Assembly: GCF_040400975.1 (NCBI RefSeq)
Contig: NZ_JBBAPF010000012.1
Coordinates: 27,893 to 91,892 of the forward strand
Direction: 5' to 3'
DNA: 64,000 nucleotides
From: Limnohabitans sp.
GTDB lineage: Bacteria > Pseudomonadota > Gammaproteobacteria > Burkholderiales > Burkholderiaceae_C
The translations under genes were made by a program, and so were the position numbers. Shown one piece after another: positions 1-64,000 of this stretch (position 1 is the stretch's first letter; each line of letters starts with the position of its first letter). The notes under the pieces are model-generated. The model was not told the DNA's origin. It worked only from the letters and a program-made list of their open reading frames with translations, and made no database searches.

Positions 1-264
1 CAGCGGCACGGCTTTTTCGCCACGCTGCATGAGCGGCGCAATGGTGGGCAAGTCCAGACCGGCCGTGAAATGGTCGCCCGCCGCACACAGCACACCCACG
101 CGCAAGGCGGGGTCGTCGTCCAGCCGGGTGTAGGCCTCGCCCAGCTCGCGGAACATCTTGGGCGTGAAGCCGTTGCGCTTGGCCGGGCGGTTGATGCAAA
201 TTTGCAGGACTGCGCCGTGCACGCTGCAGTCGATCTGGCCTTCGGGGTGGGAGGTGGTGTTCAT
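1..264 (-). CDS. enoyl-CoA hydratase/isomerase (crotonase) family protein, N-terminal 88 codons only (gene runs off the left edge)
   Basis: Own translation of the minus strand from the ATG at 264: MNTTSHPEGQIDCSVHGAVLQICINRPAKRNGFTPKMFRELGEAYTRLDDDPALRVGVLCAAGDHFTAGLDL... This is a crotonase-fold N-terminal pattern (INRPxxRN ... G..FTAGLDL). It lies directly upstream of hbd. Confidence 0.6.
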   Translation of the reverse strand, partial: MNTTSHPEGQIDCSVHGAVLQICINRPAKRNGFTPKMFRELGEAYTRLDDDPALRVGVLCAAGDHFTAGLDLPTIAPLMQRGEKAVPL

Positions 265-318
265 GGTGGGGATGTTAGGCCGTCCATCACCCTGCACACG
301 TTCACACAAGTGACAAGC

Positions 319-1167
319 TCAGTACTTGTAAACACCCTGCCCGGTCTTGCGACCCAAACGGCCTGCAGCCACCATTTCCTTCAGCAGCGGGCTGGGGCGG
401 TATTTGCTGTCGCCGAACTCCTTGAGGTAGACCTCCATCACGGCCAAGCACACATCGAGGCCGATCATGTCGGCCAGCGCCAGCGGGCCAATGGGCTGGT
501 TGCAGCCGAGCTTCATGCCCGCGTCGATGGCTTCGGCTTCGGCCAAGCCCTCGCCCAGCACAAAGAAAGCTTCATTGATCATGGGCACCAGGATGCGGTT
601 GACCACAAAGCCAGGGGCGTTCTTCACGGTGATGGGCGTCTTGCCAAGCGCAAGCGCCATGTCGTGCACCGCGTCGTGCGTGGCGTCGCTGGTCTGCAGG
701 CCGCGAATGATTTCAACCAGCGCCATCATGGGCACGGGGTTGAAGAAGTGCATGCCAATGAAGCGGTCCGCACGCTGCGTGGCAGCGGCCAGTTGCGTGA
801 TCGAGATCGACGAGGTGTTGGACGCGATGATCACATTCGGGGCCAGCAGGCCGTCGAGCTGCTGCAAGATCTTGACCTTGAGCTCGTGGTTTTCGGTAGC
901 AGCCTCGATGACCAGCTGCGTACCCTTGAGGTCGTCGTAGCTGGTCGAGCCTTGAATGCGGGCCAGCGCTGCGGCCTTGTCGGCCTCGCTGATCTTTTCT
1001 TTGTTGACCAAGCGGTCCAGGCTTTTGCCCACCGTGGCCACGCCCTTGGCCACAGCCGCGTCCGAGATGTCGACCATCACCACCTGGATGCCCGACACCG
1101 CACACGCCTGTGCGATGCCATTGCCCATGGTGCCTGCGCCAATGATGCCTACGGTCTGGATGCTCAT
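319..1167 (-). CDS. hbd: 3-hydroxybutyryl-CoA / 3-hydroxyacyl-CoA dehydrogenase (NAD-binding)
   Basis: 282 aa. N-terminal Rossmann motif VGIIGAGTMGNGIA, then NTSS, HFFNPV and the C-terminal LGRKTGQGVYKY typical of Hbd/PaaH. Confidence 0.9.
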   Translation of the reverse strand: MSIQTVGIIGAGTMGNGIAQACAVSGIQVVMVDISDAAVAKGVATVGKSLDRLVNKEKISEADKAAALARIQGSTSYDDLKGTQLVIEAATENHELKVKILQQLDGLLAPNVIIASNTSSISITQLAAATQRADRFIGMHFFNPVPMMALVEIIRGLQTSDATHDAVHDMALALGKTPITVKNAPGFVVNRILVPMINEAFFVLGEGLAEAEAIDAGMKLGCNQPIGPLALADMIGLDVCLAVMEVYLKEFGDSKYRPSPLLKEMVAAGRLGRKTGQGVYKY

Positions 1168-1239
1168 GTTCGATCTTTCAATGAATGTATGGAGACAAAG
1201 GATTTATCTTAGCGGGTGAGCAGGGGCAGATTTCTGACG

Positions 1240-2046
1240 TCAATGCCTGAACCGCTTCCTCGTCAAGGCCAACGCAATCCAGAACGACACCCCTGCAAAT
1301 ATCGCCAGCACCCCCACCAGCCGCACAGGCTCGTCAGGCCAACGGTCCATGAACATGGGCCGCACCAGATCCACCGCCACCGACAGCGGCAACCAATCGG
1401 CGATCACGCGCACGAAGGCGGGCAGTTGCTCACGCGGAAAGAAGATGCCCGAGAGGAACATCATGGGCGTGAGAAACAGGGTGAAGTAGTAGGTGAAGAA
1501 GTCATAGCCTTTGGCCAACGCGTTGAAGATCAACGCCATGCAACTGAAGGTGATGCCCACGCCCAGCAGCACCGGCCAGGCCACCAGCAGCTTCCAGCTG
1601 TGGCTGATGCCCAAAGCGAGCATCACCACCAAAATGGCCGTGACGCTGAACAGCGCCTTGAAAGCGGCCCAGAGCATTTCGGCCAGCACCACGTCATCGA
1701 GGCGCACCGGGGCGTTCATGATGCCGTCCCAGGTTTTTTGCACATGCATGCGCGAAAACGCTGAATACAGCGCTTCAAAGGTGGCCGCGTTCATGGCGCT
1801 CATGCAGATGCTGCCGCTGGCCAAAAACAAGATGTAGGGCACCTTCTCGCCGCCCATCTCGACCTGCCCGATGAGCGCGCCCATGCCATAGCCAAAGGCC
1901 ACAAGCCACATGAGCGGCTCGGCGATGTTGCCCACCAAGCTGGGGATGGCCAGCTTTTTCCAAACCAGCCAGTTGCGCAAAAACACAGGCCACCAGCGCA
2001 TGGACAGGCGGGGCGCGGCCCAAATGTTGTTTTGGATTTGACTCAT
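1240..2046 (-). CDS. ABC-2 type transporter permease (NodJ-like)
   Basis: Polytopic hydrophobic protein. Start trimmed to MSQIQNN (ATG at 2046), 2 nt after the stop of the upstream ATPase gene. The longer ORF-track start would overlap that gene. Confidence 0.8.
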   Translation of the reverse strand: MSQIQNNIWAAPRLSMRWWPVFLRNWLVWKKLAIPSLVGNIAEPLMWLVAFGYGMGALIGQVEMGGEKVPYILFLASGSICMSAMNAATFEALYSAFSRMHVQKTWDGIMNAPVRLDDVVLAEMLWAAFKALFSVTAILVVMLALGISHSWKLLVAWPVLLGVGITFSCMALIFNALAKGYDFFTYYFTLFLTPMMFLSGIFFPREQLPAFVRVIADWLPLSVAVDLVRPMFMDRWPDEPVRLVGVLAIFAGVSFWIALALTRKRFRH

Positions 2047-2048
2047 GG

Positions 2049-2978
2049 TCAGCCTTCCTCTCGGATCTGCCGTCCGGTCAACTTCAAGAACAGGTCTTCC
2101 AGATTGGAAGGGCGGTGCAAAGTGCGCAGGGCGGGCCAAGCTTGCAGCGCCTGTATCAGCCCACGGCTGTCCAGGGTATAAAAGAACACAGTCTCGCCGC
2201 TGACTTCGACACGCCCAGCCAGCGCTTTCAATGCGGGCTCTTCCGCCAAGGCCACAGCGCCTTGACCAAACACCTCGACCACTTCGGGCTCCAGGTGCTC
2301 AGCGATCAAATCGCGGGGCTTGCCCTCGGCGATCTTGCGCCCATGGTCCAGCACCAAGAGGCGACCACACAGGCGCTCGGCCTCGTCCATGAAGTGGGTG
2401 GTGAGCAAGATGGACTTGCCTTCTTGCAGCAGCACCTGGAGCCGCTCCCACATGAGGTGACGCGCCTGAGGGTCCAGGCCTGTGGTGGGCTCGTCCAGCA
2501 TCAAGAGCTGCGGCTGGTTGATGAGCGCACGCGACAAACTCAAGCGCCGCTTCATGCCGCCCGACAACTCGCCGGGCTTGGCCTTGGCTTTGTGGCTCAG
2601 AGCCCCAAATTCGAGCAGCTGCGGAATGCGCTCGCGGATCACGGCGTCGGGCAGGCCAAAGTAGCGACCAAAGACCAGCAGGTTTTCTTCCGCCGTGAAA
2701 TCCGGGTCCAACGTGTCCATCTGCGCGACTACGCCCAAGCGGGCCTTGATGGACAAGGCGTCTTGGGGCATTTGCAATCCGTCGAAATAGCGGATGGCGC
2801 CACCATCGGGCTGAGACAAACCCAGGCACATGCGCAGCGTGGTGGTTTTGCCCGCCCCGTTGGGGCCGATCACGCCCAGACATTCGCCAGGCTCGATGTG
2901 GAAGGACAGGTCATTGACCACCGTGGCATCGCCGTAGCGTTTGACCAGGTGTTCGACCGAAAGCAATGGGGTATTCAT
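2049..2978 (-). CDS. ABC transporter ATP-binding protein (NodI-like)
   Basis: Walker A GPNGAGKTT, ABC signature LSGGMKRRL, Walker B LLMLDEPTTGLD. Start trimmed to MNTPLLSVEHL (ATG at 2978). The 180-aa N-terminal extension in the ORF track is antisense to psd and was discarded. Confidence 0.9.
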   Translation of the reverse strand: MNTPLLSVEHLVKRYGDATVVNDLSFHIEPGECLGVIGPNGAGKTTTLRMCLGLSQPDGGAIRYFDGLQMPQDALSIKARLGVVAQMDTLDPDFTAEENLLVFGRYFGLPDAVIRERIPQLLEFGALSHKAKAKPGELSGGMKRRLSLSRALINQPQLLMLDEPTTGLDPQARHLMWERLQVLLQEGKSILLTTHFMDEAERLCGRLLVLDHGRKIAEGKPRDLIAEHLEPEVVEVFGQGAVALAEEPALKALAGRVEVSGETVFFYTLDSRGLIQALQAWPALRTLHRPSNLEDLFLKLTGRQIREEG

Positions 2979-3071
2979 GTCGGAATTGTGCCTGTGGCCG
3001 CTTGCCCGAGCGCCGTGACGGGTGACCGATAAAATCACGACCTTGTCTTGATCCGCCCCAGCGGCCCTCTC

Positions 3072-3932
3072 ATGTCCCCTTCTTTTTCTGACCGCTTGGC
3101 GGTTTTGCCGCAATACCTGATCCCCAAACAAGCCCTGACCGCTTTTGCAGGCTGGGTGGCGGGCAGCCAATGGGGCAGCGCCACCACTGGCATCATCAAT
3201 TGGTTTGTCAAGCGTTACAACGTGAACATGCTGGAGGCCGCCAACCCGGACACGGCCAGCTACAAGAGCTTCAACGAATTCTTCACCCGCCCGCTCAAGG
3301 CCAGCGCACGCCCCTTGGCTGCCGCTGCCTATGTCAGCCCGGTGGACGGGGCCATCAGCCAATGCGGCCCGATTGAAGGCGACCAGGTGTTTCAGGCCAA
3401 GGGGCACAGCTACAGCACCCGCGCCCTGGTGGGTGGCGATGCGGCGCTGGCCGCGCAGTTTCAAGACGGCAAATTTGCCACGCTGTACCTGAGTCCGCGC
3501 GACTACCACCGCATCCACATGCCTTGTGCGGGGCGCCTGACGCGCATGATTTATGTGCCGGGTGATTTGTTCTCGGTCAACCCGACCACGGCCCGCGGCG
3601 TGCCGGGTTTGTTTGCCCGCAACGAGCGCGTGGTGTGCGTGTTTGAAGGGCTACACGGTCCGTTCGTGATGGTGTTGGTGGGCGCGACCATTGTGGGCAG
3701 CATGGCCACGGTGTGGCACGGCGTGGTCAACCCACCACGCCCCGGTACAGTGCGTGAATGGACTTATGAGATGGGCAGCATCAGTTTGACGCAGGGTGAA
3801 GAAATGGGGCGCTTCTTGCTCGGCTCTACCGTGGTGATGTTGTTCCCCAAGGGTGTGATGCAATTCAACCCCGGCTGGGCACCGACGCGACCCATCGTCA
3901 TGGGCGAGGGGATGGGCAAGGAAAGAGGCTAA
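3072..3932 (+). CDS. psd: phosphatidylserine decarboxylase proenzyme
   Basis: YHRIHMP motif and the LGSTVV self-cleavage (G-S-T) site near the C-terminus. ATG at 3072 preferred over the TTG at 3048. Confidence 0.9.
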   Translation: MSPSFSDRLAVLPQYLIPKQALTAFAGWVAGSQWGSATTGIINWFVKRYNVNMLEAANPDTASYKSFNEFFTRPLKASARPLAAAAYVSPVDGAISQCGPIEGDQVFQAKGHSYSTRALVGGDAALAAQFQDGKFATLYLSPRDYHRIHMPCAGRLTRMIYVPGDLFSVNPTTARGVPGLFARNERVVCVFEGLHGPFVMVLVGATIVGSMATVWHGVVNPPRPGTVREWTYEMGSISLTQGEEMGRFLLGSTVVMLFPKGVMQFNPGWAPTRPIVMGEGMGKERG

Positions 3933-3951
3933 GCCAGGCCGCTGGCCAATT

Positions 3952-4791
3952 TCAAGCTTGCGCCACTTTGAGCGCCAACACCAGATCGGCCCAAGCTTTG
4001 GCCTTGTCAGCCGGCGTGCGCAGCAAATTCGTGGGGTGGTAAGTCACCACCACGGGCACCCCTTGGAAATCGTGCACCGTGCCCCGCAGTTTGCCCATGG
4101 GCTCGGTGCTGCCCAAGAGGCTCTGGATGGCAAAACGGCCCATGGCCAAAATCACCTTGGGTTGGGCCAGTGCCACTTGGCGTGACAAATAGCCGGCACA
4201 CACCGCCAACTCGGTGGCTTCGGGGTTGCGCCCGGCAGGCGGGCGACATTTGACAGCGCAGGTCAGGTAGGCCTCGACCCAAGGCGCTTGGCCCTGCGCA
4301 GGCGGCAGACCTTGGCGGCGCACGCCCACGGCTTTGAGCATGTTGTCGAGCAACACCCCCTCTGGGCCGGTGAAAGGCAAACCCTGTTGATCGTCCTCTG
4401 GCAAGGGCAAATCGCCCACCACCATCCAGTCGGCCTGTGCTGCAGCAGCGCCCCACACGGGGGTCTGGCGAGCAGCGCTCAAAGCACAAGACTGGCACGC
4501 TTTGACCGCAGCCTGCAAGCTATCCCAGTCCATGTTTGACACGCCCTCTGGCAAGGGCTTGGATGCCACGCCGGACGGTGTCGCAGCCGTGGCCTTCTGC
4601 TCGCTGGATGTGGCGCTGGCCGCTGGCCGCTGGGGCCGGGGTACTGAGGGCGCCTGAGTCATTGCCGGGGTCTGGACAGGCTCGGCTTGAACCGATTCAT
4701 GGGCGGTTGGCGGCCACCACACGCGCACGCCCATTTCGGCCAGCATGGCGCGTTGGCGGTCGTCCAGGTCAAATCGGGTGGGGTCGCTCAT
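3952..4791 (-). CDS. uracil-DNA glycosylase, family 4
   Basis: CQSCAL...MVVGDLPLPEDDQQGLPFTGPEGVLLDNML...HPTNLLR, the family-4 UDG motifs. Last gene of the conserved tsaB-rimI-udg arrangement. Confidence 0.85.
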   Translation of the reverse strand: MSDPTRFDLDDRQRAMLAEMGVRVWWPPTAHESVQAEPVQTPAMTQAPSVPRPQRPAASATSSEQKATAATPSGVASKPLPEGVSNMDWDSLQAAVKACQSCALSAARQTPVWGAAAAQADWMVVGDLPLPEDDQQGLPFTGPEGVLLDNMLKAVGVRRQGLPPAQGQAPWVEAYLTCAVKCRPPAGRNPEATELAVCAGYLSRQVALAQPKVILAMGRFAIQSLLGSTEPMGKLRGTVHDFQGVPVVVTYHPTNLLRTPADKAKAWADLVLALKVAQA

Positions 4792-4798
4792 GTGGGGC

Positions 4799-5308
4799 TC
4801 ACAGTTTCAAACTCATCACCACAGCGTGTTCACGCTGCAGCCGGCCTGCAGGATAGTAATCCTTGCGGATGCTGATCTGCTTAAAGCCATACCGCTCATA
4901 AACCTGCAAAGCACGCAGGTTGCTTTGGCGTACTTCCAGCCAAAGCCACAAAGCACCCTCTTGGCGCGACATGAGGGACAAGGCGTCCAGCATCATGTGT
5001 CCCCAGCCCAGCCCTTGGTGTGCAGGCGCCACCGTGATGTTGAGCAAGTGCATTTCTTCCACGCCGCGCATGGCCAAAAAATAACCCAACAATTCACCGT
5101 CCAGCCACAGGCATTGGGCGTCAAACAGCGGGTTGAGAGAGTCCCGAAAATTGCCCAGCGTCCAAGGGTGGCTGTAAGCGGTTTGCTCGATGGCGATGAC
5201 CTTGTCCAAGTCGCTCTGTGTCATGGGGACCAAAGTGACGCGGTTGCGCGTTGCTTCGGTCGGCCGATGACGGCTCAAAGCTTTGTCGAGTTTCATGCCC
5301 GAGCTCAT
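4799..5308 (-). CDS. rimI: ribosomal-protein-alanine N-acetyltransferase (GNAT)
   Basis: GNAT fold motifs (HLLNITVAPAHQGLGWG). ATGA overlap with the tsaB stop. The start could instead be an internal Met. Confidence 0.8.
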   Translation of the reverse strand: MSSGMKLDKALSRHRPTEATRNRVTLVPMTQSDLDKVIAIEQTAYSHPWTLGNFRDSLNPLFDAQCLWLDGELLGYFLAMRGVEEMHLLNITVAPAHQGLGWGHMMLDALSLMSRQEGALWLWLEVRQSNLRALQVYERYGFKQISIRKDYYPAGRLQREHAVVMSLKL

Positions 5309-6123
5309 GACTGCGCTGTGGCTTGGCCCTGATGGGCTTGCAAAGCCAAGGCCTTCAGAGCTTCTCGCTCGGCGGTGGTGTTGGCCACCTTGTCGCGGAT
5401 GTACAGCGGCATGGCCTGCTCAGCGGGCACGGCCAGTCCCTGCGCCCACAAAGCAGGCGCCAGGCGCAGCAAAGCCGAAGCGGTGGGGAAGGCCTCACAC
5501 CGCAGGGCTTGGGCCAATGCAGAGGGCAAGCGCTCGCCATAGGCCGCAAATGCATTGCCGGCCAAGTACAGCGCTGGATCCATTGGCAGCACTTGAACTT
5601 TTTCGGGGGCCGACACTTGCAAGGGCGAAGCTTCGCGCCATTGCCCATGCTGCTGCTCAGGCAGCCGCTGCCAGGTGTACGCGGCGCTGTACACCTCGTC
5701 CATGCGGGCGTCCAGCAGCGCCAGCACAGTCAACTCGTTGATCTCGCCTGGCGATGGGGATGCAGCGTCATAGAAGCCTGCCTGCAGCCGAGCCCAGCGG
5801 GCCTCTTCGGCCACCGCCATCAAGGTGTCTACGGGCAAAACCGGCACATCCACGCCAAAAGCCAAACCCTGGGCCACGGCACAGGCGGTGCGCAAACCCG
5901 TGAACGAGCCTGGCCCCCGACCAAAAACGATGGCCTCCAGCGAAGCCAGCGGCATCTCGGCCTCGGCCAGCATGGCCAACACCGCGGGAATCAAGTTGCT
6001 CGAGGCCTGTGCGCCGCCGGGCAAGGTTTGCGTCCAAATTTGGTCTCCGCGTGCCACGCCCAAAGACAAGACATCGGTGCTGGTGTCAAAAGCCAGCCAA
6101 CGGCGCTCCGATGCCACACTCAT
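5305..6123 (-). CDS. tsaB: tRNA threonylcarbamoyladenosine biosynthesis protein TsaB
   Basis: LAFDTSTDVLSLGV ... GRGPGSFTGLRTACAVAQGLAFG, characteristic of TsaB/YeaZ. Confidence 0.85.
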   Translation of the reverse strand: MSVASERRWLAFDTSTDVLSLGVARGDQIWTQTLPGGAQASSNLIPAVLAMLAEAEMPLASLEAIVFGRGPGSFTGLRTACAVAQGLAFGVDVPVLPVDTLMAVAEEARWARLQAGFYDAASPSPGEINELTVLALLDARMDEVYSAAYTWQRLPEQQHGQWREASPLQVSAPEKVQVLPMDPALYLAGNAFAAYGERLPSALAQALRCEAFPTASALLRLAPALWAQGLAVPAEQAMPLYIRDKVANTTAEREALKALALQAHQGQATAQS

Positions 6124-7133
6124 GGCTGACCTCCGGTCTGCGGCGGTGCGCTTACGTGGGCAGGGGCAGGGCTGGTGTCGGATTTTTTGGCCTGCCTCAC
6201 ACCGAACAAGATACCGCCGGTCACCAACGCCAGCCCGGCCAGCAAATTCCAGTGCATGGGCTCACCCAAAAACCAAACCGCCCCCAGCGCCGACAAGCCC
6301 GGCACCAGCGCCGTGATCATGGTTGAGCGCACCGGACCGTAATAGCGGACCATCTGCGTGAAGGTGATGCCTGAAATGACAACCGAGCCCACGCCTTGAA
6401 ACACCGCCTGGAACAGGATTTCGGACCATGGCGCTTGGTGCAGTTGCGTGGGCAAGATGGACAAACCCACCAACACGGCAAACAAGGGCACAAAACACAC
6501 AAAGGCAAAGGCCGTGATGGCCATGGTGGCGCGCACCGCATCAAAACCATGGCGTCGCACCAGCACGCTGTAGCTGGCCCAGCACATGGCGGCGGTCATG
6601 AACAGCAAGTCACCCTTCCAGACCTCACCGCCATCAAAAGCCATGAGCAAACTCGCACCCCCCACCAGCACATCGCCCAGCACGATGAAGCCCAGGCCCA
6701 AGGCACGAGTAGCGGCCACTTTTTCGCGCAAAAACAGCCAGGCCAACAAGGTGGTCCACAAAGGCAAGCTGCCGGGCATGAGCACCGACGCGTGCGAGGC
6801 TGGTGCATAAAAGAAACCGGTGTAAGCCAAGATGGCGTACAAAAACCCACCCAAGAAACCGGTTTGCACCGTTTGGCGCAAAGGCAGGGGCGACAAGCCC
6901 CACAAAGAACCCACCTGTTCACCCGCCCGACGAGCCGGACGCATCAGCCACCAAGCCCAAGGCAGCAGCACCGCGCTGGCCCCCAAGATGCGGGCCAGCG
7001 CAATGTCCAGGGGCAGCAAACCCCGCGATGCAGACGCTCGCGCAATGACAATGAAACCGGTCCAGATGAGCACCGTGATGACCGCAGAAGCCAGCCCCAC
7101 GGTTTTTGAAGAAAATCGCATGGCCCGAATCAT
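6120..7133 (-). CDS. DMT superfamily (EamA-type) transporter
   Basis: About 10 hydrophobic helices in two EamA-like halves. 4-nt overlap with tsaB. Start uncertain. Confidence 0.7.
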   Translation of the reverse strand: MIRAMRFSSKTVGLASAVITVLIWTGFIVIARASASRGLLPLDIALARILGASAVLLPWAWWLMRPARRAGEQVGSLWGLSPLPLRQTVQTGFLGGFLYAILAYTGFFYAPASHASVLMPGSLPLWTTLLAWLFLREKVAATRALGLGFIVLGDVLVGGASLLMAFDGGEVWKGDLLFMTAAMCWASYSVLVRRHGFDAVRATMAITAFAFVCFVPLFAVLVGLSILPTQLHQAPWSEILFQAVFQGVGSVVISGITFTQMVRYYGPVRSTMITALVPGLSALGAVWFLGEPMHWNLLAGLALVTGGILFGVRQAKKSDTSPAPAHVSAPPQTGGQP

Positions 7134-7188
7134 AGTGCCCCGAGGGCGACACCCCGGTCCACGGGTAGGGGCGGGTTAGACTCACCCG

Positions 7189-8796
7189 ATGACTTTGACC
7201 CGTCCCCCTCACCCTTGGACAACGCTCAAGCCATGGGGCTTCGGGGTTTTGCTGCTGGCCGCTTTGGGCGCATCCCAGGCCGCGTCTGCAACGGCCGCCA
7301 CCAAGGCCACGGCATCCGAAGAAAGCGCAGCTTCAACGGGCCGTGCACCCCAAGCCGATCTGCCCCCCGGTATTTTGAAAATCTTGCGCCAAGCGCAGGT
7401 GCCCCCATCGGCATTGAGTGTGTTGATCGCGCCTTTGCTTGCCGACGCCAAAGCATCGCAAGCGGCGGCACCGCGTTTGTCCCACCACGCCCAAAGCAGC
7501 GTCAACCCGGCATCGGTCATGAAGCTGTTCACCACCTACGCAGGCCTGAGCCTGCTCGGGCCTGAGCACACTTGGCGCAACCGCATCTACACCGATGGCC
7601 CTGTACGGGACGGTGTGTTGCAAGGCAACCTGATTGTGCGAGGCAGCGGCGACCCCAAGTTGGTGGTCGAGCGCCTGCAAGATTTGCTCAAGCAAGTGCA
7701 AGCTGCGGGCGTTCGGGAGGTGCGGGGTGACATCGTGCTCGACCGCAGCGTGTTTGATGTGCGCGAGCGCAGCGAACCTTTTGACGACGAGCCCCTGCGC
7801 CCCTACAACGTGGGACCCGATGGCTTGCTGCTCAATTTCAAAGCCGTGATTTACACTTTCACACCCGACCCGGCCAACGGCCAGGTGCAGGTGCGTTTTG
7901 AGCCCCCGTTGGCGGGTCTGTCGGTCACCAGCAAACTGCCTTTGACCTCATCCCCTTGCACCGACTGGCGACGCCAGTTGCAGGCTGACTTCAGCCAACC
8001 GCTGCAGGTTCGGTTTGCCGGAGGCTACCCCGCCAGTTGTGGCGAGCGGGAATGGCCCGTGGCTTTTCCGGACCCCGCCCAATACGCCCCGCGTGTGTTG
8101 CAGGCCCTGTGGGCTGGCGCGGGCGGACAACTGAGCGGACAGGTGCGCTACGGTGCACGCCCAGCCCAGGCCCGTTTGCTGGTGGATGCACCCTCCTTGC
8201 CGCTGTCGGAAGTGATCAAGGACATCAACAAGTTCTCCAACAACGTGATGGCCCAGCAGCTGTACCTCTCGCTGTCGAGCGAACTGGGAGCGCCCGGGCG
8301 CTTTGAAGCCTCACGCCTGCGCATGTCCCAGTGGTGGCGGCATGGCTTTCCCGCGCAAAGCGAACCGGTGCTGGACAACGGCTCCGGCCTGTCGCGCACC
8401 GAGCGCAGCACGGCGCAAGCTTTGACCGCCTTGTTGCAGGCAGCCCACGCGGGGCCTCATGCCCAGGCCTTCACCGACTCCTTGGCGGTGGCGGGCGTGG
8501 ATGGCACGGCCGCTCGCCTGAAAGAGCGCAACCCCCAATCGCCTGTGATCGGCAATGCCTGGCTGAAAACCGGCTCGCTGCGCGATGTGGCTTCGGTGGC
8601 CGGCTATGTGCAAGGCCAAAGTGGCCAGCGCTACACCCTGGTCGCGGTGCTGCACCACCCCAACGCCCACCAAGCGCGGGCCGCGCTCGACCAGTTGCTG
8701 GAATGGACGGTGCGCGACCTGGATTCGACCACGGCCAGCCGCCGCGCCCGCTCAAGCCATGACCGCAACGCCGCACCAAGCGGCACGACGCGATAA
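7189..8796 (+). CDS. dacB: D-alanyl-D-alanine carboxypeptidase/endopeptidase (PBP4 family)
   Basis: Signal peptide. SVMKLFT (SxxK) active-site motif, SNN motif (KFSNNVMAQ) and KTGS motif (LKTGSL). Confidence 0.85.
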   Translation: MTLTRPPHPWTTLKPWGFGVLLLAALGASQAASATAATKATASEESAASTGRAPQADLPPGILKILRQAQVPPSALSVLIAPLLADAKASQAAAPRLSHHAQSSVNPASVMKLFTTYAGLSLLGPEHTWRNRIYTDGPVRDGVLQGNLIVRGSGDPKLVVERLQDLLKQVQAAGVREVRGDIVLDRSVFDVRERSEPFDDEPLRPYNVGPDGLLLNFKAVIYTFTPDPANGQVQVRFEPPLAGLSVTSKLPLTSSPCTDWRRQLQADFSQPLQVRFAGGYPASCGEREWPVAFPDPAQYAPRVLQALWAGAGGQLSGQVRYGARPAQARLLVDAPSLPLSEVIKDINKFSNNVMAQQLYLSLSSELGAPGRFEASRLRMSQWWRHGFPAQSEPVLDNGSGLSRTERSTAQALTALLQAAHAGPHAQAFTDSLAVAGVDGTAARLKERNPQSPVIGNAWLKTGSLRDVASVAGYVQGQSGQRYTLVAVLHHPNAHQARAALDQLLEWTVRDLDSTTASRRARSSHDRNAAPSGTTR

Positions 8797-8832
8797 GACC
8801 CCAAAGACAGATCTCTCCTAAGGACTTGGACC

Positions 8833-9087
8833 ATGAATTTGATCGACTGGGTGGGCTCTGTGGCCGCCTTTCTCACCACGGCCAGCTTCATACCGCAGGC
8901 TTGGCAAACTTTTCGCACCCGCGACGTGAGCGGCATCTCGCTGGGCATGTACAGCCTGTTCACCTCAGGGGTGGCGCTGTGGCTGGTCTACGGCATCTTG
9001 ATGGTGGCCTGGCCCATCATCATCGCCAACGTCATCACCACCAGCCTGGCGCTGATGATTTTGGTGATGAAGCTGCGGTACCGCTGA
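8833..9087 (+). CDS. SemiSWEET / PQ-loop family small membrane transporter
   Basis: 84 aa, three TM helices, PQ motif (FIPQAWQTFRTRDVSGISL). Confidence 0.75.
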   Translation: MNLIDWVGSVAAFLTTASFIPQAWQTFRTRDVSGISLGMYSLFTSGVALWLVYGILMVAWPIIIANVITTSLALMILVMKLRYR

Positions 9088-9204
9088 GCTTCAAGGGATA
9101 CCGGTAAATGGGTATTAACCCCATGGCTCACAAGGGATACAAGCCTTAGGATTTATCGAAATCGCACGGTCGTTCGATTTTACAAATCAAAAGGAGACTC
9201 CCAT

Positions 9205-10467
9205 ATGGCATCTTTCAAACTCAGTCTTTCCCTCATCAGCGCTGCTGCACTTCTTGCCGCTTGCGGTGGCTCCGATCCGGTCAACGGCTCACTGATTGAC
9301 GCGCCGTCAACTTTGGCAACATTGACCAAAGCCCAACTTGATGCAAGTGGGTTGATCGCCCTGAGCGGCCCCGCAAAATGCGATGTCAAGCTCGTCAGTC
9401 TCAATTACGTGACGCCCGGTGCCAAAGGCGAATCGTCCAACGCATCCGGTGTTTTGCTATTGCCTACGGGGGCAGGTTGCACGGCTGCAGCCCCACTGGT
9501 GGCCTACGCAAAAGGGACAGATGTGCAAAAACCACGCACACTGGCCAATCCGCTCGATGGAGAAACTGGCCTATTGGCCGCCATGTACGCAGGCCAAGGC
9601 TACGCCGTCGTGGCCACCGACTACCTGGGCTTTGCCAAGTCCAACTACAGCTACCACCCTTATTTGCACGCTGACTCCCAAGCAACCTCCGTCATCGATT
9701 CCATCCGTGCTGCACGCAACGCCGTGTCGTCCCAAGGTGGCAGCCTCAATGGCAAAGTCATGCTGACGGGTTACTCTCAGGGCGGTCATGCTTCCATGGC
9801 AGCACACCGTGCCATAGAAAAAGACCTGGCCTCCGAAATCAATGTGGTCGCTGGCGCCCACTTGGCAGGTCCTTACAACTTGTCTGGCTCCATGAAACTG
9901 CCCGATGCCATTGCGGGTTACCAGTTCTTTGTGCCTTACCTTGTCACCGCCTGGCAAAAGATTTATGGCAATTTGTACAGCGATGTCAAAACCGCCTTCA
10001 AAGCACCTTATGCCGAGTGGGTTGAAAGCCTTTTACCCAACCCGACCCTCAACTACACCACCTTGGTGACCACTGGCAAATTGCCTGGCATCAATGGCGA
10101 GACGCCCAATCAGGCCCGTGACGCCTTGTTTCAGCCTGCATTCACCAGCGACATCTTGACCAACCCCAACAACCCCACTTTCTTGGCGGCCAAAAAGAAC
10201 GACCTGCTGGATTGGTCTCCAAAGTCTCAAACCATGCTCTGCAGCGGCAGTGGTGACCCCACTGTGCCCCAGGCCATCCACCAAAACGTCATGAAAGCCG
10301 CGTTTGACGCCAAGGGGCTGACGAACGTGTCCTCGGTCGATGTTCACCCGCTCATTGTTCAAACTTATGGGCCCATCACCATGGCCAACATCGCCAACTA
10401 CCACGGCACTTATGCCCCACCGTTTTGCCACGCAGCGGCCAAATCGCTGTTTGACGCGATGAAGTAA
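9205..10467 (+). CDS. secreted alpha/beta-hydrolase lipoprotein (lipase-like)
   Basis: Lipobox LLAACGG. Nucleophile elbow GYSQGGH. Good SD (aaaggaga) upstream of the ATG. Confidence 0.7.
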   Translation: MASFKLSLSLISAAALLAACGGSDPVNGSLIDAPSTLATLTKAQLDASGLIALSGPAKCDVKLVSLNYVTPGAKGESSNASGVLLLPTGAGCTAAAPLVAYAKGTDVQKPRTLANPLDGETGLLAAMYAGQGYAVVATDYLGFAKSNYSYHPYLHADSQATSVIDSIRAARNAVSSQGGSLNGKVMLTGYSQGGHASMAAHRAIEKDLASEINVVAGAHLAGPYNLSGSMKLPDAIAGYQFFVPYLVTAWQKIYGNLYSDVKTAFKAPYAEWVESLLPNPTLNYTTLVTTGKLPGINGETPNQARDALFQPAFTSDILTNPNNPTFLAAKKNDLLDWSPKSQTMLCSGSGDPTVPQAIHQNVMKAAFDAKGLTNVSSVDVHPLIVQTYGPITMANIANYHGTYAPPFCHAAAKSLFDAMK

Positions 10468-10485
10468 TCGCTCAAACACCGCCAC

Positions 10486-10515
10486 AAGGCCCGCGTCATG
10501 CGGGCCTTGTTTTTT
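10486..10515 (+). terminator. rho-independent terminator after the lipase gene
   Basis: Perfect 9-bp stem aaggcccgc / gcgggcctt with a 5-nt loop, followed by gtttttt. Confidence 0.75.
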
Positions 10516-10531
10516 CAAACTGGCGAAAGAC

Positions 10532-11530
10532 TCAAGCCGCAGCCCGCTGCAACCTGTCCCGCACGCCTTCCCACTCGGGCGTGTCGGGCGGCAGTTGCAC
10601 CCATATTTGCGTCACAGCTCTGGCGTCCAGATCGCGCAGTACGCCAAACAAATCGTGCGCTGCCTGCTCGGCGCTGTTCGGCTGAGCACGCCACAACACA
10701 CCAGCACCGTCGCTGCCACTCGGTCGCTCGTTGGACCACAACCCTAGGTTGTTCGCGTGAGGGCCCAAGGCCTGCAGTTTGGCGGTGATGTCTTGCGTCG
10801 ACATCAGGCGCACCTTGGCACGCGGTGCGTAGTGCGATTCGAGCGTGCCCGAGGCGCGCGGCGCGGCCTGGCCGCTCACATCCTGTGGGGCATCCTTACC
10901 CCGAACAGCACGACCACATGCAGCCTCGACCTGCGCCCGCGTGATCTGCCCCGGCCGCAGCAAAACGGGTTCACCCCGCGTGCAGTCGATGATGGTGGAC
11001 TCGATGCCGACCTCGCAGTCACCGCCGTCCAGAATCAACAAGTCGGAGCCCAGCTCGGACTGCACATGCGCGGCGCTGGTGGGGCTCACGCGGCCAAAGC
11101 GGTTGGCGCTGGGGGCCGAGACACCCAACACGCCCAGCGGCAAGCAGGCTTGCAACAAAGCTTGTGCCACGGGGTGGGAGGGGCAACGCAAACCAATCGA
11201 GTCTTGCCCACCTGCCGAAGCCGTGGCCACGCCGGGCTGGCGCGGGAGGATCAAGGTGAGTGGGCCGGGCCAAAAAGCGGCCATGAGCTCTTGCGCAAAG
11301 TCGGGCACTTGCGCGGCAAACAGCGGCACTTGGTCCCGGCTGACCACATGCACGATCAGCGGGTGGTCGGCCGGGCGGCCCTTGGCCACAAAGATTTTGG
11401 CCACCGCCGCGTCGTCGCTCGCGTTCGCGGCCAGGCCGTAAACCGTCTCGGTGGGCAGGCCGACCAACTGGCCGTCACGCAGGGCTTGTGCAGCCTGCGC
11501 GATGGCGGCGTCTGAAGCACTCAGGATCAT
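10532..11530 (-). CDS. tsaC: L-threonylcarbamoyladenylate synthase (Sua5/YrdC type)
   Basis: 332 aa with an YrdC domain (PTETVYGLAANA...KGRPADHPLIVH) plus a C-terminal Sua5 domain. Confidence 0.85.
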   Translation of the reverse strand: MILSASDAAIAQAAQALRDGQLVGLPTETVYGLAANASDDAAVAKIFVAKGRPADHPLIVHVVSRDQVPLFAAQVPDFAQELMAAFWPGPLTLILPRQPGVATASAGGQDSIGLRCPSHPVAQALLQACLPLGVLGVSAPSANRFGRVSPTSAAHVQSELGSDLLILDGGDCEVGIESTIIDCTRGEPVLLRPGQITRAQVEAACGRAVRGKDAPQDVSGQAAPRASGTLESHYAPRAKVRLMSTQDITAKLQALGPHANNLGLWSNERPSGSDGAGVLWRAQPNSAEQAAHDLFGVLRDLDARAVTQIWVQLPPDTPEWEGVRDRLQRAAA

Positions 11531-11538
11531 GGTGGTCT

Positions 11539-12729
11539 TTAAAACGCTTCGATGCCGAGCAAGGCCGCCGCTTGCAAAGCCGTGGCGCGTACGGCCTCAG
11601 GCGTAGCACCCGTGATGTTCAGGTGCCCCATCTTGCGACCAGGACGGGCCGACAACTTGCCGTAAAGGTGCAAGTGCGTGCCGGGCAGCGCCAGCACTTG
11701 GCCCCAAGCGGGGCTGGTCGGTCCCTTGCCTGTGGGCGTGACTTCGGGCCACAGATCGCCCAGCAGGTTGAGCATGATGGCGCTCGAATGCTGACGCGGC
11801 TGGGTGAGCGGCAAACCCGCCAAGGTGCGCACCTGCAGCTCGAACTGCGACTGGTCGCAGGCGTTCATGGTGTAGTGGCCGCTGTTGTGCGGGCGCGGTG
11901 CCATCTCGTTCACGACCAGCTGGCCGCCTTCGAGCAAGAAGAATTCCACGCAGAGCACGCCCACGTAGTGAAGGCCTTCGGCAATGGCGCGGGTCGCGGC
12001 CACCGCTTGCGCGGCCACGTCGGCCGGCACGGCACCTTCGTACACGCTGGTCACGGCCAAAATGCCATCGCGGTGCAGATTCAGTTGCACCGGAAAATTC
12101 ACCATCTGCCCGTCGGCGCCACGCGCCACGATGACCGAGCACTCAGCCTGCAGCGGCAGCATTTTTTCGAGCACGCAAGGCACCCCCTTCAACTCGGCCC
12201 AAGCCTGTGCCAGTTCTTCACGGGTCTTGACGCGGATCTGGCCCTTGCCGTCGTAACCCATGCGGGCTGTTTTCAAAATACCGGGCAGTAAATCCTCGCC
12301 CACCGCAGCCAACTGCGCGGCCGTCTCGATGACGGCATGCGGGGCCACCGACACACCGCAGCGCACAAAGTGGGCTTTTTCGGCGGCGCGGTCTTGCGCA
12401 ATCGCCACCGACTCGGAGGCTGGCGCCACCGGGCGGTGTGCGCCCAAGGTCAGCAGGGCCGGTGCAGGCACGTTTTCAAACTCGGTGGTGATGGCCGCGC
12501 AGCGTTGCATCAGCTGTGCCAGGCCTTGCTCGTCCAGATAATCGGTCTGGATGTGGTGGTGACTCACCCGCCCGGCGGGACTGGCCGCATCGGGGTCGAG
12601 CACTGCGGTGAAGTAGCCCATGGCTTGGGCCGCGTGCACGAACATGCGGCCCAGCTGGCCACCGCCCATCACGCCCAGCGTGGCCATTTGGCCATTGACC
12701 ATGGAGCCCGGCAATATGGCGCGGCTCAT
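11539..12729 (-). CDS. purK: 5-(carboxyamino)imidazole ribonucleotide synthase
   Basis: ATP-grasp protein: [12 protein letters not shown] ... [15 protein letters not shown]. Overlaps the purE stop by 4 nt. Confidence 0.9.
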
Positions 12730-13235
12730 GCAGCACCTGTGGGTGAAACGGGCGGCAGTGTCATGGCGCGGGCCATGGCGGTTTGCTCGTCGCGGAAAAC
12801 CTCGAGCTTGGCGCGCAGAGCCGGGTCGTTGTTGGCCAGCATGGCCACTGCAAACAGGGCCGCGTTGGCCGCACCTGCAGCGCCAATCGCAAAAGTGGCC
12901 ACCGGCACGCCCTTGGGCATTTGCACAATGCTGTGCAGCGAGTCCACGCCCGACAGGGCCTTGGTCTGCACCGGCACACCCAACACCGGCACCACGGTTT
13001 TGGCCGCGATCATGCCCGGCAGGTGGGCCGCGCCGCCAGCGCCAGCGATGATGGCCTTCAGGCCCCGCTTGGCCGCGCTCTGTGCATAAGCAAACATATC
13101 GTCCGGCATTCTGTGGGCCGAAACCACGCGGGCATCGTGAGGGATGCCAAACTGTTGGAGAATCTGGACTGCGTGCTGCATGGTGTCCCAGTCGGAGCTG
13201 GAACCCATGACGACGCCGATGAGCGCTTGAGTCAT
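12726..13235 (-). CDS. purE: 5-(carboxyamino)imidazole ribonucleotide mutase
   Basis: [14 protein letters not shown] ... SAHRMPD ... [10 protein letters not shown]. Start trimmed to [11 protein letters not shown] (ATG at 13235). The remaining 300 aa of the ORF-track entry are antisense to the thioredoxin gene. Confidence 0.9.
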
Positions 13236-13316
13236 TGGGTGCTTTTCGTGATCAATCTCGAATTTTAAGGTTTCGCTCCGCCCGGAGCCGAAACACAACC
13301 CGGAACACTGCCCGCC

Positions 13317-14270
13317 ATGATGGACGTCACGATACAAAACTTTGAAGCCGAGGTCATCGAAGCCTCCATGACCACGCCCGTGCTGGTGGACTTTTGGGCC
13401 CCATGGTGCGGCCCTTGCAAGTCGCTGGGACCTGTCCTCGAAAAAGTCGAAGCCGCTTACGAAGGCCGCTTCAAGCTGGTCAAGATCGACTCGGACCAAG
13501 AGCAGCAACTGGCTCAGGCCTTTGGCATCAAAAGCATCCCCACCTGTGTGTTGCTGAAAAACGGCCAGCCCGTCGATGGTTTCATGGGCGCTTTGCCCGA
13601 AGGCCAGGTCAAGCAGTTCCTGGACAAACACCTGCCCGCCGAAGACGAGTTGCAAGCCCAAGCCGCCGCCCAAGAAGCCCAAGAGCACCTGCAAGCCGGT
13701 GACGCTGACAGTGCCCGCACTGCACTGGAGCAAGCCCTGGCCACCGACCCCGGTAACGACGACGCGCGTTTTGACCTGGTCAAACTGCTGATTGGCTTGG
13801 GCGAGTTGGCCGAAGCCGCCGCCTTGCTGGCCCCCACCATGAGCCGCATCCCGGTGCCGCTGCGCTTTGAGGCGCAAACCCAGTGGCTCAACGCGCTGGA
13901 ATTTGTGACCACCGATCCCCGTGGTCAGTGGGACCTGGACCAGTTTGACGCCTTGATCGCCCAGAACAAGCGCGATTTTGAAACCCGCTTTGCCAAAAGC
14001 CGCCTGCTGATCGCGATCGGCCAATGGGAAGCGGCGATGGACGAATTGCTGGAAATCATCATGCGCGACAAGAAGTGGGACGACGAAGCCCCACGCAAAA
14101 CCTTTGTTGCCCTGCTGGAGCTGATGACACCGCCCAAGCCCAAAACGCAAGACGCAACCGGCAAGTCAGCCGGCGGCATCGAGCTGATGGGCAAAGCCGC
14201 CATGCAAGAAGACCCCCATATGGCCATGATCTCCAGCTACCGGCGCAAGCTGAGCATGGCGCTCAACTGA
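13317..14270 (+). CDS. thioredoxin-domain / TPR co-chaperone (YbbN/CnoX-like)
   Basis: N-terminal thioredoxin fold with an intact WCGPC motif, followed by a helical TPR-like C-terminal half. Confidence 0.8.
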
Positions 14271-14287
14271 GTTCGGCTCAGCCCAAA

Positions 14288-14328
14288 GCCCGGCCCAGCT
14301 GCTGCGCTGCAGTCTGGCCGGGCTTTTT
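14288..14328 (+). terminator. rho-independent terminator after the thioredoxin-TPR gene
   Basis: Stem agcccggcc / ggccgggct (extendable through A-T pairs) followed by ttttt. Confidence 0.6.
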
Positions 14329-14350
14329 CACATCTGCGCCGCCAAGCGTC

Positions 14351-14872
14351 TCAGCGCGTTGCCCCTGCCTGGCGCTCGATGTCCATGTGCATGCGCTGCA
14401 GCAACCCGGCCCACATGAGCACCTCACCCACCACAAACATCGGGCCCACCAACAAGCCCACCAAGTCGTCCACAAAAGCCGGTTTGCGGCCCTCGAAATA
14501 GTGGCCGATGAACTGGATGAGCCAGCCGATGAAGAACAAGCCCAAACCCGCTTGCCACACCGCCATTCCCAAGGCTTGTGCCAGAGGTGGTACTTCATGG
14601 GCTGCCGCTATCAGCACGCCATTGACCACCGATGTGGCCACGCCCAGCAACAGATCGCCGCGGCTCAGGTACCACAAGCTGGTGAGTGCCCACATGGCCC
14701 AGGCCAGCGTCAGCGTGTGACCCGCCACAGACCAGGTCGGGCCCAGCATCAAGACGCCGATGGACAGAAAAATGAGCGGAATGCCCAGCAAATGGGTGGC
14801 GATGTTGCGGCGATCACGATGGTAATGGGCGTACTGCACCATCAAAGTGCTCGCAGGGCGAAAAAGTGTCAT
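14351..14872 (-). CDS. DUF962 / Mpo1-like membrane protein
   Basis: YHRDRRNIATHLLGIP and GHYFEGRKPAF motifs typical of the Mpo1/DUF962 family. Four TM segments. Confidence 0.7.
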   Translation of the reverse strand: MTLFRPASTLMVQYAHYHRDRRNIATHLLGIPLIFLSIGVLMLGPTWSVAGHTLTLAWAMWALTSLWYLSRGDLLLGVATSVVNGVLIAAAHEVPPLAQALGMAVWQAGLGLFFIGWLIQFIGHYFEGRKPAFVDDLVGLLVGPMFVVGEVLMWAGLLQRMHMDIERQAGATR

Positions 14873-15026
14873 TCAATCTCCTCGTTCTGGCGATCAAAAC
14901 GCCCAATGTAATACTTGTTGTTACAGACATTTACCGGTTTCAGACCCTGAGCCGGGCTAAGTCAGCGCTTTTGCAAGCCGTTGCAACCTAGAATTTAACC
15001 ATCACTTTTGAACTCATTTTCAAACC

Positions 15027-15392
15027 ATGTCACGCGCCGAGCCCCTGATCACCCCTGAAGAGCTGCAATGCCTGCTCGGCGGTGCGCCTGTGCGCTCGAG
15101 TTCACCCAAGCGCACGCTGCTGGCGCAACTGCCGTCCCTGCATTGGGGGGCTGCACTTTGGCTGGTCAAAGGCATTTTCCTCTATGCCGTGCTCATGAGC
15201 CCCGATGCCGCCAACCTGGTGGCCAGCAGCCGCTACCTGTGGATGCGCGGCAGTCTGGAGCTGGTTTGCCTGGCAGTGTTCTGGGGCGCATCCCTGCACC
15301 CACGCGGCCATACACTCGCTTGGGCCAGCTTGCTGGTGGCCAGCACCACCTTGCTGCTCGATGCCATGACGCTGCTGGCGTTCACCAGCTGA
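15027..15392 (+). CDS. hypothetical membrane protein
   Basis: 121 aa with three hydrophobic segments. No recognisable motif. Followed by a terminator hairpin. Confidence 0.45.
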   Translation: MSRAEPLITPEELQCLLGGAPVRSSSPKRTLLAQLPSLHWGAALWLVKGIFLYAVLMSPDAANLVASSRYLWMRGSLELVCLAVFWGASLHPRGHTLAWASLLVASTTLLLDAMTLLAFTS

Positions 15393-15408
15393 ATTCCGAA
15401 TCTCCAAG

Positions 15409-15437
15409 CAAAAGGCGCTGCCATGCAGCGCCTTTTT
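15409..15437. terminator. bidirectional rho-independent terminator (hypothetical gene / purC)
   Basis: Stem ggcgctgc / gcagcgcc, 3-nt loop, flanked by caaaa on the left and ttttt on the right. Lies between convergent genes. Confidence 0.7.
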
Positions 15438-15459
15438 GGTACCCAACCTGTCGTGGTGC

Positions 15460-16374
15460 TCAGGCCATCAACTTATTCATGGCCTCTTCGTATTTGGCAG
15501 CCGTGTTCTCGATCACCTCGCGCGGCAGACGCGGAGCAGGCGGGGTCTTGTCCCAGGGCTTGCCGTTGATCTGGGCGCTTTCGAGCCAGTCGCGCAAAAA
15601 CTGTTTGTCGTAGCTGGGCGGGTTGGCACCCTCTGCATAACTTTCGGCGGGCCAGTAACGCGATGAATCGGGCGTCAACACCTCGTCCATCAGCACCAAC
15701 GTGCCATCGGCGTCCAAACCAAACTCGAACTTGGTGTCGGCAATGATGATGCCTTTGGCCGCCGCAATATCGCGCGCGGCTTTGTACAGCTGGATGCTGA
15801 TGTCGCGGATGCGGGTGGCCAGGTCGGTCCCGATCATCTCCACCGTGCGCTCGAAGGTGATGTTTTCGTCGTGCTCACCCACCGCCGCTTTGGCTGCGGG
15901 CGTGTAGATGGGCTCGGGCAAGCGACTGGCGTTTTTCAGGCCTGCGGGCAGCTGCACACCGCACACGGCCTGGTTGTCTTGGTACTCTTTCCAGCCGCTA
16001 CCGGCCAGATAACCGCGCACCACCGCCTCGACCGGGATGGGCTTCAAGCGCTTGACCAGCATGGAGCGGCCTGTGACCTGAGGCACCTCTTCGGCGCTCA
16101 CCACGCTCTCGGGGGCTTCGCCCGTCAGGTGGATCGGGCAGATGTTCAACCCCTTGGGGCCGAGTTGGTCAAACCAGAACAGGGCCATTTGCGTGAGCAA
16201 CACCCCTTTGCCGGGAATCGGCTCACCCATGATCACGTCGAAGGCGCTGATGCGGTCCGACGCCACCATCAAGATGCGGTCGTCACCCACCGCGTAGTTG
16301 TCGCGCACCTTGCCACGCGCCAGCAGGGGCAAAGAAGTCAGGGCCGAGGTGTGGAGGGCAGAAGAAGCAGTCAT
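15460..16374 (-). CDS. purC: phosphoribosylaminoimidazole-succinocarboxamide synthase
   Basis: 304 aa, long-form SAICAR synthetase (GKVRDNY ... SDRISAFD ... DTKFEFG). Its ATG overlaps the stop of the SWIM gene (ATGA). Confidence 0.9.
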
Positions 16375-18206
16375 GAGATCGGTAGCTCTTTGATGAAGTT
16401 ACGTTTAGCCTTGTATTGTGAACGCAAGCTGGCCAACCAAAGCGCTCTGTCATCGGCATGCATGCGATCGAGTGCCAAACGCACCAGATTCAAAACCTCC
16501 GAATAGGGCGTACTGGCTCGGGGCATGGTGCTTTCAAACAAGCGCAACAACAGGACCCTGGCCTGAACATCTTGCGATTTGGGTAGATTTTTGGCCAGCT
16601 CCAACAGCAACCGACCATCGCATTGCACCCCCTGCTGCATGACCAAAGCGAGCGCCGCACGCTGGTCTTTTTCCACCTCCACAAGCCACCGCACACGAAC
16701 AGACACATCCACGATGGTTCGACCTTGTTGACTGCCTACAACCCGCTCGCTGCGCTGCTCCTGTGACGCTGCCCAATCGAACAGCGATTGCCGATAAGTC
16801 GGCACATCGTAGCCTGCTCGCTGAGCCGCTTTGAGAACAGCTTGGTAGTGTTCACTGCTGGGCTGGCGCTCCAGCCATTGACGCCATATGGCCAAAGCCT
16901 CCTCGCTGTACCCATCGCGCTCATACGCCCTCAACAGCGCAGCTTCAATGCGCCGATCCGTGGGGTGTTGTTTGTACGCCTTTTTCGACAGCACCATGGC
17001 ATCGGGCCAACGCTGACGGTCTTCGCACCACTGAACCAGCTCAGCCCATTCTGCTGCGGTGTCGGCCGTGCTGCTCATCACCGAAAAAGTGGATGCATCG
17101 TCACCTTGCCGCTTCAAATCCTCCAAATAAGCGCTGCGCTTTTGGTGGCGCTCACGGTCCCAATGGCCTTGCGCTTTGGGGTGCTTCGCATGCCATTCAT
17201 GCCAATCTTTCTCAACCTGGATGCTGTAGGCCTTTTGTACAGCGGGGCCAGCGACTGCGATCACCTCCGAGCTGGGGCTCAACCCCCAGGGGTCTTGACG
17301 GACCAAAACCAACCAGGTTTTGAGCCAACTGGCAGGCGGTGGGTCGGCCAGCAAGCAACGCTTGAGAAGGTCTGTGGTGCGGGGAATCAATTCGCTGAAC
17401 TCACCGCCCCACGAGTCATCGGCCGTCTCACCCACCTTGTACAAGCGATTGAGCGCGTCTTCGCACAACACCCTGGCCTGCTCTGGCGAATATTCAAAGA
17501 CGGTTTCAATGATCGGGAAAATTTGCTCCGCACGGCGCAAATAGGGCCCGCAATCTCGCGGGTCCAAATAGCCTTTGGGGTTCTTGAGCAGCTCACGAAT
17601 GGCCTCTTGCGCAGCGCGGACATCGCCTCGGCCCACCCCGCTCTTGATTGCACTCTGCGCTTGCCAGGCTTTGAGGCGGGCCATCACCTCTTTGTCCCCA
17701 TCGGCCAGATGCCACAACAAGGCCGCCAGATCCTCGGCCTTTTGCGCAAAAACAAACTGACGCAGGGTTTCGATGTTGTTGGCCCGCGTTTGCGCACGCT
17801 GGGCAGCGGCCTGCACCTTCTTGACTGCGGCCGGGTCTGGCACGACGGAGCCACCTCTCAAACTGGCTCGCCACACCAAAGCCAAGGCCACTTGGTGTTT
17901 GCAAAACAAACCCTCTTGCCCCTGCGGGCAGTCGCAGTCGCCATTCAAGTCGTCGTCGGGTAACCACCAAATTTCAGTGCGGTAGGCCTCACTACCGTGC
18001 ACCGTGGCCTGCACGCCCATCAGATGGTCTGGCGTGGGCGGCAAATCCTCCACGTCTTGCACCGCACCCATGGCGGCGTAGGTTTTTCCTCGGGCAAACA
18101 CCTTATCGCCCGAGAAGTCGCTCAACGTTTCATCGCTGAGGTCTTGAAAGAGTTGATGGGCCTGCGCTTGAACAGTGGCCGACGGATCTCCCGTTCGCTC
18201 AGTCAC
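16371..18206 (-). CDS. SWIM zinc-finger protein with a long helical-repeat C-terminal region
   Basis: 611 aa. CxC-x(n)-CxH SWIM signature [20 protein letters not shown] near residue 100. The remainder is alpha-helical and repeat-like. ATGA overlap with mod upstream and with purC downstream. Confidence 0.75.
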
Positions 18207-20860
18207 AACACCATCACCTTGGTGCTCTCCTCACCAAACTGGCTGATCACGCGCACCGCCAGCTTGCGGCCCTTGGTGGCAGGCACCGGGTGCGAGACAA
18301 AACCGTACAGGCGGTCAAAGGCTTCATCGTCCAGCTCGATCTTGAGGGTTTGTTCGGCGGCTTTTTTGGTTGAGGCCACGGCCAGCGACTGCAAGCCTTT
18401 TTTGAATTTGGCGAACTCGTCCTTGTCACCACCGCAAAAGAAAATTTGGCTGGGCATAAAGTTGGAGCCGTCGTACTGGTCGTCGAGCATCCAGTAAGAA
18501 ATATCGGCCACGCTGCGGCCCTTGACCTCGTCTTTCACCGGGTCGTAAATGTCCAAGCCCTTGATCTCGATCTGTACGCTGCCCGCGGTGCGGATCAAGC
18601 CAATGTCGGGCTCGCCAATGGTCACAAAGCTGGCGGCTTTTTTGTCTTTTTTGATCAAACCCTCTTGCATCAAATCGTCGTGCATGCGGGCCTTGGTCAC
18701 CTCAAAGCTGCCGATCTTGCGCGTCACGCTGCGGTTGTCGATGTCGCTCTCAAAAGCAAATCCCAAAATCACCAGCCAGTCGACATCGGCCCGGCGGCTG
18801 CATGCCTTCACTGCCGCGTTGACGGCTGCCTTGCTGACGCTGCCAAATTGCGGGCCGATCACCAAATAGGCCTTGCGTTCGCCCTGGGCCGTGTCGTACC
18901 AGCCCTCGGCGTGCAAAGCGCCTTCGGCGTCGTTGATGATGTCCACCCGGCTGAACACCGCGGTTTCGTTGCGGTCGCCGTTTTTGATGCCGGCGGTTTT
19001 GAGGTGCTCAAAAATCCGGTCGGTAAAGCGCTGCACGTTGTCCATGTCGGCATTGGCCGCGGTCAGCTGATCAGGTGCCAGGGGCTCAAAGCTTTGCAGC
19101 GTCTCGACCGTGAAGGGGCCAGCGACGCGCAACTTTTTCTTGTCCACCTTAGGTAAGTCAAAGAGCGCAACTGCTTCTTCTGGCACATCATTGGCAATAG
19201 AACTGATGGATGTTTGCTTGACCTGTTCGTAGACAAAGCCATGACGGATATCACCAGCTGCTGTATCGGCCAATTGGTACCAAGGATAGGTAGCGGTCAT
19301 GATTCGCGTTTTGGCGATGTTGAGCGCAATCCGGCTTGTATCTGTCGTGATCCACCGGCGGCCCCACTGCTCGGCCACATGCGCCGTGGTGCCGCTGCCG
19401 CAGGTGGGGTCCAGTACGAGGTCGCCGGGGTCGGTGGTCATAAGAATGCAACGCTTGATGAGGTCGGCACCTGTTTGAACCACATACACCTTCGGATCAG
19501 AACGGCTTTGCACAGTACCACCGACATCTGACCAAATGTTATTCAGTGGTTGGTATGGAAAGTCGTCAAAGTACCGGACGAAACCAAGGCCCACGCCTGT
19601 TTTGCATATCCGATTCGCTTTTTTCAGCGCCTCCATCCCATGGGGGTAACGCGCGGTCCAGTGGCGGCCTTTGGGCGGATGATAGACAGTACCTTCGAAC
19701 TCAAAGGGTGTTGGCTCTTTAGGTGGATCTTGACTGGAAATATCGCCAACTCGAAAAATTCTGGCGTGCGCTGGCAAAGGCAAGACACCTCGTTTTTCAT
19801 CCAACGTCATGGCTCGACGCGTGCCGTCTGGCAACTCCACTTGATCGTATTTGGACGATTCATCTCGTCGTGGGTCTTCTTTGGCTTTGTACAGGTCTCG
19901 GTACTTGAGTTGCTCTTTTGCTTTGGCGTACCACAGCAGGTAGTCACATGCCGAGTTCATGTATTTGGAGGTCAGGCCACTGGTTGTGCTGTAAGTGATC
20001 TGACTAACAAAATTCTCACTCCCAAACACCTCGTCCATCAAACACCGAACCAGGTGCACGTTCTCGTCGCTGATCTGCACAAAGCACGAACCTGAATTGC
20101 TCAGCAGCTCCTTGGCCACCAGCAGGCGGTCGCGCAGGTAGCTCAGGTAACTGTGGATGCCCAGCTCCCAGGTATCGCGAAAGGCCTTGATCACTTCGGG
20201 CTCGCCGCTCAGGTGGTCGTCGGCGCCGTCTTTCACGTTGCGGTCGTTCAGGCGCATTTGCCAGTTGCTGCCGTACTTGATGCCGTAGGGTGGGTCCATG
20301 TAGATGCATTGCACCTGACCGGCCATACCCTCGCGCTCCAACAAGCTGGTCATGGTCAGCAGGCTGTCACCCTGGATCAAGCGGTTTTGCCACTTGTCGG
20401 GGTGGCGGTAATAGGCCCCCGGCTTGTCCAGCTCGTCCATGGCCAAGGGGTTGCCATGCAACTCGTTGGTGAAGAGTTCGTTTTGCGCGTCGTCTCGGCT
20501 TTTGAAGCTGTAGAGCCGGGCAATGATTTTTTCGGGCGCAATGTGTTCATGCCGGTACAGGCTGCGGATGTCCACGTTCAGCGCGCTTTGCTGATCGGAC
20601 TCGCCATATTTGTGCAGCCAATACAACTCGGGGTCTTGGCCCCGGTGCGTCACGGGGTTCAGGGGCACGGCTTTGATGGTGGGCAGTCCTTGCACGGCGT
20701 CGGCCTCCAGGCCTGCTTCTTCGCGGCTGGGGATGAACATGCGTTTGGGGCTGGCCGCGTCTTGGGCGTCAAAGGCGTGCTCGATGGCGGCCACGGGTTT
20801 GAGGCTGCCTTTGGCGGTGTCGCCCGCTTGCGATTTGGGGGGTGTTTTTTTGGTGGCCAT
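18203..20860 (-). CDS. mod: site-specific DNA methyltransferase (N6-adenine/N4-cytosine, beta class, type III Mod-like)
   Basis: 885 aa. Catalytic [12 protein letters not shown] (motif IV) precedes the AdoMet motif [26 protein letters not shown] (motif I), the order seen in beta-class/type III Mod enzymes. Confidence 0.85.
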
Positions 20861-20876
20861 GTGTAACGGTGATGGG

Positions 20877-21233
20877 TCAGCAGCAGTTCAGGACAGGGCA
20901 CAACACACCCAGCGTGTTGCGTACGATGTCGGGTTTGACTTGGCCGATGTTGCGCTTGACGATGCTTGTGTGAAAGGTAAACAGTTTGTCGGCGCGAATG
21001 AAACTGTCTTTCTTCAGAGTGCCTGCAACCATATCGGCATTGGACAGCGGCAAACTGCTCTTGTGTCCCGCTTGGCTGGTCACAGCGGCAGCGATGAAAT
21101 CACCATCACGATCAGGGTGCGTCATGAGCACAGCGGGACGCAGTTTATTGCTGCTCAAATCGGTGTAAGGGAACACTATCATCACCACATCTCCCACGTT
21201 GAATGTTGGTTTAGAGGTCATTCCAAATCTCAT
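20877..21233 (-). CDS. PemK/MazF-family toxin-fold protein (no cognate antitoxin gene seen)
   Basis: 118 aa. [12 protein letters not shown]...KLRPAVLMT...AVTSQ...IRADKLFT...NIGQV follows the MazF/PemK pattern (GD.v.v.F....G.E....RPalVl...TS....irvdql.t....iG). The start (21233 or ATG at 21221) overlaps the last codons of res. Confidence 0.7.
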
Positions 21234-24200
21234 CTTCTTCGTTGTCCCAAATGCCTTGAAGGCTTCGCATTTGTGCGTTCATAAAAAACTGTCGCTCTGC
21301 AGCTGCATCAACTTCGGTGCTGATGCGGGTGATTTCTTCAGTCAGCGTATTTTTGATGCGCTCGATGTCGGTGATTTCGCAAAAGTACCAAGGCAAGCCA
21401 CCGGCCAAGCCCAGTTGGGCGCGCTGCGCGTTGACGGCGGGCAGCCAGCGCTGGATGGTGAAGTAGCGCTTGAGTTCTTTGTCTTTGGCAAAGCCGGTGA
21501 TTTCGACGATCAGGTTGTACTGCTCACCTTCAGGGGTTTGCACGCGGCACAAAAAATCAGGGTGGTATTGACGCTCAATGCCTTGTTTGTCCACATACGG
21601 TATGGCAAAACCCAAAAAGGCGTTCTTCACGTAGCTTTGCACCTCGGACATTTGCTCAAAGGTCTTGGCGGCAATTTGCTCCCAGCTGTCGGTGTCGGCC
21701 ACGACAAAGTTCACATGACTTTTCTTAGTCGGGTAAACCGGCTTGGTGGTGGCACCGTGCACATAGGCCGAGCTGGAGCGTGGGTTGTAGTGGTTGAGCA
21801 GGGGCAAAATTTGCGGTGCACGCTCGGCTCCAGCGTCCAGGTGTTTTTGCAGGGCTGCCGCTTCAACGCCCAAATACACGGAACGGGCCACGGCCTTGGG
21901 GTCTTCCACACGGATCAGGCGCTTGTAGCGCGTGTCGGTTTCCCCCACCAGCTCGATCTTGTGGTCAAACCACTGCTGCGCAATTCGGCGGATGTCGGTG
22001 AATTTTTCGAGCTGGGGGCGGCCTTGGTCATCGCGGTAGTAGCGGCTCATGACTTCTTTGGCAATCCAGTACACCACCTCTTGGTCGCGCATGCTGTCTA
22101 CATCGGTGATCAGCTCTTGTTCTTCAGACGAAAAGGCACTGCCCATGGTGGTTTGGGTCGGGCGCTCGTTGAGGTTGAGTACGTGCAGGGGTGTGCTCGA
22201 AAAATCGGCGCGCACGCCTTCTAGATCGTGGCTGATTTTGTAGCCAAGCAGGTTGGGGAACTCGATGGCCAGCTCGGCGCGCTCGGGCATGGCGCGCAGT
22301 TGCTGGATGTCTTGCGGGGTAGGCGGGGTGGTTTCACCGCCTTTGAAGAACTTGAAGGGCACGCCGATGATGTGGGCGTATTCGGGCGGAAATTTGCCTG
22401 TTTTGGGGTCCAGAAAATACTGCCTGCGCCGCAGGGCACGCCCGGCCACTTGTTCGCACAACAGTTGCGATCCAAAGGCACGCACACCCACGATGTGCGT
22501 GACGGTGTTGGCATCCCAGCCCTCGGTGAGCATGCCCACACTGACCACACAGCGGATGTGCTCACCCAGCTTGCCGGGACGCCCCACGGTGTTGACGACT
22601 TCTCGCAACAAGTCCCCATCGGTCAGCGCTTCCACCGATTTGTCCGGGTAGCTCAAGCGGTACTCCCGTTTGAAGGCATCGATTTCAGGGGCGAACACCC
22701 GTTTGAATTCGTCATTGACCTGGCCTGAATTTTCCAGGGCCTCGGAGTCGATCAGCAAGGTCGGGGGCTTGCGGCGGCGCTGACGGGTATGGGGTTCGTA
22801 GTTCGAAAACAAAGGCAACAAGCCTTCCACCGCAAAGGGGTTGCCCTCATCGTCCACGGTTTCATAACCCGCGATGTGTTTGTAAACCTCCTTGGACACG
22901 GTCGTGTTGCTGCACACCACAATGAACACGGGCGGCGACGTCAGCAGGTCTTTGCCACGCTCACCGGATTCGCGCAGGCCTTGCTCGTACTTTTCGTAAT
23001 GCTCATAAAACTGCCGCAGGGCGGTTTTGAGCAAGCCAGGTAACTCAGGCGGGCGCTCCAAGGCTGCGTTGTCTTTGGTGCCTGATTTACCCACACCTTC
23101 GGCTTTGTCGCTCTTGCGTTGCCCACGTTGACCCTTCTTGAAGAGTTCGTCTTTGCAGTGGTCGTAAAGATTACGCAGCTTGGGTTCGTCCAACTCTTGC
23201 GAGGTGTCATCCACAGGCAAAAACGGAATTTTGACCAAGCCTGCCTCAATGGCTTCGATCAAGCCAAAGTCGCTGACCACCCAGGGGAAATAGGAATACG
23301 CTGGCCAGCCAGAGCCAGACAGGTAATAAGGCGTTGCAGACAAGTCATAGACCGCGCCAAGTTGCCAACGTTTGGCCATTTCACGCAAGCCGCTGAACCA
23401 TACTGCCGCACGCTCGTTTTCGGTGGCGCTGTTGTCCTCTTCGGTGTCTTTGCCTTTGGCTCTGGGCAAGTAACAGTGGTGCGCTTCGTCGTTGATGACG
23501 GCCATGCGCCTTCCGGGTTTGAAGTGGCTCAGCACCCGTTTGAGCATTTGCGAGACATCCTCTCGAGCCTGCACTTTTTGACCGTCTGCACCGATTTTGC
23601 CGTCCAAGGGGCTTCGCTTGTTGCCACCAATGAGCCGAGGTTCAAACGCATGGAAGTTGGTGATGCTCAGCTTAGCGTTCAATCCGGCCAATAAGCCCGC
23701 ATAGGCTGCAGGCACCAATTGACGTTCGCGGTAGTAGTCCTGTGCTTCGTTGTCGCTTTGCGCGTGGGTGTCGACTCGCAAAACGTTCAAACGGTCGCGA
23801 ATGGTTATGCCAGGTGCCACCAAAAGAAAATAGTCCACGTAGCGCGGATCGTTTCGGTATTGGCTGCGGTTCAAATAGTGATACAGGATCAAACAAGCCA
23901 TGACCACCGTCTTGCCTGTGCCTGTGGCCATTTTGAAGGCGATGCGCGGCAGCACGCTGGCAGGGTCTTCCACGCTTTCATTGGCCAAACGCAGTTGGTC
24001 CAGCACATGGGTGCCCACATTGGATTTGTATGCCACCTCATTGAGCCAAATGGCGGTTTCCACCGCCTCTTGCTGCGCAAAGAACAAACGCTTCCAGTCG
24101 GGGCGCTCAGGGTTCAAAAACCAAAACTGCAACAAGTCTCTGGTGACGCGACTGGTGACATCGGGGTAACCAGACTGCCGCCACAGTGATACTTGATCGC

Positions 24201-24462
24201 GCAGCAAATTAACCAAAAGAGTTTGGTAATTGGCCGCATGGTCGTTCAGGTCATAAAGACTGGTTTGGGCTTGCTGCCCCAAAGGCACTTGCGGGGTTTG
24301 CGGTGAAAAGATGCGACGCCCTGGTCGAACATCGTTGTAATTGAGTTCACCCTCTACAGTTGTAGCGTAGTGATGGCGGGGGGCATCGTAGGGGCTGTTG
24401 AGGATGGGCGAGTCAGCTGCCACTTGTTCCTTTTTCCCGGGTTTGTCGATCTTTTTGACCAT
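21211..24462 (-). CDS. res: type III restriction enzyme Res-like subunit (SF2 DEAH helicase with C-terminal nuclease-like domain)
   Basis: 1083 aa. Motif I ATGTGKTVV, motif II VINDEAHHC, motif III LSATPY, motif VI QVAGRALRR. C-terminal PDF...IVEITG nuclease-like segment. N-terminal ILNSPYDAPRHHY is typical of Res-type enzymes. Confidence 0.85.
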   Translation of the reverse strand: MVKKIDKPGKKEQVAADSPILNSPYDAPRHHYATTVEGELNYNDVRPGRRIFSPQTPQVPLGQQAQTSLYDLNDHAANYQTLLVNLLRDQVSLWRQSGYPDVTSRVTRDLLQFWFLNPERPDWKRLFFAQQEAVETAIWLNEVAYKSNVGTHVLDQLRLANESVEDPASVLPRIAFKMATGTGKTVVMACLILYHYLNRSQYRNDPRYVDYFLLVAPGITIRDRLNVLRVDTHAQSDNEAQDYYRERQLVPAAYAGLLAGLNAKLSITNFHAFEPRLIGGNKRSPLDGKIGADGQKVQAREDVSQMLKRVLSHFKPGRRMAVINDEAHHCYLPRAKGKDTEEDNSATENERAAVWFSGLREMAKRWQLGAVYDLSATPYYLSGSGWPAYSYFPWVVSDFGLIEAIEAGLVKIPFLPVDDTSQELDEPKLRNLYDHCKDELFKKGQRGQRKSDKAEGVGKSGTKDNAALERPPELPGLLKTALRQFYEHYEKYEQGLRESGERGKDLLTSPPVFIVVCSNTTVSKEVYKHIAGYETVDDEGNPFAVEGLLPLFSNYEPHTRQRRRKPPTLLIDSEALENSGQVNDEFKRVFAPEIDAFKREYRLSYPDKSVEALTDGDLLREVVNTVGRPGKLGEHIRCVVSVGMLTEGWDANTVTHIVGVRAFGSQLLCEQVAGRALRRRQYFLDPKTGKFPPEYAHIIGVPFKFFKGGETTPPTPQDIQQLRAMPERAELAIEFPNLLGYKISHDLEGVRADFSSTPLHVLNLNERPTQTTMGSAFSSEEQELITDVDSMRDQEVVYWIAKEVMSRYYRDDQGRPQLEKFTDIRRIAQQWFDHKIELVGETDTRYKRLIRVEDPKAVARSVYLGVEAAALQKHLDAGAERAPQILPLLNHYNPRSSSAYVHGATTKPVYPTKKSHVNFVVADTDSWEQIAAKTFEQMSEVQSYVKNAFLGFAIPYVDKQGIERQYHPDFLCRVQTPEGEQYNLIVEITGFAKDKELKRYFTIQRWLPAVNAQRAQLGLAGGLPWYFCEITDIERIKNTLTEEITRISTEVDAAAERQFFMNAQMRSLQGIWDNEEDEIWNDL

Positions 24463-24504
24463 GGCTCAATGCAGTGTTCACCGGAAAATTGAATGACCGT
24501 GTAT

Positions 24505-24537
24505 TAAAACAAAAAACCGCCATCAAAGGCGGTTTTC
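24505..24537 (-). terminator. rho-independent terminator of fba
   Basis: Stem aaccgcc / ggcggtt. On the minus strand the hairpin is followed by ttttttgtttt. Confidence 0.75.
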
Positions 24538-24559
24538 AGTGGAATAGACTCGAAGAACT

Positions 24560-25624
24560 TCAGTTCACCACTTGCGCCAATTCACCCCGGGCATAACGGG
24601 CGGCCACCACCTGCAGGTTGTCGCCCTTGATCTTGGGCGCTTGGCCTTCGCAACCGAACTCCAGGTAGCGCTGCTTGCAGATTTGTTTGGCCGCTTCGCG
24701 GGCGGGCTTGAGCCATTCGCGGGCGTCGAACTTGTCAGGGTTTTCAAACAAAAATTTGCGCACCGCCGCTGTCATGGCCAGGCGGATGTCCGTGTCGATG
24801 TTGATCTTGCGTACGCCGTGCTGAATGGCTTCCTGGATTTCTTCGACCGGCACGCCGTAAGTTTCTTTCATCTTGCCGCCGTACTGGTTGATCATGGCCA
24901 GCAGCTCTTGCGGCACGCTGGACGAGCCGTGCATCACCAAATGGGTGTTGGGAATGCGCTGGTGGATTTCCTTGACGCGGCTGATGGCCAAAATATCGCC
25001 CGTGGGCTTGCGGCTGAACTTGTAAGCGCCGTGGCTGGTGCCAATCGCAATGGCCAGTGCGTCCAGGCCCGTGGCTTTGACGAACTGGGCGGCTTCTTCG
25101 GGGTCGGTCAGCATTTGGCTGTGGTCCAGCTTGCCTTCGGCGCCAATGCCGTCTTCTTCACCGGCTTCGCCGGTTTCCAAGTTGCCAAGGCACCCCAATT
25201 CACCTTCCACCGAGACGCCCAACTTGTGGGCCATGTCCACCACCCGGCGTGTCACGTCGACGTTGTAAGCAAAGTCGGCCGGGGTCTTGCCGTCTTCGAG
25301 CAAGGAGCCGTCCATCATCACCGACGAGAAACCCAGGTTGATCGCGCCTTGGCAGATGGCAGGGCTTTGGCCGTGGTCCTGGTGCATGACCAGCGGTATG
25401 TGTGGCCATTGCTCGGTGGCTGCCTGGATCAGGTGCTTGATGAACGGCTCACCCGCATATTTACGGGCACCTGCGCTGGCCTGGAGGATGACCGGGGCAC
25501 CGACTTCGTCGGCCGCCGTCATGACGGCTTGGACTTGCTCGAGGTTGTTGACGTTGAAAGCTGGAATGCCGTAACCGTTGACGGCTGCGTGATCCAGCAG
25601 CTCGCGCATAGAAACGAGTGCCAT
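24560..25624 (-). CDS. fba: class II fructose-bisphosphate aldolase (Calvin-cycle/FbaA subtype)
   Basis: [27 protein letters not shown] ... HQDHG ... GTSHGAYKF. Start trimmed to the ATG at 25624 (354 aa). Confidence 0.9.
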
Positions 25625-25775
25625 GGTGGTGATGTCCCGGGAAGTTTGAAAATATGAATGCACCGGGAGGTCGCCCGGCCAAAGATCGACCCAGATTTTA
25701 TAGGTTTCAGTTCGTCACGGTCCTGTACCACCTCCTGAATCGGGTGGCAGGTTCCAACATAAGCATGCGTCTTTC

Positions 25776-27209
25776 TCAGACCACTTTGCAAATTTTCAGC
25801 ATATTGGTGCCACCGGGCGAACCCATGGGCTCGCCGCAGGTGATGGCGTACACATCGCCTGAACTCACAATACCGCGGTTTTTCAGGTGGTTTTCAGCCT
25901 CGACCAAAGCCGTGTCGCGGTCAGCACTGGTGTCCATCAACAATGGGCGCACGTTGCGAAACAAAGCCATCTTGCGCTGAGAGGACAGCTTGGTGGTCAA
26001 CGCATAGATCGGAATGTGGACACGGCGACGGCTCATCCACAGGGCTGTGGATCCCGATTCGGTCATGGCCACAATGGCTTTGGCACCCAAATGGCTGGCT
26101 GTAAACAAAGCCCCCATGGCAATCGACTGGTCGATGCGGCTGAAGGTCTGACCTTTGAAGTCGGCATCGATTTCCACGTCTTCAGCACCCTCAGCGGCCA
26201 AACAAATCTTGGCCATCTCTTCTACCGTCTCCAGCGGGTATTTGCCTGCAGCCGTCTCCGCACTGAGCATGACCGCATCGGTGCCGTCCAGCACGGCATT
26301 GGCCACGTCCGAGACCTCGGCGCGGGTGGGCACCGGGTTGGTGATCATGCTTTCCATCATCTGGGTGGCTGTGATGACGACCTTGTCGTGCACTTTGGCC
26401 AGCTTGATCATGCGTTTTTGCAGAGCGGGCACGGCGGCGTTACCGACTTCGACAGCCAAATCACCCCGAGCCACCATGATGCCGTCGCTGGCGATCAGGA
26501 TGCTCTCAAGGTGTGGAATGGCCTCAGCGCGCTCGATCTTGGCAATCAGGCCTGGCTTATGACCGAACTCGGCACCCGCCACATTGCACAGTTGGCGGGC
26601 CATTTCCATGTCGGTGGCATTTTTCGGAAAGCTCACCGCCACATAGTCTGCACGCAGGCTCATGGCGGTTTTGATGTCTTCCATGTCCTTGGCGGTCAAG
26701 GCGGGTGCCGTGAGGCCGCCGCCTTGCTTGTTGATGCCTTTGTTGTTGGACAACTCGCCACCCAGCTTGACGGTGGTGTGCACTTGCTCACCTTTGACGG
26801 ACACCACATTGAGCACAATCAGACCATCGTTGAGGAGCAGGACGTCACCGGCTTTCACATCGCGAGGCAATTCCTTGTAATCGAGACCCACACCTTGCAA
26901 ATCACCGGGTTCGGCGCGTGAGGCATCCAGCACAAAAGCAGCACCAGACTCCAGCATCACTTTGCCTTCTGCAAACTTGCCCACGCGGATCTTGGGACCC
27001 TGCAGATCGGCCATGATCGCCACCTCCCGGCCCGCACGTTGCGAAGCCTCGCGCACCAAGCGCGCACGGTCCACGTGGTCTTGTGCCTTGCCATGGCTGA
27101 AATTGAGGCGAACCACATTCACGCCAGCCCGAATCATGGCCTCAAGCAGCGCAGGGTCACTGGAAGCAGGGCCTAAAGTGGCAACAATCTTGGTGGCGCG
27201 ACGGGACAT
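25776..27209 (-). CDS. pyk: pyruvate kinase
   Basis: MSRRATKIVATLGPAS ... NFSHG ... MVARGDLAVE. 477 aa. Confidence 0.9.
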   Translation of the reverse strand: MSRRATKIVATLGPASSDPALLEAMIRAGVNVVRLNFSHGKAQDHVDRARLVREASQRAGREVAIMADLQGPKIRVGKFAEGKVMLESGAAFVLDASRAEPGDLQGVGLDYKELPRDVKAGDVLLLNDGLIVLNVVSVKGEQVHTTVKLGGELSNNKGINKQGGGLTAPALTAKDMEDIKTAMSLRADYVAVSFPKNATDMEMARQLCNVAGAEFGHKPGLIAKIERAEAIPHLESILIASDGIMVARGDLAVEVGNAAVPALQKRMIKLAKVHDKVVITATQMMESMITNPVPTRAEVSDVANAVLDGTDAVMLSAETAAGKYPLETVEEMAKICLAAEGAEDVEIDADFKGQTFSRIDQSIAMGALFTASHLGAKAIVAMTESGSTALWMSRRRVHIPIYALTTKLSSQRKMALFRNVRPLLMDTSADRDTALVEAENHLKNRGIVSSGDVYAITCGEPMGSPGGTNMLKICKVV

Positions 27210-27363
27210 TCAGCGATCTCCATTTGTAAGTTTTCAATTCTCACACGAAAAAGTGATCACTCTGACACTTTCGTAGGTTTGCGCGACTGCGGCAGCTTAC
27301 CCCCAAGCAAAGCCCTTGAATTGATCTCAGTCAGGCCACTGAAACAGCTTGCCACTAAACTCC

Positions 27364-28506
27364 ATGTCGACCGATTTACTTTTGAGCGTCATGACTGCCT
27401 TACACACCCCGCCCGTCGATCAACCCATTGCCCTGGACCAAGCCTTGCCTCACCGTAAGACTTTACGCGAGTGGCTGGTCCCTTTGTCACAGCGCAGCAC
27501 CATGCGAGCCTTGGTGCTGCTGGCCTTTGACTACGCCTTGTTTTTTGCATTGATCGCCGCCACTGTGGCTTTCGAGGCCATCTGGCTCAAATTGCTGTGT
27601 GGCGCCATTGCAGGCTTCGTGATTGGCCGCCTGTTTGTGATCGGCCACGATGCCTGCCACCAAAGCCTCACCCCCCACCGCGAACTGAACAAGGTGCTGG
27701 GCCGCATCGCGTTCTTGCCTTCCCTGACCCCCTACAGCCTGTGGGACACCGGCCACAACGTGGTGCACCACGGCTACACCAATCTCAAAGGCGTGGACTT
27801 TGTCTGGACACCTTTGACGGCCGAAGAATTTGCCGCGCTGAGCCCTGTGGAGCGCTTGCTTCAACGCGCCTACCGCAGCGGCTGGGCGCCCGGTCTTTAT
27901 TACATGATCGAAATTTGGTGGAAGCGCGAACTCTTCCCGAACAAAACCCACATGCCTACCCGCCGCCCCATCTTCTTCAAAGACAGCCTGCTGGTGAGTC
28001 TGTTTGGTGTTTTTTGGCTGGCAACCGTCGCCGCAGCCGCGGCTTATACGGGTCAGTCGGTTTGGTTGTCCTTGCTGATGGGTGTTTTGATCCCCTTCTT
28101 TTGCTGGAACACCATGATCGGATTCGTGGTCTACGTGCACCATACCCATGTGAAGGTCTCTTGGCATGACAACAAGGCAGCTTGGACCAAAGCGGCACCC
28201 TTTGTTTCAACCACCGTCCACCTGACTTTTCCGTTCAACATCGGCGGCATGATGCACCACATCATGGAACACACGGCCCACCATGTGGACATGAGCATCC
28301 CGCTGTACCGATTGAAGCAGGCGCAAGCCAAACTCGAAGAAATGCTGCCGGGCCGCATCATCGTCCAAGCCTTCAGCTGGAAGTGGTACTTTGAAACCGC
28401 CAAAAACTGCAAGATGTACGACTTTGGCCGTGAATGCTGGACCGACTTTCAGGGCAACATGACGAGTCCGGTCCGTGGCAATCTGCCCCCTGCCGCACAA
28501 GCCTGA
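27364..28506 (+). CDS. membrane fatty-acid desaturase family protein
   Basis: Three histidine boxes: HDACH, HNVVHH, HTAHH. TM segments. ATG at 27364 preferred over the TTG at 27349. Confidence 0.8.
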   Translation: MSTDLLLSVMTALHTPPVDQPIALDQALPHRKTLREWLVPLSQRSTMRALVLLAFDYALFFALIAATVAFEAIWLKLLCGAIAGFVIGRLFVIGHDACHQSLTPHRELNKVLGRIAFLPSLTPYSLWDTGHNVVHHGYTNLKGVDFVWTPLTAEEFAALSPVERLLQRAYRSGWAPGLYYMIEIWWKRELFPNKTHMPTRRPIFFKDSLLVSLFGVFWLATVAAAAAYTGQSVWLSLLMGVLIPFFCWNTMIGFVVYVHHTHVKVSWHDNKAAWTKAAPFVSTTVHLTFPFNIGGMMHHIMEHTAHHVDMSIPLYRLKQAQAKLEEMLPGRIIVQAFSWKWYFETAKNCKMYDFGRECWTDFQGNMTSPVRGNLPPAAQA

Positions 28507-28528
28507 TCGGGACTTGGCCCGAAACCAC

Positions 28529-28557
28529 AAAAAAACCCCGCCATGCGGGGTTTTTTT
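28529..28557. terminator. bidirectional rho-independent terminator (desaturase / pgk)
   Basis: aaaaaaa-ccccgc-cat-gcgggg-ttttttt between convergent genes. Confidence 0.8.
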
Positions 28558-28572
28558 GTGGGTGGGAATGCG

Positions 28573-29766
28573 TCAACCGGCAGCGCGCTTGGCCAGGATC
28601 TCGAAGGCGGGCAAGGTCTTGCCCTCCAAAATTTCAAGAAATGCACCGCCGCCCGTAGAGATGTAACCCACTTGCTTTTCGATGCCGTACTTGGCAATTG
28701 CGGCCAAGGTGTCGCCCCCGCCTGCGATGCTGAATGCCTTGGACTCGGCAATCGCGTGCGCAATCACCTGGGTGCCATGTTCAAAAGCCGCAAACTCAAA
28801 AACGCCCACGGGCCCATTCCACACGATGGTGCCTGCCTGTTTGAGTTGCTGAGCCAGCTTGGCGGCGGTCTCAGGGCCAATGTCCAAAATCAAATCGTCA
28901 TCGGCAACTTCGGTGGCTTTCTTCACCGTCGCCAGCGCGTCGGCGGCAAAGGTTTTGGCGGTCACCACATCGGTGGGGATCGGCACTTCTGCGCCACGCG
29001 CCTTCATGGCGTCGATCACGGCTTTGGCCTCGTCCACCAAGTCGGCTTCGGCCAGGCTCTTGCCGATCTTCAGGCCCGCCGCCAGCATGAAGGTGTTGGC
29101 GATACCGCCACCCACGATCAACTGGTCCACGTTTTGCGACAGACTCTTCAAAATGGTCAGTTTCGTGCTGACCTTGGAGCCCGCCACGATGGCCACCAAG
29201 GGCCTTTGCGGGGCCTCCAGGGCTTGGCCAATCGCGTCAATTTCTGCGGCCAACAAGGGGCCTGCACAGGCAATGGGCGCGAACTGGGCGATGCCATAGG
29301 TCGTGCCCTCAGCGCGGTGCGCGGTGCCAAAGGCATCGTTCACGTAGATGTCGCACAAGGCGGCCATTTTGCGAGCCAGCGCCTCGTTGTTTTTCTTCTC
29401 ACCCTTGTTGACGCGACAGTTTTCCAGCAAGACGACCTGACCGGGTTCGACCTTCACGCCATCAACCCAGTTGGACAACAGCGGCACATCACGGCCCAGC
29501 AACTCGCCCAGACGTTGGGCCACTGGGGCCAAAGAATCTTCGGCTCTGAAGGCCCCCTCGATCGGGCGACCCAAATGCGAGGTGACCATCACCGCCGCGC
29601 CCGCCTCCAAGGCCATCTGAATGCAAGGAACGCTGGCACGAATGCGCGTGTCTTCGGTGATGCTGCCGTCATGGGCTTGCGGCACATTCAGATCGGCGCG
29701 AATGAACACACGTTGTCCAGCCACTTGACCTCTGGCGCACAGATCTGAAAAACGAATGACATTCAT
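28573..29766 (-). CDS. pgk: phosphoglycerate kinase
   Basis: [10 protein letters not shown] ... SHLGRP ... GGGDT. 397 aa. Confidence 0.92.
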
Positions 29767-29895
29767 GGGAAAACTTGACCTCTACCTGTTAATTCGGGAG
29801 ACATTTTAAAAGCAGCGCCTGACAAGGACTGACAGCGCCGCCGCCAGCGGCAATCGCAGACATCCAAAAGCATGTGCAAAGCATTTGATGGCGGC

Positions 29896-30231
29896 CTACC
29901 AGCCAAGGCCCAAACGCAATGGCAGGTACACCGCCATGCCTGCGAGGATGGTGATCAGCACATCACGCCGCCAAAAGTAAGCAGCCACACCCACCACAGC
30001 CGCGTACAACCGGGCATCTTGCCAAGTACTGACCAACTCACCTTGGACGGTGATGACTTCGGGAATGACCACCGCCGAGAGCGCTGCAATCGGGGCGTAC
30101 TGCAAACCGCGTTGCGCCCAGTTGGGCAATTGCCAAGACTGGCTGGAGATGAAAAAGAAACTTCGAGCCACCACCGTCACCACGGCCAAACCCACGATGA
30201 CAGCCAAGGTCCACAGGTCGGTTTCGTTCAT
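29896..30231 (-). CDS. azlD: branched-chain amino acid exporter small subunit AzlD
   Basis: 111 aa hydrophobic protein starting MNETDLWTLAVIVGLAVVT. 4-nt overlap with azlC. The ORF-track N-terminal extension was discarded. Confidence 0.75.
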   Translation of the reverse strand: MNETDLWTLAVIVGLAVVTVVARSFFFISSQSWQLPNWAQRGLQYAPIAALSAVVIPEVITVQGELVSTWQDARLYAAVVGVAAYFWRRDVLITILAGMAVYLPLRLGLGW

Positions 30232-30959
30232 GCCGCCGCCTTGGGTGTTGGTCGGATTTTTTCGACCGTCAAGCACAGGATCACCGCCACGGCGATCGCC
30301 ACCACGATGTTGAGTTTCAAAGGCAAGTGGTAGGCCACCACCGCCGCTACACCTGCCACCGCCGCTGACAAAATGCGCATGCGCGAACTGGCCAGCGAAC
30401 ATTGGATGCCCAGCAGACACAAAATACCCGCAAAGCCCAAGCCCCATTCGGGTGGGATCAGGTTGGCCAAGCCAACACCCAACAGGCTGGCCACGATCCA
30501 ACTGCTCCAGTTCAAAAAGTAGTTGCCCGCCAAATAAGCCTCTTGCGCTGTGCGCTCGGCGTCGGTGTCACCGGGCTGCGCGTAGCGCCGGGTGAACAAC
30601 ACATAGCTGATGTCAGCGGTGAAGTAGCCGTGGCACATGCGCTGCCAGCGCGGCAAGTGCATGAGATAAGGCCGCAAATGCAGGCTGAACACCACAAAAC
30701 GCAGGTTCACGCAAAAACCGGTGGCCAAAATCACCCAAGCCGGAGCGCCTGCGACCAACAGCGGAATGGCCGCCAGCTGCGAGCTGCCCGCAAACACCAG
30801 CAGGGTCATGGCCACCGCCTCGAACACACTCATGCCCGACTTGACCATGGCCACACCCGTCATCAGGCCCCAAGCGGCCACGCCCGGTGCTTGCGGGGCC
30901 AGGTCGCGCAGGCCTTGCCAAAACTCGGCATGCCGGTAAAGCGTGGGCCGAAAAAACAT
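30228..30959 (-). CDS. azlC: AzlC family branched-chain amino acid exporter subunit
   Basis: 243 aa polytopic protein (FAGSSQLAAI motif). The ATG at 30959 shares one base with the fmt stop (TGATG). Confidence 0.75.
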   Translation of the reverse strand: MFFRPTLYRHAEFWQGLRDLAPQAPGVAAWGLMTGVAMVKSGMSVFEAVAMTLLVFAGSSQLAAIPLLVAGAPAWVILATGFCVNLRFVVFSLHLRPYLMHLPRWQRMCHGYFTADISYVLFTRRYAQPGDTDAERTAQEAYLAGNYFLNWSSWIVASLLGVGLANLIPPEWGLGFAGILCLLGIQCSLASSRMRILSAAVAGVAAVVAYHLPLKLNIVVAIAVAVILCLTVEKIRPTPKAAA

Positions 30960-31930
30960 CAGGCCACCAGCCGTTGACCGGGCTGCAAGGGGCAGCCGCG
31001 CAAAAAGTCGGCTGCCGTCAAGCGTTTGCCACCAGGGCGCTGCAATTGCGTCAGGCACAGCAGGCCCTCACCACAGGCCACGCGCACGCCCGTCGCATCG
31101 GCGCTGATCACGGTGCCCGGCGCGGTGGCTTGAGCATCGTGTGCCGCAGGTTCGACCGCCGCTTGCCAGATCTTCAAGCTTTCCACACCCGTGGCGGTGG
31201 CCAGCGGCGCGGTCATGCCCGGAAAGGGGTCAAAGGCCCGAATACGCCGCGCCAGCACTTCCGCGCTCAAGGCCCAGTCCAGTGCGGCCTCGGCTTTGTC
31301 GATCTTGTGCGCGTAGGTCACGCCTTCGGCGGGCTGGGGCTGGTGCGGCAAGGCATCGAGTTTGGCCAGCGCCTGCACGATGGCCTGTCCGCCCAGCTCG
31401 GCCAAGCGGTCGTGCAGAACGGCGGTGGTGTCACTGGGCGCAATGGCGCAGGGCAAGACCAGCAACATGTCGCCGGTGTCCAAGCCTGCGTCCATCTGCA
31501 TGATGGTGATGCCGGTTTGCGCATCGCCCGCCTCGATGGCGCGGTGGATCGGCGCTGCCCCGCGCCAGCGTGGCAACAAAGAAGCGTGGATGTTGAGGCA
31601 CCCTTTGGGCGGCAAGTCCAGCACCCATTGCGGCAGGATCAGGCCGTAAGCGGCCACGATCATGGCGTCGGCATTTGCGTCCATGAGGGTCTGGCGGGCA
31701 GCGGCTGCGTCTTCGGGGTATTTGCCGTCGAGTCGCAAACTGCGCGGCTGGGCCACTGGGACCGCATGGTCCAAAGCCCACTGCTTGACGGGCGACGCCT
31801 GGAGTTTCATGCCACGACCAGCAGGGCGGTCGGGTTGGGTCAGGACCAACACCACGTCATGGCCAGCGGCGTGCAGGGCCGCCAGGGCCACCTGGGCAAA
31901 TTCGGGCGTGCCCGCAAAAATCAGACGCAT
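30959..31930 (-). CDS. fmt: methionyl-tRNA formyltransferase
   Basis: [12 protein letters not shown] ... [17 protein letters not shown]. Confidence 0.92.
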
Positions 31931-31951
31931 GGGGGAGATTTCAAAAGCGCT

Positions 31952-32458
31952 TCAGCGCTCAGCTTTTTGGGCTTTGACCAGTTTGGTCTTGATGCGGCCT
32001 TGTTTGAGAGGGGACAGGTATTCGACAAATACCTTGCCCATCAGGTGGTCCATCTCATGCTGGATGCAAATGGCCAACATGCCCTCGGCCTCGATGCTGC
32101 GACTTTGGCCATCGCGGTCCAACGCAGTGACCTTCACTTTGGTCGCGCGCTCCACACCGTCGTAGATGCCGGGCACCGACAAACAACCCTCTTCGCCCTT
32201 GACCCGCTCATCGCCCATCCAGTTGATTTCGGGGTTGATCAGCACCATGGGCTGGTTGCGCTCTTCTGAGGTGTCGATCACCACCAAGCGCTCGTGCACA
32301 TCGATTTGCGTGGCCGCCAGGCCAATGCCACCGGCCTCGTACATGGTTTCGACCATGTCATCGATCAGGGCGTGGATGCGGGCGTCCACCGCTTGCACAG
32401 GCTTGGCCACTTTGTGCAGGCGAGGGTCGGGGTAGCAAAGGATGGGAAGCAGGGCCAT
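31952..32458 (-). CDS. def: peptide deformylase
   Basis: [13 protein letters not shown] and QHEMDHL motifs. Start set at [16 protein letters not shown]. An ATG five codons upstream at 32473 is possible. Confidence 0.9.
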
Positions 32459-32469
32459 GGTTCTCAAAC

Positions 32470-33243
32470 TCAAATGGAATGCGGGTATTTTCTGTCATTT
32501 CGGCCCGAAGCTTGCGCGGCTTGGCCCGAGAGACCGTATTGCACAAAACGGATCATGAACCGTGCCAAGGCCAAGCCATCGTGGGGCTCAGCCAAACTGC
32601 CCATGCTTTGCTCGTAAAGCGGCTCCCCCATCAAGGCCCTGCGCTTGCTCAACAAAAAGGCCGACACCTCGGGCGTGAACTCCGGATGGGGCTGAATGCA
32701 AAACACCTGGTCACCCAGCGCATAGGCTGCCACCGGACAATCGGGCTGTGTCGCCAACAAGGACGCGCCATGCGGCAAAGCCAACACCTGGTCCTGGTGG
32801 CTGGCCAGCAAGGCCATGCGGACGGCCTGGCCTGGCGCCAGCCCCAAGTGCTCGGACTGACCCAGCCAGTCATAGGCCTGCCGTCCGACCCGCCACCCTC
32901 GGGGTGCCCGCTGCACGGGCGCACCCAAACAATGCGCGATCAACTGGTGGCCAAAGCAAACCCCCAGCAACTTGTGTTGGTCCTGCAGCAAACGCGTGAC
33001 GCACTCACGCAAGGCCACCACCCACGGCTCATCCGAAAAAGAATCGGCCCGGCTGCCGGTCAAGAGCACCGCGTCGTAGCCCTCAAAAGTGGCCGGGTAT
33101 TCCCCGTGCCGGGCACTGAAGGTGTCGATCCGCCCCTCGTAACCCACCTGTGCAAAAAGCCGCTCAAACATCGTCGCCACCCGCGTGTATTGCGGCACCA
33201 AGGGGGGATCCAAGTCGTCGTTTTCGAGGATGCACAGGTGCAT
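32470..33243 (-). CDS. class I glutamine amidotransferase-like protein
   Basis: [12 protein letters not shown] nucleophile elbow and a downstream HPE motif. Start MHLCILEND (33243). The alternative ATG at 33276 adds 11 aa. Confidence 0.7.
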
Positions 33244-33371
33244 GTGCGCGGTTGGCTCTTGAATGAAGAACGTCATGGGGTGATTTTATGGACTTGGCGT
33301 CTTCTTGGCTTTCAACCACAATGCCAAGCAACAAGCCATCGACAGCCATCAAGGCTGCACAGGGAGACCGC

Positions 33372-34541
33372 ATGACACACACACCCCACGAATTGGGCGC
33401 TTGGTTGCGCCTGAGCCTCACACCCGGCGTTGGCCCCGAAAGCGCCCGGCGACTGCTCGCGGCCTTTGGCGAGCCCCAAGCCATTTTTGCGCAAACCGAA
33501 ACCGCCTTGAGCCAAGTGGTCAGTGCCAACCAAGCACGCGCGCTGGGCTCTGAGCCCGATGGCTGCGCCGCCCTCACGCAAGAGACCTTGGACTGGCTGC
33601 AAGCCCATGCCCCGATGGGTTGCTGCGTGCTCACCCTCGGGGACAGTGATTACCCAGCCCCCTTGCTGGACATTCCCGACCCACCGCTGATGCTCTACGC
33701 CATGGGGCAAACAGCGCACTTGGCGACACAGCAAGCCGAACAAGCCTTGGCCATCGTGGGCAGCCGCAACCCCACACCCCAAGGCGCAGACAATGCGCGT
33801 GAATTTGCCCGCAGTCTGGCGGCCAATGGGCTCACGATCGTCTCAGGCCTGGCCCTGGGTGTGGACGGTGCGGCGCATGAAGGCGCCTTGCTGGGCCACG
33901 CCGGAAAAGGCCTGGCCACCATCGCCATCGTGGGCACCGGACTGGACCGGGTGTATCCACGCCAGCACCGCGACTTGGCGCACCGAATCACCCAAAACGG
34001 TTTGATCCTGAGCGAGTACCCGCTGGGCACACCGCCCTTGGCCCCCAACTTCCCGCGCCGCAACCGCCTGATCTCAGGCCTGTCGCAGGCCACGCTGGTG
34101 GTCGAAGCCGCCTTGCAATCGGGCTCCCTCATCACCGCCAAGCAAGCCCTTGAACAAGGCCGTGATGTGATGGCCATTCCCGGCTCGATCCACGCCACCC
34201 AATCCAAGGGCTGTCACGCGCTCATCAAACAGGGGGCCAAACTGGTGGAGTCGGCGCAGGATGTGCTCGAAGAACTGCGCATGCCTTCCGCGATGACGCA
34301 ACAGGCGCTGGACCTGTCGACCGACACGAATGCAGACAGCAAGCCGCCAACAGGCCAAGAGGACGATCCAGAGCGGGCCTTGCTGCGCGCCCTGGGGCAC
34401 GACCCTGTGGGCTTGGACGCCCTGCAAGCGCGCTGCGGTTGGCCCACAGCACAACTCCAGGCCCAACTGCTGGAGCTGGAGCTGATGGGGCAAGTGAGTC
34501 GTTTGCCGGGCGGGCTGTTCCAGCGCATCGGTTCAGCTTAG
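33372..34541 (+). CDS. dprA: DNA-processing protein DprA (Smf)
   Basis: VSGLALGVDGAAHEGAL ... FPRRNRLISGLS ... VVEAALQSGSLITA. C-terminal winged-helix extension. Confidence 0.88.
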   Translation: MTHTPHELGAWLRLSLTPGVGPESARRLLAAFGEPQAIFAQTETALSQVVSANQARALGSEPDGCAALTQETLDWLQAHAPMGCCVLTLGDSDYPAPLLDIPDPPLMLYAMGQTAHLATQQAEQALAIVGSRNPTPQGADNAREFARSLAANGLTIVSGLALGVDGAAHEGALLGHAGKGLATIAIVGTGLDRVYPRQHRDLAHRITQNGLILSEYPLGTPPLAPNFPRRNRLISGLSQATLVVEAALQSGSLITAKQALEQGRDVMAIPGSIHATQSKGCHALIKQGAKLVESAQDVLEELRMPSAMTQQALDLSTDTNADSKPPTGQEDDPERALLRALGHDPVGLDALQARCGWPTAQLQAQLLELELMGQVSRLPGGLFQRIGSA

Positions 34542-34582
34542 GCCAACGCCAAAGCGGTGGCCTACAACCAAGTGTCAACCTC

Positions 34583-34610
34583 AAAGCAAAGGGCACCCGA
34601 AGGTGCCCTT
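34583..34610 (-). terminator. candidate terminator hairpin after secF
   Basis: Stem gggcacc / ggtgccc with a cgaa tetraloop. Only a weak T-tract (tttgctttg) follows on the minus strand. Confidence 0.45.
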
Positions 34611-34636
34611 GTGCAACAACCAAGCCTGGTGATCTG

Positions 34637-35587
34637 TCAGACCACGGCGCCCGAATTTTCGTCGTTCGGGTCGTGGTCTTTCTTGACCGGCTTGACCATG
34701 TCTTCGCGGCTGATGCCCAGCCACATGGCCACGGCAGCACCCACAAACACCGACGAGTAAATGCCAAAGCAAATGCCAATCGTCAGCGCCAAGGCAAAGT
34801 AGTACAGCGTCTCACCCCCAAACAGCAGCATGGACAGCACCATGATCTGCGTCGAGCCGTGGGTGATGATGGTGCGGCTGATGGTCGAGGTGATTGCGTT
34901 GTCGATGATCTCTACCGTGTTCATCTTGCGGTAACGGCGGAAATTCTCGCGAATCCGGTCAAAGATCACCACCGACTCGTTCACCGAATAACCCAGCACC
35001 GCCAACACCGCGGCCAACACCGCCAGCGAAAACTCCCACTGGAAGAACGCAAAAAAACCCAAGATGATGATCACATCGTGCAAGTTGGCAATGATGGCCG
35101 AGACGGCAAACTTCCACTCGAAACGGATGGCCAAATAAATCATGATGCCGCCCACCACAAAGGCCAGCGCCATCAGCCCGTCCTTGACCAGCTCATCCCC
35201 CACCTGCGGGCCCACAAACTCGGTGCGGCGCAGGGTCACATCGGGGTTGGCCGCTTTCAGGGCGTTGAGCACGGTCTCGCTTTGCTGGGCGGTGGTCACG
35301 CCTTTTTGCACCGGCAGGCGGATCAGCACTTCACGCGCCGAGCCAAAGTTCTGCACCTGCACCTCGGCATAACCCAAGCCTGAAATCACGCCGCGCACTT
35401 TGGGCAAATCAGCCGGTTGGCTGTAACTCACTTCCATCAGGGTGCCGCCGGTGAATTCCACCGACAAATGCAAGCCCCTGCTGAACAAAAAGAACACGGC
35501 CAAGAAGAACGTGATGAATGACACCGCGTTCAGCACCAAGGCATGGCGCATGAAGGGGATATCTTTTCTGATTTTGAACAATTCCAT
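34637..35587 (-). CDS. secF: protein translocase subunit SecF
   Basis: 316 aa, six TM segments, conserved SecF motifs. Follows secD. Confidence 0.92.
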   Translation of the reverse strand: MELFKIRKDIPFMRHALVLNAVSFITFFLAVFFLFSRGLHLSVEFTGGTLMEVSYSQPADLPKVRGVISGLGYAEVQVQNFGSAREVLIRLPVQKGVTTAQQSETVLNALKAANPDVTLRRTEFVGPQVGDELVKDGLMALAFVVGGIMIYLAIRFEWKFAVSAIIANLHDVIIILGFFAFFQWEFSLAVLAAVLAVLGYSVNESVVIFDRIRENFRRYRKMNTVEIIDNAITSTISRTIITHGSTQIMVLSMLLFGGETLYYFALALTIGICFGIYSSVFVGAAVAMWLGISREDMVKPVKKDHDPNDENSGAVV

Positions 35588-35599
35588 GGTCTTTTCCCC

Positions 35600-37477
35600 T
35601 TAGTCGGCTTTCACCGCAGTGCCAGCCTCTGGGCGCCAAACGGTACCAATGGACACCGATTTGAGTTTCTTCTTGCCGCCATACCAAAGATTGACCAAGC
35701 CGCGCGAAAAGAGAACCGCTGAAAACATGCTCGTCAAAATGCCGATGCAATGCACCACGGCAAAACCACGCACCGGACCAGAACCAAAGGCCAGCAAGGC
35801 CACGCCCGCGATCAAGGTGGTGATGTTGGAGTCCAAAATCGTGGACCAGGCGCGGTCATAGCCCGCGTGGATGGCCGCTTGCGGGCTGGCGCCGTTGCGC
35901 AGCTCTTCGCGCACACGCTCATTGATCAGCACGTTCGAGTCAATCGCCATGCCCAAAGCCAGTGCCATGGCGGCCATGCCGGGCAAAGTGAGCGTGGCTT
36001 GCAGCAAGGACAGCACGGCCACCAACAACAGCAAGTTGACCCCCAGTGCGATGCCGGAGAACACGCCGAACATGGCGTAATAAATCGCCATGAAAGCCAC
36101 GATCACCACAAAGCCCCAGGTCACGCTGTTGAAGCCCTTGGCGATGTTCTCTGCACCCAGGCTCGGGCCAATGGTGCGCTCTTCGATGATCTCCATCGGC
36201 GCTGCCAGCGAGCCTGCACGCAACAGCAGCGCGGTGTCGTTGGCTTCGGCCGTGGTCATGCGGCCCGAAATCTGCACCCGACCGCCACCGATTTCGGCAC
36301 GGATCACGGGGGCAGTGACCACTTCGCCCTTGCCCTTTTCGAACAAGATGATGGCCATGCGCTTGCCCACGTTGTCACGCGTCACATCCTTGAAGATGCG
36401 GGCGCCCTTACCGTCCAAGGTCAGATTGACCACGGGCTCTTGCGTCTGACTGTCAAATCCAGGCTGGGCATCGGTCAGGTTGTCACCCGTGAGCACCACT
36501 TGCTTTTTGACAATCAAAGGGCGGCCATCGCGCTCCAGATAGCGCTCAGCACCAAAAGGCACCATGCCGCCTTGTTCGGCAGCACGGGCTTCGGTGCTTT
36601 CGTCCACCATGCGCACCTCTAGGGTGGCGGTACGGCCCAAAATGTCTTTGGCCTTGGCCGTGTCTTGCACGCCGGGCAGCTGCACCACAATGCGGTCCAG
36701 GCCTTGCTGCTGAATCACCGGCTCGGCCACACCCAACTCGTTGATGCGGTTGTGCAAGGTGGTGATGTTTTGCTTGAGGGCCTGCGCCTGCACCAAGCGA
36801 GCCGCCTCGGGTTTGATGGTGGCCGTCAAACGGAACTCATTGCCATCGGCCACTGAATTGATTTGCAAGTCTGCAAACTGAGCGGCGATCAGGTCTTGGG
36901 CTGCCTGCAACTGCTTGGCGTCGCGCAAACGCATCTCGATGGTTTGGCCGCTTCGGCTCATGCCGCCATGGCGCAAGTCTTTCTCACGGAAGGTGGTGCG
37001 CAAGTCACCCACCAAGGCTTCGACACGCTGGGTCAAAGCCGCCTGCATGTCCACTTGCAGCATGAAGTGCACGCCACCACGCAAGTCCAGGCCCAAATAC
37101 ATGGGCGCCGCACCCAGCGAAGTCAACCAAGCCGGGGACCTTGTCACCAGGTTCAAAGCCACCACAAAAGAAGGGTTGCTCGCGTCTGGAATCAAGGCCT
37201 TTTCAATCGCGTCTTTGGCCTTGATCTGGTTGTCGGTGGTGTCAAAGCGGGCGCGGATCGAGGCACCATCCAGCGCCAAGGTCTGCGGGCTCAGGCCTGC
37301 CGTCTTGAGGGCCTCTTCGACGCGCTGCAAAGTGGTGTTGTCCACCTTGACCGTGGCCTTGCCCGAAGACACCTGCACCGCAGGGGCCTCACCAAAAAAG
37401 TTGGGCAGCGTGTACACCGTCCCCAACAACAAGGCAATCACAAGGATCGCGTACTTCCAGATCGGGTAACGGTTCAT
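35600..37477 (-). CDS. secD: protein translocase subunit SecD
   Basis: 625 aa. N-terminal TM helix, large periplasmic domain, C-terminal SecD/F TM bundle. Confidence 0.92.
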   Translation of the reverse strand: MNRYPIWKYAILVIALLLGTVYTLPNFFGEAPAVQVSSGKATVKVDNTTLQRVEEALKTAGLSPQTLALDGASIRARFDTTDNQIKAKDAIEKALIPDASNPSFVVALNLVTRSPAWLTSLGAAPMYLGLDLRGGVHFMLQVDMQAALTQRVEALVGDLRTTFREKDLRHGGMSRSGQTIEMRLRDAKQLQAAQDLIAAQFADLQINSVADGNEFRLTATIKPEAARLVQAQALKQNITTLHNRINELGVAEPVIQQQGLDRIVVQLPGVQDTAKAKDILGRTATLEVRMVDESTEARAAEQGGMVPFGAERYLERDGRPLIVKKQVVLTGDNLTDAQPGFDSQTQEPVVNLTLDGKGARIFKDVTRDNVGKRMAIILFEKGKGEVVTAPVIRAEIGGGRVQISGRMTTAEANDTALLLRAGSLAAPMEIIEERTIGPSLGAENIAKGFNSVTWGFVVIVAFMAIYYAMFGVFSGIALGVNLLLLVAVLSLLQATLTLPGMAAMALALGMAIDSNVLINERVREELRNGASPQAAIHAGYDRAWSTILDSNITTLIAGVALLAFGSGPVRGFAVVHCIGILTSMFSAVLFSRGLVNLWYGGKKKLKSVSIGTVWRPEAGTAVKAD

Positions 37478-37517
37478 GGTGACTCGCGTGCAGGCAGGGT
37501 ATCAGTGGGAAGGCAGA

Positions 37518-37850
37518 TTACTTGATCGTGCCTTTGGGCAGCACTTGAATCACGGCGCTGCGCTGCATTTGCACTTCAACGCCAGTGGCCATCTCGATGC
37601 CGATGTAGGCATCACCGATCTTGCTGACTTTGCCCAGCAAACCACCCGCAGTCACCACCTCATCGCCCTTGGCCAAGGCATCGATCATGGCGCGGTGTTC
37701 TTTTTGCTTCTTCATCTGGGGGCGGATCATGACGAAGTAAAGGACCACAAACATCAGCAACAAAGGCAGCATGCTCATCAAAGTGGACTGAAAGTCACCA
37801 CCCGAGGCGGCGGCAGGAGCAGTTTGGGCAAAAGCTGAAGAGATGAACAT
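37518..37850 (-). CDS. yajC: preprotein translocase subunit YajC
   Basis: 110 aa starting MFISSAFAQ. MIRPQMKKQKEH motif. ORF-track N-terminal extension discarded. Confidence 0.88.
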   Translation of the reverse strand: MFISSAFAQTAPAAASGGDFQSTLMSMLPLLLMFVVLYFVMIRPQMKKQKEHRAMIDALAKGDEVVTAGGLLGKVSKIGDAYIGIEMATGVEVQMQRSAVIQVLPKGTIK

Positions 37851-38029
37851 GGGGTCTCCAAAAATCAAATTCGGTTTGAAACAGTTGTCGCCAGCGTCTG
37901 CCGCAGGCGAAGCCGCCATTGTATGCGGCGCTATGATCACCTCTAAAAGCCCGGCCCACACAGGGCCAGCCCTTCAAAGACCGCTGAAGCCAGCCCATGA
38001 GTGCGGCTCAAATCAGCCAGGAGACACGC

Positions 38030-38695
38030 ATGCAACCCGCTCACGGACATTCGCCCGAGCCCCAGCCAGGCCACCCCCACGGTCACTCACATGACCACGC
38101 GCACAGCACCTTGGGCGAAATGGACCTGCGGGTGCGGGCCCTGGAGACCCTGCTGACGCAAAAAGGCTACTTGGACCCGGCCGCCGTGGACCGCATCATC
38201 GAAACCTACGAGGTGCATGTGGGTCCGCACAACGGCGCCAAAGTGGTGGCCCGCGCTTGGGCTGACCCCAGTTTTAGAGACTGGCTGCTCCAAGACGCCA
38301 CCGCCGCCATCGCCTCGATGGACTACACCGGCCGCCAAGGCGAGCACATGGTGGCCGTGCCCAACACCCCCGAAACGCACAACATGGTGGTCTGCACCCT
38401 GTGCAGCTGCTACCCCTGGCCCGTGTTGGGCCTGCCCCCAGTTTGGTACAAAAGCGCCGCTTACCGTTCGCGCGCCGTGATCGAGCCGCGTGCCGTTCTG
38501 GCCGACTTTGGCGTCACCCTGCCGCCGGGCCAAAACATCCGTGTCTGGGACTCCACCGCCGAAGTGCGCTACTTGGTGCTGCCGGAGCGCCCCGCAGGCA
38601 CCGAGGGCTGGAGCGAAGAACAACTGGCCCAACTGGTGACCCGCGACGCCATGATCGGCACCGGCCTGGCCTTAAACCCAAAGGAACTGGCATGA
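38030..38695 (+). CDS. nthA: nitrile hydratase alpha subunit, cobalt type
   Basis: Metal-binding claw [17 protein letters not shown] (Thr variant, so Co-type). Start placed at the ATG at 38030, preceded by AGGAGA. His-rich N-terminal tract. Confidence 0.85.
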
Positions 38696-39369
38696 ACGGC
38701 CTGCACGACATGGGCGGCCTGCAAGGCTTCGGCCCGGTTCAGATTGAGGCCAACGAGCCGCTGTTCCATGGGGAGTGGGAGCGCAGAGCCTTGGGCGTGA
38801 CGGTGGCCATGGGCGCCAGCGGCCTGTGGAACATCGACCTGGCCCGCTCGGCCCGCGAATCTTTGCCCCCGCTGGACTATGTGCAAGGTCCTTACTACGC
38901 CATCTGGATCAAGGCGCTGCAAAAGTTGTTGGTCGAGCGCGGCCTGATCACTGAACAAGAACTGACCCAGGGCCAACCGATCACGCCGACTTTGGCGGGC
39001 GTGCGGGTGCTCCAAGCCGCCGAGGTCGATGCGGCACTGGCCAAAGGCAGCCCGGCAGACCGTCCCAGCACCCAAGCCCCCCGCTTTGCCGTGGGCCAGC
39101 GCGTGCGCGCCCTGAACCTCAACCCCCAAGGCCACACCCGGCTGCCGCGGTATGTGCGTGGCCATGTGGGCACGGTGGTGCTGCACCACGGCAGCCACGT
39201 CTTGCCCGATCAGCATGTGAACCAGATGCTGCCGCCTTTTGACGGAACAGCCGAGCACCTCTACACCGTGGTGTTTGACGGCACCGAACTGTGGGGTCAG
39301 CAAGCCGAGGCCGGGCACCAAGTGAGCGTGGACGCCTGGGAGTCTTATCTGGAAGCAGTCCCCTCGTGA
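38692..39369 (+). CDS. nthB: nitrile hydratase beta subunit
   Basis: [16 protein letters not shown]...[13 protein letters not shown]-terminus typical of NHase beta. ATGA overlap with nthA. Confidence 0.85.
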
Positions 39370-39380
39370 TCGCCGCCCCC

Positions 39381-39767
39381 ATGAACAACGCCATCCAAGA
39401 CCTGAACGACCTGGCCCGGGCTTGCGGCGACGGCTTTCCCATGCCCGCCACCGCCAACAACGGCGCGGTGTTTGAAGAACCCTGGCAGGCCCACGCCTTT
39501 GCCATGACCTTGCAGTTGCACGAAAAAGGCGTCTTCACTTGGCCGCAGTGGGCCGATGCCCTGACCCGCGAGATCCGCGCGGGCCAAACCCGCGGCGAAG
39601 CCAGCGACGGCAGCCTCTACTACACCCACTGGCTCAACGCGCTGGAGCAACTGGTCATCGAGCGCCAACTGGGCACGCCCGATGAAATCCATGATTTGGA
39701 ACACGCCTGGGAAGCGGCAGCCAAGCGCACGCCGCATGGCCAGCCCATCGTTCTGAACGCCGAATAA
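39381..39767 (+). CDS. nitrile hydratase accessory (activator) protein
   Basis: FEEPWQAHAFAMTLQLHEKGVFTWPQWADAL pattern of beta-homologous NHase accessory proteins. A GTG at 39366 overlapping the nthB stop is an alternative start. Confidence 0.7.
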   Translation: MNNAIQDLNDLARACGDGFPMPATANNGAVFEEPWQAHAFAMTLQLHEKGVFTWPQWADALTREIRAGQTRGEASDGSLYYTHWLNALEQLVIERQLGTPDEIHDLEHAWEAAAKRTPHGQPIVLNAE

Positions 39768-39778
39768 AGAGGCCTTGT

Positions 39779-40633
39779 TTGAATCTTCGTTTGTGGGCCA
39801 TGCTGGCCTTGATGGGCAGTTTGTTGTCCTTGGCATTTGGCACTTCGTTTGCCAAGAGCTTGTTCCCGGCCTTGGGCGCTGAGGGCACCACCGCCTACCG
39901 CATCGTGTTTGCCACGTTGATCCTGATGGCGGTGTTCCGACCTTGGCGCAGAAAATGGGTCTGGGCCGATGCCTTGCCACTGGGCCTTTATGGCGTCACG
40001 CTGGGTGTGATGAACCTGCTGTTTTACAGCGCGATCAAGACCATTCCCTTTGGCGTGGCCATTGCCATCGAATTCACCGGGCCCTTGGCCGTGGCGGTCT
40101 GGACCTCCAAAAAAGCCAGCGACTGGCTCTGGGTGGCGCTGGCCATCGCGGGCCTGGCCTTGCTGCTGCCCCTGCCCGGGGGCGATGCAGCCACAGCGCT
40201 CGACCCCATGGGCATGTTTTTCGCCTTCACGGCGGGCATTTGCTGGGCGCTTTACATCGTGTTTGGCCAACGCGTGGCACTGCGCTATGGCAGCATGGCG
40301 ACCCCCATGGGCATGCTGGCCGCCGCCATCGTGGTGGCCCCCATCGGTGTTTTCCATGCGGGCACAGCCATGCTGGACCCGCAATGGCTGGTGGCAGGCT
40401 TGGCCGTGGCCTTGCTGTCCAGCGCCATTCCTTATGCGCTGGAAATGTTCTCGCTCAACCACCTGCCCAAAAACACCTTCAGCATCCTGCTCAGCCTGGA
40501 GCCCGCTGTCGGGGCGCTGGCGGGCTGGCTGGTGTTGGCCGAACACCTGAGCCTGTCTCAAGGGCTGGCCATTGCACTCGTCATGGCGGCCTCGATGGGC
40601 ACGGCTTGGTCAGCAGGACGCACCAAGCCCTGA
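39779..40633 (+). CDS. EamA/DMT transporter, RhtA-like (threonine/homoserine exporter family)
   Basis: GTSFAKSLFPALGAEGTTAYRIVFATLILMAVFRPWR resembles the RhtA N-terminus. 10 TM segments. TTG start at 39779, alternative ATG at 39800. Confidence 0.7.
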   Translation: MNLRLWAMLALMGSLLSLAFGTSFAKSLFPALGAEGTTAYRIVFATLILMAVFRPWRRKWVWADALPLGLYGVTLGVMNLLFYSAIKTIPFGVAIAIEFTGPLAVAVWTSKKASDWLWVALAIAGLALLLPLPGGDAATALDPMGMFFAFTAGICWALYIVFGQRVALRYGSMATPMGMLAAAIVVAPIGVFHAGTAMLDPQWLVAGLAVALLSSAIPYALEMFSLNHLPKNTFSILLSLEPAVGALAGWLVLAEHLSLSQGLAIALVMAASMGTAWSAGRTKP

Positions 40634-40656
40634 TCACCCAAGGCTTGACCGAGGCC

Positions 40657-41874
40657 TTACTTCGTTGGTGCGGTCGCAGGGGCCGGAGCCGGAGCGGCAG
40701 CAGCGGCACTGGTAGGAGCAGGCGCCGGTACCGGGGTCGGGACAGGGACTGCGACAGGCGCCACGACAGGCGCGGCTGCAGGCGCGGCTGCAGGCGCGGC
40801 TGCAGGCGCGGCTGCAGGTGCCACGGCGGGCGCTGCAGCACCCGCGGGTGGGCTTGGCTTGGCTTCTTCGGTGGGTGCGGGTTGGTTTTTGCCCGTCAGC
40901 TTGTCCACCTGTTTGAGCAACCAATTGCGGTTTTCAATCCGCTCTTTCTCTTTGCGGATTTTTTCTTCCGCAATTTGCGCCTTCAGCGCGTCGATCTTGT
41001 CTTGGATGGCGCGCTGCTCGGCCAACTTGGCCTCTTCGGCCTGCTTTTCTGCCAACAGGCGCGCGTCTTCAATGGCTTTGATCTTAGCCGCCTCTTCGGC
41101 TTCCAAGCGCGCCACCCGCTCTTTCTCCAGTTGGATGCGCTTGTTTTTGGCGCCCGCGATCTCTCGCACACCCGTTGTCCAAGGCTGGTTGCTCATTTGT
41201 CTTTGAATGGCCACCTCTTGGGTAATGACTTGGGTCTTGCCGTTGATCTGTGCGCTGAAGAAACCCTCGCAACGGGTTTGGATGCCGCCAGCCAATGTGC
41301 AAGCATGACCCGCAGGGTTCTGCGCCCCCCAAGCTTTGGGTCGGGCCAAGAAGGCATCGCATTGGCTGAACACCTGCTGAATCCGAAGGTCTTCCGCGCT
41401 GGGTCTGGCGTCATTGAAGTCAAACCACTCAGGACGCACTTTTTCATGGGCCATGCCCACGCGCACGCACTCGGCTTTGGCGGGCGACAGCTGGGCCAAC
41501 ATGGCCGACCACACGGCCTGCGTCAAGGCATTGTCACGGACCACCTTGAAAGCCAAATCACCTTGTGTGGGGCAGGCGTTGATCACCCCTTCTGGCGTTC
41601 GACGCGACAGGCCACGCCATTGAACAAGCACAGAGGTTTCATTGCCGGGTGTGATCGCGATGCGGGTGTCAAAAAAGGGCGCACGCACGACACGCTCAAA
41701 AGGGGGCTGACCGGGGACGGTGATTTCCAGGTTGCACACCTGCTCGCCATTGAGCACCCGCGCTGACACGGGCACGGTGTTGGCCTGGCCAGCCACCAGC
41801 ACATATTGACCCGCCCACGCCACAGGCGCGAGCCACAGGCTCAGCAGCACCCCATACCAACGACTTGCACCCAT
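40657..41874 (-). CDS. secreted protein with charged coiled-coil and Ala/Pro-rich C-terminal tail
   Basis: Signal peptide MGASRWYGVLLSLWLAPVAWA (start at 41874). KE-rich helix (EKERVARLEAEEAAKIKAIEDARLLAEKQAEEAKLAEQ), then (AAAP)n/(VP)n low complexity. Confidence 0.6.
   Translation of the reverse strand: MGASRWYGVLLSLWLAPVAWAGQYVLVAGQANTVPVSARVLNGEQVCNLEITVPGQPPFERVVRAPFFDTRIAITPGNETSVLVQWRGLSRRTPEGVINACPTQGDLAFKVVRDNALTQAVWSAMLAQLSPAKAECVRVGMAHEKVRPEWFDFNDARPSAEDLRIQQVFSQCDAFLARPKAWGAQNPAGHACTLAGGIQTRCEGFFSAQINGKTQVITQEVAIQRQMSNQPWTTGVREIAGAKNKRIQLEKERVARLEAEEAAKIKAIEDARLLAEKQAEEAKLAEQRAIQDKIDALKAQIAEEKIRKEKERIENRNWLLKQVDKLTGKNQPAPTEEAKPSPPAGAAAPAVAPAAAPAAAPAAAPAAAPVVAPVAVPVPTPVPAPAPTSAAAAAPAPAPATAPTK
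40767..40814. repeat. 4 perfect tandem copies of a 12-nt unit (caggcgcggctg) encoding (AAAP)4
   Basis: Read directly from the sequence. Lies inside the Ala/Pro tail of the 40657..41874 CDS. Confidence 0.9.
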
Positions 41875-41944
41875 TGCGCACCCATTCCAAGAAAGAAGCA
41901 TCCACCAACAGTATCGGCAGCAGTGGGCTTGACTTGATAGCGGG

Positions 41945-42733
41945 TCAGCGCCCCACAAAAACAGGCTGGCGGCGCTGGGCAAATGCCGCGCGGCCCTCGG
42001 CAAAGTCCAGGCTTTGGCTGCTGGTTTGCTCGCGTTCGCGTAAAACGGTCTCGTCGGCCTGCCCGGCTTCGATTTCGCGCAAAGACTTTTTGGTCTCTTG
42101 CACCGCCACAGGGGCCAAGGCCAACACATCGTCGACCAGCGTCTGCAGTGTTGGCGCCCAGTCTTCGGGCCCCACCAGCGCCTCCAACAAGCCCATGGCA
42201 TCGAGTTGCTGGGCTGTGAAAGGCCGCGCCGTCAGAAAAGCCCTTTTGGCACCGGCCAAGCCAAATCTGCTCACATAGCGCTGCAAACCACTCGGGTAGT
42301 AATGCAGGCCCAGGGCTGTGGCGGGCATGCGCCACTCGATGCCCTGCAAGCCCATACGCAAGTCACACGCCAGCACCACATCGGTGGCCCCGCCATACAC
42401 ACTGCCGTTCAATGCGCCAATGGTCACCGGGCGCAGGGCCGCCAGCGTATCCGGAATTTCTTCGAAAAAAGTGGACCCGTGGCCCGGCTCGTCAAAGCCC
42501 CCAATGTCATAACCCGAGCAAAACACCGGCTTGGGCTGGCCCGCCGTGTTGGCGGTCAACACCAACACGCGCACCTCGGGATCGCGGTTGACGGTGTCAA
42601 AGTGCAGCAACAAAGCCTTGAGGTCGGCATTTTCCAAGCGGTTGCGCTGGGCCGGGCGGTTCAAGGTGATGGTGGCCACACCGCCTTCGGTGTGCAAAAC
42701 GGGGACCGAAGGCTGGGCAAATGCTGCGTGCAT
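41945..42733 (-). CDS. enoyl-CoA hydratase/isomerase family protein
   Basis: VATITLNRPAQRNRL ... FCSGYDIGG crotonase motifs. Start moved to the ATG at 42733 because the phasin terminator hairpin overlaps the longer (TTG) version. Confidence 0.8.
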   Translation of the reverse strand: MHAAFAQPSVPVLHTEGGVATITLNRPAQRNRLENADLKALLLHFDTVNRDPEVRVLVLTANTAGQPKPVFCSGYDIGGFDEPGHGSTFFEEIPDTLAALRPVTIGALNGSVYGGATDVVLACDLRMGLQGIEWRMPATALGLHYYPSGLQRYVSRFGLAGAKRAFLTARPFTAQQLDAMGLLEALVGPEDWAPTLQTLVDDVLALAPVAVQETKKSLREIEAGQADETVLREREQTSSQSLDFAEGRAAFAQRRQPVFVGR

Positions 42734-42744
42734 GGGGGGCGTCC

Positions 42745-42773
42745 AAAACAAAAAGGGTGTCCGAAGACACCCT
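42745..42773 (-). terminator. rho-independent terminator of the phasin gene
   Basis: Stem agggtgtc / gacaccct with a cgaa loop. On the minus strand it is followed by tttttgtttt. Confidence 0.75.
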
Positions 42774-42830
42774 GATTGTAGGAAGCAGGCGACCAGCGCC
42801 CGCTGTTTGAGCGGAGGTTTAAGCGGCGGA

Positions 42831-43388
42831 TCAGGCCTTGGCTTTGGCCTTGGACATGGCAGCCTTGACCGAAGCTTCGGCTTGGGCTTGAGCGGCTTTG
42901 ATGCTGGACTCAGCGCTGTCGGCGGCTTGCTTGGCCACTTTTTTCAGGGTTTCAGCAGCCGTCTGGCTGGCTTCGAAAGCAGTCTTGATGGCGGCTACAG
43001 CGGCGTCGGAGCCAGCAGGTGCGTTCTTCAGGCTGTTCTCGACCAAGCTTTTGACAGCCTTTTCGGACTCGGCCATCTTGCCTTCGACGGCTTTGGTGAA
43101 CACGGCGCTGGTGCTGTTGGCGATGTCAGCGATGTGACGGCCATAAGACACCGACTTTTCGATGGCGGGCTGAACCAAAGCAGCTTGCACAGCCATCAGG
43201 TCTTGTGGGCTCTTGGCAGCCATCAGGGCTTGCATGTTGGCGAAAGACTCACCCACAGCGGCTTTGCCAGCGGCCATGTTCAGTTCAACCAAACGCTCGA
43301 AACCGGCAAATGCGGTTTGCGACAGGTCTGCAGCGGCAGCGATGTTGGCTTTTTGTGTGGCGGCGAATTGATCGACGTTGAAGTTCAT
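42831..43388 (-). CDS. phaP: phasin family PHA-granule protein
   Basis: 185 aa, Ala/Lys/Glu-rich helical protein: MNFNVDQFAATQKANIAAAADL...FERLVELNMAA. The ORF-track 5' extension was discarded. Confidence 0.8.
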   Translation of the reverse strand: MNFNVDQFAATQKANIAAAADLSQTAFAGFERLVELNMAAGKAAVGESFANMQALMAAKSPQDLMAVQAALVQPAIEKSVSYGRHIADIANSTSAVFTKAVEGKMAESEKAVKSLVENSLKNAPAGSDAAVAAIKTAFEASQTAAETLKKVAKQAADSAESSIKAAQAQAEASVKAAMSKAKAKA

Positions 43389-43628
43389 GGTGTGTTCCTT
43401 GAAAGGTTTTGTTGCAATGCAGCAATTTGAACACCACCCAGAGACCAGAGCAAGGGAAAACCCGCTCTTTAGAGTCCGCTCTCCAATTGGACAAATGGTT
43501 GTTCCAAGTCGCAGAAAGTCAGGCCTCAGCCCTGAGCCATCTCTTGCGCAGGGCCATTGCCACTGTGGGCGCATCCACTCACTACACTTGGCGCTCCAGC
43601 AAATCAGGCCGACAACTTTTTTATCTTT

Positions 43629-44234
43629 ATGGAATTCATCAGTCTTTTGTTCATTTCGGCCATGGGCATTCACTGGCTCAATCTGCAGAGTCAGCGCAAA
43701 CGCACCGCTTTGTTGGCCGAACAGCTGCGTCCCTTCCAGATTGAAAAGCTCATGTCGCAGCTGACCACCGCCTATATGCGGGCCTTGGGAGAAAGCGACC
43801 CAGAGCGCCAACGGCACATTTTTCAACTGCAAGAACAAGCCGAACAACAATTGGCCGCTGATTTTCTGCTCTTGGCCCGCGAATTTGCCAAACTGCCCGC
43901 CCCTGTGTCGCGCGGTCTCAAGCTGGCCCTGCCTTTCATTGACCAGCTCTCGCCCAAGGTCTGTTTTGACATGCGCCGCCTGCTCGAGGTGCACGCACAA
44001 GGCATCGAGCGCGCCGTGGACAACCGTGAAGGCCTGTCCGACAAGGCGCGCTCATTTCGCATGATGGGCGAGATGTTTTTGATGCAGCACAGCTGCCACT
44101 GGTTTTGCCGCTCCAAAACCATCGCCTCGGCCCGCATGCTGGCCCAGCACCAAACACGATACGAGCAAGCGCTCGACGCTGTCAGCCCCGAAACGCGGCA
44201 GGCCTACTTGGCAGTGGTACAGGCCACAAGCTGA
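43629..44234 (+). CDS. hypothetical protein with N-terminal TM anchor
   Basis: 201 aa from MEFISLLFISAMGIHWL. No recognisable motif. Confidence 0.45.
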   Translation: MEFISLLFISAMGIHWLNLQSQRKRTALLAEQLRPFQIEKLMSQLTTAYMRALGESDPERQRHIFQLQEQAEQQLAADFLLLAREFAKLPAPVSRGLKLALPFIDQLSPKVCFDMRRLLEVHAQGIERAVDNREGLSDKARSFRMMGEMFLMQHSCHWFCRSKTIASARMLAQHQTRYEQALDAVSPETRQAYLAVVQATS

Positions 44235-44239
44235 AGAAC

Positions 44240-44761
44240 TCAGCTTTTGCAGGCTTCTCGCTGGTCTCTTTTGCCGGCATGGCCATGGTGTTGACGGCCG
44301 TAGTGTCCGACCGCGTCTGACCACTCGGCATTGAAAACGGTTTGTTGCGCCGTGTTGAGCTGAGGCAACAGGGTTTGTGTGATCTGTTTCATTTTGGCCA
44401 ATTGCGCTTGTTGGACCTGCATCATTTGACCCATCGCCTCCATGCGCTCGGTCGCACCCATGGTCTTATCGTCCTTGGCTTTTCTCATGGCATCGTGCAT
44501 TGCGCCGCGCTGCTTCGCACGAGCCTCGGACAATTCTTTCATGCCATTGGCAAAGGCGTTCCAAGCGGGGCGCTGTGCATCCTCTAATTTCAAAGCCCCT
44601 TCTAGCTTGGCCAATCGGGCCTCGAGGTGATGGCCACCTGAGCGTTTGCCAAGGCTGCGGTGCTCATGGTGTTTGTCCATGCCGTGGTGAGAGGCCATGG
44701 CCGTCATGCTGGCGCCGCCGAGCAGCGCAGCCGACAAAATCCAGATCCATTGCTTTTTCAT
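44240..44761 (-). CDS. periplasmic Spy/CpxP-family (LTxxQ-like) protein, His-rich
   Basis: Signal peptide MKKQWIWILSAALLGGASMTAMA. His-rich ends (SHHGMDKHHEH..., HYGRQHHGH). Helical Q/A/M-rich core. Confidence 0.6.
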   Translation of the reverse strand: MKKQWIWILSAALLGGASMTAMASHHGMDKHHEHRSLGKRSGGHHLEARLAKLEGALKLEDAQRPAWNAFANGMKELSEARAKQRGAMHDAMRKAKDDKTMGATERMEAMGQMMQVQQAQLAKMKQITQTLLPQLNTAQQTVFNAEWSDAVGHYGRQHHGHAGKRDQREACKS

Positions 44762-44947
44762 TTCAAACTCCTTGAAGGTGTGAATCCGCTCTTGGCGGTC
44801 TCTGACGAACGTCAGATCGGTGTATTGAAAGGCGTTTGGACCCCAAAGAAATGTCTCAGGCACAACATTTTGCAAGCGCATGTGTCTGCGAGGTCTCCAG
44901 ACATCTTTTGATACAAAAAACCTTCAGGGCGCCCGTATCATGACCAC

Positions 44948-45685
44948 ATGACACCCACCCCAGACCATGTTTTGCTGGTTGATGACGACCCCGAAATCCG
45001 GCAATTGACAGCGAAATACCTGGAGCAAAACAGCATCCAGTGCAGCACCGCGGCCAACAGCCATGAGATGCGCCGCATGCTGCAGATGCAGCGTGTGGAT
45101 CTGTTGGTCCTCGATGTGATGATGCCCGGCGAAGACGGCCTGACGATTTGCCGCAACTTGCGCGCCGACGGCAGCGCATATGCACAGCTGCCCATCCTCA
45201 TGCTCACTGCACGCACCGACGACGCCGACCGCATTTTGGGCTTGGAAATGGGCGCCGACGATTACTTGGGCAAGCCGTTTGTCCCGCGCGAATTGTTGGC
45301 TCGCATTCGTGCCATCTTGCGTCGCTCGCGCGCTTTACCCGCCAATTTACAAACCACTAACAGCCCCAACCGATGGCGTTTTTCGGGTTACACACTCGAT
45401 GCCTTGTCACGCCAGGTGCGCAACCCCGATGGGATTTTGTTGGTGCTGACTTCGGGCGAATACCGTGTGTTGCACGTCTTGCTCAACCATGCCAACAAGG
45501 TGCTGTCTCGAGAGCAGCTGCTTGAACTGACCCAAGGGCGATCGGGCGATGCGTTTGACCGCTCCATCGACCTGCTCATCAGCCGCCTCCGCTTGCGCTT
45601 GGGCGAGCCCGCACGCAGATTGGGCTTGATCAAAACTGTACGCAGCGAAGGGTATGTGCTGGCCACCGAGGTGCACGTCGAATGA
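44948..45685 (+). CDS. OmpR-family two-component response regulator
   Basis: Receiver domain (VLLVDDD ... DLLVLDVMMPGEDG ... K) plus a winged-helix output domain (TVRSEGYVL). Confidence 0.9.
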   Translation: MTPTPDHVLLVDDDPEIRQLTAKYLEQNSIQCSTAANSHEMRRMLQMQRVDLLVLDVMMPGEDGLTICRNLRADGSAYAQLPILMLTARTDDADRILGLEMGADDYLGKPFVPRELLARIRAILRRSRALPANLQTTNSPNRWRFSGYTLDALSRQVRNPDGILLVLTSGEYRVLHVLLNHANKVLSREQLLELTQGRSGDAFDRSIDLLISRLRLRLGEPARRLGLIKTVRSEGYVLATEVHVE

Positions 45686-47094
45686 TGGCGGTGCTGAAAA
45701 AAATCTGGCCGCAAAGCCTGTTTGCCCGCTTGTTGTGGGTGTGGCTGATGGGTTTGACTCTGGTGCTGGCTGCGGCAGCTTGGCTCGCGCTGGACGAACG
45801 CACGACTCGTGGACAAGTCGTGTTGCATGCGAAGCTCACGCAAGAGCTGGCCGCATCGGCCGATTGGCTCGACACCTTGAGCCCTGGCCAACGAGAACAG
45901 TGGCTAGAAGACAAGGATCAGGGCAAGCGCCGCGAGCGTTGGCGTCTTGAACCACCCAAGGCGTGGTCACCAAACGCCAACCCACTGCCGCCCCATATTC
46001 GACCTTTGGCGATTTATTTGGCCAGCGAATTGGCGCCGCGCCAGCCACTTGTGCAGCACTTCACGCCACTGCACGATAGACAAAGACATGGCGATGCTGA
46101 TGGCCACCACCCAGAACGTTCGCGCGGACAAACCTGGGTGTCGCTGCTGTTGGCCGATGGCGCACAGGTTTATGTCCGATTGCCCGCAACTTACCCCCCA
46201 CATGGGGCCATGGGCAGGCCAGGCTTTGGCAGCGACACGCACTGGGGCTTGGTGGCGCTGACCGTGCTGGTGGGTCTGGCGCTGTTGACTTGGCTGGCGG
46301 TGGTGTACGCCACGCGCCCGCTCAAGCGCATGACACAAGCTGCCAAGGACTTGGCCGATCACCCCAACCAAGCCCCATTGCCCGAAGACGGACCCTTGGA
46401 GGTGCGCCAAGCCGCGCAGGCCTTCAACCACATGCAAGCCCAATTGCAGCGGCACATGGCGCAGCAAACCCAGGTGCTCGCGGCGATCGCCCACGACTTG
46501 CAAACACCGCTGACGCGCTTGCGCCTGAAAACCGAATGGGTCAGCGATGAGGCGCTGCGCCAACGCATGCAAGCCGACCTGAGCGAAATGCAAGATTTGG
46601 TGCAAGACGGCTTGGCGCTGGCCCGCAGCTGGCATGCCCAGCCACAGCGCCAGCCGGTGCACCTGAACCAGCTGTTGCAAACCCAGCTCAACGAATGGGA
46701 AGACCTGGGCTGGGCGGTGCAAATACAGGGCGCTGACAGCGATTGTTTGGTCAACACCGATGTGGCCGCCCTGCGCCGGGTGTTGGGCAATGTGGTGCAC
46801 AACGCCATCACCTACGGCCACCGCGCCACGGTCACCTTGTTGTGCAAAGACCCCAGCCAGCCCGATCACTGGTGCATCGTGGTGGAGGACGAGGGGCCAG
46901 GCCTGCCCGAGCCCGACTTGCAAACGGTGTTGCAACCGTTTGTGCGCCAAGAAAGCTCGCGCAACCGACAAACCGGCGGCACGGGCTTGGGTTTGTCGAT
47001 CGCGCTGAACCTGATGACCGCCTTGGGCGGGCGCTTGGTCTTGGCCAACCGAGCGCAAGGTGGCTTGCGCGTCACCCTCAGCGCACCGCGTTAA
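45682..47094 (+). CDS. sensor histidine kinase (HAMP-HisKA-HATPase)
   Basis: Two TM segments. H-box IAHDLQTPLTRL, N-box HNAITYG, G-boxes DEGPGL and GGTGLGLSI. 4-nt overlap with the regulator gene. Confidence 0.88.
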   Translation: MMAVLKKIWPQSLFARLLWVWLMGLTLVLAAAAWLALDERTTRGQVVLHAKLTQELAASADWLDTLSPGQREQWLEDKDQGKRRERWRLEPPKAWSPNANPLPPHIRPLAIYLASELAPRQPLVQHFTPLHDRQRHGDADGHHPERSRGQTWVSLLLADGAQVYVRLPATYPPHGAMGRPGFGSDTHWGLVALTVLVGLALLTWLAVVYATRPLKRMTQAAKDLADHPNQAPLPEDGPLEVRQAAQAFNHMQAQLQRHMAQQTQVLAAIAHDLQTPLTRLRLKTEWVSDEALRQRMQADLSEMQDLVQDGLALARSWHAQPQRQPVHLNQLLQTQLNEWEDLGWAVQIQGADSDCLVNTDVAALRRVLGNVVHNAITYGHRATVTLLCKDPSQPDHWCIVVEDEGPGLPEPDLQTVLQPFVRQESSRNRQTGGTGLGLSIALNLMTALGGRLVLANRAQGGLRVTLSAPR

Positions 47095-47098
47095 GCCT

Positions 47099-49705
47099 TC
47101 ACTTCAGCGCCCGCAGCGCCGCTTGCGCGATGCTGTCCGCGTCCACCGCAAAGAAGCGGCGCAGCGCGGCGCGGGTGTCGCTTCGGCCGAAGCCATCGGT
47201 GCCCAGCGTGCGGTAGCGGCGGCCTTTGGGTACGAAGGCGCGCACGCTCTCGGGCACGGCGCGCACATAGTCGGTGGCGGCGATCACGGGGCCTTGGGTG
47301 GCGTTCAGCAGTTGCGCCAGGTGCCCAGCGCCCACAACGCCACTAGCTTCTTGCGCCATGCCATCGCGCGCCAGTTCGCTCCAGCTGGTGATGCTCAACA
47401 CCTCCACGCCCACGCCTTGTGCGGCCAGTTGCTGCGCGGCTTTGACCACTTCGGTCAGGATCGCGCCGGAGCCGAGCAAGGTCACGCGCTGGGAGGCATC
47501 GCTCGGGCCGTACACGCCAAATCGGTAGCCCCCGCGCAGCACATCGGCCTCCACGCCCGCAGGCAAGTCGGGCTGGGCGTAGTTCTCGTTCATCAGGGTC
47601 ACGTAATAAAAAACATCGGCCTGCTGCTCGACCATCTCGCGCGTGCCCGCGTCCAGAATCACCGCCAGCTCGCCCGCAAAGGCCGGATCGTAGGCCTTGC
47701 AGTTGGGGATGGTGGCCGCCACCAAATGGCTGCTGCCGTCCTGGTGTTGCAAGCCCTCGCCGCCCAAGGTGGTGCGCCCGGATGTCGCACCCAGCAAAAA
47801 GCCCCGCGCCCGCTGGTCGGCAGCAGCCCAGATGGCGTCACCCACACGCTGAAAGCCGAACATCGAGTAGTAAATGTAGAAAGGCAGCATGGCCAGGCCG
47901 TGCACGCTGTAGCTGGTGGCCGCGGCTGTCCAGCTGGCGATCGCGCCGGCTTCGCTGATGCCTTCTTCCAAGATCTGGCCGTCGGTGGCTTCGCGGTAGC
48001 TCAGCACCGAGCCGATGTCTTCGGGCGCGTAGCGCTGGCCGACGCTGCTGTAAATGCCCACCTGTTTGAACAGGTTGGCCATGCCAAAGGTACGCGCCTC
48101 GTCGGCCACGATGGGCACGATGCGCGGGCCCAAGGTGCTGTCTTTGAGCAGGTTGCCCAGCATGCGTACAAAGGCCATGGTGGTGCTCATCTCTTTGCCG
48201 TCGGCCTGCAACGCAAACTGTCCGTAACTGGTGAGGGCAGGCACAGGCAAGCGGTCGCAAGTCGTCTCGCGCTTGGGCAAGCTGCCACCCAAGCGGGCGC
48301 GGTGCTCGCGCAGGTAGCGCATCTCGGCGCTGTCGCCGGCAGGTTTGTAAAACGCCAAGCCCTTGGCCTGCTCGTCGCTCAGCGGCAGGTCAAAGCGGTT
48401 GCGGTAGTCGATCAGGTCTTGTTCGTCGAACTTCTTTTGGCTGTGCGTGGTCATCTTGCCCTGCCCCGCGCTGCCCATGCCAAAGCCTTTTTTGGTGTGC
48501 GCCAGGATCACCGTGGGCTGGCCACGGTGCGCTGCGGCGGCGGCATAAGCGGCGTGGATTTTCACGATGTCGTGCCCACCGCGTTTGAGCCGGTCGATCT
48601 GCTCGTCGGTCATGCCCTGCGCCAGCCGCGCCAGTTCTTCGTTTTGGCCGAAGAAGTTGTCGCGGTTGTAGCGCCCGTCCTTGGCCGCAAAGGTCTGCAT
48701 TTGGCCGTCCACCGTGTTGGCGAAGGCCCGCAGCAAAGCGCCCGAGGTGTCGCGTGCCAGCAGGCCGTCCCAGTCGCTGCCCCAGACCAGCTTGATCACG
48801 TTCCAGCCCGCGCCGGCAAACAGCTTTTCCAGCTCGTCGATGATGCGGCCGTTGCCGCGCACTGGGCCGTCCAGGCGCTGCAAATTGCAGTTGACCACCC
48901 ACACCAGGTTGTCGAGTTTTTCGCGTGCGGCCAAGGTCAGGGCGCTCATGCTCTCGGGCTCGTCCATCTCGCCGTCGCCAAACACGCCCCACACCTTGCG
49001 GGCGCTGCAGTCTTGCAGCTGGCGGTGCGTCAGGTAGCGCATGAAGCGCGCGTGGTAGATCGAGCTGATCGGCCCCAAGCCCATGGAACCGGTGGGGAAC
49101 TGCCAAAAGTCGGGCATCAGCCAAGGGTGCGGGTAGCTCGACAAACCGCGTGCACCGCTGTCGGGTGCGGTGATCTCTTGGCGGTAGTGCATCAGGTCCG
49201 CCTCGCTCAAGCGGCCTTCCAGAAAAGCGCGGGCATACACCCCGGGAGCACTGTGCGGCTGAAAGAACACCAAGTCGCCTTTGTGTTGCTCGGTGCGCGC
49301 ATGAAAGAAATGGTGGAAGCCGGTCTCGAACAAATCGGCCACGCTGGCGTAACTGGCGATGTGCCCGCCCAACTCGCCATAGGCTTGGTTGGCGCGCACC
49401 ACCATGGCCAACGCGTTCCAACGCATGATGGCCACCAGCCGCTCTTCGGTGGCCAAGTCGCCGGGGAAGTCGGGCTGGTCTTGCACCGCAATGGTGTTCA
49501 TGTAAGGCGTGTTCAGCTCGGGCTGCCAGCCGGTGCGCTGCTGGCGTGCCACGACGGCCAGCTCATCCAAAATTTGGCGGGCACGCGCTGGGCCTTGGGT
49601 GCCGATCAGCGCCAGCAAAGCATCGCGCCACTCGGCGGTTTCTTCGGGGTCGATGTCTTGGGCGTTCAACATCGCTTGCAAATGGGGTTCGATGGGTGCG
49701 TTCAT
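47099..49705 (-). CDS. aceE: pyruvate dehydrogenase E1 component, homodimeric type
   Basis: 868 aa from MNAPIEPHLQAML. DIDPEETAEWRDAL N-terminus and GDGEMDEPES ThDP motif. No E2/E3 genes adjacent. Confidence 0.88.
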   Translation of the reverse strand: MNAPIEPHLQAMLNAQDIDPEETAEWRDALLALIGTQGPARARQILDELAVVARQQRTGWQPELNTPYMNTIAVQDQPDFPGDLATEERLVAIMRWNALAMVVRANQAYGELGGHIASYASVADLFETGFHHFFHARTEQHKGDLVFFQPHSAPGVYARAFLEGRLSEADLMHYRQEITAPDSGARGLSSYPHPWLMPDFWQFPTGSMGLGPISSIYHARFMRYLTHRQLQDCSARKVWGVFGDGEMDEPESMSALTLAAREKLDNLVWVVNCNLQRLDGPVRGNGRIIDELEKLFAGAGWNVIKLVWGSDWDGLLARDTSGALLRAFANTVDGQMQTFAAKDGRYNRDNFFGQNEELARLAQGMTDEQIDRLKRGGHDIVKIHAAYAAAAAHRGQPTVILAHTKKGFGMGSAGQGKMTTHSQKKFDEQDLIDYRNRFDLPLSDEQAKGLAFYKPAGDSAEMRYLREHRARLGGSLPKRETTCDRLPVPALTSYGQFALQADGKEMSTTMAFVRMLGNLLKDSTLGPRIVPIVADEARTFGMANLFKQVGIYSSVGQRYAPEDIGSVLSYREATDGQILEEGISEAGAIASWTAAATSYSVHGLAMLPFYIYYSMFGFQRVGDAIWAAADQRARGFLLGATSGRTTLGGEGLQHQDGSSHLVAATIPNCKAYDPAFAGELAVILDAGTREMVEQQADVFYYVTLMNENYAQPDLPAGVEADVLRGGYRFGVYGPSDASQRVTLLGSGAILTEVVKAAQQLAAQGVGVEVLSITSWSELARDGMAQEASGVVGAGHLAQLLNATQGPVIAATDYVRAVPESVRAFVPKGRRYRTLGTDGFGRSDTRAALRRFFAVDADSIAQAALRALK

Positions 49706-49807
49706 GCGCTTAACTTTACAGAGGCATGCGGCGCATGTGCTGCGTATTTGAACCAACTTATTCGCCTTTTAAAGCACAATATGCTGAAATTTTAAGGAAT
49801 TCAGCAC

Positions 49808-50275
49808 ATGATTCTTGACAACGTGGATTTGAAGATACTGGACGAACTGCAGCGCGACGGCTCGCTGTCCAACGTGACCCTGGCCAAACGCATTGGCCTG
49901 TCGCCCTCGCCGTGCTTGGCCCGCGTCAAGGCACTGGAGTCTGGCGGCGTGATCCAGCGCTACGTGGCGCTGGCCAGCGCGGCAGCGCTGGGCTTGGGCC
50001 TCACGGTGTTCATCTCCATCAGCCTCAAGACCCAAAGCAAGGAAACCCTGGCCGACTTTGAGGCGCACATCGCCCGGCACGACGAAGTGATGGAGTGCTA
50101 TTTGATGACCGGCGACAGCGACTATTTGCTGCGCGTGGCCGTGCGCGACATGGCGGCGCTGGAGCGCTTCATTCTGGAGCAGCTCTCACCGATCCCGGGG
50201 GTGGAAAAAATCCGCTCCAGCTTTGCGCTCAAGCAGGTGCGCTACAAAACGGCGCTGCCGCTGGGTTTGGGGTGA
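49808..50275 (+). CDS. lrp: Lrp/AsnC family transcriptional regulator
   Basis: LDNVDLKILDELQRDGSLSNVTLAKRIGLSPSPCLARVKALE HTH plus a C-terminal RAM domain. Divergent from aceE. Confidence 0.88.
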   Translation: MILDNVDLKILDELQRDGSLSNVTLAKRIGLSPSPCLARVKALESGGVIQRYVALASAAALGLGLTVFISISLKTQSKETLADFEAHIARHDEVMECYLMTGDSDYLLRVAVRDMAALERFILEQLSPIPGVEKIRSSFALKQVRYKTALPLGLG

Positions 50276-50417
50276 AATGTGCGCCAATTTTTGCGGGTAT
50301 TTTTGCGACTTTGAGAATTCACCCAAGTCTTTGTCGCATATGGATTTTTCAAGGGTTTCCTCGATCTTTTTGCGACTTTAAATGCGAGTTCAAATGCGAC
50401 TTGAAATGCGCTTTTAT

Positions 50418-51029
50418 TCAGGCTTGCGCCCGCTGCTTCAAATACGGCCCCACCATGTGGCGGCTGGTGCGTTGCAGGCCCATCAGCAAAGCGTGGTCGG
50501 CATGCTGGCAGCCGTAGCGGGTTTTCAGGTCGTGCTGCATCTGCGCCAGCAAATGCGCGGCCATCTCGGCATCGGCCAGCGCCCGGTGGGCGCGGCCTGA
50601 AGAAGGCAAATGGTGCAGCGCCGCCAGCGTGCCCAGCTTGTGGTTGGGCGCTTGCGGGTACAAGCGGCGCGACAGCAGCAAAGTGCAGGCGAAGGCGTGC
50701 GAGCCTTCTTGCCCGCAGCGGGCCAGCTCGGCCTGCCAAAACTTTTTGTCAAAGGCCGCGTTGTGCGCCACCATGGGCCGCCCGCCCACAAAGCGGGCCG
50801 CCTCGCGCATCACCTGCTCAGCAGCTGGCGCGGCCTGCACCATCTCGTTGGTGATGCCCGTGAGCTGGGTGATGAAAGGGTTCACCCGCACCCCGGCGTT
50901 CATCAGGCTTTGGTAGCGGTCCACCACCTGCCCGCCTTCGAGCATGACGATGGCCACCTCGGTGGCGCGGTCGCCCATATTGGGCGAGATGCCTGTGGTT
51001 TCGAAGTCGATGATGGCGATGGGGTTCAT
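50418..51029 (-). CDS. DnaQ-like 3'-5' exonuclease (DEDDh) family protein
   Basis: Exo I IAIIDFETTG, Exo II VAHNAAFD, Exo III HRALADA. ATG at 51029 preferred over the TTG at 51056. Confidence 0.8.
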   Translation of the reverse strand: MNPIAIIDFETTGISPNMGDRATEVAIVMLEGGQVVDRYQSLMNAGVRVNPFITQLTGITNEMVQAAPAAEQVMREAARFVGGRPMVAHNAAFDKKFWQAELARCGQEGSHAFACTLLLSRRLYPQAPNHKLGTLAALHHLPSSGRAHRALADAEMAAHLLAQMQHDLKTRYGCQHADHALLMGLQRTSRHMVGPYLKQRAQA

Positions 51030-51130
51030 GGGTAGAAATACAGGTGTTTGGATCAAAGCTAGCGTGTCTCACGCCATCGCCAAAATAAATTAACCCCGTA
51101 AATCAAACATCTGATGTATGATTTACGGGA

Positions 51131-52312
51131 ATGATTAATCGACAAATCGCCTCCATTGTCCACCAAAGGCTCAGCTCCGGCGTGCCCGCTGCGGTATTGC
51201 TCGGGCCCCGTCAGGTGGGGAAAACCACGCTTGCGCGTCAACTTGCGGCCGATTGGCCCCAGGGCGCGGTGTACCTGGATCTGGAACTTCCCTCAGATCG
51301 CCGCCGCTTGGAAGACCCCGAAACCTATTTGAGGGCACAAGCCCCCAAACTCGTCGTCATCGATGAAATCCACCGCGTGCCAGAACTTTTTGCCGTCCTT
51401 CGCGGGCTCATTGACGAAAGGCGTGCAGCTGGTCAGCGTTACGGCCATTTTTTGCTCTTGGGCTCGGCCGCTATGGAGCTGATGCAGCAATCTTCCGAAA
51501 CCCTGGCCGGTCGAGTGGCCTATCTGGACATGCATGCCATCAACTTGAGCGAAGCCATCCCTGCAGGCCTGACTGAATCTGTTTTGTGGAACCGCGGCGG
51601 CTTTCCAGACAGTTTGCTGGCGCAAGACGATGCACACAGCATGGCATGGCGGCAAGACTTCATACGCTCTTATTTAGAACGTGACGTGCCCATGTTTGCC
51701 CCCCCCCGGATGCCTGCCGAAACATTGGGCCGCCTGTGGACCATGCTGGCGCACCAACAAGGCAGCCAAATCAATCAAGCGCAATTGGCAGCCAGCCTGG
51801 GTGTCAGTGCCCCGACCGTAGGCCGCTACATCGACCTGCTCACCGACCTGCACTTGGTGCGCCGACTTCAGCCCTGGTTTGCCAATGTGGGCAAGCGCTT
51901 GGTCAAGACACCCAAAGTGTTTGTGCGCGACAGCGGCTTGGTGCATGCTTTGCTGGGCCTGAAAAACGAAAACGACGTGCTGGGTCACCCCGTTGCAGGA
52001 GCCAGCTACGAGGGCTTTGTGTTGGAAACACTGATCACGCAAGCAGGCCCATCGCTCAAACCCTACTTTTATCGCACCCACGATGGTGCTGAAATTGACC
52101 TGCTGTTTGAACGCGGCGGGCAACCCGACATCGCGATCGAGGTCAAACGATCCAGTGCGCCATCCCCCGAGCGAGGGTTCAAACAAGCGTGTGATGATCT
52201 GGGCATCACCCAGCGCTTCGTGGTCTACCCGGGTAACGAGCGTTTCAGCCTGCGACAAGGCGCACAGGCCATTGGCTTGCAAGGCATGCTCGAATTGCTC
52301 AACCCCAACTGA
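51131..52312 (+). CDS. AAA+ ATPase with DUF4143-type C-terminal domain
   Basis: LLGPRQVGKTTLARQL Walker A and VVIDEIH Walker B. The C-terminal half has the pattern of the DUF4143 family (PD-(D/E)xK-like IDLLFERGG...AIEVK). Confidence 0.75.
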   Translation: MINRQIASIVHQRLSSGVPAAVLLGPRQVGKTTLARQLAADWPQGAVYLDLELPSDRRRLEDPETYLRAQAPKLVVIDEIHRVPELFAVLRGLIDERRAAGQRYGHFLLLGSAAMELMQQSSETLAGRVAYLDMHAINLSEAIPAGLTESVLWNRGGFPDSLLAQDDAHSMAWRQDFIRSYLERDVPMFAPPRMPAETLGRLWTMLAHQQGSQINQAQLAASLGVSAPTVGRYIDLLTDLHLVRRLQPWFANVGKRLVKTPKVFVRDSGLVHALLGLKNENDVLGHPVAGASYEGFVLETLITQAGPSLKPYFYRTHDGAEIDLLFERGGQPDIAIEVKRSSAPSPERGFKQACDDLGITQRFVVYPGNERFSLRQGAQAIGLQGMLELLNPN

Positions 52313-52335
52313 ACCACAAGGCACGGACTTCGCCC

Positions 52336-52485
52336 ATGCGCCCCGACCCCCTCCTCTTCTGTACCGACCTGCACGGCCTCCAACACGACAACATTGACAG
52401 CAGCGCCCACTGTGACGCGGAAGGCTTTTAGAATTTTTGGGAGGGGCTGCGGGTGGGCATGGCGTTGGATGTGCCCCTTGGGTAG
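52336..52485 (+). pseudogene. internally deleted remnant of a metallophosphoesterase gene (paralog of 53288..53965)
   Basis: Reads MRPDPLLFCTDLHG|LQHDNIDSSAHCDAEGF*. This aligns at DNA level (roughly 80-85% identity by eye) with the first ~40 nt and the last ~110 nt of the intact gene. The junction falls at gcacggcc, which occurs at both corresponding places in the intact copy. Confidence 0.7.
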
Positions 52486-52542
52486 CGCCCAATCAAAATG
52501 CGTCATATACTTTGGTATATGTCCGCGCCCAAGGAGGCCCCC

Positions 52543-52827
52543 ATGTCACAAACTGCCAAACTTTTTGCCAACGGCCGAAGCCAGGCTGTGCGCCTGCCAG
52601 CCGCATTTCGGTTTGACACCCAAGAAGTCTTCATCCGACAAGACCCCGCCACGGGCGATGTGATCTTGTCTCGGCGGCCTGAAGACTGGCAAGGTTTTTT
52701 AACCGCCGCTCAAGCAGCCCAAGTGCCCGATGACTTTTTGGGCAGCGAAGAACGCCAAGCACAAGGCCACACGCCAGCCCCGGAGCGAGATCCGTTTGAA
52801 GACATGCCCCCTTCACTCAATCACTGA
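52543..52827 (+). CDS. vapB: type II antitoxin VapB (AbrB/SpoVT fold)
   Basis: MSQTAKLFANGRSQAVRLPAAFRF. SD aaggagg 7 nt upstream. Immediately precedes a PIN gene. Confidence 0.85.
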   Translation: MSQTAKLFANGRSQAVRLPAAFRFDTQEVFIRQDPATGDVILSRRPEDWQGFLTAAQAAQVPDDFLGSEERQAQGHTPAPERDPFEDMPPSLNH

Positions 52828-52842
52828 CCAGCGAGCACGCCC

Positions 52843-53241
52843 ATGTCACCGCGCTACATGCTGGACACCAACACCGTCAGCCACATCATCAAACGACACC
52901 CTCAAGTCATCCAGCGCTTGCTGGCTGTGCCCATGCACACCGTTTGCATCTCGGCCATCACGGCGGGCGAATTGTCATTTGGTCTGGCCAAGCGCCCCGA
53001 GGCCGTGGCCTTGAAAGCAGCTGTCACAGAGTTTTTGCGTCGTGTCGAAGTGCTACCTTGGGATGCCGCCGTGGCCCACACCTACGGCACCGTTCGCGCA
53101 CAGTTGCAAAGCATGGGCACACCATTGGCAGCGCTGGACACCCAAATTGCATCCCATGCACTGCATGCCCAAGCCACGTTGGTGAGCAGCGACAAAGCCT
53201 TTGTGCAAGTCGCGGGTCTGCAGCTTGAAAACTGGACTTGA
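52843..53241 (+). CDS. vapC: type II toxin VapC (PIN-domain ribonuclease)
   Basis: YMLDTNTVSHII (first acidic residue), ITAGELSFG, and a C-terminal SSD motif. 132 aa. Confidence 0.85.
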   Translation: MSPRYMLDTNTVSHIIKRHPQVIQRLLAVPMHTVCISAITAGELSFGLAKRPEAVALKAAVTEFLRRVEVLPWDAAVAHTYGTVRAQLQSMGTPLAALDTQIASHALHAQATLVSSDKAFVQVAGLQLENWT

Positions 53242-53287
53242 TCAACTCCTGAACAGCTCAATACTGACCGCCCCAAGCTGCGCACAC

Positions 53288-53965
53288 ATGACCGGCCCCA
53301 TCCTCTTCTGCGGCGACCCGCACGGCCAGTGGCAGCACATCATTGATGCTGCCGAGCAAACCCACGCCCGCGCCGTGATCTTGCTCGGCGACTTGGAGCC
53401 TGCACGTCCGCTGCACATCGAGCTGGAAGCGATTTGGGAGCGGGTCTGGTTCATCCACGGCAACCACGACACCGACCATGCGGGCATCTTTGGCAACGTG
53501 TGGCACGACGAAGTGAGCGAGCGCAGCCTGCACGGCCGCGTCGTCAAGCTGCCCTGCGGCACGCGCATCGCCGGGCTGGGCGGTGTGTTTCGCGGTGCGG
53601 TGTGGTACCCCAAAGACCAGCAAGCGCCCAAGTTTCGCAACCGCGAAGCGCACGCCCGAGTGACGCCGCGCCAAGACCGCTGGCAAGGTGGCGTGCACCT
53701 CAAACACTGGTCCACCATCTACCCCGACGAACTGGAACAACTGGCCTCGCTGCAAGCCGACATCCTCATCACGCACGAAGCGCCCGGCTACCACGACCAC
53801 GGATTCAAAGAACTGGACACCCTGGCCCGCCGCATGGGCGTGCGCATGACGGTGCACGGCCACCAGCACGACAACATCGACAGCAGCGCCCACTGGGACG
53901 GGCAAGGGTTTCAGAGCTTTGGGGTGGGACTGCGGGGGGTGATGGCGGTGGATGGGCTGGATTGA
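53288..53965 (+). CDS. calcineurin-like metallophosphoesterase
   Basis: GDPHG, LGDLE, GNHD and HGHQH motifs in canonical order. 225 aa from MTGPILFCGDPHG. Confidence 0.8.
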   Translation: MTGPILFCGDPHGQWQHIIDAAEQTHARAVILLGDLEPARPLHIELEAIWERVWFIHGNHDTDHAGIFGNVWHDEVSERSLHGRVVKLPCGTRIAGLGGVFRGAVWYPKDQQAPKFRNREAHARVTPRQDRWQGGVHLKHWSTIYPDELEQLASLQADILITHEAPGYHDHGFKELDTLARRMGVRMTVHGHQHDNIDSSAHWDGQGFQSFGVGLRGVMAVDGLD

Positions 53966-53992
53966 TCGTCACCCGACATCAACAGTCGCCAT

Positions 53993-54325
53993 TCAATCCG
54001 GCAAATGCTTGGCCAAATCCATGCTGTCATGCAGCAAGCGGATGACATCGATAACTTGTCCGTCCGCAAACCTGAAAACCACCAAATGGCGGCCTTTTCT
54101 GCCCAGTCGTGCGACATGCAGTGTACGGATACCCAGCTCGATATCGTCGCGCACTTTGCTGCCCACAATGTTGGGGCCATCGGTCAGCGCCTCCAATGCA
54201 AGCGTCAGCGTCTCAAGATAGTCATCCGCCTGAAGTGCACCGAACTGATCGGTTGTCCAAACAAGCGCGTCAAGCAAATCGTGCTCGGCCTTTTCTGCCA
54301 ACCGAACTGCCCATACCGCACTCAT
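53993..54325 (-). CDS. parE: type II toxin, ParE/RelE family
   Basis: 110 aa. 4-nt overlap with the upstream ParD-like gene. ...IRTLHVARLGRKGRHLVVFRFADGQVIDVIRLLHDSMD is the ParE C-terminal pattern. Confidence 0.8.
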   Translation of the reverse strand: MSAVWAVRLAEKAEHDLLDALVWTTDQFGALQADDYLETLTLALEALTDGPNIVGSKVRDDIELGIRTLHVARLGRKGRHLVVFRFADGQVIDVIRLLHDSMDLAKHLPD

Positions 54326-54603
54326 TGGACAGTGCGCACTTTGGCTGCAATGCCCTGCATGTGATCGCGCAAGCCTTGCTTGGATTCAAAAGTCTTGAAA
54401 CGCCCCGCGTCAATATCGGCAATGCCCTCTTGGGCTGCTTTTCGCAAAGCCGCAAGTCGATAAGCGTCCTCAGCGTCTCTCTGCTCCACCATGCGCAGCC
54501 CCTCACGCAGAACTTCGCTGGCATTTTGATAGCGGCCACTTTGGACCAGCTGCTCGACCAACGCAGCTTGGTGATCAGTCAGCACGACATTTCGGGTAGG
54601 CAT
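54322..54603 (-). CDS. parD: type II antitoxin, ParD (RHH/COG3609) family
   Basis: MPTRNVVLTDHQAALVEQLVQSGRYQNASEVLREGLRMVEQRD is the typical ParD N-terminus. Confidence 0.85.
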   Translation of the reverse strand: MPTRNVVLTDHQAALVEQLVQSGRYQNASEVLREGLRMVEQRDAEDAYRLAALRKAAQEGIADIDAGRFKTFESKQGLRDHMQGIAAKVRTVQ

Positions 54604-54690
54604 GGGAGGGCTTTTTGTTGAAACAGGATTGGCATATTATGCCAATAAGGTCCTGTTGGTCGAGGTTGTAGCAATCAGAGTACCGAAAGC

Positions 54691-54891
54691 TTATTCGTCC
54701 TCGTCTTCGGGGACAGGGTGAAAACAGTACGTACACAACTCTGCAGCATCGACTGGAACTTCGATATCGCAGTGCTCGCAAAAATCAAATCGTGCAACCG
54801 CTGTTGTTGCATCAAATTTGTTGACGCTTGTTAGTCCGCCGCGCTCAAAAACATGCGCGCCAGCAACTGCTGATTGATCCGTGTAGCTCAT
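54691..54891 (-). CDS. small acidic-tailed protein with CxxC...CxxC (possible zinc ribbon)
   Basis: 66 aa from the ATG at 54891 (SD gggag 6 nt upstream). FCEHCDIEVPVDAAELCTYCFHP, then PEDEDE. No family recognised. Confidence 0.45.
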   Translation of the reverse strand: MSYTDQSAVAGAHVFERGGLTSVNKFDATTAVARFDFCEHCDIEVPVDAAELCTYCFHPVPEDEDE

Positions 54892-54924
54892 GCGCAACTC
54901 CCTATTAAAAGATACTCATAATTT

Positions 54925-54962
54925 TACTGTATTTATATACATGTACTGTATTTTTATACACA
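54925..54962. promoter_or_regulatory. tandem 19-bp direct repeat / operator-like element with CTGT-N8-ACA SOS-box-like cores
   Basis: tactgtatttatatacatg | tactgtatttttatacaca, 16/19 identical. Lies in a very AT-rich divergent intergenic region between 54891 (-) and 55053 (+). Confidence 0.5.
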
Positions 54963-55052
54963 ATAGATGAACTAATTCGCAAATCGGTGTACGCAGCGAC
55001 TGCGGATACAACACGAAACTGCTGCACAACTCAAAAGATCATTGGAGATAGC

Positions 55053-55337
55053 ATGAACAAGCCAAATCGCATCCCTGCAATCCCGGGCAAAAGCCGCTTC
55101 GCTTTGGAGCGCTGGTTCAACAAGTTACATCTGGAGGGCCTGATATTTCATCCTGATGATCAGCCTGAGGACATTGTTTCAATTGCCACTGGCGAAAAGG
55201 TCTTTACTCCCTTTGAGTGCCAAACATTACGTGAAGGCATTCAACTCCTATTCGAGTGCCATGGTGATTTGGTTTACGAAGTAGCTCTCGAATATTTCCA
55301 GAAGACCATGGAAGTCAAGCAAGCTGGCTTCCACTAA
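55053..55337 (+). CDS. hypothetical protein
   Basis: 94 aa from MNKPNRIPAIPGK, with SD ggaga upstream. No recognisable motif. Followed by a hairpin at 55372..55399. Confidence 0.45.
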   Translation: MNKPNRIPAIPGKSRFALERWFNKLHLEGLIFHPDDQPEDIVSIATGEKVFTPFECQTLREGIQLLFECHGDLVYEVALEYFQKTMEVKQAGFH

Positions 55338-55371
55338 AAAAACCTGTGTAGCGTGAAATTACTCACGTTGC

Positions 55372-55399
55372 TGCCTGCATACTCTAAAAGTTGCAGGCA
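55372..55399 (+). terminator. candidate terminator hairpin after the 55053..55337 ORF
   Basis: Stem tgcctgca / tgcaggca, 12-nt loop, followed by only ttt. Confidence 0.35.
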
Positions 55400-55606
55400 T
55401 TTCGCGGCCACGAAGACAGCGACATGCTGCCGATTGGCCGGAAAATCTTCACTCACCACTTCCAGTCAGATAATGACCGAACCCCAAAACTGATCCTCTT
55501 GACAGAAGGCCTCAGACACAAGTGGCAGTTGCACTCCTCCACGGGACGGAGTGCAACCAGTCTGACAACCTCAACATAAGTGGACGTACGGGGCCATATC
55601 CAAAAA

Positions 55607-57139
55607 ATGACATACAAAATCATCGATCTCTTTGCAGGGCCCGGCGGTCTCGGGGAGGGCTTTGCAGCCTACAAGAATGGATCCATTTTTGACATTGCAC
55701 TGTCCGCTGAAATGGAATCCAGTGCTTACAAAACACTCACCTTGCGCAGCTTCTTTCGCAAAATACGTGGGGATCAGAAAGCGCTAAATGCTTATTACAG
55801 TTTCTGCGAGTCAGCAGATTCACCCCACCCTGGTGAGCTTTTTCCACTTGCGTGGAAAGCCGCGCAAGCAGAAGCACATCAGCTGACTCTGGGCGATCCC
55901 GGTCACAACAAGCAACTGGATGAACTTCTAAATCAATCAAAGCTGCATGAAGATGAAACTGTACTGATTGGCGGCCCCCCCTGTCAGGCTTACTCGCTTG
56001 TAGGGCGCGCCCGCAACATGGGCAAACAAGACTATGTTGCGGAAAACGATCACCGACACTTTCTCTACAAAGAATATCTGCGGATCTTGCATCGCAGCCG
56101 TCCAGCTGTTTTCGTGATGGAAAACGTGAAGGGGATTCTTTCAGCGCAAGTGGGGGGCAAACTGGTATTTCACGACATCCTCCGCGACCTTACTGATCCC
56201 GGCAAAGCACTAGGCAAAAGAAGCGGCGCTCGTTACACCATTCACTCACTTGTTTCACGCGTGAAGTTCGCGCCAGGGGACAACCCCGAAGAGCTGGATG
56301 CAAGTGAATTCATCATCAAAGCAGAAAAGTTTGGAATCCCACAGGCTAGGCACCGCGTGATACTGCTTGGCGTCCGTGAGGACCTTGCCTACGACGGAAG
56401 AAAATTACTGCGTGAATCCGAGCCACTGTTTGTTGAGGATGCATTTAAGGGCATGCCGCTATTACGAAGCAAACTAAGCACGGGCGATACCGATACAAAG
56501 TGGCACGAAGCAATACTTGGTCACGCCAACACTCTCTTCAGAGATGCCAAGGAAAACGGAAAGGGTACGCTGGCGGAGGAACTCAAAGCATGCATGATCC
56601 GAATGAATGGGAGTATGGAAACAGGTGCACTTAGATTTGGCCGCAAATACTCTTCACATGGGCAAACTCCATTCCACAAGTGGGTGCAAGATCCTAGGCT
56701 CAACGTTTGGTTAAACCACGAGACACGGTCACACATGTCCAGTGACCTTGCCCGCTACTATTTCACCGCTGTTTACGGCCAAACTTTCAACCGTTCACCC
56801 AAGGGCCATCATGAGTTTTCACTTAAAGGTCTAGCACCTGAACATGCCAACTGGGAATCAGGCAAGTTCGCTGACCGATTTCGGGTGCAGCTCCTTAATG
56901 CACCGAGCACCACAGTGACTAGTCATATCGCTAAAGACGGCCACTACTTTATCCACCCTGATCCCCGTCAATGTCGCAGCCTCACGGTGAGAGAGGCGGC
57001 AAGACTGCAGACATTCCCAGACAACTATTTCTTCCAAGGAAATCGTACACAGCAATACCACCAAGTAGGCAATGCCGTGCCGTCGTTACTTGCCAACCAG
57101 ATTGCTCATGTTGTTAACTTGATAGTTTCAGACACGTAA
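55607..57139 (+). CDS. dcm: DNA (cytosine-5)-methyltransferase
   Basis: Motif I IIDLFAGPGGLGEGF, motif IV GGPPCQAYS, motif VI ENVKG, motif VIII QARHRV, motif X QVGNAVPSLLA. ATG at 55607 preferred over the GTG at 55580. Confidence 0.9.
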   Translation: MTYKIIDLFAGPGGLGEGFAAYKNGSIFDIALSAEMESSAYKTLTLRSFFRKIRGDQKALNAYYSFCESADSPHPGELFPLAWKAAQAEAHQLTLGDPGHNKQLDELLNQSKLHEDETVLIGGPPCQAYSLVGRARNMGKQDYVAENDHRHFLYKEYLRILHRSRPAVFVMENVKGILSAQVGGKLVFHDILRDLTDPGKALGKRSGARYTIHSLVSRVKFAPGDNPEELDASEFIIKAEKFGIPQARHRVILLGVREDLAYDGRKLLRESEPLFVEDAFKGMPLLRSKLSTGDTDTKWHEAILGHANTLFRDAKENGKGTLAEELKACMIRMNGSMETGALRFGRKYSSHGQTPFHKWVQDPRLNVWLNHETRSHMSSDLARYYFTAVYGQTFNRSPKGHHEFSLKGLAPEHANWESGKFADRFRVQLLNAPSTTVTSHIAKDGHYFIHPDPRQCRSLTVREAARLQTFPDNYFFQGNRTQQYHQVGNAVPSLLANQIAHVVNLIVSDT

Positions 57140-57246
57140 CTAAAGAATGTTGAACGAAGCGACACTCAGCGCTTAGCGTCTAAATCAGCATCTAGAACTC
57201 AATTTGCACAAGTGCCAAGTGCGACCATTGCCTGAGACATGCGCGG

Positions 57247-64000: not shown

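Follow-up and report, generated by a model that had tools for sequence, protein, structure and literature searches.

Organization of the operon

The window, by which the whole analysed stretch of 64,000 nucleotides of Limnohabitans sp. DNA is meant, contains a four-gene operon on the minus strand comprising res, a gene for a PemK/MazF-fold protein, mod and a SWIM/TPR gene. The features to which the analysis refers are as follows.

res: 21211..24462, minus strand; 1083-aa restriction/helicase subunit of the BPTD_3080 family with an appended tail
Res C-terminal extension: 21214..21318, minus strand; 35 aa, residues 1049-1083
DUF2281-homologous part of the Res tail: 21214..21300, minus strand; last 29 aa
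Overlap of res and the toxin gene: 21211..21221, minus strand; 11 nt, ATGACCTCTAA, sequence read directly
PemK/MazF-fold toxin gene: 20877..21221, minus strand; 114 aa plus stop, Pfam PF02452
Alternative toxin ORF: 20877..21233, minus strand; 118 aa from the upstream ATG at 21233
mod: 18203..20860, minus strand; 885-aa Type III-like N6/N4 DNA methyltransferase
SWIM zinc-finger/TPR gene: 16371..18206, minus strand; 611 aa, Pfam SWIM and TPR

The res product scores 984 bits against the NCBIfam equivalog model NF046055 (cut-off 800), with residues 17-1043 of 1083 covered, and also matches Pfam ResIII (SF2 helicase, 2.2e-8), and the product of mod is matched by Pfam N6_N4_Mtase (7.8e-34) and by the PADLOC model MTase_III (6.5e-168). 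With a ResIII protein adjoining an N6/N4 methyltransferase, the restriction-modification (R-M) system is a Type III-like Res/Mod system of the BPTD_3080 family, for which ATP-dependent restriction is predicted. The SWIM/TPR gene, which overlaps mod by 4 nt and matches the PADLOC candidate PDC-S62 at 1.2e-29, belongs to the operon as an optional fourth gene, homologs of it being encoded 3' of mod in 6 related loci. The order res-toxin-mod is kept in all toxin-bearing loci, and in the BPTD_3080 family the res-mod junction is a hot spot where unrelated cargo genes are found. A scan for promoters and terminators inside the operon gave nothing above the shuffled expectation.

The adjacent small antitoxin gene of a canonical type II toxin-antitoxin (TA) module is not found here, the toxin gene being flanked by res upstream and by mod, which starts 16 nt past the toxin stop codon, downstream. 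A hidden antitoxin was sought among all ORFs of at least 20 aa around the junction, with alternative-frame ORFs compared in 17 loci, and was rejected: around the junction neither strand carries a conserved small ORF, be it in the window or in 16 related loci, and no alternative-frame ORF is conserved across the 17. An earlier note on this DNA had described a MazF-like ORF overlapping the 3' end of res and lacking an upstream antitoxin ORF; the first of these statements is borne out by the ORF at 20877..21233 on the minus strand, and the second by the empty survey of the junction.

The PemK/MazF-fold toxin

The toxin scores 32.1 bits against Pfam PemK_toxin (PF02452, cut-off 23.1), a model that is likewise matched by 18 of the 18 orthologs encoded 3' of an acidic, tryptophan-containing (acidic-Trp) Res tail. 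In a profile search of the PDB the toxin retrieved S. aureus MazF at 2.4e-5, and the top 50 PDB matches returned by Foldseek for its AlphaFold2 (AF2) model (pLDDT 78.5) are all MazF proteins (TM about 0.65, range 0.6-0.68), consistent with the MazF/Kid SH3-like barrel fold. All relatives have Arg at position 28, and at position 48 all have Thr except one sequence with Ser; in an HMM alignment the two residues correspond to the conserved RP and IT(g/s) of S. aureus MazF. The catalytic Arg and Thr/Ser of MazF (Arg25 and Thr48 in the B. subtilis protein) thus appear to be conserved in the window toxin, in which a pair of Cys residues is conserved as well.

The toxin probably starts at the ATG at 21221, which gives 114 aa and the 11-nt overlap with res, because its homologs are nearly all 114 aa long and a Limnohabitans locus that is 89% identical (L010) has no upstream ATG. 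The 118-aa ORF of the earlier note is real as an open reading frame, and its start is the part that should probably be moved.

A C-terminal Res tail related to DUF2281 antitoxins

Most members of the BPTD_3080 family stop about 35 residues before the Res protein of the window. Members without the tail stop about 24 residues past the Trp of the motif WYFCEITD, and residue 1043 is the last one covered by the NCBIfam profile, so that an extension previously put at about 45 residues is confirmed as an extension and shortened to about 35 (residues 1049-1083). This tail, which the family profile does not cover and most homologs lack, is modeled by AF2 as a long terminal helix followed by an acidic end of low confidence. 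Its motif is kept among Res proteins that are only 46-90% identical, despite synonymous codon changes, which suggests that the tail is under purifying selection.

Searches with the tail against Pfam gave no match, and a profile of the acidic-Trp tails gave none against the PDB at E values up to 10. A relationship to MazE/Kis-type antitoxins, as first supposed, accordingly finds no support by homology, and descent from DUF2281-type antitoxins is indicated instead. The tail profile retrieves stand-alone DUF2281 proteins (e.g. ...LMLAQSSSLADWNNEEDEVWNDV), and although the DUF2281 matches in a database of 5.8 billion proteins (E 0.14 to 4) are not significant alone, profile-profile alignment of the tails with DUF2281 proteins by hhalign gives a probability of 96.3% (E 1.6e-9), and a pairwise BLASTP alignment between the Res tail and P0150, a DUF2281 protein, spans 29 residues of which 17 are identical (59%, E 3e-8). 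Taking the tail profile together with the gene context and the profile-profile score, homology between the window tail and the C-terminal segment of stand-alone DUF2281 antitoxins is strongly supported at the level of sequence comparison.

The gene context is as follows. Stand-alone DUF2281 (COG5559) genes lie just upstream of PemK genes and overlap their starts, in metagenomic loci (L089-L097) and in an annotated RefSeq example, the Nostoc punctiforme plasmid pNPUN02 (WP_041566668 and an overlapping PemK ORF). The PemK proteins of these pairs belong to the same subfamily as the window toxin, to which they are 38% identical, and share with it the motif FPFTDLS..K.RP and the end C....(G/N)C. 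The DUF2281 antitoxins and the Res tail have in common the C-terminal motif ..M.AQ..SL...W.NEEDE.WND. and a matching stop/start overlap: in the window the ATG of the toxin gene falls within the Asn-Asp codons of the tail, and in the stand-alone pairs it is found one codon away, again in the W-N-D motif and with the relative frame unchanged. The 11-nt overlap of the window recurs in the loci L001, L007, L008 and L010. DUF2281 proteins have been listed as antitoxin partners of PIN toxins in Synechocystis (PMC4963859), and one has been shown to neutralise a VapC (PMC12654330).

Compared with these two-gene pairs, the window has neither a separate antitoxin gene nor the N-terminal core of DUF2281, and the putative toxin-binding segment forms the C-terminal end of a restriction enzyme of 1083 aa. 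What the Pfam DUF2281 model describes is mostly the N-terminal part, and nothing in Res corresponds to this core (residues 6-40 of P0150). An N-terminal DNA-binding antitoxin domain that would autoregulate the operon is thus lacking, and autoregulation by such a domain is impossible here.

Tail type and the identity of the next gene

A comparison set of 79 Res-first genome loci was classed by tail and by next gene. The 16 acidic-Trp tails are followed by a PemK gene in 15 cases and by a PemK remnant in one (L013), and all 32 of the other tails (30 of the LPDDF type and 2 of other types) are followed by a PIN/VapC gene; by comparison, none of 31 tail-less Res genes is followed by PemK or a small VapC. 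L013 was considered as an exception, a tail without a toxin, and was rejected as such, since its PemK remnant has been cut by a deletion that reaches into mod. In these loci a tail is present solely where a toxin gene, or in L013 its remnant, comes next after res, and the type of the tail switches with that of the toxin, PemK or PIN. Separately, a metagenomic Res protein (P0109) carries a different tail of 30 aa and is followed by an ORF6N gene and no toxin.

On a neighbour-joining tree of the Res core the two main tail classes are interleaved, and Fitch parsimony on the Res tree with four tail states (none, acidic-Trp, LPDDF-type, other) requires at least 12 changes. In the PemK class, toxin identity rises with tail identity even once the relatedness of the Res cores has been taken out (partial r 0.41, permutation p 0.0004). 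Since the tail classes are interleaved, tail and toxin appear to move jointly as a cassette, and the tree points to repeated exchange, in the Res family, of the acidic-Trp-tail/PemK cassette for a VapB-tail/VapC(PIN) cassette in at least several independent events, which indicates that tail and toxin form one functional unit. Tailed and tail-less Res proteins mostly fall into separate clades, and the presence or absence of a tail is therefore partly confounded with phylogeny; the switching between classes is not.

The profile of the PIN-linked tails matches residues 43-77 of the 78 residues of VapB in the solved VapBC2 complex of Rickettsia felis (PDB 3ZVK, E 0.0014), and the PIN genes found 3' of these tails match VapC of the same structure at 3.5e-29. 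By this comparison the PIN-linked tails would correspond to the toxin-binding C-terminus of VapB. Homology to a known toxin-binding region of an antitoxin is thus seen with DUF2281 by hhalign for the window and with VapB of 3ZVK for the sister loci. A match of the PIN-linked profile to the Hepatitis B virus capsid (LLSFLPSDFFPSVRD) was discarded as a short-motif coincidence. A third type of tail (L057, L068 and P0069/P0071) also precedes PIN genes, and sequence searches of the PDB with it gave nothing meaningful.

Proposed origin and mechanism

Taken together, the locus is most likely a chimera of an R-M operon and a type II TA module in which Res acts as the antitoxin. The hypothesis of the earlier note, in which the tail of Res serves as a fused segment that neutralises the toxin, is supported at the sequence level by the matching of tails to toxins, the DUF2281 homology, the VapB match and the co-variation. 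As to origin, the sequences argue strongly that a DUF2281-type antitoxin and a PemK/MazF-type toxin landed between res and mod, that the antitoxin shed its N-terminal half, which serves DNA binding and dimerisation, and that the toxin-specific C-terminal half became fused in frame to the C-terminus of Res, with the overlapping antitoxin/toxin junction kept from the ancestral pair.

In the corresponding mechanism, the last ~30 residues of Res would form an amphipathic helix and an acidic W..EEDE.W motif that dock onto the PemK dimer and block its RNase site, a docking mode that is assumed by analogy because the acidic-Trp tail resembles no solved structure. The 11-nt overlap would couple synthesis of the toxin to the completed synthesis of Res. 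As the tail sits at the extreme C-terminus, any truncation of res, or loss of the operon, would remove the antidote, and the toxin would in effect police the intactness of the restriction gene. The trigger that frees the toxin is purely our inference: a phage that degrades Res, inhibits it or halts its resupply may release the RNase, and the resulting shut-off of translation would provide a second, abortive-infection line of defence, in parallel with the masking of PrrC by EcoprrI.

Evenly poised, in our judgement, is the more general proposition that this Type III-like restriction family has repeatedly captured toxin-binding tails from unrelated antitoxins (at least the DUF2281 type for PemK/MazF and the VapB type for VapC, with further types likely), making the restriction subunit an antitoxin and, in a modular and swappable device, the guard of a suicide RNase that would fire once Res has been lost, cut short or degraded, or has been blocked by phage anti-restriction.

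Three other explanations were weighed against Res acting as antitoxin. Improbable, yet the best of the three, is that the tail serves to anchor the MazF-fold protein in the restriction complex, where that protein would work as a subunit, for example with an RNA- or DNA-binding or a regulatory role, and would never be freed as a toxin. The MazF/CcdB fold also serves non-RNase functions, the genes are tightly coupled in one operon, and an ATPase or SWIM/TPR gene, optional in the operon, hints at a larger complex. However, the toxin belongs to the same subfamily as the PemK proteins of ordinary two-gene TA pairs and retains the residues that are conserved in those, and the same position next to Res accepts an unrelated PIN RNase together with a VapB tail, which better fits a generic logic of a masked toxin.

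It is quite unlikely that the fusion to Res is incidental and that the antitoxin is a free peptide translated separately from an internal start in the 3' end of res, as in Rpn/RpnS. Antitoxin-encoding genes within genes are documented for Rpn (PMC10327210, PMC10400984), and the window tail does contain in-frame Met codons (FFMNAQMRSL). These internal Met codons are not conserved, however, being absent from that stretch in L013, L017, L019, L003 and L007 and from the PIN-linked tails, and neither a conserved internal start nor an alternative ORF was seen in the 17 loci; moreover, in all of the ~50 loci, whichever of the three tail types they carry, the tail continues the Res reading frame, which would be needless if a free peptide were the active species. 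Very unlikely, finally, is a neutral relic, in which a TA module inserted at the res-mod cargo hot spot was fused to res by a deletion and neither the antitoxin remnant nor the toxin has a function: decayed loci do exist (L013 with truncated toxin and mod, L019 with a broken res), but the tail motif has outlasted synonymous divergence among the 46-90% identical Res proteins, the toxin retains Arg28, Thr/Ser48 and the Cys pair, the three tail types each match their own toxin and switch repeatedly on the tree, tail and toxin co-vary, and an active toxin without an antidote could not persist.

Relation to known systems

Toxin genes without antitoxins, which are frequent in R-M loci (PMC3506569, PMC1484252), have long been noted in R-M, CRISPR and other immune loci, with immune proteins proposed as their restrainers, and the masking of PrrC by EcoprrI is essentially the sole worked example (PMC3506569). 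Like PrrC in the type Ic R-M locus of EcoprrI, the window toxin is a predicted RNase encoded inside an R-M operon without a classical antitoxin of its own, with the restriction enzyme as the proposed inhibitor (PMC1484252, PMC3506569), and the two systems likely share the logic of a back-up defence once restriction has been disabled. They differ in their components: PrrC combines an ABC-ATPase with a HEPN-type nuclease, and no recognisable antitoxin motif marks its contact with EcoprrI, whereas here a 114-aa MazF-fold toxin (PIN in relatives) is paired with a Type III-like Res/Mod and the putative masking element is an identifiable, captured antitoxin peptide. The window toxin is thus not built like PrrC, from an ABC-type NTPase and a HEPN-like anticodon nuclease, and its operon is not of the type I hsd kind.

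No published description of a fusion between Res and an antitoxin tail was found in a full-text literature search of incomplete coverage. For one family, the locus would offer a sequence-defined answer to the question of restraint, in the form of an antitoxin peptide of ~30 residues attached to Res, each of two unrelated RNase toxins having its matching cassette. The more general proposition of repeated tail capture, if true, would supply a defined molecular mechanism for the coupling of immunity and suicide proposed in 2012. The arrangement also suggests a route by which costly restriction genes may be protected from inactivating mutations, and the grafted tail makes the coupling directly testable with simple constructs. 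Looking for large defence proteins that end in a short antitoxin tail and have an 'orphan' toxin as the next gene could lead to the re-annotation of many such toxins.

The likeness to VapBC modules (Rickettsia felis VapBC2, PDB 3ZVK; enteric VapC, PDB 3TND) belongs to relatives of the window rather than to the window itself: sister Res loci combine a VapB-like tail with a close VapC homolog, and in them Res takes the place of the AbrB-type N-domain of VapB. In fused or intragenic TA systems (single-gene fusions, PMC11980606; Rpn/RpnS) antitoxin function likewise resides inside a larger protein; in those systems the antitoxin is fused to or nested in the toxin, whereas here the putative antitoxin part is fused to a separate immune enzyme and the toxin is free-standing.

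A MazF/PemK-fold gene within a restriction-modification operon

Four tightly packed minus-strand genes lie between purC-like and fba-like housekeeping genes.

Genes of the operon and its flanks
15460..16374; purC-like gene, flank of the operon
18206..16371 (-); SWIM zinc-finger/TPR gene, 611 aa, 4-nt overlap with mod
20860..18203 (-); mod, 885 aa, start 16 nt past the toxin stop
21221..20877 (-); PemK/MazF-fold gene, 114 aa, likely start ATG 21221
24462..21211 (-); res, 1083 aa
24560..25663; fba-like gene, flank of the operon

Res belongs, as a full-length member, to the NCBIfam 'BPTD_3080 family restriction endonuclease' (984 bits, cut-off 800) and has a ResIII helicase domain (Pfam). By Pfam and PADLOC, mod encodes an N6/N4 methyltransferase of the Type III-like kind; the SWIM/TPR gene corresponds to a PADLOC defence candidate, PDC-S62. 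The GC content of the 8.1-kb operon (0.54-0.59) is slightly below that of the purC-side flank (0.59-0.66; fba-side flank 0.57-0.59), and the operon thus resembles a small inserted island. Between fba and res, at 24537..24512 (-), there is a strong hairpin with a T-run.

The assignment of the small ORF overlapping the 3' end of res to the MazF/PemK fold, made in the earlier note, is borne out by three methods: the ORF scores 32 bits with Pfam PemK_toxin, above the threshold of 23.1, a profile of the toxin and its orthologs matches MazF of S. aureus, M. tuberculosis and B. subtilis in the PDB (best E 2.4e-5), and its AlphaFold2 model (pLDDT 78.5) retrieves only MazF among the Foldseek top 50 (TM ~0.65). 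Furthermore, Arg28 and Thr/Ser48 are kept in all relatives, at places that correspond to the conserved RP and IT of MazF. The overlap with res is real, but the start proposed previously (118 aa) is corrected: ATG 21221 (114 aa) is the likely start, since most homologs have 114 residues and the Limnohabitans locus 89% identical to that of the window lacks the upstream ATG. The overlap is then 11 nt (ATGACCTCTAA), within the Asn-Asp-Leu-stop codons. Close homologs of the toxin form only 21 clusters among 5.8 billion proteins, and the order Res (1068-1081 aa), PemK, mod is found in every sufficiently long homolog contig, part of them with an AAA_15/21 ATPase between PemK and mod or a SEC-C/TPR gene after mod.

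In agreement with the earlier note, no antitoxin ORF was found upstream: ORFs of at least 20 aa near the res/toxin junction are only the three genes or out-of-frame ORFs within them, and none of the alternative-frame ORFs is constant in position or length across 17 related loci. The NCBIfam profile spans only Res residues 17-1043, leaving about 40 residues outside it; the C-terminal extension claimed previously is present, at about 35 rather than 45 residues.

Res tails and the genes that follow them

In metagenomes, most Res proteins stop ~24 residues past the conserved Trp of W.F.E(I/V)(T/A)D, and a minority are extended by 35-58 residues, in a few distinct forms. Eighty genome loci were fetched with Res, not the toxin, as query, 79 of them with a complete res 3' end.

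Res tail type and next gene at the 79 loci
Acidic-Trp, ..F(W/F)M.AQ..SL..W.(N/D)(E/D)DD..(W/F)..; 16 loci; PemK_toxin 15, truncated PemK remnant 1 (L013)
LPDDF-type, ..AW.V..LLA.LPDDF(F/Y)..GR.D.P..EQRE.. or ..RPGL.DDD; 30 loci; PIN (PF01850) 30/30
Two other tails; 2 loci; PIN-family 2/2 (one PF01850, one PIN_3)
Tail-less; 31 loci; mod directly or unrelated cargo, PemK or small VapC 0/31

The acidic-Trp tail, as the earlier note had proposed to check, thus occurs with PemK (15/16) or its remnant (1/16), and tail-less Res with neither (0/31); PemK calls were made by Pfam (18/18 scanned, the window and two extra loci among them). This comparison shows the tail, whose likely DUF2281 origin is treated below, to be kept in frame on Res only where its cognate toxin follows.

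Tailed Res proteins belong mostly to a single betaproteobacterial clade, so that presence versus absence of a tail is partly phylogenetic. Inside it, however, the two main classes of tail intermingle on a quick neighbour-joining tree of the Res core, built without support values, on which Fitch parsimony requires at least 12 changes among four tail states. Since the toxin matches the tail in every case, this pattern argues that tail and toxin move as one cassette.

Two loci appear decayed. In L013 (3888-4030) a deletion running into mod joins the first ~30 PemK codons to mid-mod, leaving the remnant GDIVLVRYPYSDGVGAKKRPALV and an intact Res tail; in L019 (5875-7495) only a 429-aa ORF is left of res, and the usual N-terminus of the PemK ORF is missing. 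The res-mod gap of tail-less family members (L056-L088) is a hot spot for unrelated cargo: ORF6N, Bro-N, KilA-N, an IS200 transposase, Schlafen/AlbA_2 with HATPase_c_4, zeta-toxin-like AAA_33 ATPases, a 408-aa PIN_8 protein and DUF559. One metagenomic Res (P0109; L098 312-2374) is exceptional in that its 30-aa tail (..GAFGVWKNRGQDGLAYQDAIRKEWDR) is of another type and the next gene is ORF6N, not a recognisable toxin. Two further kinds of tail, ..LADELIAERREESKREDGL and ..SEQLRREYIYE / ..EDLRRENLYDDDGR, come from Methylococcaceae and Bacteroidota, and both have a PIN gene next (L057 4151-4707; L068 7045-7625; L099 3001-4697); PDB sequence searches for their antitoxin of origin gave no meaningful match.

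Origin of the tails

The acidic-Trp tail profile finds stand-alone 64-66-aa DUF2281 proteins with C-termini ...EWQNLMLAQSSSLADWNNEEDEVWNDVPAT, resembling the end of the window Res. With a segment of only ~30 residues, E-values over the whole database are, as would be expected, weak (0.14 to 4); pairwise BLASTP of the window tail with one such protein (P0150) gives 17/29 identities, and profile-profile comparison (hhalign) of the tails with the DUF2281 proteins a probability of 96.3% (E 1.6e-9). Directly downstream of those DUF2281 genes, and overlapping them, are PemK_toxin genes (109-111 aa) whose products are 38% identical to the window toxin (BLASTP 9e-28) and have in common with it the FPFTDLS..K.RP motif and a C....(G/N)C C-terminus. 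In fused and stand-alone forms alike the toxin ATG lies within the W-N-D codons at codon position 2, one codon apart, and by this measure the antitoxin/toxin junction is preserved in the fusion. The Pfam DUF2281 model spans mainly the antitoxin N-terminal part (P0150 residues 6-40), which Res lacks. Taken together, these similarities strongly suggest that the Res tail was captured from a DUF2281-type antitoxin, whose partner-specific C-terminal segment alone was transferred. The earlier proposal of a fused antitoxin segment is therefore supported by tail/toxin matching and DUF2281 homology, with the correction that the homology points to a DUF2281-type antitoxin as source and not to MazE/Kis. 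A PDB profile search with the acidic-Trp tail found no similar solved structure. In Synechocystis, DUF2281 has been listed as an antitoxin that partners PIN toxins (PMC4963859), and neutralisation of a VapC by DUF2281 has been demonstrated by experiment (PMC12654330).

Among plasmids, the sequence that best matches the window toxin adjoins an annotated DUF2281 protein, WP_041566668 of Nostoc punctiforme pNPUN02, ending ...LMSESSLQKDWLKPEEEAAWQDL. A PemK-like ORF there (L101 1022-1716; NC_010632.1 42985-43680) overlaps the 3' end of the DUF2281 gene, is absent from the plasmid gene table and, at 179 aa from a TTG start, runs well beyond the usual toxin length; it may be an unannotated gene or a pseudogene.

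The PIN proteins that follow LPDDF-type tails match 3TND (7e-38) and Rickettsia VapC2 (3ZVK; 3.5e-29) and, judged by these matches, are close relatives of tRNA-fMet-cleaving VapC. The LPDDF-type tail profile matches residues 43-77, out of 78, in the cognate antitoxin chain (3ZVK_E; E 0.0014, whole PDB), which are the C-terminal end of VapB. This second cassette independently checks the reading of the tails as antitoxin segments.

Conservation and proposed function of the tail

Across Res proteins 46-90% identical, the W..(D/E)4..(W/F) motif is more conserved than the preceding linker, and synonymous changes are present in the tail codons. Among loci of the PemK class, tail identity correlates with toxin identity beyond Res-core relatedness (partial r 0.41, permutation p 0.0004), with ..E(I/V)W tails accompanying one toxin subgroup and ..LF tails another. 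In an AlphaFold2 model of the last 400 Res residues the family's terminal helix runs on into the tail (residues 350-389) and the last ten residues are of low confidence (pLDDT 55), which fits an exposed appendage.

We infer that the tail binds the PemK dimer and keeps it silent, which would make Res the antitoxin, and that toxin translation would depend on Res having been completed. The antidote would sit at the extreme end of a 1083-codon gene, so that truncating res mutations, or operon loss, could release the RNase, a function in addiction or quality control; degradation, inhibition or arrested synthesis of Res during infection could do likewise, as back-up abortive infection. The latter logic resembles that of PrrC/EcoprrI (PMC1484252), an anticodon nuclease held latent by a type Ic R-M enzyme, and the proposed arrangement agrees with a suggestion made in 2012, that toxins encoded in immune loci are held in check by the immune proteins of those loci (PMC3506569). 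We rate the locus as combining features of two known kinds, type II TA and the R-M-masked RNase; a literature search of incomplete coverage found no prior description of a Res-antitoxin-tail fusion.

SWIM/TPR homologs lie 3' of mod at L009, L010, L011, L013, L033 and L040, with either toxin class, and the fourth gene is thus optional; a SEC-C/TPR gene occupies this place at L007 and L008. A 579-584-aa AAA_15/AAA_21 (ABC/OLD-like) ATPase gene, absent from the window, lies between toxin and mod at loci of both toxin classes (L001 10373-12112, L007 6822-8576, L008, L017 and L032); PrrC, too, has an ABC-type NTPase domain.
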